Positions 1-64,000 of a stretch of 64,000 nt of DNA are shown piece after piece. The DNA is from Kondoa subrosea (Eukaryota). The first letter of the stretch is position 1, and each line of letters begins with the position of its first letter. The position numbers and the translations under genes were made by a program. Under the pieces are notes generated by a model. The model saw only the letters and a program-made list of their open reading frames with translations, was not told the origin of the DNA and did not search any database. The stretch lies in assembly GCA_039545335.1 (NCBI GenBank), contig BCIN01000003.1:1561941-1625940 (forward strand). The letters are read 5' to 3'.

Positions 1-207
1 AAGACATATTGTGTCGCCTTTCCTCTCAATGGTGAGACGACGAAAGAAGTGAGAAATGAAGAACAACAAGCTCGATAGACGCGAATGCGCGAACCTTTCT
101 GATCAGGACCTACATTTCCTGTCGGACTGCTACATTATCAAAGCTACAGCGAATCCTCTGACTCCTCTCTTTTCTGACTGACCAACAAATCCGATCAATC
201 AGTCGAG

Positions 208-1940
208 ATGCGTTATTCTTTGCGTTGGCGTAAGCACATCAACTCGTCAGGTATGACTCTTTACTCCTGCATTCCTGTTCGCTCGCTCATTCCGAGCTCG
301 CCTCTTCTATAGGAACAATCAATAACTCACAGATGATGGTAGATACGCTTGAAGCAATCCAAAACACAGCTTTCGATCCATTTAGGAGAAGAAGCACAAC
401 GGGAGATCGCGACTTGGCCGCGCTTCAAGCTGAAAGTCAAGCTATCGACAGAGAATACAGACAGCAAGTCATGGAATCCTATCGATCTTTCGTCCGATAT
501 CAACCACCTTTCTCTTCTTCCGGACAATCAATAGCTGCATCTTCTGAGGCGTATCAACTCACTACTTCAGAATCTACAGAGGAAGAGGGAGATGTACAGC
601 TTGCGCACTCTCCAAGCATATTGTCGAATCGAAGCTACGTCGACTACCGTGTTTTCTCATCTACTCTTGAGGCTTCTTCTTCCACTGGCGAATGCGAAAT
701 TGAAGTTGTCCAACTGCCGCTTGGTCTTGGTATAAAAAATGAAGCAGCATCATGTGGTGATGTTGGTCGACTGGCTCCGGTGGAAGAAGATGAGGATGAA
801 GATGTATACTATGAAGCGGAATTAGGTATCGAAGTATCGAAGGCGAATCCATAAATGAAGACGGATTGGAAGCAGACAAACTCGAAAATCGCTTTGGAGT
901 AGCTGTCAAGATGTTCCTCCTTCTTGAAGCGCATGCTCATTCGTCGAGTACGTGCCAATTCTCTGCAGTTGCTCGTGTGTACTGACACCGTTTCTTTGCA
1001 GTACTTTCCAGCTCATCAAGCCGACCCCTCGCGGATTCTATTGCCTCTGAGCGTACTCTCCACCGCTTACACAAAGCTCTACGCCGCCAACGCTTTCGCA
1101 GAAGCATGTCTACGCGAATGCGATTTAGGCACAAGCCCGCTTGGAATCAAAAACAGAAACTGCTATCTGCACCGTCCAGTTCTGCCATGTCGCAAGAGAT
1201 AGAGAGGACAACGCAGCATCTGGATCCCATACTACTGGAAAATGCTCTGTGTCTTTGTAAGCACAGCTCGTCACAAAGCTGCCCTCCTCAGTATCAGCAA
1301 ACGAGAGCACCAGAAGATCTTTCGATTCACAATCCGAACGAGTCAAGAATTCGAGAGGTTGCATCAGCGCAAGAGATGGTAGACTTCAGCGACAGATCAA
1401 GCGAAGAATACTTTGATGCCGAAACGAGTTTGGAATCTTCACAACTTCAGGATCCGGGTACTTCGAATCCATTGCGAGACGAAGCTGGCGATCGTCCTCG
1501 AGAACAACAATACAGTAGCCTGTTTGGTGAAGATTTTCTATGCGCATGCTTTGGCAGAGCTGTATGGCTTGGCCTTTTGATATTGGTGATAGAGCTTGTC
1601 TGGCAAAGCATACGAGAATCTTTCGAACGTATAAGGCACCTTCATCAGGCACTCTGGGATAGTAAGTGGCTCTTTGTAATCCACGCATGGTGCGAATAAT
1701 CTAATCATTGCAACAGTGTTCTGTATGGATCTGGAAAACCTTAGATCAGATCTGGTCGCTGCTCATGTCCTGGAAGGTCGAATATTTGAAATTCCCCCGC
1801 CATCTTACTCTGTCGATGATCCGGCAATGCAGCATATCGCAACGCCTATCGATGATCTACCGGAATATAGAGCATATCCGTATGATATGACTGAAATGCG
1901 TAGGTTATGGTCTGTGGAGAGACAGGCTCTACGTGCTTGA
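208..1940 (+). CDS. Orphan acidic/low-complexity protein with one predicted TM segment and C-terminal PY motifs (PPSY, LPEY); possibly frameshifted
   Basis: ATG 208; intron 251-312 joins ORF 333-854; intron at ~948-1001 joins the frame of ORF 1106-1699; intron at ~1662-1716 joins ORF 1716-1940. Continuity at 826-860 needs either a 35-nt intron or removal of an 8-bp duplication. Confidence 0.5.
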
Positions 1941-2406
1941 AGGAGATGTTGGTGGCAAAGCCTGGTGCTTGTGCTTCCTGTGACACTCTGAGCCTGTATG
2001 TAATCCAATGAATTTGCAACATGTATAATCTGCCACAATTGTTCTATTCTCTTGGGACCAATGCGAAAGATCTACATCTAGTATCTACTTTGACTTTTGC
2101 ATTCCGCTGAATACCCGCCGAATTGGACATTCATAGTTTCTTCTTCCTACGAATACAGAGCGGCCTTGTAGCGGATGATGCGTCCCCAAGCTTGGCTTGA
2201 CACCATTGTGCGACTTGTGTCAGATCTTGATCGGCTTCGGCAGCAATCGAGCTGCCACACTCTTCACCTCCTGGATTGCGATGCCAATGGGCGAACTTAT
2301 TGAGCAATTGACCTTGACTGACAGGATTGTTTGAATGCTCTTCTTTACATTAAGCGTTGATATGGAGGGACAGCATTAAGAATTGCCGGAAAGGCAAGTG
2401 AGTGCA

Positions 2407-3353
2407 TTATCGACCAAATCGCATTTCGCAACCAGAGTAAAGATCCATTGCTCGCTTAAATGTGCCGTAAGTCAGACGCGCTGGGCCCAACAGTCCAAGT
2501 GAGGGTTCATGACTATTCCTCTTCATCAGTAAACTACCAACACTGTTGAAAGAAAGATATACTATATTTCGGTCAAGCGAATATGCCAAGGTGGATAACC
2601 ATGAAGTTTCAATTGTCTCCCGCCAAGGACAATCATAAGCTGAGGTGATCTCGTAGTATCTGTGAAGCATTCTGTCAGAATGAGACGCGTATATCAGTTG
2701 AAGTAACGTACAGTCCAGTTTTTCGTTCAAAAGCGGAACATCCACATCCTCTAACCTAATCATCTGCTTCGCTACCGCTTCCGCTAAGACACTCGTCGTT
2801 CCCGCTAGTAACTCTTGACCGTCTTTAGGCGATAAGAGGTATAGATCTATCTCATGCTCGGGCAATGCAATAGTGAAAGAAGGTCGTTTTGATAAATCTG
2901 GGATATTGATAGATGAATGTTCGTTCGCCAGGAGTAGAGCTTTGAATGAATGTGCATATTTTTGCATCAGTCCTGCCCGCAAAACAGATTCAGACACGTT
3001 ACGAAAGGATTGTCCGAAAATCTAGCACCTTCTGGATCAAAGAATGTCAGACGCTTCACACCACATATCGCTGACCATTGTAAACATCGAGCAGCATCTT
3101 CCGCTAATTGTACTAGCCTGTGTTCCATTGAAGTAGCCGAGCTATTCGACGGAACGAAAGTTATTGCCAAATGTTCAGGTAGCTTCTTCCATCGTTTAAG
3201 ATCCTCTTCTATCCTTGCAGGAGATGAAGATACTTGTTTTGATCGATAAGAGAGATGTGAGAAACCTCTAACGCAGCCATACAGAAGTAAGAGAACGAGT
3301 AAAAGTAGAGCATAAATCCCTTGAAACAGGACACGAAGAGCTCGGGTTATCAT
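2407..3353 (-). CDS. NUS1: Dehydrodolichyl diphosphate synthase complex subunit Nus1/NgBR
   Basis: N-terminal TM, KLPEHLA motif, LLSPKDGQ, and the C-terminal RxG tail (YSGCEMRFGR*) typical of Nus1. Confidence 0.9.
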
Positions 3354-3475
3354 TTCCTAAGGTATAGTTCTAGCCCACACGATGGTATATATATGCGCAG
3401 ACCAGCTGAAGAAGGCAGACAATTCGACGTTTGCAGAGAACTTACTCTCTTTCGCAAACAAGCAACTCTCGAATT

Positions 3476-3871
3476 ATGGCGGATGTATCGGAGAAGCTAG
3501 CAGAAATCAATGGTGTGCTACATTGACTGTATTTTGTATGGTGCGGACTGAGGCGAGGGTGCAACAGATCTGAACAGAAAGCGAGCTTTGGTGATTAGAG
3601 AGAGTTGGGTAGCTGTAATGGAAGCAAGGATCACAAGGGAGGCACTACAGAAATGCTGGCGTGAAGAAGGGTCAGCGAGGCTACCCTGTGGATGATTTGC
3701 AACGCTCATGTTTGATGCAGAGTCAACCACTACCAGAACTGCGGTGAATTGGCAGAGAAGTATCAGAAGATGGTCAGGGATAACAGGGTGAGCTCTTATC
3801 ATGCTTCTTCTGTGCTGCTCTGACTGGTGCTTATACAGATCGAGGGATACCGGAAGCTCGATTTCTCGTAA
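3476..3871 (+). CDS. NADH-ubiquinone oxidoreductase 12 kDa subunit (NDUFB10/PDSW family)
   Basis: Manual 4-exon splice: MADVSEKLAEIND-LNRKRALVIRESWVAVMEARITREALQKCWREEG-VNHYQNCGELAEKYQKMVRDNR-IEGYRKLDFS*. The RESWV and C..EGVNHY.NC motifs are characteristic. Not in the ORF track. Confidence 0.9.
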
Positions 3872-4524
3872 TCGTCGAGCGCTTGCATTGCATCTGTATT
3901 ATTCTGTTTTCTGCCCTGCCCTTTTGCCCTCTTCTTTCGTGTCCTTTCGTGTTCTTTGCTTCTTGATCAAACGTATGTGTGATTTGAAGTTATGACTACG
4001 CTAACTTTCTGTACTTCTCCCGGAACATGGCTTCACTGATAATCTGCTTCGAGGTCGCTTTACGGAATTCGATCCAGGTTGACGCTGCTGAGAAAGATTG
4101 CGCTAGTGGGATGGAGCAGATCGGGATATACTAATAACGAGCTGACTGAGCAGTCAGGGAGCTGGGAGTCTGATATAGCGCTTAACTCTCGCCGTAAAGG
4201 GGTTCCCTCGGAGCTGCACACAGCCCTCGTCTCACACAGTATCGACTCGAATTCCGGATTCATTGTATCTGCAGATCGATTGAGTCGATATAATTCGCCT
4301 TGCATTCTCCATACACAGCCAAGCGATGTGCTGTGTTTAGTCACGACCTTCTCAGATACAGTACGAGCGATGCAGATGCTATGCAAGCTTGCAAAACGTA
4401 CAGGTCTTGTACGCATGTCCTCGCATTTTACGTCTTTCAGTTCCTTTGTGTTTTGGAAAGCAAGTGTTCTCCATCTCCCCCTTCTTAAAGCTTTTCGCTC
4501 TTCTTCTCTTGCTCTATCATCGCG

Positions 4525-7500
4525 ATGTCTGTGTGTACAAGTGATTGGTCATGGAATGCTTCGGCCTTGCCAGGCTCAGAGTGCCGAGAGCTGGATTTCT
4601 CGCTACTGTTCAGCTCAGCGATTCTGTCCATACTACCGTCTGGATGCTTCCTTCTCATCTCAATCTATCGTCTTCGCCATTTACAAAGCAAGCCAATTAA
4701 GGTGGATGATTCCAAGAAATCGCAATTGCTTTGGAAGGCCAAGATTGGTAGTGCAAGCTTAATTGTGATTGGTAGCTTGGTCAGTCTCATTGGATGGCCA
4801 ATCGCGGGTATAGAACATGCAACCGGAATGGCCGCCGTCTGTCTAGGCTTCCTATCATCTGTAGGCTCCTTTTAACGTTCCATACGAGCGATTTATCTGA
4901 CGATAATGCGCAGCTCTTGACCTTAGCAATCAGTCACTATGAACATTTCCGATGTCGACGCTCCTCTCAATTACTGTCAATATTCATCATCATGAGTTCC
5001 CTCTTCGATTCGGTCCGGCTTAGAACTTTTATCAGCGTTGATTATCTCAACGACAAACCAATCTTCGTCTCTGGCTTCATCATCTCCTTAGCTGCTCGAC
5101 TACCACTGCTCATACTAGAAAACATTTCGAAGCGATCTTTCCTCCTTGAAGATGGGTTGACAGCCGAAAGTACAGCAACGCCTATCAGCCGATGGTTCAT
5201 GATTTGGCTACTCAGACTAATGAAGAAGGGATACAAGGACTCTACTCTGCGATTGAAGGATCTGGGTGAAGTTCCGCAAGATTCAGGTAAGAGCTCATCG
5301 ACATTGTAGCGAGATTGTCACTGATCGGATTGTACAGCTGCCATATACGCTCGGTTTGAAAAGGTGTGGGAAGTACAGCAGCATAAGAGTCAACCTATTG
5401 CGCGAACACTTGTTTTGGCTTTCAGTAATGAACTTTCGGCGCCCCTTCTGCCTTTGCTCTTGTGGTGCTTGCTGCTCATGAGTGTTCCTCTCGAACTCAA
5501 TGGTCTGCTGGCGTTCCTTAAGTGAGTTCTCGCCTTGCTCTGGATCATAACTGCTGACAATCATATCCAGTTCTTGGCAAACGGACACACCTCAGCCTGC
5601 TTCTTACGGATGGGCCCTTGTGGTGGCATTTGGCTTCACTTTTCTGCTCACTCCGATCACTCTAGCGATGGCAACCTTGGGAGCTTACAAGAATCTAGCT
5701 CTCATCCGACAAGCTTTGATTGAAGCGATATATCGGAAGGCAGTGAGTCCCCTAATTTTGCGAAGGCGTGGTACTGACAGGATTTAGCTACGTATGCACC
5801 TGTCTGTGGCTCATGATATCGGAATGGGGTCGTTTTCGTCATATGTTTCGACTGATATTGAGCGCATCGTGTGAGTTTGTGGAACTTGCAAAGTGACTTT
5901 CTCACCTGATATAATTAGGCTCACCGCTTTCGTGCCCTTCCAAGCCATCGCTTTGGTTGTTTTGGTTTGCCTTGGTCTTCCGTAAGCAGTCTCTGCTTGC
6001 TTACCTATCCACAACAACTCACGGCAACAGTATCATTGCGCACCAATTTGGTATAGCTTGGTGGGCCTGTTTGGTGTCTTTCATTATCGCTTTGGTTATT
6101 ATTCCACTCACTGCAAAAGCATTTATTCTCAGTCAAGACAAGTTGTCTGAGAAAACAGATGCTCGTAAGCAATGTTATTGGGTAAAGAAGTTGAGATGCT
6201 AAAGGTCTCACCAGGTGTCAAATACTTGGCTTCTGTTCTTCGATGCATCAACGCAGTAAAAGCATCAGCCTATGAAGCTGTGATAAAGAAAGTCTACTTG
6301 CAGCGAAGAGTGGGGGAAATCGACGCTATGGCCTCTTATCGTAGAAAATGGGGGTGAGTCAATATCTGCGTTACTGCAGTGTACTGACCATGAGTCCAGA
6401 TTGACTGGTGTATTTCATAATGCGTAAGCCTGAGACCGATCGCTCTTGTCGACTTATCTTAGTATCAACCTATCATTGGCAGCGTGTTTGGTCAGGATCG
6501 TCCTTCTTTCTTAGTTCTGAGCTGATGTTCCGGGCAGCTTCGGTCAGGATATTCACTCTAGGAGCCTTTGCTCTGGTTGCTGCTGGCTCCGAAACTATCG
6601 TCTTTGCGAATCGCCCAGTATTCGTTGTGCTATCTGTTCTGGAAGTGATCACGGTAGTCTACTATGAGGTGTAAGGTGTCAATGCGCGCTTACCTGTCGC
6701 TAATATTGTTCGAACCAGAATCTGGGAATATGGTCGTATCTTATCGTAGGAACAGTAGCTAATCTGTACGAAGCAATCTGACCGTTCAGTATAGCTCATG
6801 GTCGTCCTTCAAGAGAATCGAAAGCTTCTTGCTCAAAGATGACAAAGTTCCGGCCTCGATCAGTATCTATGGATCTGAAGTAACTCTCACCGACGAAGCA
6901 AACGAAAAGTCAGAAAAGGGACTTGTTCAAACTCCACCAGAAATCAGCTTTGAAAAAGCGTCTATCGGTATCGGCAAAGATGCTTTCCTGAGCGACTTGA
7001 CATTTCGAATCGCCGCAGGAAAACTCTCTATACTCTCTGGCTCCGTAGCTTGCGTGCGTCTCCTGTTATTTGAGAGCATGAGACAATGTCTAATACCTGT
7101 ATAGGGCAAGAGTTCGTGTTTACTAGGCATTTTGCGTGAGTACGATACATTGTCTGGCGCTGTCTCGCTGTCGCCATCTGCTTGTCGCGTTGCATACACT
7201 TCTCAAGATTCCTACCTCCAAACTGGCTGCTCTATTCGCGATAACATACTGTTTGGGTTGGTTTTCGACTCGCCTCGATACAACGAGACCATTCGAGCTT
7301 GTGCTCTGGACCGAGATCTATCAGAGATGAAGGATGGCGATCGAAGATTGGCATCCGGTCTATCAGGTGGTCAACGGAGTCGCATCGCTTTAGCTCGCTC
7401 CGTCTACGCCCAGGCGGATCTCATTCTTCTGGATGTGAGTACAGAAATGAAACTAGAGATGTGATTTTGACTGCAAGATTTAGGATCCCTTCTGCGCCTT

Positions 7501-10412
7501 AGACAACAAGGTGGAAGATTTCGTATGGACATCGCTGTTTGGCACAAACGGCCTGCTCCTGGGCAAAACAGTGGTGCTGGCTACAAATAGTGTCAAGCGT
7601 TTCAAAGATGCTCATCACCTCATTTATCTCGAAGACAAGACTCTAGGTCGAGCAGGCACCTATCACGAGCTGCTGGAAGACGACCAATGCAGTTTCAAAG
7701 CTTTCCTAGCGTTGTCAACGAATCTCGACGGAAGATCGCCAATTACAGACTTGACACGACTAAAGAGTCCAAAAGAGCAAGCTTTTGATCTAAGTACAAG
7801 CTCTGCCGACACGAAAGCCTCAGAGGAGGAAGAGATTGACGAAGAAGCTCGGACGACCTTGCACGGAGTCATGAAAGGCGTCCATACATATCTCTCGAAT
7901 GCTGGATGGTTGAACACTGTTCTATTATGTCTGCTATGTTTGGCTGGTAAGGATTTGCATATATGACGCGCTGCCTAAACCTCACAACCAAATAGCTTGG
8001 CCTCTATTCGCTGTAGGTATCGGCCAAGCACATCGAGGCACCTTCTTGACGTTGCGTTTCAGTTTGGTTTCGTCCTCTATGCCAAATATTGGACTGCCAA
8101 TGCCTCAAATGATAAAGATCAACGTGAGTGGATCTTCTCCCTTCGAATACGGGCCTTGTTGAAGAGACCGCGCAGAGGCCTGGAAATGGATAGGCGGATA
8201 TATCGGCGTCACAGTCTTTTATCTATTAGGTAAAGCATTCGCTCCCCCAGGTCTCACTCGCTGATTCCTCGACTTAAATCAAAGCGGCAGGCTGGTGGTG
8301 GCAATATCAATTGGTTGTTTTGCCCGTCAAGTCTTCTGGAAAGATACACCGTGCTCAAATCACCAGTCGTGAGAAGATCCACCTTATCTTTTGCGATAGT
8401 TAGCTGACCGATACCCACAGTGCTCAACGCACCGGCTACTTTCTTTGCGAGCAACTCAAGCGGATTCCTTCTCAATAAATTCAGTTTAGATACTTACAAA
8501 TATGAGACGGAGCTCGCATACGCTATAGCTTGGACAAGTGCGTATTTCCTTGCCACTTGTCTTTTTAAGCTAAGTGATACTGCAATTGACAGTTCAGTGC
8601 GGAGCGCTAGCAATATCGCAAATCGTGTACGTAAAGACTTGCTTGGATACACGGCGTCTCACAATTGCTATAGTTTCGTCTGCATCGCAACTCCTTATGC
8701 TGTTTTAGTAGCGGTGAGGCGCGCTTTTAGTACAGCCTGTATATCACTGATCTCCGTAAAGGTTGCGGCGCTCATTATATGTGATCTTATCAGACGATTC
8801 TACATTAGAACGTCAAGCCAACTCCGAAAGATCCTCTCTGCTGCGCAAACACCTTTAATCACTGCCTGCGATGAACTCTTGGAAGGCCTCAATACGATTC
8901 GTGCTTTCTCTCAGCAGCAACACCTATCAATCCAGGCCACCAAGCGCATCACAAACAGCACAACACCCTTCTTGATTTTGGAAACCGCGCGAATTTGGTA
9001 TAGTCTCATACTCGGTCTGTGCTGTCTTTGTATCTCCGTGGTCCTGGTCGCAGTCTCAGGCACTGCGAGAGGAGGGACAAATCAGTCTACCATTGCTTTG
9101 GGTGAGTTCGGCACTCAGATTTCGTCGAGATCTCATAAGCTGTTAGCAATCATACAATTGGTAATGCTGCCGTGTCAGTCGTCAACTCAACAGACGAGGT
9201 GTAAGAATGCTACTGATGATCTTTGTAAGCGATGCTGCAGATGCTCATGGAATCCGTCACACGTGAGTCGGTCATTCGGTCTACAGTCATACCGCTGAAT
9301 GAGCTTTCAAAGTGCTCGAAATCTCTTCAATAGGTCAGCAGCAGATTATTTGAATTGGTATCGGCTTACGTGGACATAGCTGCACACCGTATCAATAAAG
9401 TCATCGAAGAACCGCCGGAGGAACAGGGAACGGATTTCACCTGCAGCAAAGATTACCGAAAGATCGATTGGGTAGAAGATGCTAGCATCGTCTTTGATCA
9501 AGTCTCTATGAAGTACAATCCAGATGGTCCGCTTGCCCTCGATAGTCTGTCTCTATCAATATCGGCTGGCCAGCGAGTAGGCATATGCGGCAGAACAGGT
9601 GAGGTTCTTATTGCTTGCCTTGCTTCAGGAGCTGGGCTAATATCAATTCATCACAGGCAGCGGCAAGAGCTCTTTATTGAACGCTCTGTTTCGTCTCTAC
9701 GAGATCGAAAGCAGCGGAAGTATTTGCATCAGCGGATCGGACACTAGAAGCGTACCTCGTCAGGTTCTTCGCAATGGTCTCACACTCATATCCCAAGACC
9801 CAATTTTGCTTTGCACTTCATTGCGAGAAAATCTTGACCCTGAGGGTGAGGCGAATGATGTCGAGCTCTGGGCAGCGTTAGAAGCTGCAAAATGCAAATC
9901 CTTCGTCGAGGAGCTGGATGGCCGGTTAGATCACGAAATAACAGCTGAAGGTGCTGCTGTGTCAAGAGGTACCCGGCAATTACTTGCTCTAGCAAGAGCG
10001 CTGCGTGAGACAGATTTGAGTAACTATAATGGGCATACTAATCTGTTATTGCAGTACGCAAGCGACCAATCCTGTGCCTTGATGAAGCATCAGCAAGTCT
10101 AGATAAAGCGACCGATCAGTATGTCTTTTCTGGACTTGCAAAGCTTTTCTAATCACACTTGTAGAGCTATTCAAGAAGTCTTGCGGACTAAATTCAAGGA
10201 TGTCACCTTGATTGTAGTAGCTCATAGAATCAGGTAAACTATTCTCAAAAGTTGTTGCTTTGTGTCAAAACTCATTGATGTACAGTACGATAATCGATAT
10301 GGACAAGATCGTTTGCCTAGAATCAGGTAGAATTGCCGAAGAAGGAGCACCGCAAGACCTCCTTCGCAAGCCGAACGGTGTCTTCGCCGGTTTAGCGAGA
10401 TTGGAACACTGA
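4525..10412 (+). CDS. ABCC/MRP-type ABC transporter (TMD0-TMD1-NBD1-TMD2-NBD2), more than 20 introns
   Basis: N-terminal DFSLLF; NBD1 GSVACGKS, LSGGQ, ILLDD; NBD2 GRTGSGKS, ISQDP, LCLDEASASLD, VAHRI; stop TGA 10410-10412. Confidence 0.92.
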
Positions 10413-10688
10413 TATACTTGAAAAGGGCGCTGCAAGACCAGAAGCACCACGAAGGCAGATTAAACTAGATTTGTATAGCCTATGTTTGAGAATGGTCATT
10501 GCAATCCTTTGACCAATACAGTTGGGCGAGCACACTTATGCGGTCTATATAAACGTATGAGTGATTCTTGTTGCGGTAATCGCTGAGAGCTCACCGCTAG
10601 AAGCTACAATATGTTACAACTTTTGCTCATCGCTCTTACATCGTCCATTGACGGTCAATAGCTGCTACGCGTGCAATCATCAAGCGCA

Positions 10689-12443
10689 TCACCACCTGAA
10701 CTCCAATTTCCCACTCTTCATCATTGGTCTGACTCCTTTATACAGTTGTTCGGCAGCGCCTTGACTGACGATCTTTAGGCTTGAAATCTGGATCCCGCTA
10801 ACGTTTGTCAGAGCGCTTTCGAATTCCGTTTGAATAGCCAGCGCAGGACTAGGGCAAGGTGAGATTCTGTATGTTTCCAATGTTTCCTAAATCAGACTAC
10901 TGAATTCAAGTGGAAGAAGGGGAACAAACGAAGATGCCCAAGTTCCTTCCAATACGCAAGGCTTATCTCCACTTGATAATCTAGGTACCAACCATCCTAA
11001 CCATCCAGTCAAAGGATCGAATTCCCATCTTCCGCCAGGTAAATCATCTTCTTTCGATCCAGCAGTCTTTGTCCGACTTAAAGAATGTCCGCCTGAGATA
11101 GTAGCTTGAACAGAAGTCGCTGATCCAGTTGTACTTAATCGCAATAACAACTTTACGTTTTCCAATGGTCTGGAAGAAGGGTTTCTTGAGGACAAGGCGA
11201 TCTGAAAAGCACCACCGTTACTTCCAGTCGTGATGATTGGTTTAATTTGCAAAGGTATGAAATTAGGAGTCGAAGGTGTAGCTAGTCGGTATTGCATCAA
11301 AGTGAATTTCCCATCTGGTGGAACAAAAGATAAAGATTTGTTGCTATTCCATCTCGCTAACCGAACGCAAGGATGGAAACATGTGTCTTGCAGAAGATCG
11401 GGAGAAGAGAGGGACATGAGGAGATCGGGCATACCGGAAAGTCGACACTTGGATTCAATGGATCCCCATATTTGAGCGGAAACCACTTTGCCATACCTAA
11501 TCGGGTTGTCAGAACAAAGCTTAATCCAGCAAAGTGATGCACTCACTTGTCTACTATCCCTGATATCTCTTCGACTACATCAAAGAAAACCTCTTGACTT
11601 TGATATTTGATCCCAGATCTTCTCCAGGGTATTGGACTCGACAAGGTTTGACTTCTATTCTCAATAGCCATCAAGGGACCAGTCTTGGATACACCAGGTG
11701 ACAAAGCAGAAGTTGCAGCTGATAGTACTTTCTTATAGAGAGACGGTTCAGGTATAAGTTCTTTCATAGCTGAAGCGTCCGTCAAGCCTGGATGTGGCAC
11801 AGATAGGGCTTCTTCAAATATCTGAGAGAGACGTAAGCATAAATAGGGTGGGAAGAGGAGAAGACTGACCTGTAACACTACATCAAATGAATCCTTTATG
11901 ACTGCTTCCGATATTGTACCAAAGTATTCTTCCAGAACACTTATCAAAGCTTCAAGAAAAGCGAAGGGTAGCACAGGTTCGACTGTCCGCGGATCACGTC
12001 TCTCTATAAGCTCGAAGCTTGAAAGAGAAGCTCCAGAACGGACCATCAGAAATCACAGGTATAGCAAATCTCAATCCATTCTTGGAGACGACACAGCAAC
12101 AAGCCCCAGCTTCCTTTTTCTGCAGCGTTGTAAGAGCTTTCTGGCCATTAGAGTTCTTCGAAACTTGATCAGTCCAAGCATTCTGCTCTTCTAACTGCTG
12201 TTGCTCTTGCTCCTCTTCACTCTCGCTCTCCTCTCCATCATCATCATATGAATCCCTCTTATTATAAATCACAGCAGACTTGGACACAGGCGTATAACCA
12301 GGTAACCAGATCAAAGCATTTCGAGCTGGAGAAGTCAATAATGCGTCAAGACATAATCCAGGTAAAGCAGCGTGCGAGGTGGGTATCCGTGAAGTCAAGA
12401 TCAACTGTTTGCTTGCAGTTGAGTAGACTAGGATAGCTTGCAT
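10689..12443 (-). CDS. APM3: AP-3 adaptor complex mu subunit
   Basis: SPIPWRRSGIKY, EVFFDVVE, CRLSGMPDL, FHPCVRL, SFVPPDGKFTL and the C-terminal YKGVR...EFRW* are mu-adaptin motifs of the mu3 type. Confidence 0.88.
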
Positions 12444-12635
12444 TTGGACGCTATAAGAGAACAAGATTGAAGTATGATGTCGCGAAGGATCAGTGGAAAG
12501 CCGAGTTCAGCAAACGCAAACATAACATTGCATTCAGTACTCTTATTCTACGAATGTCTTGTCCACCGCAAGAAGACCTTTTCATTGCAATTCCTGTTAC
12601 TCTGAGAGTGCCCAATATACAGTCATAAACGAATT

Positions 12636-13551
12636 CTAGCCAGCCAGAATACGCTGCCCCTGTAAGTAAGCAGTGGCTGTAAGCCGGATGAGCTACTTGC
12701 AAGCATGCAACACTTACAATCCTATCCCTCACAGTACTATATCACAAGTACAAGTCAGCACGCGTTTTCAAGCTACTTGCGTGACACAGGACATACCTGA
12801 ATGCGTGTAGTAATGTTTGCTCATTGATTGTGATGTTGCTGAGATCCACAGCTCCCGAATCAGCCCTAGGTCTCGATACTCGAGCCGCAATAGCAGCAGG
12901 ATCCGTTTCCAGTATAATCCTGTCATGTGCACACCTTTCTAAGTACTACAGCGTACTAGATAGATCAGCAACTGACCCTTCATCAATAGTCTCGTCCAAG
13001 CAAAGCACGACCAAATCCAAGTTCTCCAAAATCGCTCTCTTTTCCACTTGATGCCTCAACAACAAAGAAACCGAATCGTAAAAAGCAGTGAGTACACCTT
13101 GGAGCATCAATTCATTTTGATTCTCGTCCCCTACGACATAGAAAGTTAGGTCGATAGAATTCTTGAATAAGATGAGCTGGTTGTTGTAAAGTAGGATCTC
13201 AGCTGTTAACCCCAATATCCTCGTCAGCTGTTAACCACAGCAGATGAGACATAGAGCTGACATTGAGATTTCTTTGTCTTATCCCAAACAGCTTGCTCAA
13301 AGCTTCGCTGTTCTTTCAAAGTCTTGAACATAGCTCCTTGCAACGGTACACCATTAATAAGTGTAGCTTTAGCATCTCCACTGCTCAAGGCTTGCTTGGA
13401 TGATGGCGAGTAGTATTTGGCCAATAATCGATTCCCTTCTGAATCCAAGAGGAAGACCGCGCTTGTCGTAAAGAGCGATAGCAGAGAGGACTGTGAGACA
13501 AATCCGTCACTTCTGATGCACAGGTGCTAAGGGCGAAGGCAGACGCACCAT
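12636..13551 (-). CDS. RET3: Coatomer (COPI) zeta subunit
   Basis: LDSEGNRLLAKYY, VEKRAILENLDLVVLCLDETIDEG, ILETDP. The first coding exon is the ATG alone (13549-13551), followed by an intron. Confidence 0.93.
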
Positions 13552-13673
13552 GATTTTAAGCGCGAAGTGATGGAACAAGGTCAAGCGCGTTTCGAACGGA
13601 GAGTGATAAGTTATACAATTCAGGTTCTATGTAATACAACAAAGCTCCATCATAAGTCTACAATACTCTAAAT

Positions 13674-16600
13674 CTATTGCTGTACCGCTTGTTTCCATTG
13701 CTCGAATTCAGCAATTGGCTTGGAAGTCGGACCAATGGTCATCCTGGTATCTCTGAACGAGCTGTCTATTTCTTGTACGCCTTCTTTCAGCTTGGGCATT
13801 TGTAGCTCTTCAATTGCGGTCTTAATCGCTTGTTGTTTCTCTTGACTCATTGAAGCCAAAATAGGTGCGAAGAGTGAAGTGACTTCTTCATATGTTGGGT
13901 TCTGCTTCAGTGATTCTTGGACTTCAGAAGGCAGGTCTATCGCATGTTCTTTCAGTGTCTGTTGCAGTGATTCGAGCATATCGTTGTTGAGTCTTCCTGA
14001 TCGCATGTGGACGGAAACCTTCGACCGCTTTGGCGCTGAAGCTTCAATATATTCAGAATAGAAGGAGAGGAGATCTTGTTTGGTCAGTGCTGCGATAGCG
14101 ACGGCATCTCGGCGTTCTGTCGAAATCTCGAGTTAGCGACCATATGACACAACGTCAAAAGTGAGACTAACTTCGACCAAAGTCGTAATACCCGCTCTGC
14201 ACATGTTGCCAATATTGACCAGTCCTTTAAATACCGATCAGCTCAACTGCTTTTTTCAGATGAGTATGATAAACTTACTCTTGACCCATATTCTTGACAT
14301 CTTCCATTCTTCTGTTGACTAAACTTTGCCGTTGTTTAGCAAACTCTTCATCGCTCATCTTCTCCAAGTGTTCTTTGAATAGTACGAACCAATTCTCGAT
14401 TCTTGCATCAATATAATCCGCATCCCTTTCACTTTGCACAATGACTTGGAATGCGAGGAAGCCAATAGAAGCTCTAGGTGAAGCTTGGACAATGTAACCT
14501 AGTTGTTCTTTGGTTCGTAGTTGATCGAAAGCGGGTTCAGAAGCTAGTTGACCCAAAAGTGCGACACGAGTCCGAATAGCTTCATCTGCGTCGTCACCAA
14601 CGTATAAGAGACTGATGACTGCTGAATTGAGTTGACCTGGATCTTGCACAGGTCTTCGCAAGACATAATTGCCTGTATGCCCTTGACATGTCTATACTAT
14701 AGTAGTATGTTATGACCGAGGACATACCTGTTGGCGGAATGAGACAACGAGCGCTCAATCTCTCTTCCATACTGAGTGGATCAGCACCGATGAGCTTCTC
14801 TGTATCTTTCATCAAAGCCAAAGCATCTTCTTTGACTATGTTTCCATGCACGAGTCCTTCAACATATGAACGAGCGAAGACTTTTGGAATCCATTCTTGC
14901 AGATCTTCGACAGTGAGTTCTACACCTACTGTCAGATGATATCCACGCGCAGCAGGAGAAGGCACTGACTCGGTAAAGCTGCTAACTGTTCCTCAGGCGT
15001 GAACATCTCTTTGACCGTCAAATGCGAAAGATGGAAAGATGCATGTTGATATGGATTGCCTAGGCGGAAGTTCTCCAGTCCACGTTGAAGCTGTCAGCCA
15101 CAAACTGAGCATAACGTTACACTTACGTTTTGCTAGGTCGGACTGACCTGTTCTTTGATCAACTCGAACCGTTTGGGATCGACCTTGAAATTGGTCAGTC
15201 TCTCCAGGACGACCTTATGCAGTACTGGAAGCTTGTCATTGTAACCTTCAACAGCTAAGATGAAATTGCTGAGTTGCGCATTCAGATCATAGCTAAGACC
15301 AGCTAGATCCGCATCGTATGAGTACTCTGTGAGCGAGTCCCTGACCAGGTCGGTATATAGGCGGGCCATGACGTTGGTCTTTGCGGATTCAGTAATAACA
15401 GGTCTGTGAGACAGTACAATCACGGTAAGCTAGAATAGCTAAAGGGCAATCGACAACTCACGATTTGAGTAGGAAGTAGGTCGATGCTCTCGGCACCCAC
15501 CACCTGTCGTCTTTCTTGTGCCATAAACGCGATGAAGCGCTTTCGACGGCAAGAGTCGGTCTTCGCACAGGCTATCAACACATGTAAGGCTTTATCTCTG
15601 CGCCAATGACAATAGCTCACCTCCTTGACCTCCTTCTGATCAATGATATCTAGATTGCTAGGCACAAAAGAGTTCGGCGGTGGTAATTTCAGATCTTCAA
15701 GCGCTTCTCCCTTGCCTTGAGTTTCTTGCACGAACTCTTCTTCAAGCGGCTGCATAGTATATTGAGTTCCATACCACTTCTCCTTCTCGCTATACTCTAA
15801 TCCAGGTAAAGGTGTTTGACTACCGACCAACACTCGAACATTGTTGACGTCTAATTTAGCTATTGATCCAGCTATCTGATCTCTGTTGAACTCGGAAGCA
15901 ACAACAGGTGCAGAAAGGACTTGATCACGAGGATAAGGTTTCTGTAACCATGAAGCCAAAGCGGTAACGTAAGACATGGGTGGGAATTTCTCTTGATAAC
16001 GGAAAGCGATTTCAGAAAGCATGGAAACTTCTTTGAAGGCCCATTCTTGTGGTGGAGTAGTTTTGAGGAGGTTGATGTACTTGAAGATAGTCAGAGCAAC
16101 TTCGTTGTAGTTCTCTGCAAAGTCAAAATCGGCGCCATCAGCTGTAAGCTGAAACCGCCCAAGTTTGACTTGCCTAGGCCTTCTTTGGTCAAATCAACAT
16201 TGATTTTGAACAAGCCGAATCCAGTAGCGCCCATTCCAGGACCAGCGTGCATTCCGTTTGCCCAACCTTTGGCTTTCAGGTAAGACAGGACAGATCCAGC
16301 TCCTTCATGACCGATATAGTGAGCCAAGAAGCTAGATGGTTTACTAGTGAACATGGCATCTTGATCAGGCATAGGGAAAGTGAGTTCTAGTACTCGAACA
16401 TCTTTCACAGTCTTGACAAAGATGTTTTGCTAACAAAACAATCAAGCATCGTATGAGTGTAAAATTCATTTCAATACCCTCATGACTGACCTTTAGTTGT
16501 TCTTGGTTGAAAGGAGAGCTGTCGAACAAGGGAGGTGGCAAATCGCTGTTCTTCGCTTCCGAGAACTTCTCAACCACTAGGTTAGCCAACTCATCTAGCG

Positions 16601-17901
16601 AGCCTGTGCGCCAGTAGAAAGGTCAGTCAATCATTTGACCGACTCGCTCATCCTGCGTACCTTTCCCAAGCACGGCCAATTTGAAGAGGTTGGAACTATA
16701 ATACTTTTTGTGGAACTTGAGTAGTTCTTCTCTCGGATCAAGACCTTGACTTCTTGGAATCGTCCAAAGTGAATCCATATTACCCGTTCCAAAACGCCAG
16801 TAGGAATGATCTTTGCTACTCAATGATTTCTCCAGCTGAAACAATCGCCACATATCCCTGTACGCCGCAATATACCCCATCAGAATGATCTGAAAGTGCA
16901 AGACCTAAGCGCACGATTGTAAATTCTTCTTATTCTCTGAATCAACAGCTTGGATTTCCCTCTCTGTACATGAGGCATCGAAAAGTGGAGCAATGAAGAA
17001 TTGGGCGAAACGATCTAAAGCGCCTTCCAACCCATCTGGATGCACGTCGAAATGGTAGCTAAATCACTGTGAGCGAAGAAGTGGAGAGAAGAGAAAGGCT
17101 TACTTCGTTTCGTCCATCCCGGTGAAGGCGTTCGACGATCCAGAATTTTGTGCTAGATACTGCGAAGAATGGTCAGCTACATTATACAGTAGAAGAACAA
17201 TTACATACTTCGCTGTATTCATTCTCTTTTGGATACTGTAGTTGTGCAGACTCTGTATCAGCTATGCTGAACAAACAATTTGTAGCACCTACTTTCTCGG
17301 TTCCCATGAACAGCAGATGCTCGCTGTCGAGACATCAGATCATACTCATTGTGGAAGAGAACGCTTACCAGAAATGCGCAAGACCTTGCAGCTCTTCCTA
17401 TCGAGTAGAACGGGATCCTTAGCACACCAACATGCCCAACTCCTTCTTCTGCTCACAGGATCACTCAGATGCCCTACTCTAACATTCAAAGCAGCAGCCG
17501 CTTTATCTGTTGTTGGATCGCTACAGAGTAAAGCTTCCAATCCGTTCTCCAAACGAATCATTCTGTTGTCGCAACTCAGCTTCCATCAGTGTCATTAACA
17601 TCATAGCACACCTGTAGTCCCTGTTATCGTTCTCACTCTTCTGTATAGGTGTTTGTAGGACAGCATAGCGTTTACCATGCTGTTCTGTGAATTGCGTATA
17701 ACCTTGAGGTAACCTGCTTGCGTCCAAATGTTCAAAATGAGGACTGAGTTTAAGTGCTGCTGATAAAGTAGGTTGAGATGAAGTAGACTGCAGCATTGTA
17801 GCTAGCGATCGAGACCCAAGAGATGATGATGAAAGAGTTGTCCTTGATGCAGAACAACGGAGGCGTAGTGGAACAGATCTGGTTATCGAGCGAAGTAGCA
17901 T
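13674..17901 (-). CDS. STE23: Insulysin/Ste23 M16A metallopeptidase with N-terminal mitochondrial-type presequence
   Basis: Inverted zinc motif [17 protein letters not shown] split by an intron; [27 protein letters not shown]. Contains a GC-AG intron near 16116-16174. Confidence 0.93.
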
Positions 17902-18084
17902 AGACCAATCGAGAAATACAGCTAAGACAAGAACAAAGGTAGACAGAAGAAGAAAGCGCTTGTGGAGGTTTGGCATCGAAAACAAAAGCCTGGAAATCTC
18001 CCAAAGGGATGACTCGCTTACAAACGAACGGCCAGGTCACCCCTTCTCTGGCTCTTCTTCTGCAAGCGATATAGGTGCTTAAAC

Positions 18085-18818
18085 TTGTGCTACAATCCTG
18101 AAGCAACGAATGACTCTCAAAGATCGCTGGCAGCTTTTTGCGATGGAAGCTCAAGTCGCCAGAACCTGCTTTGCTCGGATGCGTTGCTGTACTGTAACGG
18201 AAATGTGCATCTCACAAGGCGAGTATCTGCTCGGAGCCGTGCTGATGCTGTGCGCAGACACGGTCCAGCGACACTACACAGCGCAGGCCATACTAGTGAT
18301 CTTCGGGTTTTCTTTCTTACCTACATCATGATTGATTGTCTTCCATCTCATTCCATGCTTTTGGTGCTTTCCAGAGCGCTTGAGTGGCGACGTGCGGACC
18401 TCGTTGCTACGAGGCTATTTCTCCTTCCGTGCTCTAGTCTGCTACGTGTCGTCGCGCCGCCGGTACTAGCGGATCATACTATGCGTCGACATTCAAGTCG
18501 GATATGAGTCTTCCCAGAATCTATGAGGTTGTAGAGCACGAATGGTCACTTTCTGCCTGGGTCTTTTTCGGACCATGTCAGACAGTGACGTTTCGACAGC
18601 AGCTCTGATTAAATGTACCTGATGTACGTCTCTCTCTCTCTTCTTCAGCGCTAATAGTGGCTGACAATGCGGCAGGTATAGCTGAAGGGACGATTGAAGC
18701 AGTGAATGACATCGAGGTCAATATGGCAGGTTTCAGTTCGCATTGTATAGATCGTGTCTAAGCGCACATCACAGCCTATACTGAGCACAAGCTCGCGTAT
18801 GAGGTGCATAGAGCTTGA
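18085..18818 (+). pseudogene. Spliced-looking locus without a clean reading frame (orphan gene relic or lncRNA)
   Basis: Several donor/branch/acceptor sets (gcgagt..ctgat..cag ~18219-18257; gtacgt..ctgac..cag ~18624-18676), but the short segment near 18600 has stops in all three frames. Confidence 0.25.
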
Positions 18819-19050
18819 CCTGCCTTATGAAATTACTTGTGTTTTCATCTTGAAACGAGGACGCGACTTATCTCATTCTTTGCTCTGTAGCACCCACGCC
18901 GTTGGTCACTAGAGTCAGTATCGCACTCTCAGCAGCAACGCGCCGACTCTTGTTCTCTCTGTGATCGTTTGCATTTCCGTCTCATTTTTGCCTTTGAATT
19001 GTTCGTAAAGTCTGCATTCACTTGCGTAGCTCAAAGTACATCTACAGATC

Positions 19051-21311
19051 ATGACAACATTATCTAACGGCGCGCTTGCCGCCATTTATCATGGTACTGG
19101 AGGCGAAATCACTCAATCACCTACTGTCCAAATCTTGAGTTGCAAGAAAGTCTCTTCCGCTCCTGCTGCAACTGGAACAGCAACAGATCGATACAGGTGG
19201 GTCTCTTGAGGTCATTCCCGCAAACCAGGTATTGACCTTTTTGAGACCACAGAATCATCCTTTCTGATGGAGATCATTTCATGCAAGCTATGTTGGCCAC
19301 TCAAAACAATCATTTAGTCGAAGACGGGCAATTGGACAAGCTGTCGGTCCTGACTTTGGATCAGTATGCTTGCAATGTTATTTCCAACAGAAAGTACGCG
19401 TTTTCTTTCCTTACGAAATGTGAAAGAGTCTGATCAGCAAATGTATGGATAGAATCATCATCATGCTCGGTGTTACACCAATCTCCATTGCAGCAGGCAA
19501 AATTGGAGAACCGAAATCAATGGAAGAAGCAGCATCGAATGGTCCTGCTGCTGCTCCTACCGCATCATCATTAAAGAAAGAAGAACCGGTACAACAAGTA
19601 ATGGGTCGAGGTGGACCTGCTTCAAGAGGTGCAAGAGGTGGAAGTTCTTCTCGCGGCGGAAGACAAGCTCAAAGCGGTCCTTCCAATGCTCCGATTTACC
19701 CTATTGAAGGTTTATCGCCTTATCAAAACAAGTGGACTATCAAAGCTAGAGTCATCAACAAGAGTGATATTAAACATTGGTCGAACGCTAAAGGTGAAGG
19801 GAAATTATTCAACGTGACTTTGATGGACGAAACGGTGCGTGAAGTCGTTTACTCGTAGATATTACGTCAAGCTGAACGACAATCATTTGGCGCAGGGTGA
19901 AATCAGAGCAACTGGATTCAATGAAGCGGTCGATAATCTTTACAACACTCTCGAACAAGGCAAAGTTTACTTCATTTCCAAAGCAAGAGTCAACATTGCC
20001 AAGAAACAATTCAACAATGTCAACAACGAGTATGAGATTTCTTTTGGTAACGATTCAGAGGCAGAGCTGGTCAGTGTGCTTGACTGCGATTTCAGTTTGA
20101 AGGCTGATGTCGCGCATACGATCTGACAGTGCACAGATACGGATAATGTTCCGGAAATGCGCTTCGACTTTGTTGAATTGAGTGGCATTGCGGAACTGGA
20201 GAAAGATCAGACTTGTGATGTTTTAGCTGTGGTAAAGGAAGTTGGTGATTTGGGAAGCATTACCTCAAAAGCGACTCAAAGACCGGTGCGTGAAGCATCT
20301 GGCACCTCAGCTTGAGCTGATTAGCCCCTGGCCTCATGTACAGATCTCAAAACGAGATTTGGTCCTGGTCGACAAATCTGCCTACTCGATCAGAATGACC
20401 GTCTGGGGCAAACAAGCTGAGAGTCTCTCATTCGATGCGGATTCTCAACCGGTCATTGCTTTCCGGGGAGTCAAAGTTGGTGATTTCGGCGGTCGATCTC
20501 TCAGCATGGTTTCCTCTTCCACAATGATGGTCGAACCGGATATTGCCAATGCTCACGAACTACGTGGATGGTATGATTCTGCTGGTCAGACTACTGCTAT
20601 CCAATCGCATTCAAGTGCTGGCGGATCTGGTTCAGGACCTGTTTTCAAAATCGGTAACGCAAAAACTATCAATGACATTAAAGAAGAAGGTTTAGGCATG
20701 TCTGATACTCCTCAGTACTTTGATCTTCGAGCTACTACCGTTTTCATCAAGCAAGAATCATTCTCTTACCCTGCTTGTCCTGCTGATCGATGCAACAAGA
20801 AGTTGATCATGGAAGGAAACGAGGAGTGGAGGTGCGAGAAGTGTGATAGGATGTATCCTGCCCCAGAGTATCGGTGAGTGGCCGAAAGGACGATGTTGGA
20901 CTTCGCCCTGATTTCGGTATCGTTCTCTACCGCAGCTATGTCCTTTCACTCTCTGTTGGCGATCATTCGGGTCAATGCTGGTTATCGGGCTTCAACGACG
21001 TCGGACAACTAATTCTGGGAGTCAGCGCTGGTGAATTGGAAGGCATGAAGCAAGAAGACGAAGCTGCTTTCCGTAAAGTATTCCAGCAAGCAGCTGGCAA
21101 AACGTACAACTTTGGATGCCGAGCGAAGAGCGACACTTACAACGATCAAGTGAAAGTCCGTTATCAGATCCAGAAAGCTACTGCTGTAAATTGGGTCGAA
21201 GCTGGCAAACATTTGATTGAGCAGATTGCGGCTGTGAGTGATTCGATAGCTGTTCTGAGTGTGAAGCTGATATCGACTGTCGGCTGCTCGCAGTATGGCA
21301 TTGGTTTCTGA
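19051..21311 (+). CDS. RFA1: Replication protein A large subunit (RPA70)
   Basis: N-terminal OB (DRYRIILSDG), [32 protein letters not shown]4 zinc ribbon [12 protein letters not shown]...CEKCD. Confidence 0.97.
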
Positions 21312-21664
21312 GTGACTGATCTCTGAGCTTTGATCCGGCCTATCTGCTCTGCGGTGTAATTTGCTTCGGAAATGTACTTTGATGCGAAACTCTACACTAG
21401 TATAGGTTGCTTTGAGACCTTGCCGCCCGTGCTCGCATGCTATGCTGGATGCGAGTTCGGAAGGTTGATTCGTGACTATGACTAAGAAAGCAATACCTGC
21501 CCGCTGATACCCTCGCAACTGCTAGACAAAGAAAGACAGCTGGAATATACCTTGATCGCGCTTGAGAAATCCATTGGCTTCGACCTTTCCTAATCTCGCA
21601 CTGCCTGTACTTCTGGCAATCCTATCGAATTGGGTAGCTCCAGGCTCAAGCAAGGCTTGCATCC

Positions 21665-24132
21665 ATGCAAGCTCTATTCAATACGTAGTAAGGACAGCAT
21701 AGCCAATGCCGAGAGCTATGCTAAGCGCATGCATTCAGCTTGGCTGATACGCTTATCCCCAGCAATATCACCTTCTTTGGAGGTAGCATCTCCAAGACGG
21801 CTGCCTATTTCACTGGAGGCAAACCTCTGCCAGTCGCCGGAAGCTCAGATTGGCTCCCTACCTTGGCGGAATCACTTCGTTCGCCGGACTATGAACATTT
21901 CGCTCGCTTGACATTGGAGAAGATGGATTTGAGCTATCCGATACCAGGACCATGGAGTTTCTTCTCTTCTTCGTAGGTTCAAACTGTTGCAAGGAGAGTC
22001 AACGCTGAATGTGCAAGGGACAGTTATGCCGTTGCGCTCGTCGCTTTAGCTGTGCTGGTCAATAGAATACAAGTGAGATTCTTGAATCTGGTGGTTGTAC
22101 CCTTTGACATGCTCTACAGAGCGTTGTGCCGCCTCGAAGACAGTTCAGGTTGCAGCCAGGAATGCGTATCAGCTTGAGACTTCCTTGTCTGTGCGTTTCG
22201 ATCCATGCTCATGCTGCAATATCAATTCAATGCGACTGTAGGGTCTTTCTTGGTCGTTCGATATGGCTGGTACTATCGAAATTCGCATACGGCACGCAAT
22301 CAGAAGCAAGAATTATTGGCATAATGAGAGCAATTCTGAGCTCTGCTTATGCTGAGAAGAGCGACTCAAGCGTCATGTGGTCTGTCTTTCTGTCGCTCGG
22401 AATAGCTGCCTTGAGTGAGGCTTTCGTAAAAGCTTTGAATAACGAGTAAGTAATCTCTGGTGGTACTTGAAACCCTTAGCTAAGAGTGTCTCTAGTCCTC
22501 GCAATCACCCAACAGTCAATCTATTATCAGTCTCATATCTACTACATTTTCACTCTACGCCAGCTTCTTCTCCTATTTTGCGCCCATCGCCTTTCACTTA
22601 TCTTCTTATAGCAATGACCCTTCTCGAAGTCTTATCTCTACAATGTATGGAAACCTTTGAGCTCAATATCAGACTACTGGTCACCGGAACGTTCAGCATC
22701 CTCAGTCAAGGCGTTCTCCTAACTCTGATGTTTGGCGCGGATCTTTTCGAATACGATCCAGTAGCTGTCAGCGCTCTGCTACCTGCTCTTCGACATCTGA
22801 CAAGACTGTCCGAAATGCTCTTTTTTGTTATCTCGCTAGTCACCATTGGATTGCATGCTGCTGCGCAACTGGTAGTAGAAGGGAGAGTTACAAGTCGGAT
22901 CTTTGGTCATCAAGCTCGATGGCCATCTATGTCAGATGACTTTTCGATAGCTGTCATCATGGTAGATGTCTCTTGCTCTACAAGCAACGCAATTTCTAAC
23001 TGCACTTCTAGTATGGCTCTTCCTGTCTAGAGGCAAACGCTCTTTCTGGTCTCAGCAACGAAGTCGGGACAGTAACAGCAGCCCCAGAACCATATATTGA
23101 ACTTCGAACGAATGGTCAAATAGTAGAACAACTCGATCCAGCTACTAATCGTCCGTCAATTTTCCAGACTGGTCGAGGCAACGCCATCACTCTCTCTTCC
23201 TCCAATGGATTCGATACTGAAATTAAAGATATCCGAGCTAAAAGAGCTTCACCGATCGATTCCGATGCGCCAGATCAGCTGAACAGAAATCCAGGCGTCA
23301 TGCGAGAAATCTTAAGGTTCTGTTGGGCTTTCTTAAGAGTAGTTCTTGGAGTTGTGAGACTAGTAGGAAAACATGTTGGGCATTGGTTGTGTTTGGAAAA
23401 GCTTGCTTCTGGTCAGCGGTTCCATGCCAAAGTTTTGCGCTTCTTTGGTGTAAGAACGACATCTCAAGTTTTGGTCGAACGCTTTATGGCTGCTGGATGG
23501 AAAATTGTTAGACCTACAGATGATGAAGAGGCAGAAGACGAAGATTTCAGGCCTGATTCAGATGAATCGTCCAGCTCAGAAGACGACAGCGAAAATGAGA
23601 GTGAAGAAGTATCAAGAGAGAACACGCCTATTCCAGAGAACGCGATTGAACTATATACGGAACAACTACAGCAAAGCGTTAATGATGGAGAAGACGTCAA
23701 TTCTGTTCTTTTGGCCCATCTCACGTCTTCTCAGTCTCTCACGCGACGTCGCTACTCTACTCTGATACCCAGCGCTACAGCATTAGAAAATGTAATTGAA
23801 CGGAGAAGAAGTTCTGCACCTTTATCGCCTGAGCGAATCGATCAGCTGGAGATCCAGACCCTGTGTGCTATTTGTCGAACGGAACCAAGAACTTGTCTTT
23901 TTTGGCCTTGCAGGTGCCTGGCTCTGTAATTACAGCTCTATAAGTCCACTGGTGATTCACTGACTTGTTTTGGTGCAGATGTAATGATTGTCGAGAGCAG
24001 CTGGCATCAGTAAGTACCTCCTCCTTGCGACCGCTTCGGAAGCTGAAGACCAAACAGATGCCCTCTTCTGCAAATATCTGCCCAACCTGTCGCAAGCAAG
24101 TCGATGGATTTAGTCGCGTCTTCATCCCTTGA
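21665..24132 (+). CDS. Multi-TM RING E3 ubiquitin ligase of the Asi1/Asi3 type
   Basis: Several TM segments, PGPWSFF, NRIQ, and C-terminal RING CAICRTEPRTCLFWPCRCLALCNDC...CPTCRKQVDGFSRVFIP*. The start exon is tentative. Confidence 0.82.
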
Positions 24133-24282
24133 TCGAGCCGCTTTCGTTTGCTCTTCTCTGCATTTTTTAAGGGTCATCAGTGTCATGTACATAACAGTAG
24201 CATTGTATCATGAGTTTGTATGTGTCTGAATCAACCTTTGTGAAATTCGACATCCTCTACCAAAAACCGTCGTTTGCTAAAA

Positions 24283-25402
24283 ATGTCTGAACAGCTAATC
24301 GAGATCCAACACTGCTCTGTATCTCAGTATTTGCCCGGCAAGAGCGATATTCCACTGTCTGATGGACCTTTGGCCTTGATTCAGTCTACGGACAATCAGC
24401 TCAAGGTGAGCATTCGAATACCTCACTCTGTGCTGAGCTGAGGCTCATGAATTGATCACAGCTTGTCTGTGGTACTGCTGCCTTCTCTCTGGATCCAAAG
24501 CATCCTTTCTACTCGAACACCGAGAGCGCTCGCATTTACATTTTCTCCCCCTTCTTATCCGCAACTGAGAATTCTGGTTTCTACGTCAAAGTTCTGCTTC
24601 CCGAGTCCATTCAAGAAGAAGGCAGCGCTTCACAGAAACAGCGAGATGACTTTGAAGGGATCTTGATCAAGCGAGGTTTCCTTAAAGAAGGTGTTGCAGC
24701 CATGATAGCGGAATATGGAGCTGATGTTGGGGATGAGGTACAAAAGAAGAAGACCAATTACCTCTCCAGCACTGAGTCCGGAGATGTTGGCCAATTCAGC
24801 GATTTGTCTCACAAGATTGCCGATCGAGCTGTCGAATACTCTCATGCTGCTGCTGATCTGTCTGCTGAGTTCAGCAAAGTTGTTGTACGTCACTTATCTT
24901 CCGCCTGAAGGCTGGATCTGAGACTCGAAACAGGGCAACGCTGCGCACACGGTCGGCGCCAAATTTGCCGACTTAGTCTCTTCAACTACATCAAAAGACG
25001 GTCAAACTTTAGGCGGAGAAGGAAGTGGTGGCATTCTTTCCGATCCCAAAGTAGCAGCAACTGCCGATCGAGTCAAATTGGGAGCGAGTCAAGCTGCAAC
25101 AAGTTTGGGCAATGTAGCTGCTGGATTGACAGCTGGGTAAGCTTCTCTCATTGATTTGAAACCAAGCTAAGTTGAAGAACAGCCTGACCTCTGCATACAA
25201 CTCAGCAACTCAGGCAGCCCAGGAAGTCATCCAGCACAACTTCGGTTCAGATGCGGCTCAACTGTCGTCTCAAGCTGGTCAAACTACTGCCAATTTAGGT
25301 GAAACGGCTGGCAACGCTACAATGGCTACTTCTGCTGTATTCCATGGTGGTAAAGCTGTTGAAGGTGCTTATCAAGGTGAAAAGAGTGGCGATAAGGCTT
25401 AG
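24283..25402 (+). CDS. Probable Senescence/spartin-like domain protein
   Basis: Four-exon splice; beta-rich N-terminal domain followed by Ala/Gly-rich amphipathic helices (ATQAAQEVIQHNFGSDAAQL) resembling the Senescence domain C-terminus. Confidence 0.55.
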
Positions 25403-25511
25403 AGCGAGCAGATCGAGCAGAATGTTATAACAATTTGTAGTATATAAAATCTAAGTAGAACATATGGGTATCTTCTATGTGATATCAGTACATCTCACGT
25501 ATGCTACCTCT

Positions 25512-26383
25512 CTAGATCGGTATCGCTTTCATCTCTTTTTCGTTCCAATCTAAGGTGAGATTTCAACATGAGAGAATTTTGGCAGAAGTGTCATGCTTAC
25601 ATCTTTTCATGTTCTCAGCTCGTAAGGAATGTACTTCGCTGTCGAGATGAAGAAATAGAATGTCCTTGAAGGTGTCTGATAACCAAATCATTCAGATGCT
25701 TCAACTGATATAGAAAGGTCTGACTTACCCATGATTCCCCTCAATTCAGCTGGATCATACTCCTTCTCTCTTGACTGCACTTCGCTGAGGTATTCTTCGT
25801 ATTTACTGCGAAACACGATTAAATTTGCCGGGATCGATGAAATTTGAAGACTAACTCTAAGCCATCATGAATTTGCTTGTGCTCATCTTTGTGCTCATTC
25901 TTGAACTCTGGCATCTTCTTGGCTAGTACTCTGTAAGTTTGGGATTCCGTCCTTAGCGAATATACTTCGCAGAGTCACAAGGTCCCGCTTACGGCTGTAG
26001 CAGAACCGTTAGCTCAATCCCGCTACGAAGAGGAAGCAGGACATACGAAGATATATTTCTCCTCTATCGAATGATGCACACCAAGATGCTGATGCAGACT
26101 CGCAGCAAAACGCAAGAAACTGTTTTTGTTCATTCCGAGCCTTTCGAACGTATCTGCAAACTTGTATATTTCTGTGAAATGCGAGCGGAAACGATCATGA
26201 TACTGAATCCACAAAATTAGTACTGGCAGCATTGTTCGCTTTGAGGAAGGAACGAACTTGGATCATATCGTATTGCAGTCGACCCCAAATCCTTTTCTCC
26301 TGAGGCGTCAGCTTCAATTCTTCCAGTACTGGTTTCTCTACTGCTACAGCGGCAGGTGCGGAACTTTCTATTATGGTAGACAT
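25512..26383 (-). CDS. Hemerythrin HHE cation-binding domain protein, copy 1
   Basis: Ligand pattern YHDRFR / HHSIEEKYIFP / EHKQIHDGL / HLDSE; ends WNEKEMKAIPI*. Includes a 2-nt exon at 25993-25994. Confidence 0.88.
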
Positions 26384-26540
26384 GGTGGCTATTCTAGCTG
26401 GTAGACGACAAGTGGAAGCGCGGAGGAGGTGAGAGAAAGCAATGATTGGGAATAAGAGACACAATAAGGGAATTAAGAGCAGCAGAATGACTGTGAAGTG
26501 ATTGCGGAACAAGCAGAGAAGGGAAGAAACAGAAATGCTT

Positions 26541-26560
26541 AATAATGCAGACGGAGTTAA
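26541..26560 (-). promoter_or_regulatory. Upstream motif TTAACTCCG-N5-ATTATT shared with hemerythrin copy 2 (33807-33826)
   Basis: The same motif lies ~160-200 nt upstream of both paralog ATGs; it contains a CGG/CCG triplet like Zn2Cys6 half-sites. Confidence 0.35.
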
Positions 26561-26744
26561 GTATCGCTGACAGGCAGATCCTCGAGACTTGACAAAGCCA
26601 TCAAAGATCAGTATACTCGCATCTCTGTTCCAGAACACAAGCTGACACAAGCGCGAACTGGCCAATGGAGTTTCGGTGATTTGCGCCAACTTGGCTTGTC
26701 GAGCTACGGCGAGCATCGAGTCCCACTACACAACGCATACCATT

Positions 26745-27792
26745 ATGGCAACTCAGACATCACAAGCTTCGTCCACCAAGCGCAAAGTCGCTGTGTTTGA
26801 CGTGTTCGTAGCATGATTACGTAATCTATCCAACTCCAAGCTGAATTAGGCTGCCAGCTTCGGGACATCTTTTGGCTTAACGAATCTCATAGCCATTGCG
26901 GAAGAGATTTATGGAGCTGAATTGAAGCAAGCAGGAATCTCTGCTACTGCCTTTGTCATGTCATGGTTCCATTGCTCACAGAGGGACTTCTCATGTTCGC
27001 TCTACGCTTCTTGGCTTCTGCTCTGTGTCTCATATACTCTCTAGTCCTGACCATGATGAATCAATACACTGTCAGTAGCTTCGCCTAACATTAATGAATC
27101 TCTTATTTAACAGTCGTACAGCCTATACCTAAAGTCTTCGCATCTATCCTTCGTCGTCAACTTCTAGTAGCATTCGAATCTTTATCACCTACTCCAGAAC
27201 TAAAGCAAGCCGATCTTGATCGCATAACAGCAGGTCTAAAATCACTACCTCCACGAAAACATTTGATCGAATGTATCGCTCATCTAAGGGAGAATGGTTA
27301 TACTTGTATTGCTCTAACTAACGGAGGAAAAGCAAACACGATTGGGTTGTACAAGAAAGCTAATCCAACTGGTGAAGAAGCGGAAAACTTCTTAGGCGAT
27401 TTGGAAAGTCAAGTCATGTCTTGCGATGAAGTTCAATTGGCTAAACCGAATATGGAAATTTATGAGTACTGCAAGAAGAAATTGGATATGTCATCTGAGA
27501 AGTGAGTATACCTGTCATACGAACGCGAGATCGAGAATGTTTAACGAAAGTGATAGTACGCATATGGTCTTCTTCGCGTCCCACTCTTGGGACTTGCTTG
27601 CCGCTAGAAAAGCTGGTTTCAAGACTGCTTGGGCTAGCTATGAAGTTTGTCTTTGTCTCAATCGACCAAAACCAACTATGCTGACCTATTTGAAAGGAAC
27701 ACGATGCTGCTCAAGACATTTTCGGGGAACCTACGTACACTTCCGACGATCTGCTTGATCTAGCCAAGCAGGTTGTAGCAGATTCAGCATAA
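26745..27792 (+). CDS. HAD-superfamily hydrolase, L-2-haloacid dehalogenase-like
   Basis: Motif I FDVFGT, motif II LTNG, motif III AKP, motif IV ASHSWDLLAARKAG. Confidence 0.85.
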
Positions 27793-27995
27793 GATCAAGA
27801 CTCGTGAGCTCGCAAGGACTGATGTAATGGCATTGTACTTTGTAGAATCAGCTCGGAAGTCCGTCATTGAAGAATCTTGTTGATCATAGTGTCAAGCTAA
27901 GCCAATCATGCTCCATCAACTTGACGGCCATAACGAGCAATTTTGAGAATCTGCCCCTTGATCTTGATCCAGCAACTATATACCATAATTCAGCA

Positions 27996-29092
27996 ATGTC
28001 AGACGAGGAGGATTTCATGTCTGATGCCTTTCTCAAAGGACTAGAGTCTAAGGACAAGAGCAATGCAGGGAATTTGAGCTATGCTGAGAAAAGACGGAAA
28101 GCGATCAATAAAGGGCAACAACGCGGATTAGTCTTATCCAGGAAAGAGCGAGAGGCAGCAGCAAGGGAGGAAGGATTACAGCGGAACCTGATTGTCGAAG
28201 CTCGATACAAGGAAGCAGCTGTCCAACCTGTTTATTCTACTCCCTCAAGTATAGCATCGACTTCAACTGCTACACCGATTGTGTCAGGCGATAATAAGGC
28301 TCTGGATATGATGCGCAAGATGGGATTCCAACCTGGTCAAGCTTTAGGCAAACGGAAATCACCTCCTCCTCCTTCATCTACGTCCAATGATAGTCCTGAT
28401 CTACCTTCAGCTACATCTAAACCACGTACGGAACCTATTGCTGTTCAATTACGGACTGGAAGAGGTGGATTAGGTAGAGAAGAAGCAACAAAGAAGTTCC
28501 GCTTAGATCCCAATATGCCTTTACCGCCTACTTTAACGCAAGAGAAATATTTGGCTGGCATAAGAGAATCCTTTGATGATAAACGAGCGGAAGGTGTACT
28601 AAGAGGAGCTAGAAGAACGTGCGAAGAGTTGGATCGAAGGGCTGGGATCCAAAAATCAGTAATGTGGCTTGATCCGGCTGAAGTGGAGAAAGAAGCGAGA
28701 AGGAAATTAGTCGCTAGAAGACTGGGAGAAAGAGTATCGGATGACAGCGACGAGGATGAAGTTGAATATACTGATGTCAAGAAAGTCAAGGCGAACTTGG
28801 AAGATGAGGTTGTTGAAGAAGATGGAACGCCAACAACCAGAGAAGAATGGCTTGATATGGATGTGCATTACTCTCTCATTGGTCTTTGCCTTGAAGCTCA
28901 TATTTAGATAGGCCCGTACAAGATTGGCGAAAACGTTACAGCATATGCGGATGAAACATCAGTGAGTGGCTTCTTCTCGAGCTCGAGCTGATCTGATCAT
29001 TTTTTAGCTTCTGTCACTGGTGTGGCTGTCAATATATAGACGAGGAAGACATGGCTAGTGAATGTCCGGGCGAGAATGAAAATGACCACTGA
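27996..29092 (+). CDS. G-patch domain protein, GPATCH11-like with C-terminal DUF4187-like domain
   Basis: MSDEEDFMSD start; G-patch NKALDMMRKMGFQPGQALGK...GRGGLG; C-terminal FCHWCGCQY...CPGENENDH*. Confidence 0.88.
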
Positions 29093-29486
29093 GTGTCGAG
29101 GGCAAGAATCACTCAATCCTCTGAAATCAAGCGATAGCAAGACTGGTCAATTGTGTCATACAATGTAAGGTAGTTTCCAGTCTGTTTTGTGGTCACATTT
29201 TTATGAATTCCATGTTCTGGCTGTAGATCACGCTCGACAGTACCTCCATCCGTTGGTTAGTCGGTTCACAACTTATGTTGACAATCTGGCTATAGTCCGC
29301 TTCAGCGCTAAGACGATCTGCGGGGTTGGACAGCATACATTTCAATATGCATGAATTACTGTCTTTCAGTTTCTTCGCTGTATCTGCAGATCTTCGCTAG
29401 AGAGACCGAAGGGGGAGCTACATCACTGTGTATTAGCTGCGTACCTTTGCAATGCTCCGTGTCTACTCGACGCAACTCGTCGACAA

Positions 29487-31440
29487 ATGGCCAACAATTC
29501 TACCACGCTACCCACTTCATCACACGAGCTAGCTGCAGAAGCTCGGCCTGCTGAATCTCTTGCGCAGAAGTCGCACGCGCCTCTGTCCCAGGCTGTCCTA
29601 TCTTTCTTAGCAAGCGAAGCAATCTCTGTCGAGGACTTACGAGCTAGATCTGTCGTGAAGCCATCACTTGATACGAATCATCCGCTTTCCTCCTACCTGA
29701 TCTCTAGTTCTCACAACACATGTCAGCTGAGCGTTTGTGCGAGATGTCTTGAAATATCCTTGATTATAAATGTGCAGATTTGGCTGCTAATCAGCTGACT
29801 GGAAAAGCGGACGTTCAAGCCTACAAGACTGTATTAAAGGTATCTTTTGTCTCCGTGCCCGACTGTGACATCTCACACCTAGCTAGAATGGAGGTCGTTG
29901 CGTGGAGCTGGACGTGTGGGATGGCGACAAAGATGAGCCTTATGTCAAAGTCACTCAGTGAGCCTGTTCCTCTGCCTCCTGCTGCAATTGTTCGTTCATG
30001 CATCGCAGCGGCTACACCTTTACAACATATCTCGCGCTCGATGAAGTATGTCGAGCAATAGTCGAAGCAGTGAGCTGTGTCCTTTCGTACTTTGTCAGAT
30101 CAGCAGCTCAATATGGCGCGTAGGACGATCAGGATGACAGTTCTCTGCCGATCATTATTTCGCTCGAATGCCATTGCAGTGCTCCACGCCAAGAGTATAT
30201 CGTCAAGACTCTAAATGAGATCTTCGGCGATCGCTTGCTGCATCAGAAGATCAAAGATCCAGAAGAACTTCGGCTAGCAGATGTCATGAACAAAATACTG
30301 ATCAAAGTCGAATGGCATGGTAAATTAGGCGAATCGGTCACTGCTGCGGCAGAAAATGCCGCGGATACAGTCATAGAAGACTCTTCATGCGCAGAGAGCG
30401 ACACGGAAGAAGAGAAGAAGTTGCGAAAGGAAAGGCGGAAGAAGGCGAAGATCATCAAGCCACTGCATGATTTAGGTAAGGCTCTATTCGAATACTTTGC
30501 ATACATGGCTGAAATAACTATCAGGCGTATATACACTCAGCGTGAAGCCCAAAGACGAAGATTTCCTAATCACTGACCCAGTTCGACCTCCGTTCGTATA
30601 CCTTTGTGTACCGAATCGACCTGAATCTTATTGCCTCTTTAGTAACTTCGTCACAAACATCAGCGAGTCAGCTTTCGGCAAAGTCCTTGCGAAGCGAGCT
30701 GCTCAAGTAATAGAACATACAGCAAGTTTCTTATGCAGAGTCTATCCGCATGGATTACGCATCACGTCAAAGAATCTGAACCCTCTACCTTTCTGGAGAG
30801 CTGGTGCGCAGATTGTAGCCCTGAAGTGAGTCTGAACAATTCATTGCGCCAAGCTATACTTATTCTGTTGTTTGCAGCTGGCAAACATTTGATCTTGCTG
30901 TTCAACTCAGTACTGCTCTCTTCACTGGAACCGGAGGCTGGTACCTCAAGCCGTCTGCCCGTCCTGCGCGCCCAAACTTGGGCAAATCAGTCAAGCTCAA
31001 CCTTACCATCAAAGCTGCAAGCAATCTGGTCTTGCATGAGGATGCAAAAAAGAGCGGTCTATATCCTTATGTGACTGTAGAGCTATATCATTCCCAGAAA
31101 GATCAACACCGGAAGACTAAAGTCGTCAAGCCGAATCAAGACAACAATTCAGGATGCGATGCAGTCTTTGATGAGACTCTGTCGTAAGTACTCAGTTCCG
31201 TGCATGCGTTACATAAGGCTCAACCATTGTTTTAGATTCGATTATACCGACGAAGATCTAATCTTTCTACGATTCGTCTTCACTCACGATGACCAGAGCT
31301 ACATTTCGCGGGACGATGTTTTTGCTGTAGCTCCTTGTTTGTTGGACAATCTGGCGGAGGGTTGGCAGTTGATCAATCTGCTGACCCTGAATGGGAAAGC
31401 GACGTCTTCCACTTTGTTGATCAGTGTAGAGCGAACATGA
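29487..31440 (+). CDS. Compact phosphoinositide-specific phospholipase C (X, Y and C2 domains)
   Basis: ISSSHNTY, GGRCVELDVWDG, HGYT, ISLECHC, RVYPHGLRITSKN, GAQIVALNWQ, C2 domain. Confidence 0.9.
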
Positions 31441-31700
31441 AAGTATTAGATATGCTTGTAAACATTGCGCTAAACGAGATTCTGAGAATCCCTATAGGCG
31501 ACTTTCGCGTGAATACTCTGTCTCTCGACCTGATCGTTCAGTGTTTGGTGAGAGTATTCATGGAGATACCTGTCGCCTTCTCCTACAGCGACGATTCGTT
31601 CTCTACCGAGTTTCAAGGTTACCTGCCAGCCTCAGCTAGGACAGCGGTCCAACAGCCTCATTCTTACACCATCTCGTTAGCTAAAAGAAAGCCTCAGTCT

Positions 31701-33758
31701 ATGGCTCAATACAGGAATATAGCGCCTCAACCTGACCCATCTACGTCTATCGCTGCTGGTCCTTCTCAGTTTACAAGCAGCAACAAAGGCAAACGCAAAG
31801 AAACGCCGGTGAAATATACAGAAGTAGATGAATTGCTCGACAATCATGCAGATTCACCTAGAACTGCTGCTGGTCAGACGGATGGAGCTCAACAACCTCC
31901 TGCCAAGAAAGCTAGAAAGAAAGCAACCCGAGCTTGTCAGTTTGCCTGCGCATGTTTCATGCATTCAGAGATCCAGGTCGGCTAAAGGTTATTTGGCTCG
32001 CTTGTTCTAGGTCATTCCTGCCAGACTGCACATTTAACTTGTGATGATTGTCAGTCTTCTCATCCATTGGCAGGATGATGGACTGAACGATTACCGCAGC
32101 GAGACCTTGCGCGAGATGCATCAAACGCAATATGGCAGATACATGTCAAGACGGGAAGCGCAAGAAGGCAAAGTACTTGGCAGATTTCGATGATGAAGGT
32201 AAGCTGGCTTGACAAGCTGTGAATCAAGCTGACCTAATCTGCAGTTCTTGGTCGAAGAACGGATTTCAAGACTCCTCCTGTTCCAAAAACAGTTCAAGCA
32301 GGACCTTCTATGCCAATGACTATCCAGCCTCAGCTCCAGCAACAGCCGCAAGCACTGCAGCAGCCAACGCACAATGCAAGCAATCAATTTATGCAACAGC
32401 CCCCGGTGTACCCAACGATGCAACAATTAGCTCAATTCAGCAGCAGCAGTAACAACAACAACAACAGTAATGGAGCGTCTGGATTTGGCAGCGAACAAGC
32501 GAATCTGGAATATGCAATGCTTTCTTCAATGCTCAATGGTCAATCTTCGCCTTCCGATACTAGTGTCCAAGGCTTGACAAATGCTACTGATACCTCTTTC
32601 GACATGTCTGCCTTCGGTCAGCAAAACACTGCAATGCCTTATTTCGGCGCCTTTGGTCAAATGCCTCCAGCCAATGCTGGCTATCATCAACCGGCATTAC
32701 CTAGTCCTCAAGCTTCTTCGTCCACCAATCAAGCTCAGAGTCCTTTCTTACCAACTAATGTCCAAGCATTATCAATGAACGGTCTGACGAATGATCGATC
32801 TGAAACTCTCACTTCGCCTTTTCTTCCATCAACTTCAGCTCAACCTCCTCGACCTGTTATGGCCAGCTCCCATTCCTCATTCGGCAACGGGGCGACAAGT
32901 AGTGCACCGACACCCGCGAGTATCCAACCTCCTCCTCTGTCAGCCAGCGGAGCGATGAAAGCTGAAGACGTTTATCGAAGCATCACTAAACCCTATCCTT
33001 ATGCTCAGAGCTATCACAATCTCATCAGACATTTGAAAGATCGGTCAGTGTTTTTTTTGTGTCATACCCCTTGACTTAGGAGAACCGGGTCTGACAGATT
33101 CGAGAAACTGGACATCCTTCGCATTGTTCGAGCTTTGGCCAAATTTCGACCCAGTCTGATCGCTCTACAAATGCCATTAACGGAAGAAGATGAAATCTTT
33201 GTTGAGAAATGTTTCCAGCGAACATTGATTGTATTTTTTTGGTCATCTACCTGACGTCCGATCACTGAATGTCGCTTGCCTGTTTAGGAATACGAGAAGC
33301 TCATTACCTATTCTGGTACACCTACTGTCGTCTGGCGCCGCACTGGAGAGATCTGCTTGGTCGGAACAGAATTCTCTTTCCTGTGTCAATGGGAACGAAG
33401 CGAGTTGATTGGCAAGAAACGGTACATCTTTGAGATTTTGGATAACAATTCCGTAGTAGAGTATTACGAAGGTCAGTATGGCCGATCACATCAATCCAAT
33501 TGAAGACTACTGACGCATCTGCGAATGACAGCACTGGCAACTCATGCTTTCGAAAACGCAACTCAAACAGTCATGACGACTTGTGTCCTTCTAACACCGG
33601 ACAACAAGCCGGTGCCATGTTCGTTTTGCTTCACTATCAAGAGAGATCGTCAGTTCTTTGTTTTCCATATTATGCCTCTCGATTACTTATTTCCGATGTC
33701 AGTCTTCAATTGCCCTTCTCTCATCGTTGGTCAATTCTTACCACTACTATCGCTATGA
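31701..33758 (+). CDS. ERT1: Zn2Cys6 gluconeogenesis transcription factor with C-terminal PAS domain (ERT1/AcuK)
   Basis: [84 protein letters not shown]. Confidence 0.9.
32440..32470 (+). repeat. Coding (AGC)n/(AAC)n microsatellite (poly-Ser/Asn)
   Basis: cagcagcagcagtaacaacaacaacaacagt inside ERT1. Confidence 0.7.
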
Positions 33759-34006
33759 TGGATCATGAAAAGGTTGTACTCGAGTCGAGGCGCGCAAGTA
33801 TACTTATTAACTCCGGGCGGATTATTCAGCGTTGTACTCAGCGACTTCTGTTCCTTCTGGTCTGCAACCTTGTTTTACAACGCTCATCACAGTCCATCAT
33901 TCTCATACTCTCTAATTCCCCACTGTGTCTCTTCTTTCCGGTTATTGCTTCATCTTTTCTATTACGCGCTGCTACTTGTCCATCACCCAAGTTTTCAATT
34001 CTTGCC

Positions 34007-34863
34007 ATGTCTTCCAGTGTGAATGGTGCCGCTCTAGATGCTGTAGCTCCAGCAGAGCCAGTTCCAAAAGACGCAAAGCTTACCCCGCAGGAGAAAAAGA
34101 TCTGGGGTCGAGTGCAATCCGGGATGATTCAAGTCAGTCTCTCGTAAGCGAACAGTCCTATGAGCTCTGATGATGGACAACAGTACCATGATCGTTTCCG
34201 ATCCCATTTCAATGAAGTCTATGATGAGGCGGACAAGGGGATGAACAGGAACAGCTTCTTGCGATTTGCTATGAGTTTTCATCAACAACTTGGGATGCAC
34301 CATGATATAGAGGAAACGTACTTTTTCGTTTGTTGTTTCCCTCTTTTCTATCATGAAGATTTGAGCTGATGTATTTGAGATAGCCGTAAGCGAACTAATA
34401 TCGCCGATGATTTGAGTTGCTTGATCGAACAAATAGGATGTTGGCAAAGAAGATACCAGAATTTAAGAAAGAACATCAAGAGGAGCACAAAAAGATTCAT
34501 GCAGGCTTGGAGTGAGTTATCTTATCGTGCTCTTCGAAAACATCTCATCTTGTCCGCCAGCAAATACGAAGCGTATCTAAAAGAGGTACAATCGGAGGAG
34601 AAGGAGTATGATTCTGCAGAGTTGCGAGTAATCATGGGTAGGTGTTTCTACTTGAGTTGCTTAATCAGATCAAGCCTGAAGTATCATGTTGTCCAATTGC
34701 AGATAGCTTCAAAAAGATCTTGCTGTTCCATCTTGATCAAGAAATCTTTACTCTGCGGCCAGAGAATATGAAGAAATGTAAGAGCATATTACAAACAGTC
34801 GCAATATGGTGACTTCTGCTTTCAAATTGGAACGAAAAGGAGATGAATGCGATACCGATCTAA
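34007..34863 (+). CDS. Hemerythrin HHE domain protein, copy 2 (inverted paralog of 25512-26383; last 3' splice site mutated)
   Basis: Matching exon structure and motifs: YHDRFRSHF, HHDIEETYFFP, EEHKKIH, HLDQE, WNEKEMNAIPI*. 2-nt exon at 34384-34385. Confidence 0.82.
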
Positions 34864-34880
34864 GGGATATCAGGCAAATT

Positions 34881-35074
34881 GTACTACTCTCATCATTTTT
34901 AGTCTGCCCATAGACTTTCTCATGGACAGATGTGTTTCGACAATTGTATTTTGTACTCTTACAGCTTTGTCAACAGTTTGTATTGATGACAAGAAGCATC
35001 TCTTATCAACTCCTTCAATCACAGACTAGCAGAAGCTTCCCTCTTCTAAACAGAAGTGATTTCTCTTCCGTTTC
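34881..35074. repeat. Left copy of ~200-bp diverged direct repeat; contains a dead remnant of the methyltransferase 3' end
   Basis: Aligns with 38286-38487. The minus strand reads EITSV*KREASASL*, versus EITSVWKRKASASL* in the intact gene. Confidence 0.88.
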
Positions 35075-35142
35075 AGTCTATTTGTAACGATTCCTAAGCA
35101 ACAACCCAAAACTCTTGAAGAACGAAAAAATGCAACTGCAAC

Positions 35143-37111
35143 CTAGAAGCCCCCTTGCTGCCTCTTCGCCTCTAGAGCCACTAAAAGTCTGGCCTTGGTT
35201 TGCTGTCGTGATGAAAGTAGCTTGTTCGCCAAAGCACGCTTGCGGGGATAATGCATTCCTCCAGTAGGGCAAATGCATGAAGAGTCCGTCGTAGTGCAAC
35301 CTTGATCACACGCGCAAGCCCCGCCCGCAGACGGTTGTGAAGCACCCAACTATCGAGGAACATCAATACGAAACACATGACGATAACCAGAAGCGATAAA
35401 AGACGAACAATGCACGGACAGACCGGAGCCCCTTGACCAGACTGAAAACTGACCAAGGGCCCACAATCACTACACATCACTATTATGAGAGACATTGAGC
35501 GATTGAAGATGCTTCCGGTTTCAAGAAATTTACCATTACCACCCGGACTGCTCATGCCAGGTGAACAAGATGTGCTGCAACGAACTCTAACGTCAGTGAA
35601 ACCGACAGATCCAAGATTCGTAAACGTACCAAGGTCCGCCATCTTGCTGAGCTGATCCAGGGTAGCACATGCAGGTTGTGGCACCGGATAGAGAATAGCC
35701 CTGCCCGCAACTAGAACACCCTCCTCCTGCTGCACTTCCATAAGTCCCATAAGGGCATTTTTGACATATTCCATTAGCGTCCGGCTGAGCTCCCGCGTTG
35801 CATGTACAGTCACTGGATGAGGAAGATCCCGAAGGCGAAGTACCTAGACCACAACTTGTACATGCTAATCTCGCTATCAGTCCGTTAACAGCGTTAGAAA
35901 ACTTGCAACTCACGCGTTGAGCCTGCAAGCCCTGTGCCAAAGGTATTGGCCGGACATAGGGCACAGGAACCCGCGCTAGGGTTGAAAGCATAACCTGCAT
36001 TGCAGTAACACCCAAGGCCTGAAGCAAAACCACTTGCACCGCTATCGGAGCCCTGCAAAGAACAACTGTCAGCTTTGGCTTATTGAAGCAATCAAAAACT
36101 GTCGCACAGGGCAATTACACGATGTAGATCCCTCTGGAGATGTTCCACCGTTACCGCACGGATGACAAGCTGAAGAATCATTCAGCAAAATTGAAAATGA
36201 AGTCGGAGCGAAAAACGGACCTTTGTCAAAGTCGTCGTAATAGAAATTAGCTGGACAGCCAACGCAAGCCTGCGCGCCATTCTGAATGAAACCATAATCG
36301 CACTCGCAGCCACTACCGGAGGAGAATGAAGCATTTGCCTGAGACAGGACTAAGCGCGAAGCAAAGAAACTCGCAGTAACACCTCAACACGTACCCCACA
36401 GGAGCAAGTTGAGGACCCAGAAGACGAGGTTCCGCCCGGACCACAACTTTGACACGCCGATGTTCCACCATTACTGAATGTGTTCGGCTGACAAGCGACA
36501 CAGCTATTGTCTGATTGCATGTATCCAGCCTCGCAAGCACAATTGCCATCAATCAGGACAGAATTGGGCTATACCTGGCATTCAGGATTGCTGTCTTGTG
36601 ATAGATAGCAAGTACGCACAGGGCAATTGGAGCAAGTTGCTGATCCAGCATCCGAAGTAGAGCCCAAATTACAAGACTGGCAGGCTGTGCATAGATGTAG
36701 GTTAAGAATGAATTAACATGCATATGTTTTGTGACCTACAACTGCTACCGCCTGAAGAGTATTGGTTTGCGGGACATTGAGAGCACTGATAGGTCCCCGA
36801 AGCGTCTTGAGTGACACCACTGCCGCTGTTGCAATTACAGGCCGATTGAGGACATGACCCAGGTCCAATTTGTCCAACCTTTCCTCCGCTAGTATTATCA
36901 TAGATACAGAGCGAGCTGTTGACCCGTTCACGATGTTGGTCAGTCAAAGTACAGCCAACACTTGCATAGATGCTGACCATGTATGCGCATTTCTATGACC
37001 ATAAGCAAATGAACCGTAGGACCGGCCAGGAGGACAGGACGATCCGCCACAACTCTGAGCAGAGGAAGTCGTGGCTGCGACCAGAAGGAACATGAGGCTT
37101 ATGAACAGCAT
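35143..37111 (-). CDS. Secreted Cys/Gly/Ser-rich protein with TNFR/ephrin-receptor-like (CxxCPxxxY) repeats
   Basis: Signal peptide MLFISLMFLLVAATTSSA; repeated CSQCPANQYS, CQKCPYGTYG, CSSCGQG modules over multiple exons. No TM or GPI tail seen. Confidence 0.8.
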
Positions 37112-37812
37112 ATTCGGAAAGGATTTGGTTAAGATGCGATCGAACGAACGTGAAAGAAACGAAGCAGATCAAAGCGCTGCGGCAGAGATCAATTGCAGCC
37201 GAACACCAGTCGTGGGTAGGGCGGTATCAGATTATATAATTAGTTTTTGCCGAAATACCAGAAGCAAGACATGTCTCGCCCATTGCGATGCACAGAGACG
37301 CGAAAGCGGTATATCCCCCAAAATAGTTCCAGCTTGTTTGAGGGATGGCAGGAAACCCTTGAAGTTCTCGAAAAGCGCGAACAAGGTGATCCATGAGATC
37401 GCTTGAATAAGAGGCAGTCAGAGGCAAAGACGACTAAGGGTAGCACGAGATTGAAGCCTAAGAGGTCGTGGAGTGAACGCTAGCCGAACAGACTCGCAAG
37501 GGGCAAGATGGCTGCTACTGGACGAAAGAATAAAATTGCGAATCGCTTCCACGAATCGACCCAGACTGCTATGTACGGTACCTTGATCTTGGTCTCCGCG
37601 AGGAATATACCATGGAATGCCACACCACAGCTTCAGCTCAAGCCAACGGCCATCACCTGCTGCGAGTTCAGCCTGATTTCCCTACTCTCGATGAAGAACA
37701 GTCACAAGCAAGCACAAAAAGTGCAAAGCTTGGATGAGCCTGGTTTGCAGCAAATATGGGTTTGAGTAATCAGGACTTCTCGGAACGATGATGGTTTAGC
37801 AAGACCGGGCAT

Positions 37813-38285
37813 AACTCTCGCCATCGTCATTTCAAGATCCAGCATGTCCAAATCAACCATACAAGGCAGACATCACTATTATCTCGCTCAATACTTTCAA
37901 AGATGTAATGCGAGAACTGAATTTAGGACCTAATGGTGTGATGCTGTGTTGTTTGGAATACTTGAAGAAAACTTGATTGGCTCCAGAATGAGTTGATGAA
38001 GCTTAAAGTGGATTATGTCGTCTTTGATCTACTTGGTTGAGCACAAACCATATGGTGAGTTAGTTTGTATCCAATGCGATCCCAGCTGATCTTTTGGTGA
38101 AGACTTTGCGTCGGATAGTTGAACATCTGAAGAAACTTGGCTTTCTGGTGAGCTCAGTCTCACTCTCACACGCATCGCGCCTGATCAGGCATATAGTTAG
38201 CGGCAGTTGATCTTACCGATGCGCATCATATAACAGGCGCATCGGAATTCTTTTCAGTCTTACTTCTGGCTCTACGAACCATATC
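37813..38285 (+). pseudogene. GPN2: Truncated, disabled GPN-loop GTPase 2 fragment
   Basis: DPA..PY...DVMRELNLGPNG, DWLQNEL, YVVFDLLG*, LRRIVEHLKKLGF, LAAVDLTDAHHIT..VLLLALRT. Has frameshifts and a TGA at 38038-38040; no P-loop or C-terminus found; intron-like segments retained. Confidence 0.85.
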
Positions 38286-38487
38286 GTACTACTTTTATCT
38301 CATTTTACTCTACGCATAGATTTTCTCATACTATAGGACAGAAAATGTTCCGACATTTGTATTTCGCACTTTTACAGCTCTTTCAACAATTTGTGTTGAT
38401 GACAATGAAGCATTTCTATATCAACTTCATTCACAGACTAGCAGAAGCTTTCCTCTTCCAAACAGAAGTGATTTCTCTTCCGTTTTC
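38286..38487. repeat. Right copy of the ~200-bp direct repeat (3' end and 3' UTR of the intact methyltransferase)
   Basis: Aligns with 34881-35074. Confidence 0.88.
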
Positions 38488-39691
38488 ATGACCTTCCGAT
38501 ACGTTAGTAGGCGTTTCTTGATAAACTCGTCTGTAAGCGCAGCATTGCGCGTCACCTTTCGTCCGAAAATACAAGGAAAAAGGATATCACTAACTCGAAA
38601 TTCTGATCCAGGACTTTCTGGTATGCTTCTGGACTAACACTGTATGGTGGACCTATGCTCTATCGATGAGCTAGTTTCATATTACAGAAGAAATGATCCA
38701 CCTCCAGTTCTTCCACCATCTGAAGCATCCCAGACTAACTGATAAGAGAAAAATGCATGTGGATCTCGTGAGTGACTGACCAATAGGGAACATGCCACAG
38801 ATCAACATTCCACCAGATTTGATCAGTTTTGCATAACGTTTACCCCAATCTTCTCTCATAGAAGGGTTAATAGCGCAAAAGAAACTATATTTTTCAACCG
38901 TTCCAATCAGTTCGCCGCACAAAGTAAGAAGGGTTTTTTCCGTACGTATAATCATATGCTAGAGCATATTCACCATCAGAAGAGGAAGGTTTGAAGAAAT
39001 CCATTTCCTTGAATTGAACGTTAGCTGTCCAAACAATTGAGCAATCAGATCTCGAGAGCTTTCAAACGAAGAGAGGGTTATACAAGGTGCATTCTGTTGC
39101 TCTTTCAACCACTTTTAATACAGTAACCGATCAGGACCACAAAAGAAAGAAGGAATAAAGGGAAGAGAAACGAACAGTTCGAGCTGCTTCGACTGCATGA
39201 GGGGAGATATCGACACCTTCAGCTTCGTAGCCTTTTGTAGCCAATAGCAATACATCGTAGCCCTGCGCAGATCATGAGAGTGATCACTAGACAATGCCTG
39301 TCATTGTAACGCACTCGTCCACATCCGGCTATCTCAATGGATCAATGTATAACCTGGTTATTGAAGAGAGTGCACATACGAACAATAGCTTTGCCTCCTT
39401 TAGGTAATTCAACCTTGCCAGAATTCAGAAAATCGATTAAAGAAGGTTGACAGTTTCCATGCGAATCCCAAGGTGCTGCCACCAGTCCAAATTAGAGAGT
39501 GTGAGTATACCATGATGAGAATGAATAGCGCACTTGTACCAGCTTTCCAAAGGCTATCCCAAGCTAGAGTCATTATCAATCTGGAGATTCACCGCGGAAG
39601 GGAGCGAAGTTGACTAACGATTGTCAGTTGAATCACCATGCAGTTTCTCCCTCATTGCTTGAATCTCTGGTCTTCCACTAGTATCACTCAT
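38431..39691 (-). CDS. SAM-dependent thiol/halide methyltransferase (TPMT/HOL family)
   Basis: WDSLWK, PWD, VPGCGRGYDV, GVDISP, DFF, YDYTFFCAI, FPI..GPPY; many short exons. Confidence 0.9.
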
Positions 39692-39770
39692 CCTTCTTCT
39701 TGCAACAACACTCAATAATCTCAAAATATCGTCGCTTGTTCTCAACCCACCATCTACCTGTCTCGTAACA

Positions 39771-40450
39771 ATGTCTACCTCTACACCTACCCCATCAGCA
39801 TCATCCTCATCATCGAAACCTAAAACAGCAGCAGAAATGCAAGCTGCTTCTTTAGCTAAACTACTCAAAGATCCCTCTAAACCAGTTTACATTCCTTCTG
39901 CACCTCAACCTAAAGAATTAAGAGCACCAAGAGAAATGATGAAGAACGTTCAAGGTTCTTCTGCAGGTGCTGGATCTGGTGAATTTCATGTTTACAAACA
40001 AGCTAGAAGGAGAGAGTATGAGAGGATTAGAATGATGGAAGAGGAAGATGAGCAGGTATGCTAATTAGCCAGCGTAAGTAATGTGGAACTTAGAATGTTG
40101 TTGTGTTACAGGAAAGGACGATTAGAGAAGCGAGGGAGAAGAAGGAAGCCAATGATAAAGCTGCACAAGCGAAACTGGAAAAGAACAGAGCAAAGAGGAA
40201 TAAACGGAAATCGAAACGCTCTGGTGGTGCTGGTCAATCGAAGGGAAAAGCTAACGAGGAAGAAGAGTCAGAGGAAGAAGCAGAAGAGGCTCAGAGCAGT
40301 AATAAGAAAGCAAAGACGGATTTCACTTTCAAGCCAAATACCAATGCTATGGCTTCAGTGGAGCAAGCTACGGAGAATAGAGAAGAAGCAGAAGAGCAGC
40401 CTGTCTCTGTTGTGCAAGAATCTGGGATCAAGATTGTTGATGAGGATTAG
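39771..40450 (+). CDS. PRKRIP1: PRKR-interacting protein 1 homolog (DUF1168), spliceosome-associated
   Basis: NVQGSSAGAGSGEFHVYKQARRREYER; one intron. Confidence 0.92.
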
Positions 40451-40737
40451 ATTATGTAATGATTCTACTTTGTACATTTTTGCATTCATTTAGCACGCTA
40501 CATACATACATACCGTTTGAGCATTTATCTGCTCTCACTCAATTTCGAATCAAAGCACTGCTTCTTATGCAATAGTATTGCCCCTTCGTGATCTCGTCTT
40601 CGATGCCTGACAGCGCAGCCAAAGGGATTACGATGACCTTGATCGGTTCTACATTGAGTGACCAGAGGAAGAGCCAGTCGCTGTGTTCTTGCGTGGTCTG
40701 AGTCAACAGCTATATCTTCTTCTCTTGAAAGACTCTT

Positions 40738-41334
40738 CTATCGCTTGATCTCATGTTCTGCCAACAGCTGCGCATAGATTCAGCTTGATCCTATATCAAC
40801 TTCGTCAGCCAATCAACTGACCATATTTGGTATTCCATCCCTAATTTGATATATATGACCACAATTGGGACAAACCATTGCACCATCTTGAACATGTATC
40901 TACACAACCAATTGTTCTCTTCTCAGCAATCACTTCCGATTCGCCTGCTTGGGCAAAGCTCACTTCTAGTAAAACATGATGCAGAACTTGTAATGCTTTC
41001 AATTGTTCTTCTGTGGGTTCTTGCTCATCTTTTCCCAAATCAGGTATTTCCTCCGGTAAACTCTCATCTCCCAACTGTCAGAACATACTTTATCGACTAC
41101 TGACAGAGTAGAGATGATGGACAAAATGTTACTGACCTGCCTTGATGCGACAACTAAAGCAGACCAATCTAATTTATCTATGAAGCCTCTTAAGAGTTCT
41201 ACATTCAATTCAGCTTCACTAGTTTCTAATCGTGTAACATCTTGAAACCGCAGAGGGAAATTGTTTGGAGCGACGCATGGTTTGTTAGAGGGTGCTGCAT
41301 GACAGGAGAGGAGGTTGTGCGTTATTAATCTCAT
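40738..41334 (-). CDS. TRM112: Methyltransferase activator Trm112
   Basis: MRLITHNLLSCH, NFPL, LHHVLLE, MVCPNCGHIYQIRDGIPNMLLAEHE. Confidence 0.95.
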
Positions 41335-41924
41335 TGTCGGTGTTTGCGAAAGGAAGGACCAAAAGAGCAAGAGTTTGGGAACTAGAAAAGAAAGGCGACA
41401 GTGGGAAATTTGGCTAAGACAATTCGGTGATATATATGTCTATCACTTACTCCGCGCTTTGACCTTCCTTGCCTCCAGGTCATTTCCTCACGAAGCAAAG
41501 CTGGTCTTATCTTCCGCGCTATCCCGCTATTGCAAGACAGAGGTCGGACACGTTCGGCGCCAACTTTGCGGCATTCGCGTGACTGTTTGCAGTTTTGTCG
41601 AAGATTCAGGAAGAGCTCACTTTTGGTCTCCTCTCTTTCGTGGACCAGGACCGTCAACGTTGGATTATACCTCGCTCTGACTCTACAGGTAGAGCTTGAT
41701 ACCCGTTCTTGTATGGACGCATGATCTCTTCAAAAGCGGACCCACGGCATTGATTACTTTCGACTTGTCGCGCATTGATCGCATCCCTCGAAAGAAAAGC
41801 AAATAAGATAATAGTATAGTGGGACGTGCTGGTTCTCTCCTTCGACAAGCTGGAAAGATTTCGCTGAACAAAAGGCTGAAGCTTTTGCGATATTGTTTGC
41901 TCACCTGAAGGGGTTTCCTCAATC

Positions 41925-44900
41925 ATGCAATCCAATGGAGGCTACCAATCTTTCAGAAGATCAGCTTCACCTTATATGAACACTTCTAGCGATACTATTA
42001 GCAACGATACTTATGGTTCTCCTGATCTGTCATTGCATTCTTACTACTCTGCTCATTCGGCGGAAAGTGCTGCTCGTTTAACTCACTCGAAATCACAATC
42101 TTTACCTCTGAATGGTATAGAGAATGGTATCAAGAAGAGAAGGGACTCCATTCAATCTGTTCCAATGGACGAGGATGTCAATTTATCAGGTCGAGCTACT
42201 CCAACCCATGCATGGCCGCACAGTGAGAAACCATCACCTGATGATTGGGATCAAGAAGTAAAGATTCACAATGGTATTCGTTCTGCTCCTCCTATACAAG
42301 ATCAAAACTCTTCTTCGAATTATGGTCATTCACCTCCTTGGACATCGCCAGCCTCTTCTTCCCTAGCAGCTCAACAAAAACAGAATGGAATGCCGATCCA
42401 GCAGAAACATCCTTATGCTCAAATCCAACCTCGTCAAATTCATTATCCATCATCTCCATCTATATCAGAAGAATCTCATACCACTTCTTCTACTTCCATG
42501 ACTTCAGAGAACGGAACTCCAACGCCAGCAGCAAGAGGAGTTAAACCGGATAGGTTGATACCAATACAAGATCGTTCACCTTATTTATCCAAACCTTCTA
42601 CTTCTTATATCTCTTTTCAACGCTCCGAATCTTCTTTACTCGATCAACCAGATCTCAATCGCTCAAATACATTAGGTCCAGGTCCAACTTCTGGCTCGAA
42701 CACGAATTCTACTTCTAGCTTCTTATCCCATCCAAGTCCGAACATTGAAGAAAGAGGAGAAGAAGTGAAGCCAATAGTTGGAGGAGTGACATCTTTGGAT
42801 TTGCCTACTTTCTCTTTGGATCTAGATTTTGGAACGAGCAGTTTCTTCGGCGAAACTACTTTTGATTTAGGATTGGATCAATTGGGTTCTGGTTTAGATT
42901 TACTGAAACCACCTTCTTCTTCTCTTGATACGTCGTTTGATCAAGAAAATGAGGATGAACCAGAAGAAGAAAGGGAGAGAAGTAGTGGAGATGGTTGTGA
43001 AAGAAGTAGTGGAAGTTCTTTTGAAAGAGAAGAAGATCCTACAATGCTCTATCAGCAAGATTCTTCCCTTTTATCAACTACTATCGTTCCTTTACCGCTA
43101 CAGCAAGATAGAGACAGACCGGATAGAGTAGCTTTACCTGAATCTAGACCTTTATCTGCTTTTTCAATGTTGGTGGATCATCGTCAACAAGATGAAGTCG
43201 GACCGAAATCTTCTACCCCGAATGCTGCGTTTATGCGAACTCATCAACAATCTGCTTCCAATGCCAGTTCAAAATCAGCTAGGTCCAATCACATTCAGTA
43301 TGGTGTGTCATGACCCGTTTCTTCTCGAAGGAGTATCACTGATATACAAGATGTGCACAGATACGAGTTCGAGTAGAAGAGCGAGCATTACTTCAGTAGC
43401 GAGCAAAATGTCTTACATGCAGCAACATCACTCTCAATCCGATCTTGATCTTACTTCCTCATCCGGAAACCATTCCTCTACCCTCTCTCCCATAACAATG
43501 AACAGCTCTACTACTTCCTTAACACCCAACGGCAACAGTATGCCTATGCGACGGTCTTTATCGAATCTTAATAAATCTTTACCTCCTACACCACGCAAAC
43601 CACCGATGCGAGCAGAGACCGAACCTCCTTTACCTCATCAATCTTCAATCACTAGAGCTGATTCAATGAGAAGAACAGCCGTTTCTGCTGCTGTTGCTAA
43701 ATTCAACAAAGGCAAATCCCTCATCACTCGAACCTCTTCTTCTAATCTACTAGATCAAGCTTCATCACAACCTCAATCGTCAACAACAACATCATCTTTA
43801 CCTCTATCTAATGGAAATCCATTGTACCCTAAAAGCAGTACTTCTTCTACGAAGACTTTTGGTGAAATGAACCGAGAAGCAAGGAATAGGAGTAGAACAC
43901 ATTCTGCTTCAATACCTATCTTGGACATCAGAAGATCAGAAGATAGTACTCATCAGACGAGAAGCGGGAAAAGGGATACCTCGTCCACTATGGATTCAGT
44001 CGCTACTATTCAGCCCATTGCTACTGCTACTGCTCAGCAAAAGAAGTTGTCAGCTCAACCACCTGTTCCTCCTGATCTGGATGATTCTGGAAAGAGGGTC
44101 ACAACAGAACAATTACTTGTGGGTTTTTCATGCCTTGGTGAATGAAGGGGTACTGACCCATGAAGGATAGACGCTAGCTTCGGAGAAACTGCTCAAGTAT
44201 GTTCGAGAAAGATCAGCCTCGCCTTCTATCTCGGAAGCTTCAGAACTCTCATCTCGGTCTCGTGCCTCATTTGATCAACTGGGTGACTCTACAACCGAAG
44301 ATGATGTAGACGACACAGCCGTCACACATGCTGTTCGAATCAACAGACAACGAGCAGGCACTTTGGACCAATTATCAGCTGAGCAAACCCTTACTTACAA
44401 TGTCGCCCTGCAAGATCCTGGTCCAGCTAGTAATGCTACTTCACCAACAGCTGTGCGAACAAGCGTACCCGTTTTGCTCACCCAACGGAAATTGGAAATC
44501 AAGACAAATCGATCTCCTACTCTTTCGGAACATAGCGAAATCAGATCTCAGCGATCTCCTGTCCCGATACTAAAGCCATCAACACCTGTTCCACCTGTCC
44601 TATTGTGGAAGAAACGATCCTACCCTTCCGATTCGGGTGTTGGATCAGATACAGCTCGATCAGCAGCTTGGATTCAGCTAGAGAACGCTTTGCAAGGATA
44701 TCTGCAAGCCCTCACAACGGCTCAACCGGAACGATTCAATATTATCCAATCTGTCTTACTTACTTTCCTCAGGAGAGCAGATGCGGGAATGGAAAGGCTC
44801 GCGGCGGATCGAAATCAAGCTGCAAGGCAAAGACAGATCTTGTTCAGCTGGTTGGATGTTCTAGCTGGGGAATTGAAGAACGCGCCGAGTAACAGGGGTG

Positions 44901-47751
44901 CTTGTCTAGATGGTGTTGCTGGTATTTTGGAGAGGTTAGTCAGTTCAAGAGGCGTTGATGCATTGTTAATGATGTATCAGCTGTTGTCTTTCCGGAGAAG
45001 TATTGACAACAGATCCCTCTGCTGAGGAGCGCTTCAGAGACTCGCTAATAGCTATCCTTAGCTTTGCCGTGGACAAGCTGAATGTAGGTTTGGAACTGGC
45101 ATTTTAGCATATTCTAATCTGCTTCAACCCTTGCCTACAGGAGAAAGCCGTCTATGCGAACACACTCAGCTTTTCTGGTCGTCTGCTGGCCATCGCTTTC
45201 TTCCGGATAGAAGGTGTAGGCGAGAAGTTGCTTCGTCTGTTACCTCAAGTCAAGCGACAAGATCTCAAACGTGTACTCGAAGAAATACATGTCCGCGCCA
45301 GGTAAGTCCCAGCTTGAATGCTCGACAGCTTGTGTTCATTTGCAATTCAGCAGATCACCTCCTCCTCAACGCCCCGATATATTCCCTGAACACCTGTCCC
45401 ATCTCTGCTTCCGCGATCTACACTCATATTCTGCTCTGTTCTCACCTCTTGCGCCATCCGACAATGCTTTCTTGGTTCAGTCGACAGATCATGCTGTTCG
45501 CATGAATGGCAACTGGCTTATAAGATGGCAAGCATCCGATTCAGACCTACCTTTTGCTTTCTATCGCGCCTATCATCGACAACTTGCAGCATACCTACAT
45601 CCACCAAAAGAGCTGCAGAGTCAACCAGAAGCATTTGTTTCCCTGTTCGAAGCTGTCTCTGCTCCTGGTTTCCTCTTCCTCGCTGCTTCTCTCTTAGAAA
45701 AAGTAGATTCCCTCATCCATCGCAACCTCAGATCCGTTACTACCCTTGGACCAAACAACAGCAACATTAATACCCAAGAATCAGCAAATCTATCTATGGC
45801 AGCTAAACCGAAAGTCCTCGAACATGCAAATCGTCGTGTGGTATCAACTATTCTCGATATCGTTGGAGGACCAGCGCGGCCAATAGATGATCCCGAAGCC
45901 GATACCTTCGAAGGTCTGTCTCGACGCAGATTCTTCGGTGGCATGTTGCAAGTTTGGCTTCGCGCTGCCGTCAAGCGGACAAGTCTCTTCGATGCTCGAG
46001 GTGTTTTTCTGCTGCTCGACTTCGTTGAAGGCCTCTTCTATACCGTTTGCACTCATGTCCCTTCACCAAATCAAGAGACTTCAGTCTGGCGACCTGCCGT
46101 GCAAGCTCTTCACATGTTTGACACCAACTTCATCTTGACATTCCTACATACCATTCTTACCAAAGCAGATAATACCGTTGCATTGATGCGAACAATAACG
46201 TTCATCTATTCCCAATTTGAAACGTATGTCACTTGCTAATATGGGCCGAAGACTGTCTGATCACTACTTCCAGATTTACTTTGCGCTCTGAAGATCGAGA
46301 ACAGCTGTGTATGCAAATACTGCTCAATCCGGAAACGTTCAGAAGAATGTTCCTTTTCTGGAACACTTCGGTCAGAGGGTGAGTCTTTAAGTCTTGTATG
46401 AACCAGTCTGATCAGTGGCACCGTCGCAGGTACTTCGTGCGACTGATTGTCTGGAAACTCAGTCGGCTGGGAACAGGTGCGTGTCATCTTTCGTTGCTCT
46501 GTCGATAGACTGACAATGCGACCGCTCGCAGCTAATGATGGTCGACCAATGGACATCAAAGACTCTCAAATTATCTTCACACTGCAAGCTTTCAATGCTC
46601 AACTAGAAAGCATCCGAACTCGCTATAATGAACTTGATCCTTTGGATGATTTACCGGACGACGACCTATTTGATAGCGATAGATCGTCTATAGACTCAAC
46701 CAGGGGTGTCTCTAATCAGCCGTGGATCATTGACGAGCTGCCCGAAGGTCACGTAGTCGATCGAAGTTCAGAAGAATTCTCTCGCTCATCAGAAGAGGAC
46801 GACTGGAATCGAAGAAATCGCTCGTCGGATTCTCTGGATACTACACCGAAGGCAAAAGGCAAACCGAAAATGTCGAAGGTGGTGAATTGGTTCAAAGACA
46901 CGCTTCAGCCGAGCAAGTCCAGTCAACAAATGAACAGAAAACCAAGTCGCAATCGGTTGGATGTACCTGAAGCAGTCACATATCCATATGCACTTCCAAC
47001 AGACGGAGAAGTGCATAGTCTTCAGATACAACCAATCGAAGCTGCACCTGTTCTTCAATCTTCAGGTGGTTTGGTACTGTCAGATGGACCCTCCCAAGTA
47101 AACGAAGCGAGAGATCAAAGTCCGACCCTCACGGAAACGGAAGACCAGAGCTCGAACAATACATTCCCATATCAACCATCTTCTCCCAGTGCAGATCAGT
47201 CGAATTTCTATCACTTTGAGGTTAGCTTGCTGCGCGTGTTAATTTCAGATAAGCTAAGCACTACTGCAGTTTGAGAACGGTCAGCCAAAGATAGAAGGCC
47301 GCAAGTCAAAGCGCGGCAGTCTGAAAAGCAACCGGACATCGATCTACAATGGTGGTCAAACACCGAGACGACCAAGCTCTGTTACGCCTTCGCCTCGTGT
47401 GTCTAAACGTTTCTCGAAAAGGCAGTCTCTCTTGCCGCCTCCAGCATTGGATCTACTCGCCGAATCGCAAGAGCCTGTTCCAGAAATACCAAAGCAATTC
47501 AGACAATTACCACCTTATCCTGAGCATCAACATGCCTATGCTATTCGAGGTCTGAGGGAGTACGAGGAATCGCTGGATGAGTATGCTGTATGGACGGCGA
47601 GAGTGAAAGAAGACGACGATGAGCTTGAAGGAAGGGACGAAGCTGAGTTGATACCGTATGTTCAGCTGTGCCTTCGTCATGAGCATTCTCTGATGAGGTT
47701 TATACTAGCCGACTGGCCGTACAATGGCCGTTGTCTTTCTCGGAAGATTGA
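41925..47751 (+). CDS. Large Ser/Pro-rich protein with DUF1765 (UPF0592-like) domain
   Basis: Long disordered N-terminus, then FSGRLLAIAFFRIEGV, AAPGFLFLAA-like segment, KRTSLFD, FLFWNTSVRGYFVRLIVWKLSR; ends RLAVQWPLSFSED*. Confidence 0.72.
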
Positions 47752-47900
47752 GGACTTCTGTTTTGGGTTATATTGTTAAGGTTTGGTGAAGTAGTACGCT
47801 GTATAAGATTTCGTTTGTTGTACATTTAAGACATTTTATACCTAGTACTAATGAACAATCTGAACAAGTGATTCCACAATATTGATCCTGTATTATCGAA

Positions 47901-49607
47901 TTACATGCAGTGCTGTTGAAGGACAAGACTATTTGAGTGTGAGTAGAACTATTGGACTGTCAGCTAATGCCGCCGAAGACTAGATGCGCACTCACTCTCG
48001 GTCGACAAGGCAAAGCAACCGATCCTTTGGTGAACTTGCGACCTCGCACTTGACCAAAGTCTAGATAGTATGCTTGTCTGTCTGAGGTTGCGAATATTCT
48101 ACTATGCTCTGCATCTGGACAAGCAAGAATTTAGCTGAATCTCGCAGCATAATTGGATAATGGGCCTTACCTAGCGAATATACCGGAGAAGCTTCTGAAG
48201 TAGCAAAGATAGATACTGCTGCGGTGGGTTTGCGAAGACTAAAGTCTCACTCAACACAGGCATAGATGTAGAAGAGAAGAAACTCACTCATAAAGCCGAA
48301 TCTTACTATGTCTAGCTGTGCCCACACATAAATAATTGCCGCACTGTCCAGCTGTCGCGATTGAGTACAGAGGATCCTCATTCCATTTCTCCGACAACGC
48401 TTGCGTAGGTTGTAATTTTCCATCTTTCGACGACAGTCGTAAATCATAGCATCGGACAGTGGAATCGTAAAAAGCGCCAAAGAGATGATTTGGAGCGCTA
48501 AGATGAGAGTTCGGATGCGGAGAACACATCGCATAAACTGCTGTTGTATGCTCGTTCCCGCCAAGTAAGCGAGGTCCTGATTCTATTGTACTTGGCGAAA
48601 TAGAGAAGAGGGAAAGTGCAGAATCGGTTCGCTTGCTGCTGTGACCGACTGCAAGCCAATGAGGAGTGGATATAGGTTCGAGCAGAGTTGACCAAAGCTT
48701 GCAGGGCAGATTGACTGTGCTGGCAGATTCCCACGGCGAAGCGATATTGTAGAGTGATATCAAACCCTTGTCTTTCACTTGAGCTACTGAAGCAAATACA
48801 TTGCCTTTCAGGTCGACTGCTTGAACAGTGCCTTTGGGTTGTTCGTAGCGAGAAACACTCTTGAATGTGTAAGATTGCGAGTCGTGACTTATCCGCACTC
48901 GATGCACCAGCCCAGAGACATGACTGATTACTACGCTGCCATCCTCGTGCTCGTGTGAGATCTGTACATCAACCTCTCAGCCCACTCTGCATTCGCTCAT
49001 GTCCTTTTTTGACCCACTGAAGTGATATCATCTAAGCGATATAATCCCAGCACTTGAGATGTCACCGGACGACAAGCTTCTCCGGATTGGGTGAAAGCAA
49101 TCAAACGCAAGCAAGCTCCAGCAGAAAGCAGCAGAGCCGACCGTTTTCGAAGCAGACGGATGACTGGTAGAGATCGCGTAACAGGCGGACTTGCTGCGAC
49201 TACCAGGCAATTGGTACTGTTGTAATGTTTCTCGACCGTATACGCATGTCGAACCTTTAGCTCCATGTAAGCTCTTTGAAATCAACTACGTTGCAGCCTC
49301 TGTCGAACCTTTCTCAATGACGAACGATCCCGTCGAACGAGCGGCAGAGTGACAGTATCGCACTGTCCGATCTTTCAGATTACGCATAGCTTTCATCCTA
49401 GCTACTTACGCCAACCAAGAAGCGAGTGTAGCCATACTTCATTACCAACGCATGAAATGCTTTCGAAGAGCAAGCCAAAGTCGCAAGAGCCGAGACATCA
49501 CAATGGCTGACGATTAGCAGCAGGATATCATGAGGCAGGGCATCAAGCTTCATATGGGTATATGACCGTTGTGGTAGAAGACGCAAAAAAGACAATAGCA
49601 GCGTCAT
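47901..49607 (-). CDS. F-box protein with WD40-like beta-propeller
   Basis: F-box LDALPHDILLLIVSHCDVSAL; WD-like AFYDSTVRCYDLR, GTARHSKIRLYD, SPVYSL. ATGs at 49607 and 49553; last exon tentative. Confidence 0.75.
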
Positions 49608-49622
49608 ATGAGCACTTCATTA

Positions 49623-52598
49623 TTAGACTGCTACTGCACTATCCTGCTTCGCCTGTTGCTTCTGCTTCTTCGTCTCTTTGGCAATTTTCGCTTTCGAAGG
49701 CTTTGGTCCAGTCTTCACGATTTCAGCATCAAAATCTCGCGAAATAGCCGAGATCGCAGGGTAGAAATGATGCATCTTCCACATATCCTTGATTCGAATA
49801 TTGAGACCATCGAAAGCTAGCGCGATGACAGGCTTCATATCCGGTTCTTGCCTTTCGAAGCTGGCCATCTTGGGATATCGTTGAGAGAAGTGATTCAGCA
49901 AGCAATGCTGCACGTTCATCCTGATCAAGTTGCCTTATCAGTATCTGAAGAATTACGTATACGGCAGTCGCGTACTCTTTGGCAGCATTTAAGGCCTGAC
50001 CTATCGTACTGTGACCTTTCGATTTTGCCAAATGCGCTAGATCATCTTCCATAGTGGCTTCGTGGATGAGCAAAGTAGCATCTTTTCCTGCTTCTACAAG
50101 AGCTTGACACGGTCCCGTATCTCCAGAAAAGCTGCCAACAAACACATGTCAAGTGATGCACACAGGTTGAGACTTCACTCACACAATCTTCCAGCCCTCC
50201 TGACCTTCTAATACAGCACCGAAGCATCTGGCTCTATGCTCCACCAGTACAGTCTTGATGCTTTTCAATCCAGAGTTGTCGAGCAATTGCTGAAATCGGA
50301 CATCTTTAAGCGGTTCTTCCGAATCTGAATCCAGCAAGCGATTCGCATCGAAGAAAGTGATATCATCTAGACCAAGATCTTCTAGTGCATTCAAGTCAAA
50401 AAGATAGGTCTTAATGAAAGGCGGTCCGATGATTGCGAGAGGTGATCGAGTGCTGCCCTACACCAGAATCAGCTAGATCTCAGCTTATGCGGACTCATAG
50501 CGTACCTTTGCTCGCTCAGACAGAAGAGAAGGTAATCCTCCGTGATGATCACCATGCATGTGAGAGATAAAGAAGAAATCGAGAGCGCAAAGGACATCTC
50601 TCGCTTCTTTCCTCCCGAATTGCCTGCACATTTGACCCCAAGTAGCTTCGCCACAATCGAGCATGAAGCTGATACCTTTGTCTGGGTCTCGTATCAAGGT
50701 AGAGCTGACTGTGAGGTGATTCTTCGCGGTAAGCTGACAGCACAGCGAATCACAAGAATAACTTACCGTTCCTATACTGTGAAGGCACAGCACTTCCAGT
50801 ACCAAGTGTAGTAACGACGATATTTCCGCCAGGTATTTCTTCCCCTGACGGAGCATCAGCTATGGCTTGTCTTGCTTGCGGTACAAGTGCCATGTAATCT
50901 TTCCAAGCTTGAGCTGTTCTATCTTGTAATTGTGGCCAATGCGGGCTTTCAGTGGGCAATTTGAGCTGAGCTTCTTGAGCTTCTGCTTCGGGTGAATTGA
51001 GTTCAAAATCTATTGATCGAAGACCTGCAGTAGGGAGAGGAGAAGAGTTGGAAAGCATTCGTAAGGATGATAACGGTTGTAACGGGAGAGAGGAGAGAGC
51101 AGTCACTGTTGGGCAAATAAGTCTCACCAATAGGAAGGTATGATTAACTTACAATCAGCGAGAGATTTTGAAGGTGATAGCGAGTATTTCGGTACAGGAA
51201 ACATCGAAGAGTCCAGTCTAGCTCTTCTTATCTGTTGCAAGGCGGTACTGACGAACGTGATACTGTCTCGACTGTATTCTGGAGAAGCGATAGCATGCTG
51301 TTGAGAACAACATTCGTTATCAGCATAAAGCTGAATACGACGAATGATCACCAACCTGTATTCCTGCAGGTAAAGAAAGCATCCAATCTTGATACTTTGG
51401 ATCCTCGAGCACGCCTGAGCCTACTTGATGCACAACGCAAACGAGTTTCGCTTCGCACGCGCCCAAGGTGGATTGTGTTCTTTTGCTGTTCTCTGTAATT
51501 GAGGCGATATAGCTTGTATCTGGACAGGATATGACCAGTAGAGCCTATGTCAGAGTATCATTAAACCCTTCATGGTTTCGCAGGCAGTACACGCACAGAT
51601 GGTGATTCTCCTTTATCCATGCATTCTTCACTTTTGACTATTCTCCCCGAAGTAGTAATCACATTTTCACCAGCAGCTAATTTCCCAAATTCCAACCCGG
51701 GCTTGACTCCTAAAGCTTTCGCTTTATCCGCGTGAAACTTCCCCCTAAATGATGGACCAACAACCAAATATCCACAACTAATTTTAGGTCCAGTATAAGG
51801 AGGAGAAGGTAATCTCCTCGAGTCCCAAGCAGGCGTCTTGACTTGACCACCTGGTTCAGCAGGAAGTGGTAAAGCAGCTCTCATTTCGTTTGATCGAAAC
51901 ATATCGCTTATGACTAATTGAATCCAGTTGGAAGCTTCGGATGAATCCATTCGATCTGTTCGGAAAGATGAAGAGTTTCTTAGATCGTTCGAAACGTATT
52001 CGTTGATGGTCAAATGATCGTATTTGGTTCGTTTTGCAGAACTTGAGGAGGAAGGAGAAGAAGATCGTTTACGCTTGAGCGAGGGAGTAGAAGGGGAAGT
52101 AGAAGACGTGACAGGAATGCCATAAATCTTTACTTGAGTATCTTCGAGCAGGAGTTGTAACGGTTGATCAGCTGTATCATACGGCTCGACGATGTGACAT
52201 TTTACTGTTGTACCGGGTCTTCGAAGTGCGAAACGACCTGAAGCTAAGTAGTAGTCCAAATTAGGCGGTCCATAGAGATCAATCGCTTTGACTTTGGTAT
52301 CTGAAATGCCATGTACATAGCCTGATCACGCATCGATCAGAAGAAGATCACAGTAAGAATCATAGGGTAACTTGCCATACACTCCGCCGGCGTGCTGCTG
52401 ATCAAGCGAAGACAGGAAGAGAGGACCAAATTTCGTAAACGTCTGTTTCTGAACTAGCAAGCTTCGCAAAAGGTTCTCTCCAGCACCAAACAGATAAGTC
52501 TTGTTGCTGAATGAGACGGACAAAGCAGGAGCCGTGTCAGATGTGTAATCTGATAAAGCTGCGATTTTCCAATGTTCCCCTTGAGCAAGCTTCGTCAT
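49623..52598 (-). CDS. TRZ1: tRNase Z, long form (Trz1/ELAC2)
   Basis: Flexible arm [62 protein letters not shown]. Confidence 0.95.
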
Positions 52599-52816
52599 CT
52601 TAGTCTTTTGGGCGAAGGGAATCACAGGCAGTGGTATACTACGCTCAGACCGGCTGATCCACTTCTTTACGAGCTGAAAGAATGTAGCCAGGTCGAACCT
52701 ATGACTCGTCGAAACAGGTTAACCCAAACCGCGAGCGCGAGCGGAAGCCATTGAAGCAGGACTACGACAACGATACCTACACGAGAGCATACCAAGCATA
52801 CGCACAATCTCTTCTT

Positions 52817-53963
52817 ATGGCACCAACACGTGAGTTGCGAGCAGCAAGACTTGAGCATAGATTCAAGCAATCTGACAATGGATCTTGACTACAGAGGCCA
52901 ACAGACGGCTACAAAAGGTGTGTTCGCTGTTGTAACAGGTGTGCGAGTAGTCTCTGACCTGGTTGGGAAGGAATACGCTGCTCTGGCGAAAGCACCCCCT
53001 CGTGCGTTTCTCGAGTCGAGCAAATCTAGGTCATGTATCTGACTGCTCTGTACAGCATACATCTTAGCTAGACCGAACGAAACGAATCGTAAGCTTCTTA
53101 CTTCTTGTTCATCTGTTTTGAGCCAACCACTAACGTGTACAGTACTGGAAACTTACTTTATCTTGCGAGGACCCGAAGACTCGCCGTATGCTGGAGGAGA
53201 GTGCGTGTTGCCGAACTATGCTCGCTATTGAGCTTTACAGTCCTCAATTCGTACAGGTACTATGGTATTCTAACATTTACTTCGAATTACCCTTTCGCGC
53301 CGTACGTCTCTCATTCATAGAGTATGCCTGAGCTGACTCCTTGTAGACCGGGTATCAAGATGATGACGCCCTCAGGAAGATTTCAGCCAGACCGGAAAAT
53401 CTGCACATCAATGAGGTATCTACTTCTTCAAATCTGCTCTTGTGAGCTATTTTTGAATGTAGCGGGTACAGTGATTTCCACCCTGGATCTTGGAACCCAG
53501 CCTGGTCAATAGAAACTATTCTTTGCGGCTTACTATCGTTCATGTTGGAAGAAGAAGTCACAACCGGAGCTATTAGAACAACGGAAGCGGAGAAACTGCG
53601 CTGTGCAAGAGAATCGCATGCATACAATATGTAAGTAATCTTTCTAATTTGTGATTGATGACTGATATGACACCGATTACAAAAAGAAAACAAGCCAAGT
53701 TTAAAACCATTTTCCCAGAATACAGTAATGCAGAAATGATTGATTTACCCAACATGGCTAAGAAAGAAAGAAATTTACCTCCTACTTCTGCTTCAACAAC
53801 GTCCACGTCAGTTCCTTTATTAGCCAAAAAGAATGCACTACAACAACCTGCGATAGGTGATTTACCACCAGGAGGACAAGTCAAGAAAGAAAGAGTGAGG
53901 ACTTGGGTATGGTTAGCTGGGATAGCGGTGTTGATAGCTCTTGTGACGAGACTAATATCTTAA
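52817..53963 (+). CDS. UBC6: Tail-anchored ER ubiquitin-conjugating enzyme Ubc6/UBE2J2
   Basis: Spliced MAPTQANRRLQKEY..., [40 protein letters not shown], C-terminal TM. Confidence 0.95.
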
Positions 53964-54061
53964 ATCTCGTTTCTCTTTCGTTAGCATACCTGATGCTTTT
54001 CATGTCCTGCATTATTGTACTATGTTTCTGAACCGTCCTTCTCTCTAGTGCTCCAACATCT

Positions 54062-55330
54062 CTATAGCGAAAGCGACTTCTCTGGCATACCCACATCGTG
54101 ACATGCTCGAAGCCACATCCGGCTGTATAGAGTATTAGACCCCAACACTTGTTGAAGGAGAGAGAAGCTTACTCTTGTAGATTTTGATCTTCAGAACCCT
54201 GAGGCATAGGCACATGTAGACAATCAGCCCAGAACGATCCTTTCCTGTATAGCTTCTCTGTCAAAGATGCTTGAGCAGACGGGAACCAGACGAACCTGCT
54301 TGCTGCTTCGTCAGACAGACATGCCCATAGCGTTGGCATAGCTCCTTGTTCAGTAGCTGTCAATACCCAGAAATATTTGAGTCGCTTGAGGAGACACAAC
54401 AGATCCAGATCACTGACTTCGACCAATATAAGCCATCACAGTTTGAATGATCCCTGTTAGCCAACTTGGAACTCCATAATGATCTTTCGTCCCAATGTCA
54501 GAATGGACCATTCCTGTCCAATTCTTCAACCTGATATCTAAATTTTAGATCACCAAGTAAAAGTACGAACCTGGATGTACGGCAGTGATGACTATTCTCC
54601 TATATCTCTCATCTTCCGAAGTTGATAATCGATTCTGTAAGGCTAGAGCTAGTACTAGACCAACGTATTTCGATTGACCATATGCCATGAAAGAGCGAAA
54701 GAATCTCGTCCATATTGACCATTCGTTTGGTAGTTTCTCCAGATTGAGATTATCGATATCCATTCCTTTCGTGTGAGCTGAATAAGAAGAGACATAGCAG
54801 ATTTTCGGTTTGTTGGAAAGAGCAAGATAAGGTAGGAGCAAGAGGGAGAGTAGGAAATGAGAGAGAGCATTGCATTGATAATTGGCTTCCAAGTGATCTG
54901 AAGTGATTTGTTTGTCCAGGAAAAGAGCTCCTCCGTTGGCTATCAGATAATCCAGTTTCCCACCATCTGATCTCGTTTTGCTTCTCCTTTCCCATTCTCT
55001 CCCAAATTCCCTCACTGATTCGAACGACAGTAAATCAAGAGACATGCATTCTATTTGGGCTTGTCCATTTTTACATGCGTCACGGATTTTTTGAGCAGCG
55101 GCCTCTGCTTTACTAGCTGTTCGACAAGCCATGATCACTCGTGCACCATGTTGAGCGAAATAGAGTGCCGTCTCGTATCCGATGCCAGTGTTGCTGCCGC
55201 TGATGATGCAAGTTTGACCAACAAGAGATTTAGGTGAAGGTAGCTTGAGCGCAGATGTTGATCCTCGGTGAGAACCAGGACCAAACATTGGCGTATGGCT
55301 GAAGTAGCCTTTTAGAGGTACGGCTGACAT
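54062..55330 (-). CDS. Short-chain dehydrogenase/reductase (retinol dehydrogenase/WWOX-like)
   Basis: SGSNTGIG, LDL.SFESV, catalytic YGQSK, AVHPG, EQGAMPT. Confidence 0.9.
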
Positions 55331-55916
55331 GTTAGGCTCAGCCAAGATGATGGTCCCTGTGGATCAACATGCGAGTGAAATCACAAGATTGGCGAGTATT
55401 TCTTCTATCCGGCAACAGCCATGCTGCCCTACTCCTCAGCGTTCAATAAGCACTTGGAAGAGCTGCGACTGAAGCCTGTCTAGCAATTTTTACGCGAAAG
55501 TGACTTATCTCTAGGCCGGAACTTCCTGAGTATTCTTATGGAGCCTAAACACTTTGTACTGCTCTTCTGGATCAGTCTGCTGTCGTTAATCTCATTCCTG
55601 CGCAAGTATAGAGCTCATCTTCTCAATTTATCTGCGCGTTTCTAATTTCGAAGAACCGCCCTGTTGTAGCAGTGCATGGCTTTGGTTCTCTCTTCTTCTC
55701 TTACTACCATCAAGTCACTCGCTCTGTTTTGTGCTTTTGAACTCTGCCGGCGCTCAAGCTCATCCCATTCATCTACTCTCACCCGTTTCGCGAACGCTTT
55801 CCCCTTTGTGCTCAGTAGAACAGAATCTGTTCTCAAGACGCCTCTTGACTTTCCCTAACGACTGTCTCTTCTTGAACTAACCTCTTTCCCAACCAACCTT
55901 ACTTCAAAGATCCCAG

Positions 55917-57674
55917 ATGAATCTCAATTCGCTACTCAATTCTCCATCTCAAGCGACTTTTACGTCTTGCGAGAATACCGCCGCCTTTCGACCGGACGCC
56001 GTGGCCTTGACTAATCGTGATGTAAGCAACAACCATCTGCCAGTCTCTCTTGATGTGGTCTGATAGCTTTCTGCCTTCATAATTCAATAGCTCAACTATC
56101 CCTTTGTCAAACTGGAAAGCCGAGCTCTGTCCTCTAGCGATATTCTCAACAGCTTAGATACCTTGAGCAGAACCCGAGTAAACGGTCCTCTGGTATGTCA
56201 AGCGTTCTCTCACTGCGCTGCTAAAGCTAAATCATCGCTTGGAATTAGCCTTCCATCGCGGAGATACTTGTAGGCCGGTCTTTAATCCGTTAATCATCCA
56301 TGGATCTGAAGTCTGGTGATCAGAGAAACAAAACTGGCTGGTCTTCCTGCTCTGCACCTTCTTCTCTTGCCTCATCAGTAGGCTCTGATAGACTTCTTGC
56401 AATCGATCAACCATACTCATAGCCTCTTTCTTGCAGACTATGGAACCAGTCCGCGTCTTAGCCAGAAGAGGCTCTTGTGAATCTATGCCTCCTCCTGCGG
56501 TCACTCGTCCTACGATGGCTCATCAACGGCCTACCGAAAGAAGCGGTGTCAGTCTTCTTCCTGTCATGCAACCAAACAAACCTGAACCTGCTGTACAGCT
56601 CGGCATGGCTTTACTAGCACAGGTCGCGTTGTCCGAATCCTCTTTACCAACATCGCAGAATCGCAATGCTAACATCTGGCCTTACTACGTTCGTGGTCTT
56701 CTTCTGATTTCTTCCAATACTTCTTATCTAACCCTTTGCCTCTCTTCATAGCAACCCTCTAAGCAGCTGACCTCTTCTTCCTCTGCCTCAGGATTAGGTC
56801 GTCAACCTCGACCACCACCGATCCGAACTGACTTCAATCCCAAACCTGCTCGGTCTGTTTCCCAACCTTCTAGAGCTCCTAGACAAGTTCATGCACCTAG
56901 AACCATTCAAGCTTCTTCAAGATCTGATGATCCTCTACACACTGAAGCTGGTGCTATAAGATGGTTAATCCAATTCGACATTGACGAGCAAACTGGGTTC
57001 TTACGTTATCTCGCTGCGAAATTCGACAAGATTTGTCAAAGACCTAGAGGAGCTAGTCTGGAAGCTGCGGATATGTCTTCGATTGAAAGATCTTTGACTA
57101 GCAGAGGTTTGGATATGCTTGTTACCAAGAAATTGATGAATCATATGAAGAACTTGTTGGATGGTTATGTGATTAATGGAGGAGGAGATTGGGCTGTTTT
57201 CGTGCGTTTTGCTTTCATCTCTTCATTTTCGAATGGTTTTGAATGATAATGCGACTGCACAGCCCGATGCCGTTCAACCTGATCTTACTCAATTACTACC
57301 AAATGGTCAAACTAACTACACCTACGTTCGGGATTACATTATCGACAACTTTCCTCATGTCGCTTGGAAATTGGCTAGCAAGTTACAAGCGATCGCCAAT
57401 CGAGGTAGACAGAAGACTAGAATCATTAGAGTTAGTCTATTCCCTCTGTCTTCTGATTGTCTTGAACCTATACTGATGGTCCTTGAGCAGGAACAAGATA
57501 TGCAGAGTTTCAAAAACACTGTTGAACCTGTAGATCAACAAGTCAAGGATCTTTTGCAGAAACTTCCAGCTATCGTGAGCTGCTCTCTACTTTGGTTCAG
57601 TAAGATTGGGACTAAGTAGAGTACAGCGATGCTTGTATGATCTCTACCGACAAGATCCAGCTGCTTGGCCTTGA
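55917..57674 (+). CDS. Orphan protein (Pro/Ser-rich middle, helical C-terminal domain)
   Basis: Chain of GT-AG introns joining open exons, from MNLNSLLNSP to RCLYDLYRQDPAAWP*. No family recognised; some internal junctions unresolved. Confidence 0.5.
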
Positions 57675-57678
57675 TCTT

Positions 57679-57712
57679 AAGAAGAAGAAGAAGAGAAGAA
57701 GAAGAAGAAAAG
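57679..57712 (+). repeat. Imperfect (AAG)n microsatellite in a 3' UTR/intergenic region
   Basis: aagaagaagaagaagagaagaagaagaagaaaag. Confidence 0.8.
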
Positions 57713-57979
57713 CGCGATACTAAAGGGGTTGTAAAGTTCGAATACCATGACATTGTAATACACTTTCCATCATTCATATAACATTAGTAACTTTCTGAAA
57801 TCCAAACTTGGTGTATTTTCGGTCTTTTGCTATTAACCCGTGATCTGCTTTGTGTTTCAGCTTTTGATGAGTAGGCAGAAAAGGCGTTGCAAGGCTACAA
57901 GACTGTTCTAGTCCTCCGCCTCTCCTGTCTCCTGTTTCTGCCTTGGGCTTTACCCCCTGGCCGAGTTGAATGTGAAGTA

Positions 57980-59587
57980 ATGAACTCATTATCGTTGATT
58001 GGTCGGATTCTCTCAAAGCAACCTGTCTCGCGCAATGGTAATGATGGAAATAAGAGCAGCAAGCGAAGGAATGCAGCGCAAGAAGGAGATGAACCCCACA
58101 ACTCAACAGATTCGGCGGTCTCTCAAGCATTTCGAGCTTTTGATATGGGCATAAGAGAGAAAGATGCTGTATCGGACGATGAAGAGACTTTGGTAGATGA
58201 ACAGGACATCAAGAGCGTAGTAGTTACTTCTACAAATGAGTTAGCAACGTTTTTGGATCACCATCAGCACGATTCCCAACATTCCTCCTCTTACTCCGGT
58301 TCTGGTTCTTCTAGCGATTCAGGAGATGATGCACCGCTGCAGATAAGTGAAAAGGCGAAAGGGAAAAGAAGAGCTCGAGATCATACTCAACCGAATGGAA
58401 TCGATTCGGTTGCACGTTCAGTACCGATCAAGGTTTCAATCGTACTCTACAACATTCTACGGAAGATCTTGGCTTATCTTGGAATACCTCTGTTACTTGG
58501 TCCACCGAGGAAGTCGCTCGTCGCGGCAGCAACAATACATTCGAGACGGACGGAGAAACCTCCGCCTTCCTACGATGAAGCAACACAGCGGAGTAATCTC
58601 CCTGTACCTACCATCGAAGAACCTAAACGACCTTCACCGCGCCGAACTTCTTCTTCTCGCTCTTTTGGCTTGAAGAATCCTTTTCGACGGAAACGACCTG
58701 ATCTCAGTCAAATCAATACCGCACCTCCTACTTTGCAACATGCCTCTGCTTCTTCTTCCAAATCTAGTATTCATCATCTCAAACGTCCTTCTCTTAGTAT
58801 AGATGGTCTACATCCAGCTCGAGTGACTTCCTCACAAAGATCACTTCAACAACACGCCCAAATATCCCTTCTGACTCGACCAAAGACGCTCGTCCTGGAT
58901 CTGGACGAAACACTCATACACTCCACTTCTCGGATAGGTGGTTTATCTTCTTCTTCAAGTTCCACCAAATGGGCCAGCACCAATAAATTAGGTGTACGAG
59001 TGGTTGAAGTGGTATTGGATGGCAGAAGTGTAGTGTATCATGTTTATAAACGACCTTGGGTGGATCTTTTCTTGAGGAAAGTCAGTACTTGGTACGATGT
59101 GGTCATCTTTACTGCTTCCATGCAAGAATATGCGGATCCCGTTATTGATTGGTTAGATGGTGGAAAAGGGTTGATCAACGGTAGACTCTTTCGAGAAGTG
59201 AGTTCCATTTTACTTGTTCTTTATGAGTACGAGTTTATTGGATGGCAGTCTTGCGTGCTTTCGCGAGGCACATATTACAAAGATCTTACAATGGTCGATT
59301 CCGATTTATCGAGAGTATGTCTAGTGGACAACAGTCCGACATGTTATGCTCTCAATCCAGGTAAGATTTATCCACCATGCTTATAGATCACTTTGACTCA
59401 TGATGAAACAGCCAACGGTATACCGATAGAAGGTTGGGTTGGCGATGCTTCAGATGAATGTCTACTCGACCTTCTTCCGCTTTTGGACAGCTTAAGGTTC
59501 ACAACAGACGTGCGACGTGTTCTTGGGCTTCGAGGGTTCAGTACTTCTTCTCCGATACCTAATATTAGACGGAAAGACGAAGGATGA
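57980..59587 (+). CDS. NEM1: Nuclear envelope phosphatase Nem1/CTDNEP1 (FCP1/NIF family)
   Basis: MNSLS start, hydrophobic segment, [51 protein letters not shown]. Confidence 0.9.
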
Positions 59588-59797
59588 ATTGATGCTTGCA
59601 TTGAGCAATGACGGGACATTCAGTCTCGAATAGTCTATTGCATTGCCTTGTAACATTGCCTCCCTTCCCGGCCGAGTTTTTGGCTATGATGCATTTCCGC
59701 CTGTCTTGTCCCAGACCAGGAAGAATCCTTCAACTGCTAGTTCTCGGATCCAATTATCTAATACAACTACCAAAGGGACAACATTACCCAGACCAAT

Positions 59798-60470
59798 ATG
59801 ACAAAACAAGCTCCCAGCACTTCAGTGAGCAATCTTTGCGATTTGTCATCCATAGAGCCAGTCTGACTTCTGCGGGTAGAGCGATATGCTGCTCTATTTC
59901 ATCGCGATTTTTATTTCTCCTCTACCTGTTCTGGTCCGTCTCTTGCGCATTTTCACACTTTCCTGGTTTCTCAATGATCATTTTTAGATGCGTCGAGGTT
60001 GCGGAGCTGACTTCTTGTCCGTCTTTTGTCACGGCTCTCACACTCTTGGTCAAACTGACAAGCTCTCCAGGATCAATATCGCTCTATTCGTGCTCGGCTG
60101 GATTCCAGGTCAGTATTTCATCAAACCGCTTTCTTACTGCTTCTGATTATGTGTCTCATCAGGCGTGATTCATGCCGTTCGCTCTCATTCTCAAGCTCCC
60201 TCGCTATTGAACGCTGACCTTGACTTTGCTATCTCGCAGTGGTGGATGTACGTGATTCTCTTCTCGATCAATTCATTCGCTTTACTCATACTCTTTATGA
60301 CTAGTATCGGAAAGACTCCCGCTTCTCACGTTGTGCACGAATCCCATGCCTCAAGACCAGTAGGCTATGGAGCAACAACACAAGCTCAACCTCAATATGC
60401 ATCTGGCGCTTCTTATCAGCAACCTCCGACACAGCAAGCGTATGCTGTACCAGTAGGTGCCAAGTATTGA
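59798..60470 (+). CDS. Pmp3/Sna (UPF0057) plasma-membrane proteolipid with C-terminal tail
   Basis: Spliced SDMLLYFIAIFISPLPVL-MRRGCGADFL-INIALFVLGWIPG-VIHA-WWI; includes an 8-nt exon TGGTGGAT. Confidence 0.88.
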
Positions 60471-60742
60471 TGAGAAATGAGGTTGAAAATGGACACTAAT
60501 ACATGACGTTGTATACTTACTTAATGGTACAAGCATCCAAAGTATGAGGATATGATGTAGACCAGTATGACTGTTATTATTCTGTTTGTCTGGATCATGA
60601 TGTACTGCCGCTTGAACTATCGCCTGAGTGATATTCGGTCATTCAAGCCAAACGCACGTTACTCTCAAACCGTCAATTCACTTGCCATAGACTCTCGGGC
60701 TGCTATTTTACGTAAATTACGAAGCACAGATAGTCTCCAATC

Positions 60743-63242
60743 ATGCAGACACTGAAGATAAAGCGAAAGAATCCGACACTGGATGATTCAGAAGTTGTAT
60801 GTGTTTGGGCGCTCGAGCATGTTCTCGCAATACTGAGTCTCTGTGCAGATGGATCTGGTCAATCAATTCAAGTAGGGGCCTAACACTGCTCTGCTTTTTA
60901 CAAAGCTGAGCTGGCTGTACGGACCTACAGCTCGCTGACGACCGAGAATGCAACTTCGTTATCGAAACCTGAAGTCTCTAAAGCTTTCACAGCTCACAAT
61001 TTCACTTACGATGAAGTAAGGGAAGCGATGAAGAATATTGGTGATGCTTCAGGTCGAGTAGATGTCGAAGAGTTTGCCGAATTGTATGCCAAGTTGAAAG
61101 ATGGTGCTGGTGGGAATACAACTCAAGCTAAAGCTGGGAAAGTGAAATTGGGTGGTTCGACTGCTAGCTCGGCTCATACGGTCAATGAGGACGAAAGGAC
61201 CGAGTTTACCAGGCATATTAATATGGTTCGTCTGAATCTGGCCTTGAAGCTTCGCTTCTGAGTGCTGATTGGTACGGACAGGTACTTGAAGGGGATAAGG
61301 ACGTGGGATCTCGTGTACCTATTCCAACAGATACTATGCAAATCTTCGACGAATGCAAAGGTGAGCAATCGCTTGGTGGCTTTTGCTGAGGCAAATTGAC
61401 TGGCGGATATGTCCATAGACGGCTTGATTCTCTCCAAGCTCATTAACGACTCTGTTGCGGACACTATCGACGAACGAGTACTCAACAAACCAGCCAGCTC
61501 ATCCCTCAAAACCACAACACCAGGTCACAAACGTGGTCCTTCACTAGGAGGCAAAGGAGCAGGTCTCAACAATTTCCAAATGACAGAAAACAACAACATT
61601 GTCATCGCTTCAGCAAAAGGCATAGGTTGTTCCGTAGTCAATATTGGTCCAACGGATTTATCAAACGGAACTGAACATTTGATCTTGGGTTTGATTTGGC
61701 AAATCATTCGAAGAGGTTTACTCAGTAAAATCGATATCAAATTACATCCAGAACTGTATCGACTTCTGGAAGATGATGAAACGCTCGAACAATTCTTGAG
61801 ATTACCTCCTGATCAAATCTTGTTGAGGTGGTTCAACTATCACTTGAAAGCCGCAGGCCATCAAAGAAGGTTCGTACATCACATTTGACTCCAGCCTCGT
61901 GCTGATCTCATTGTTTGTTTCGAACAGAGTCGCCAACTTTGGCAAAGACGTTCAAGATGGAGAAAATTATACTATCCTTCTACATCAGCTTAAACCAGCT
62001 GAATGCTCAAAGAATCCATTGCAAGAACGAGATCTGCTTAAAAGAGCAGAACAGGTTTGTCCCAGATCAACAAATTTTGAGACTGTTTCTCATCCTATCG
62101 TATTCGGGTCCAAACAGGTCCTTCAAAACGCTGATAGAATAGGCTGTCGCAAGTATTTGACACCAACAGCTATGGTTGCTGGAAATCCGAAATTGAACTT
62201 GGCTTTCGTTGCGCATTTGTTCAACACTTGGCCCGGACTAGAGGTGCGCACTCGAATCTCTTCACGGTCCTTCTATACCTTTAGGCTGATTTGTATATGC
62301 ACAGGCATTGGAAGAAAGCGAGAAACCAGTCATCGAGGAATTCGACGCGGAAGGAGAAAGAGAAGCTCGTGTCTTTACACTTTGGCTCAACAGCTTGAAC
62401 GTCGAACCTGCTGTATATGATCTTTTTGAGAATTTGAAGGTCAGGACCACTACAATTCTGTGCCTTTGGGGACTGAATGTTCTGTGGAATTGACAGGACG
62501 GAACAATCCTGCTGCAAGCTTTCGATAAAGTTATTCCTGGAACAGTGGCCTGGAGGAGGACAACCAAACGCAAACCACAAACTGATCCAGATGAACCTGC
62601 ACCGGAACTTTCTCGATTCAAAGCAGTAGAAAACACGAACTATTCAGTCGAATTGGCTAAAGCGAATCATATGTCCATGGTTGGGATTCAAGGAGCTGAT
62701 ATAGTGGACGGATCAAAGACTTTGACTCTTGGTCTGGTTTGGCAATTGATGAGAAAGAATGTGGTTGCTACTTTGGCTAGTCTATCTAAAGGTGGAAAAG
62801 AAGTAACCGACTCTGATATCGTCAAGTGGGCAAACGAGAAAGTCAAGTCTGCTGGAAAGAAATCGAGCATGCGCAGCTTCAAAGATCCTGCAATCAAGGA
62901 CGCTGTATTTTGGTTGGATCTGCTTGATGCGATGAAACCTGGCTATGTCGACTATGATCTGATTCAGTCCGGTAATACTGAAGAGGGATGCAAGAACAAT
63001 GGTGAGCGAGGCGAAAGATTTTTCAGTCAAAAGCTGATTATATTCTTGCTTTGTTTTACAGCTCGTCTCGCTATCTCAATTGCTAGAAAGATTGGCACTA
63101 CTATTTTTGTGGTACCCGAAGATCTGATCGAGTTGCGAACAAAGTTGATCATGACATTTGCTGGGTGAGCAGAGGAATACTTAGGAATCGATCGCGGCTG
63201 AATGCTACTCTTCACAGTGCGCTCATGGCAGTCCAGAGCTAG
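60743..63242 (+). CDS. SAC6: Fimbrin/plastin actin-bundling protein
   Basis: HTVNEDERTEFTRHIN, HLILGLIWQIIRRGLL, FDAEGEREARVFTLWLNSL, LGLVWQLMR, AISIARKIG; four CH domains. Confidence 0.97.
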
Positions 63243-63391
63243 TCAGAATAGAGGGTAAAGAACAGGCTGTAATTAACATTTGTACCAAAACAGAAAGAAT
63301 GAACTTGAAAGGACAATCAAAATGCTTGGAATGCAATGCGTTTACAAGTACATAATACAAATGTCGAGAATCAGTACAGGTTACTTCAGTG

Positions 63392-64000
63392 TTACTTCGA
63401 CTGCGAATTTGCGAGCTTAATACCCAGACTTGACTTCGAGCTTGAGGCAGTAGGGTTGAGGAACGGATCACGAGCGTAGCTAGCTGATAGCAGTAATCTA
63501 TTGCTCAAGGAGTCGACTGCAGTCTTACGTTTCTTTTCAGGCGGAGCTTCTAACAGCTTGACTCTGGACTTCTTGTTCAGTGAAGGTGTTGCCGAGCCCG
63601 AAGGCAAACCCATCTCAGCTTCTATTCGTCTTCTCTTCCGCTTTTCGTCTGAGTCAGCTCCAACGATCTTGCGCTGCTCTTGCTTCCAAATGGCTGCCGC
63701 TTTATCCCGCTCTTCTACTGTATCATCTTCCAGTAGGAGATTACTCGGCAACCCAAATCTCCCTCGAACTGCATCATCATCCGCATCCCGGATGTTTCTC
63801 TCTTTCTTATCCGCTCGGAAGGTGGTTCTTAGCTTTTTTGAAAGTTCGTAAGGATCAGCCCATCTTTCTTGCTGAAGTGCTTGCATCTGTTCCAGTCGGA
63901 CAGCGGCAGTAGCAGCATTCTGTTTGTCTGTTACAGCCTTCTCGACACTTGCTAAAGGATCTGGTGGTGCATTACTGTCCTTTTGATCTGTTTGCGAGAT
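63392..64000 (-). CDS. CCDC130/Saf4/Yju2-family splicing factor, 3' part only
   Basis: DPLASVEK, DPYELSKKLRTTFRADKK; continues beyond the window end. Confidence 0.7.
   Translation of the reverse strand: MSQTDQKDSNAPPDPLASVEKAVTDKQNAATAAVRLEQMQALQQERWADPYELSKKLRTTFRADKKERNIRDADDDAVRGRFGLPSNLLLEDDTVEERDKAAAIWKQEQRKIVGADSDEKRKRRRIEAEMGLPSGSATPSLNKKSRVKLLEAPPEKKRKTAVDSLSNRLLLSASYARDPFLNPTASSSKSSLGIKLANSQSK

Follow-up and report, generated by a model that had tools for sequence, protein, structure and literature searches.

Two hemerythrin-like genes and the frame ahead of them

The window analysed here, by which we mean the whole 64-kb stretch of DNA, contains two paralogous hemerythrin-like genes that lie 7.6 kb apart in a head-to-head arrangement (Table 1). 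Both genes comprise seven exons, one of which is a 2-nt micro-exon; the six introns measure 48-65 nt and are bounded by GT..AG. Exon 2 alone matches the hemerythrin HHE cation-binding domain of Pfam (PF01814) with E=1e-3 (20 bits) in copy 1 and E=1.5e-3 (19.4 bits) in copy 2; these scores fall under the cut-off of 25.3 bits, which applies to whole proteins, because single exons were submitted as queries. The homologs found with exon 2 all carry a precomputed PF01814 assignment, as do all 120 listed of the 444 relatives of a long family member described below (L016). In exon 2, residues H2, H43, H44, E47 and E48 do not vary among eight sequences, and the spliced products contain the motifs HHSIEE or HHDIEE, EHK..IH and HLD.E. 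We take the conserved His and Glu residues (HHxIEE, the later H...H and HLDxE) to be the metal ligands of the HHE domain. Over exon 2, identity to the closest database relatives does not exceed 48%; these are uncharacterised basidiomycete proteins from Atractiella, Mixia ('hemerythrin-like domain-containing') and Taiwanofungus, and together with the density of introns they point to a basidiomycete origin of the DNA. With the exon 2 query, a word-indexed protein search gave no match among longer proteins, and a metagenome scan based on only the two paralogs' exon 2 returned 133 pattern matches, of which 0 were confirmed.

Table 1. Positions of the genes, leaders, conserved blocks and candidate start codons in the window. 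Negative numbers are nucleotides relative to the main ATG of the copy concerned.
Feature	Position	Strand	Details
Copy 1 hemerythrin-like gene	25512..26383	(-)	ATG 26383, stop at 25512; product 182 aa
Copy 1 exons	26383-26258, 26202-26047, 25994-25993, 25930-25856, 25805-25729, 25675-25601, 25549-25512	(-)	25994-25993 is the 2-nt micro-exon
Copy 1 leader	26384..26464	(-)	27 in-frame codons, 81 nt, TTG (26464-26462) to ATG
Copy 1 conserved pyrimidine-rich 5' block	26407..26544	(-)	-161 to -24; z=17.6; homologous to 33835-33980
Copy 1 in-frame ATT at -60	26441..26443	(-)	A at -3, G at +4; conserved
Copy 1 in-frame ATT at -105	26486..26488	(-)	purine at -3; within TCATTCT; conserved
Copy 1 far-upstream in-frame ATG	26714..26716	(-)	-333; T at -3; three codons past the stop that opens the 114-codon frame
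ERT1/acuK-family PAS gene, last exons, upstream of copy 2	33288..33758	(+)	PF24990: 33288-33503 E=5e-20, 33504-33758 E=5e-5
Copy 2 far-upstream in-frame ATGATG	33755..33760	(+)	-252/-249; shares bases with the stop that ends the upstream ERT1/acuK-like frame
Copy 2 conserved 5' block	33835..33980	(+)	-172 to -27
Copy 2 in-frame ATT at -108	33899..33901	(+)	purine at -3; within TCATTCT; conserved
Copy 2 leader	33923..34006	(+)	28 in-frame codons, 84 nt, CTG (33923-33925) to ATG
Copy 2 in-frame ATT at -63	33944..33946	(+)	G at -3, G at +4; conserved
Copy 2 hemerythrin-like gene	34007..34863	(+)	ATG 34007, stop at 34863; product 178 aa
Copy 2 exons	34007-34132, 34184-34327, 34384-34385, 34437-34511, 34561-34637, 34703-34777, 34826-34863	(+)	

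The six introns of the two genes show 46-67% identity in gapped alignment, about the level of unrelated sequence, and only 13 of 33 fourfold-degenerate sites in the coding sequence are identical. From these values we conclude that the duplication is old, and therefore that the region 5' of the genes, which is still alignable, has been constrained. A sequence-only reading of this DNA had proposed that an open, alignable frame precedes the first ATG of both copies, and this is borne out: the TTG at 26464 shares its frame with the ATG at 26383, and the CTG at 33923 with that at 34007. The first 22 leader codons align without gaps, with 45 of 66 nt identical, and divide into nine identical, six synonymous and seven replacement codons; the six synonymous pairs are exactly those that had been listed. 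The sole indel inside the leader is one of 3 nt, in agreement with the net length difference reported earlier. At E<=10, blastn-short missed the copy 2 leader, and a scoring scheme tolerating 70% identity was needed.

Two descriptions of the leader call for qualification. It was termed AUG-less, and indeed no ATG occurs in any frame for 217 nt ahead of the main ATG in copy 1 and for 239 nt in copy 2 (P=0.14 and 0.07, respectively, for stretches of this length in shuffled sequence), but in-frame ATGs, which the sequence-only reading did not mention, are present higher up, at 26716 in copy 1 and at 33755/33758 and 33617 in copy 2. It was also said to be acid-free and rich in Ser, Leu, Ala and Arg. 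By crude measures it does have 0 acidic residues and a net charge of +2 in one copy and +3 in the other; as an argument for a targeting role this is weak, since any translated pyrimidine-rich tract yields such a composition, and it is to this base bias that we attribute the acid-free, Leu/Ser/Phe/Pro-rich character of the leader.

Substitution pattern of the leader and of the block around it

Relative to shuffles, the local alignment of the two 5' regions reaches z=10.9 for the leader and z=17.6 when 200 nt are included. The openness of the frame carries no weight. In so pyrimidine-rich a tract, where no frame is closed (the 66-nt leader core is stop-free in all three), a frame of 27 codons is not unusual, and one of at least this length is open in 46-66% of dinucleotide-preserving shuffles (P 0.46-0.66).

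The distribution of differences between the copies is more informative. By codon position, the 21 leader differences fall 6/4/11; for at least 11 at third positions, column shuffling and a hypergeometric test both give P=0.026, a binomial test gives 0.056, and a shuffle that preserves runs of matches and mismatches gives 0.011. Six synonymous codons are found in the frame of the main ATG (frame 0) against two each in frames 1 and 2 (P 0.05-0.12 for at least six), and identical residues number 15/22 in frame 0 against 10/21 and 9/21 in frames 1 and 2 (P 0.002-0.006 for at least 15/22). Identity at the three codon positions is.73/.82/.50 in the leader, compared with.80/.85/.49 in the whole coding sequence and.64/.72/.44 in its first 25 codons. 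Further upstream, a manual count over the eight codons between -107 and -84 found no codon phasing. A frame test based on codon composition, with 27 long ORFs of the window as its training set, failed to tell the leader from stop-free shuffles (P 0.09-0.45); the test is low in power, since it also missed the genuine exon 2. The codon-level constraint claimed by the sequence-only reading gains some support, in that third positions carry an excess of differences and frame 0 scores best, but the P values for that excess are modest (0.011-0.056), and the signal comes from two mutually paralogous sequences that were chosen because they looked so. Taken together, the pattern is suggestive of a leader that behaves as coding sequence in the frame of the main ATG.

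It had further been claimed that a frame-breaking indel sits just 5' of the TTG/CTG and that frame conservation begins at this near-cognate codon. Indels do exist there, in the form of two 1-nt gaps that compensate each other, but conservation does not begin at the codon: frame concordance reaches back to -107/-110, where a 4-nt indel is found, and nucleotide conservation to -161/-172. Upstream of the leader the conserved block contains indels of 1, 2, 1, 4, 1 and 1 nt, and as these break the frame, homologous bases in that part are read in different frames. This part, ~80 nt long, is nevertheless as well conserved as the leader, with 68/96 aligned positions identical (71%) versus 51/81 (63%). 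Given equally strong conservation in the presence of frame-breaking indels, some non-coding constraint certainly acts upstream, and it could reach into the leader. Two elements stand out in the block. The heptamer TCATTCT is conserved 7/7 (26490-26484; 33897-33903) at the point where frame concordance between the copies begins, and fits the initiator consensus YYANWYY; a palindrome, AGTATACT, is found further 5' in each copy, with a second, degenerate occurrence in copy 1. Both look like promoter elements and may act as such. A protein-level match further upstream, R-x-A-S-I-L-I, was set aside as a coding signal, as it is due to the DNA around AGTATACT and the collinear alignment places it in different frames.

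These observations bear on the strongest alternative to a translated leader, namely that the region from -161 to -24 is the core promoter and 5'UTR of two co-regulated paralogs, conserved at the DNA or RNA level, that its codon-like pattern is due to chance, and that the long isoform was lost together with its upstream ATG. The pyrimidine-rich tract would then be an initiator region, with TCATTCT as an Inr-like element and sites such as AGTATACT bound by transcription factors. Such an account fits the continuation of homology ~80 nt past the leader through indels of 1, 2, 1 and 4 nt, the occurrence of conserved motifs outside any single frame, the presence of both candidate elements ahead of the two genes and the openness of all three frames; it is also favoured by the poor context of the TTG/CTG, by the failure of the codon-composition test and of a profile of homolog N-termini (below) to support coding, and by the existence of family members that have no upstream ATG. 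It leaves unexplained the third-position excess, the lead of frame 0 over frames 1 and 2, the 3-nt size of the indel within the leader, and the family-typical composition that appears in frame directly before the main ATG. Nor is a role at the RNA level suggested by folding, in which neither copy of the leader formed a stable structure (z 0.10 and 0.27), or by a search that gave no Rfam match and no conserved RNA structure for the leader region. On balance, we consider an untranslated leader unlikely, though it is the alternative that we take most seriously.

Leaders across the fungal family

A second metagenome scan, made with a wider family alignment, recovered 20 loci that are 28-47% identical to exon 2. 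The exon-1 motif F..YN[RS][LM]A[ED].M is present at 15 of them, which represent 13 distinct loci once two duplicates are dropped (L010, the same as L009, and L020, the same as L019); the five loci that have no motif were left out. At 9 of the 13 an in-frame leader of 40-81 aa, acid-poor and rich in Arg, Ser, Leu and Ile, begins with an ATG of its own and ends at a Met, here termed the boundary Met, which is followed by Ser, Ala, Thr or Glu and opens a polar, acidic N-terminus. At one other locus (L005) the leader is of 12 residues only, and at three (L011, L013 and L015, the last cut by the contig end) no upstream ATG is present, which indicates that loss of the long form is also an outcome within the family. 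An upstream frame open for at least 40 codons is found in frame 0 at 9/13 loci versus 8/26 for the other frames (Fisher P=0.026), a contrast that is modest because the upstream regions are generally stop-poor.

The same layout is seen among database proteins. A query with the long form of L016 has 444 relatives at E<=1e-3; the best 120 of these were included in a set of 133 proteins, of which 104 contain the exon-1 motif. Among the matches listed, 26 of the 104 have at least 95 residues before the motif, that is, ~40-100 extra N-terminal residues, and presequence-like leaders occur in Sclerotinia, Stromatinia, Monilinia, Botrytis (including B. cinerea B05.10), Apiospora, Colletotrichum and others. 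Near relatives of these long proteins are annotated from the boundary Met, with lengths of 219-223 aa as against 272-311 aa. A looser rule, which asks for a leader of at least 20 residues, is satisfied by 40 of the 104 proteins among the matches listed; their leaders contain on average 5.9% acidic and 12.7% basic residues, whereas the stretch past the boundary Met is 24% acidic. Leader lengths in the family range overall from 24 to 101 aa. A nearer relative of the window's genes (P0011) has a leader of 24 residues, and two members of the same 90% cluster (P0002 and P0010) start at the boundary Met or later.

In three Sclerotinia/Stromatinia sequences the leader is conserved residue by residue over ~70 positions. 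Between the orthologs L016 and L019, leader differences number 9/8/16 at the three codon positions (10 codons differ synonymously and 16 by replacement), and those in the region after the leader fall 6/6/19; three other locus pairs were too diverged for phasing to show. In Kwoniella (P0134) and at locus L003, which like P0011 are nearer to the window's genes, the leader consists of a hydrophobic segment and then a basic, Ser-rich tail, and MAFFT places it over the leader of the window's genes. The ascomycete leaders look like matrix presequences, while those of the basidiomycetes and of the window bear a closer resemblance to an N-terminal signal anchor that is flanked by positive charge on its C-terminal side.

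Judged from these comparisons, the succession of leader, boundary Met and HHE domain is a family trait, with the window's leader in the same place and frame. Two in-frame starts that flank the leader, an upstream ATG and the boundary Met, are present at 9 of the 13 distinct loci and in 26 of the 104 proteins among the matches listed; the window's genes would need a non-AUG codon as the upstream start. Given that homologs encode an in-frame, targeting-like leader, a hemerythrin with two isoforms, probably located in two places, would be a trait of the family and not an oddity of the window, which hints that this hemerythrin-like family works in two compartments. The longer isoform with a targeting-like leader that the sequence-only reading had envisaged therefore gains from the coding-like substitution pattern and from homologs that carry a leader before the same boundary Met, but the leaders of those homologs start at an ATG.

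Candidate starts and known systems

Given that an ATG-started leader is the norm in the family, we considered whether a longer transcript lets a long isoform begin far upstream, at the in-frame ATG 26716 of copy 1 or 33755/33758 of copy 2, as in the ascomycete homologs, with the short form arising from a downstream TSS. Copy 1 has 114 stop-free codons in frame 0 ahead of its main ATG, and copy 2 has 187 (P ~0.012 and ~0.001 by chance); the ATG of copy 1 comes only three codons after the opening stop, and the extensions of 111 and 84 aa that would result are near the family range. For copy 2, however, the 187-codon frame is of no use as evidence for coding, since it mostly overlaps an exon of an ERT1/acuK-like gene in another frame. 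That frame stops at 33759-61, 246 nt ahead of the copy 2 ATG, so that the frame-0 ORF beyond about -250 is not coding sequence of copy 2's own, and as it reaches 33758 it leaves little room for a copy 2 start further up. What could belong to copy 2 (at least 84 codons) is open by chance at P=0.13, and its part from -252 to -118 scores against frame 0 (LL0-LL1 = -8.0, below all true coding chunks). Moreover, the homologous nucleotides from -161 to -108 are in different frames in the two copies, these starts are separated from the main ATG by out-of-frame ATGs (copy 1, 26622 and 26601; copy 2, 33765), and the first residues added in copy 2 would be acidic. We therefore regard initiation at the far-upstream ATGs as improbable. 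Since they fail for copy 2, a mechanism shared by both copies would call for a non-AUG start inside the shared leader. An upstream exon spliced onto the leader at CACAG was also rejected: inspection by eye revealed no credible donor, copy 2 has the wrong phase, and the space upstream of copy 2 is occupied by another gene. Least probable is an old gene-conversion tract that homogenised promoter and leader later than the rest of the gene, with no selection on the leader, for although the paralogs lie close together and head to head and their 5' block is more similar than their introns and first 25 codons, a tract at 68-71% identity would itself be old, conversion predicts differences spread evenly over codon positions where those observed are uneven, and the family-wide leader is not accounted for.

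For a start within the leader there are three pairs of candidates. The TTG/CTG at -81/-84 is the point from which substitutions appear phased, and has a pyrimidine at -3 in both copies. The best context among the candidates belongs to the ATT at -60/-63; an ATT-G with a purine at -3 had been put forward earlier as a second possible start, and is present at 26443 and 33944. The third pair is the ATT at -105/-108. A profile built on the N-termini of homolog leaders (24 non-redundant out of 32 collected) favours none of these positions. By eye, the TTG/CTG might be taken for the counterpart of the homologs' initiator Met (L-F-P-I, L-L-R-x-S); we rejected this equation, given that the two codons rank 29 and 76 of 581 in the profile. 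The most hydrophobic 15-residue stretch has a mean Kyte-Doolittle value of 1.7-1.8 in the forms from TTG/CTG and of 0.4-0.7 in those from ATT -60/-63, both inside the range of the 40 homolog leaders (-0.85 to 1.97), while the forms from ATT -105/-108, with 3.1 and 2.1, lie above it. A start at the latter would add a hydrophobic run of 22 residues, similar in kind to those of L003 and Kwoniella. No PTS2-like pattern was seen in the window's leaders when compared by eye with the PTS2 consensus.

Non-AUG initiation is the most economical reading for this genome, and a plausible, if unproven, one. We tentatively favour, at not quite even chances, the view that translation begun at a near-cognate codon takes in the window's leader and gives rise to a minor, targeted or membrane-anchored isoform. 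Both paralogs would thereby keep the two-start layout of the family, with a short, acid-free, hydrophobic-then-basic leader in frame before the main ATG; in this lineage the leader has no ATG of its own. By analogy with the fungal cases described below, the majority of ribosomes would pass over the unstructured, pyrimidine-rich leader while scanning and initiate at the main ATG, which is strong (GCCACCATG in copy 1), producing a soluble short form; a minority would start at an in-frame near-cognate codon (the TTG/CTG, the ATT at -60/-63 in its good context or possibly the ATT at -105/-108) and so add 20-35 residues. These residues would target the protein or anchor it in a membrane, with mitochondria as the likeliest destination and the ER or lipid droplets as the others. 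In this scheme we infer the transcription of the leader, the non-AUG initiation and the destination. A more specific version, which we hold with greater doubt, is that near-cognate initiation replaced an ancestral upstream ATG in both paralogs, such that a small, tunable fraction of the di-iron hemerythrin-like protein carries a hydrophobic-plus-basic anchor and sits on or within an organelle (the matrix or outer membrane of mitochondria or, in an echo of the oleosin-hemerythrin fusions of plants, lipid droplets) and the bulk is cytosolic.

Fungal hemerythrin-like proteins are widespread, as the 444 relatives of a single query indicate, and essentially unstudied; that gene predictors keep or drop their alternative N-terminal leaders inconsistently is a practical annotation problem in any case. 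If near-cognate initiation does occur here, a family outside housekeeping functions would join the few fungal cases of dual targeting by this means, and would offer, inside one family, a natural contrast between ATG and near-cognate starts for the study of how isoform ratios are set. Fungal hemerythrins might then be seen as a dual-located family responsive to O2, NO or iron, in which the split between locations is governed by start-codon stringency.

The closest known systems are the ATG-started homologs themselves (Botrytis cinerea BCIN_03g06890, our P0073; Sclerotinia P0063 and P0076; Kwoniella P0134; and P0011). Like the window's proteins, they belong to the PF01814 family and consist of a leader that is poor in acidic residues and basic or hydrophobic, a boundary Met with Ser, Ala or Thr after it, an acidic linker and the HHE domain. 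They differ in that their leaders begin with an ATG, of which the window's copies have none within 217 and 239 nt; the leader sequences of homologs are not alignable across orders. These homologs are annotated only as 'hypothetical' or 'hemerythrin-like', and a full-text search returned no paper on the location, function or alternative starts of fungal hemerythrin-like proteins, the supplementary dual-start lists of PMC7049704 and PMC6582344, which might include them, being outside its scope.

In plants, hemerythrins acquired from fungi are described in connection with oil bodies (moss Hr and YAN), and Isoetes has an oleosin-Hr fusion (PMC5908804). The likeness is in a hydrophobic N-terminal module placed before a homologous HHE domain and in the link to lipid droplets; the plant case, as presented in the cited text, is a gene fusion or overlapping frame with no alternative initiation (PMC5908804), and its relevance to the fungal leader is speculative. 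A similar situation, a long 5' region free of in-frame stops with several conserved near-cognate codons, is described for Neurospora cpc-1 (Ivanov et al. 2017), whose N-terminal extensions were argued for, as here, by comparing amino-acid with nucleotide conservation (PMC5487733). According to the same account, cpc-1 differs in having uORFs, in the support of 100 homologs and in that the extension is regulatory and not a targeting signal (PMC5487733).

Nearer in function are cases of dual location. Yeast has been described as containing a 'cryptic mitochondrial pool' (Monteuuis et al. 2019; PMC6582344). In Ustilago maydis, 6-phosphogluconate dehydrogenase (PGD) is dual-located, with a peroxisomal isoform, by way of a cryptic PTS2 in the annotated 5'UTR, which is conserved across species and read from the near-cognate codons AGG AUU in tandem (Kremp et al. 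2020; PMC7214817); the signal there is a PTS2 and its initiation is reported as experimentally demonstrated (PMC7214817), whereas the window's leader is known from sequence alone. In Cryptococcus, near-cognate starts give mitochondrial isoforms of ArgRS (AUU) and LeuRS (ACG AUU), which the article bases on ribosome profiling together with MitoFates scores (Wallace et al. 2020; PMC7049704), where ours is drawn from the DNA. These cases are a basidiomycete precedent for an AUU in strong context that leads to an N-terminal targeting extension, and the same article describes weak AUGs and near-cognate codons as having been repeatedly swapped for each other in fungi (PMC7049704).

Leaders and candidate promoter elements

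The leader, the in-frame stretch directly 5' of the main ATG, differs between two related metagenome loci of the hemerythrin-like family. In L009 it comprises 40 residues and begins with ATG (1231-1350), whereas the corresponding region of L011 (2222-2320) is an open frame of 33 codons that lacks any ATG. L011 may be a second AUG-less case, or may have lost the long form, the protein that includes the leader.

Further 5', the two head-to-head hemerythrin-like paralogs (copies 1 and 2) both carry a perfect palindrome about 205-235 nt from the ATG, and an initiator-like heptamer is identical between them at 7/7 positions (Table). We regard the palindrome and the heptamer as candidate shared promoter elements.

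Table. Features in and around the two hemerythrin-like paralogs (window coordinates)
Feature	Position	Strand	Remark
Palindrome AGTATACT, copy 1	26610-26617	-	8 nt, perfect
Palindrome AGTATACT, copy 2	33797-33804	+	8 nt, perfect
Initiator-like TCATTCT, copy 1	26484-26490	-	at -107
Initiator-like TCATTCT, copy 2	33897-33903	+	at -110
ERT1/acuK-family transcription-factor gene, 3' part	33288-33761	+	PAS_13 domain divided between two exons
HAD-like hydrolase gene (PF00702)	26850-27505	+
G-patch protein gene, following	27846-28907	+
Micro-exon CC, copy 1	25993-25994	-	2 nt; GT..AG introns of 52 and 62 nt
Micro-exon CC, copy 2	34384-34385	+	2 nt; GT..AG introns of 56 and 51 nt
Last intron, copy 2	34778-34825	+	3' end CAA, not usual YAG

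Neighbouring genes

Copy 1 and the HAD-like hydrolase gene have in common a divergent intergenic region of roughly 700 nt. Only 246 nt separate the end of the ERT1/acuK-family gene from the copy 2 ATG, leaving very little room for a 3'UTR and a promoter; the stop codon of that gene overlaps an ATGATG in frame with copy 2.

Gene structure and public names

The gene models of both paralogs require the micro-exon, which supplies bases 1-2 of the codon for Pro in HHxIEExxxFP, a conserved motif; every alternative splice pattern tried lost the frame. The last exon of copy 2 encodes 12 residues conserved with copy 1 despite the CAA preceding it. This CAA could serve as an acceptor of non-canonical type, could stem from an error in the assembly, or could mark the onset of decay. 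Left unspliced, this intron gives a different C-terminus of 13 residues.

Among the matches listed, four hemerythrin-like database proteins (P0040, P0057, P0072 and P0133) bear the public name 'neutrophil cytosol factor 2 protein', and another, P0092, is annotated as a fusion with mitochondrial ribosomal protein S10. Such records probably reflect either wrong names that have been propagated or gene models that were merged.
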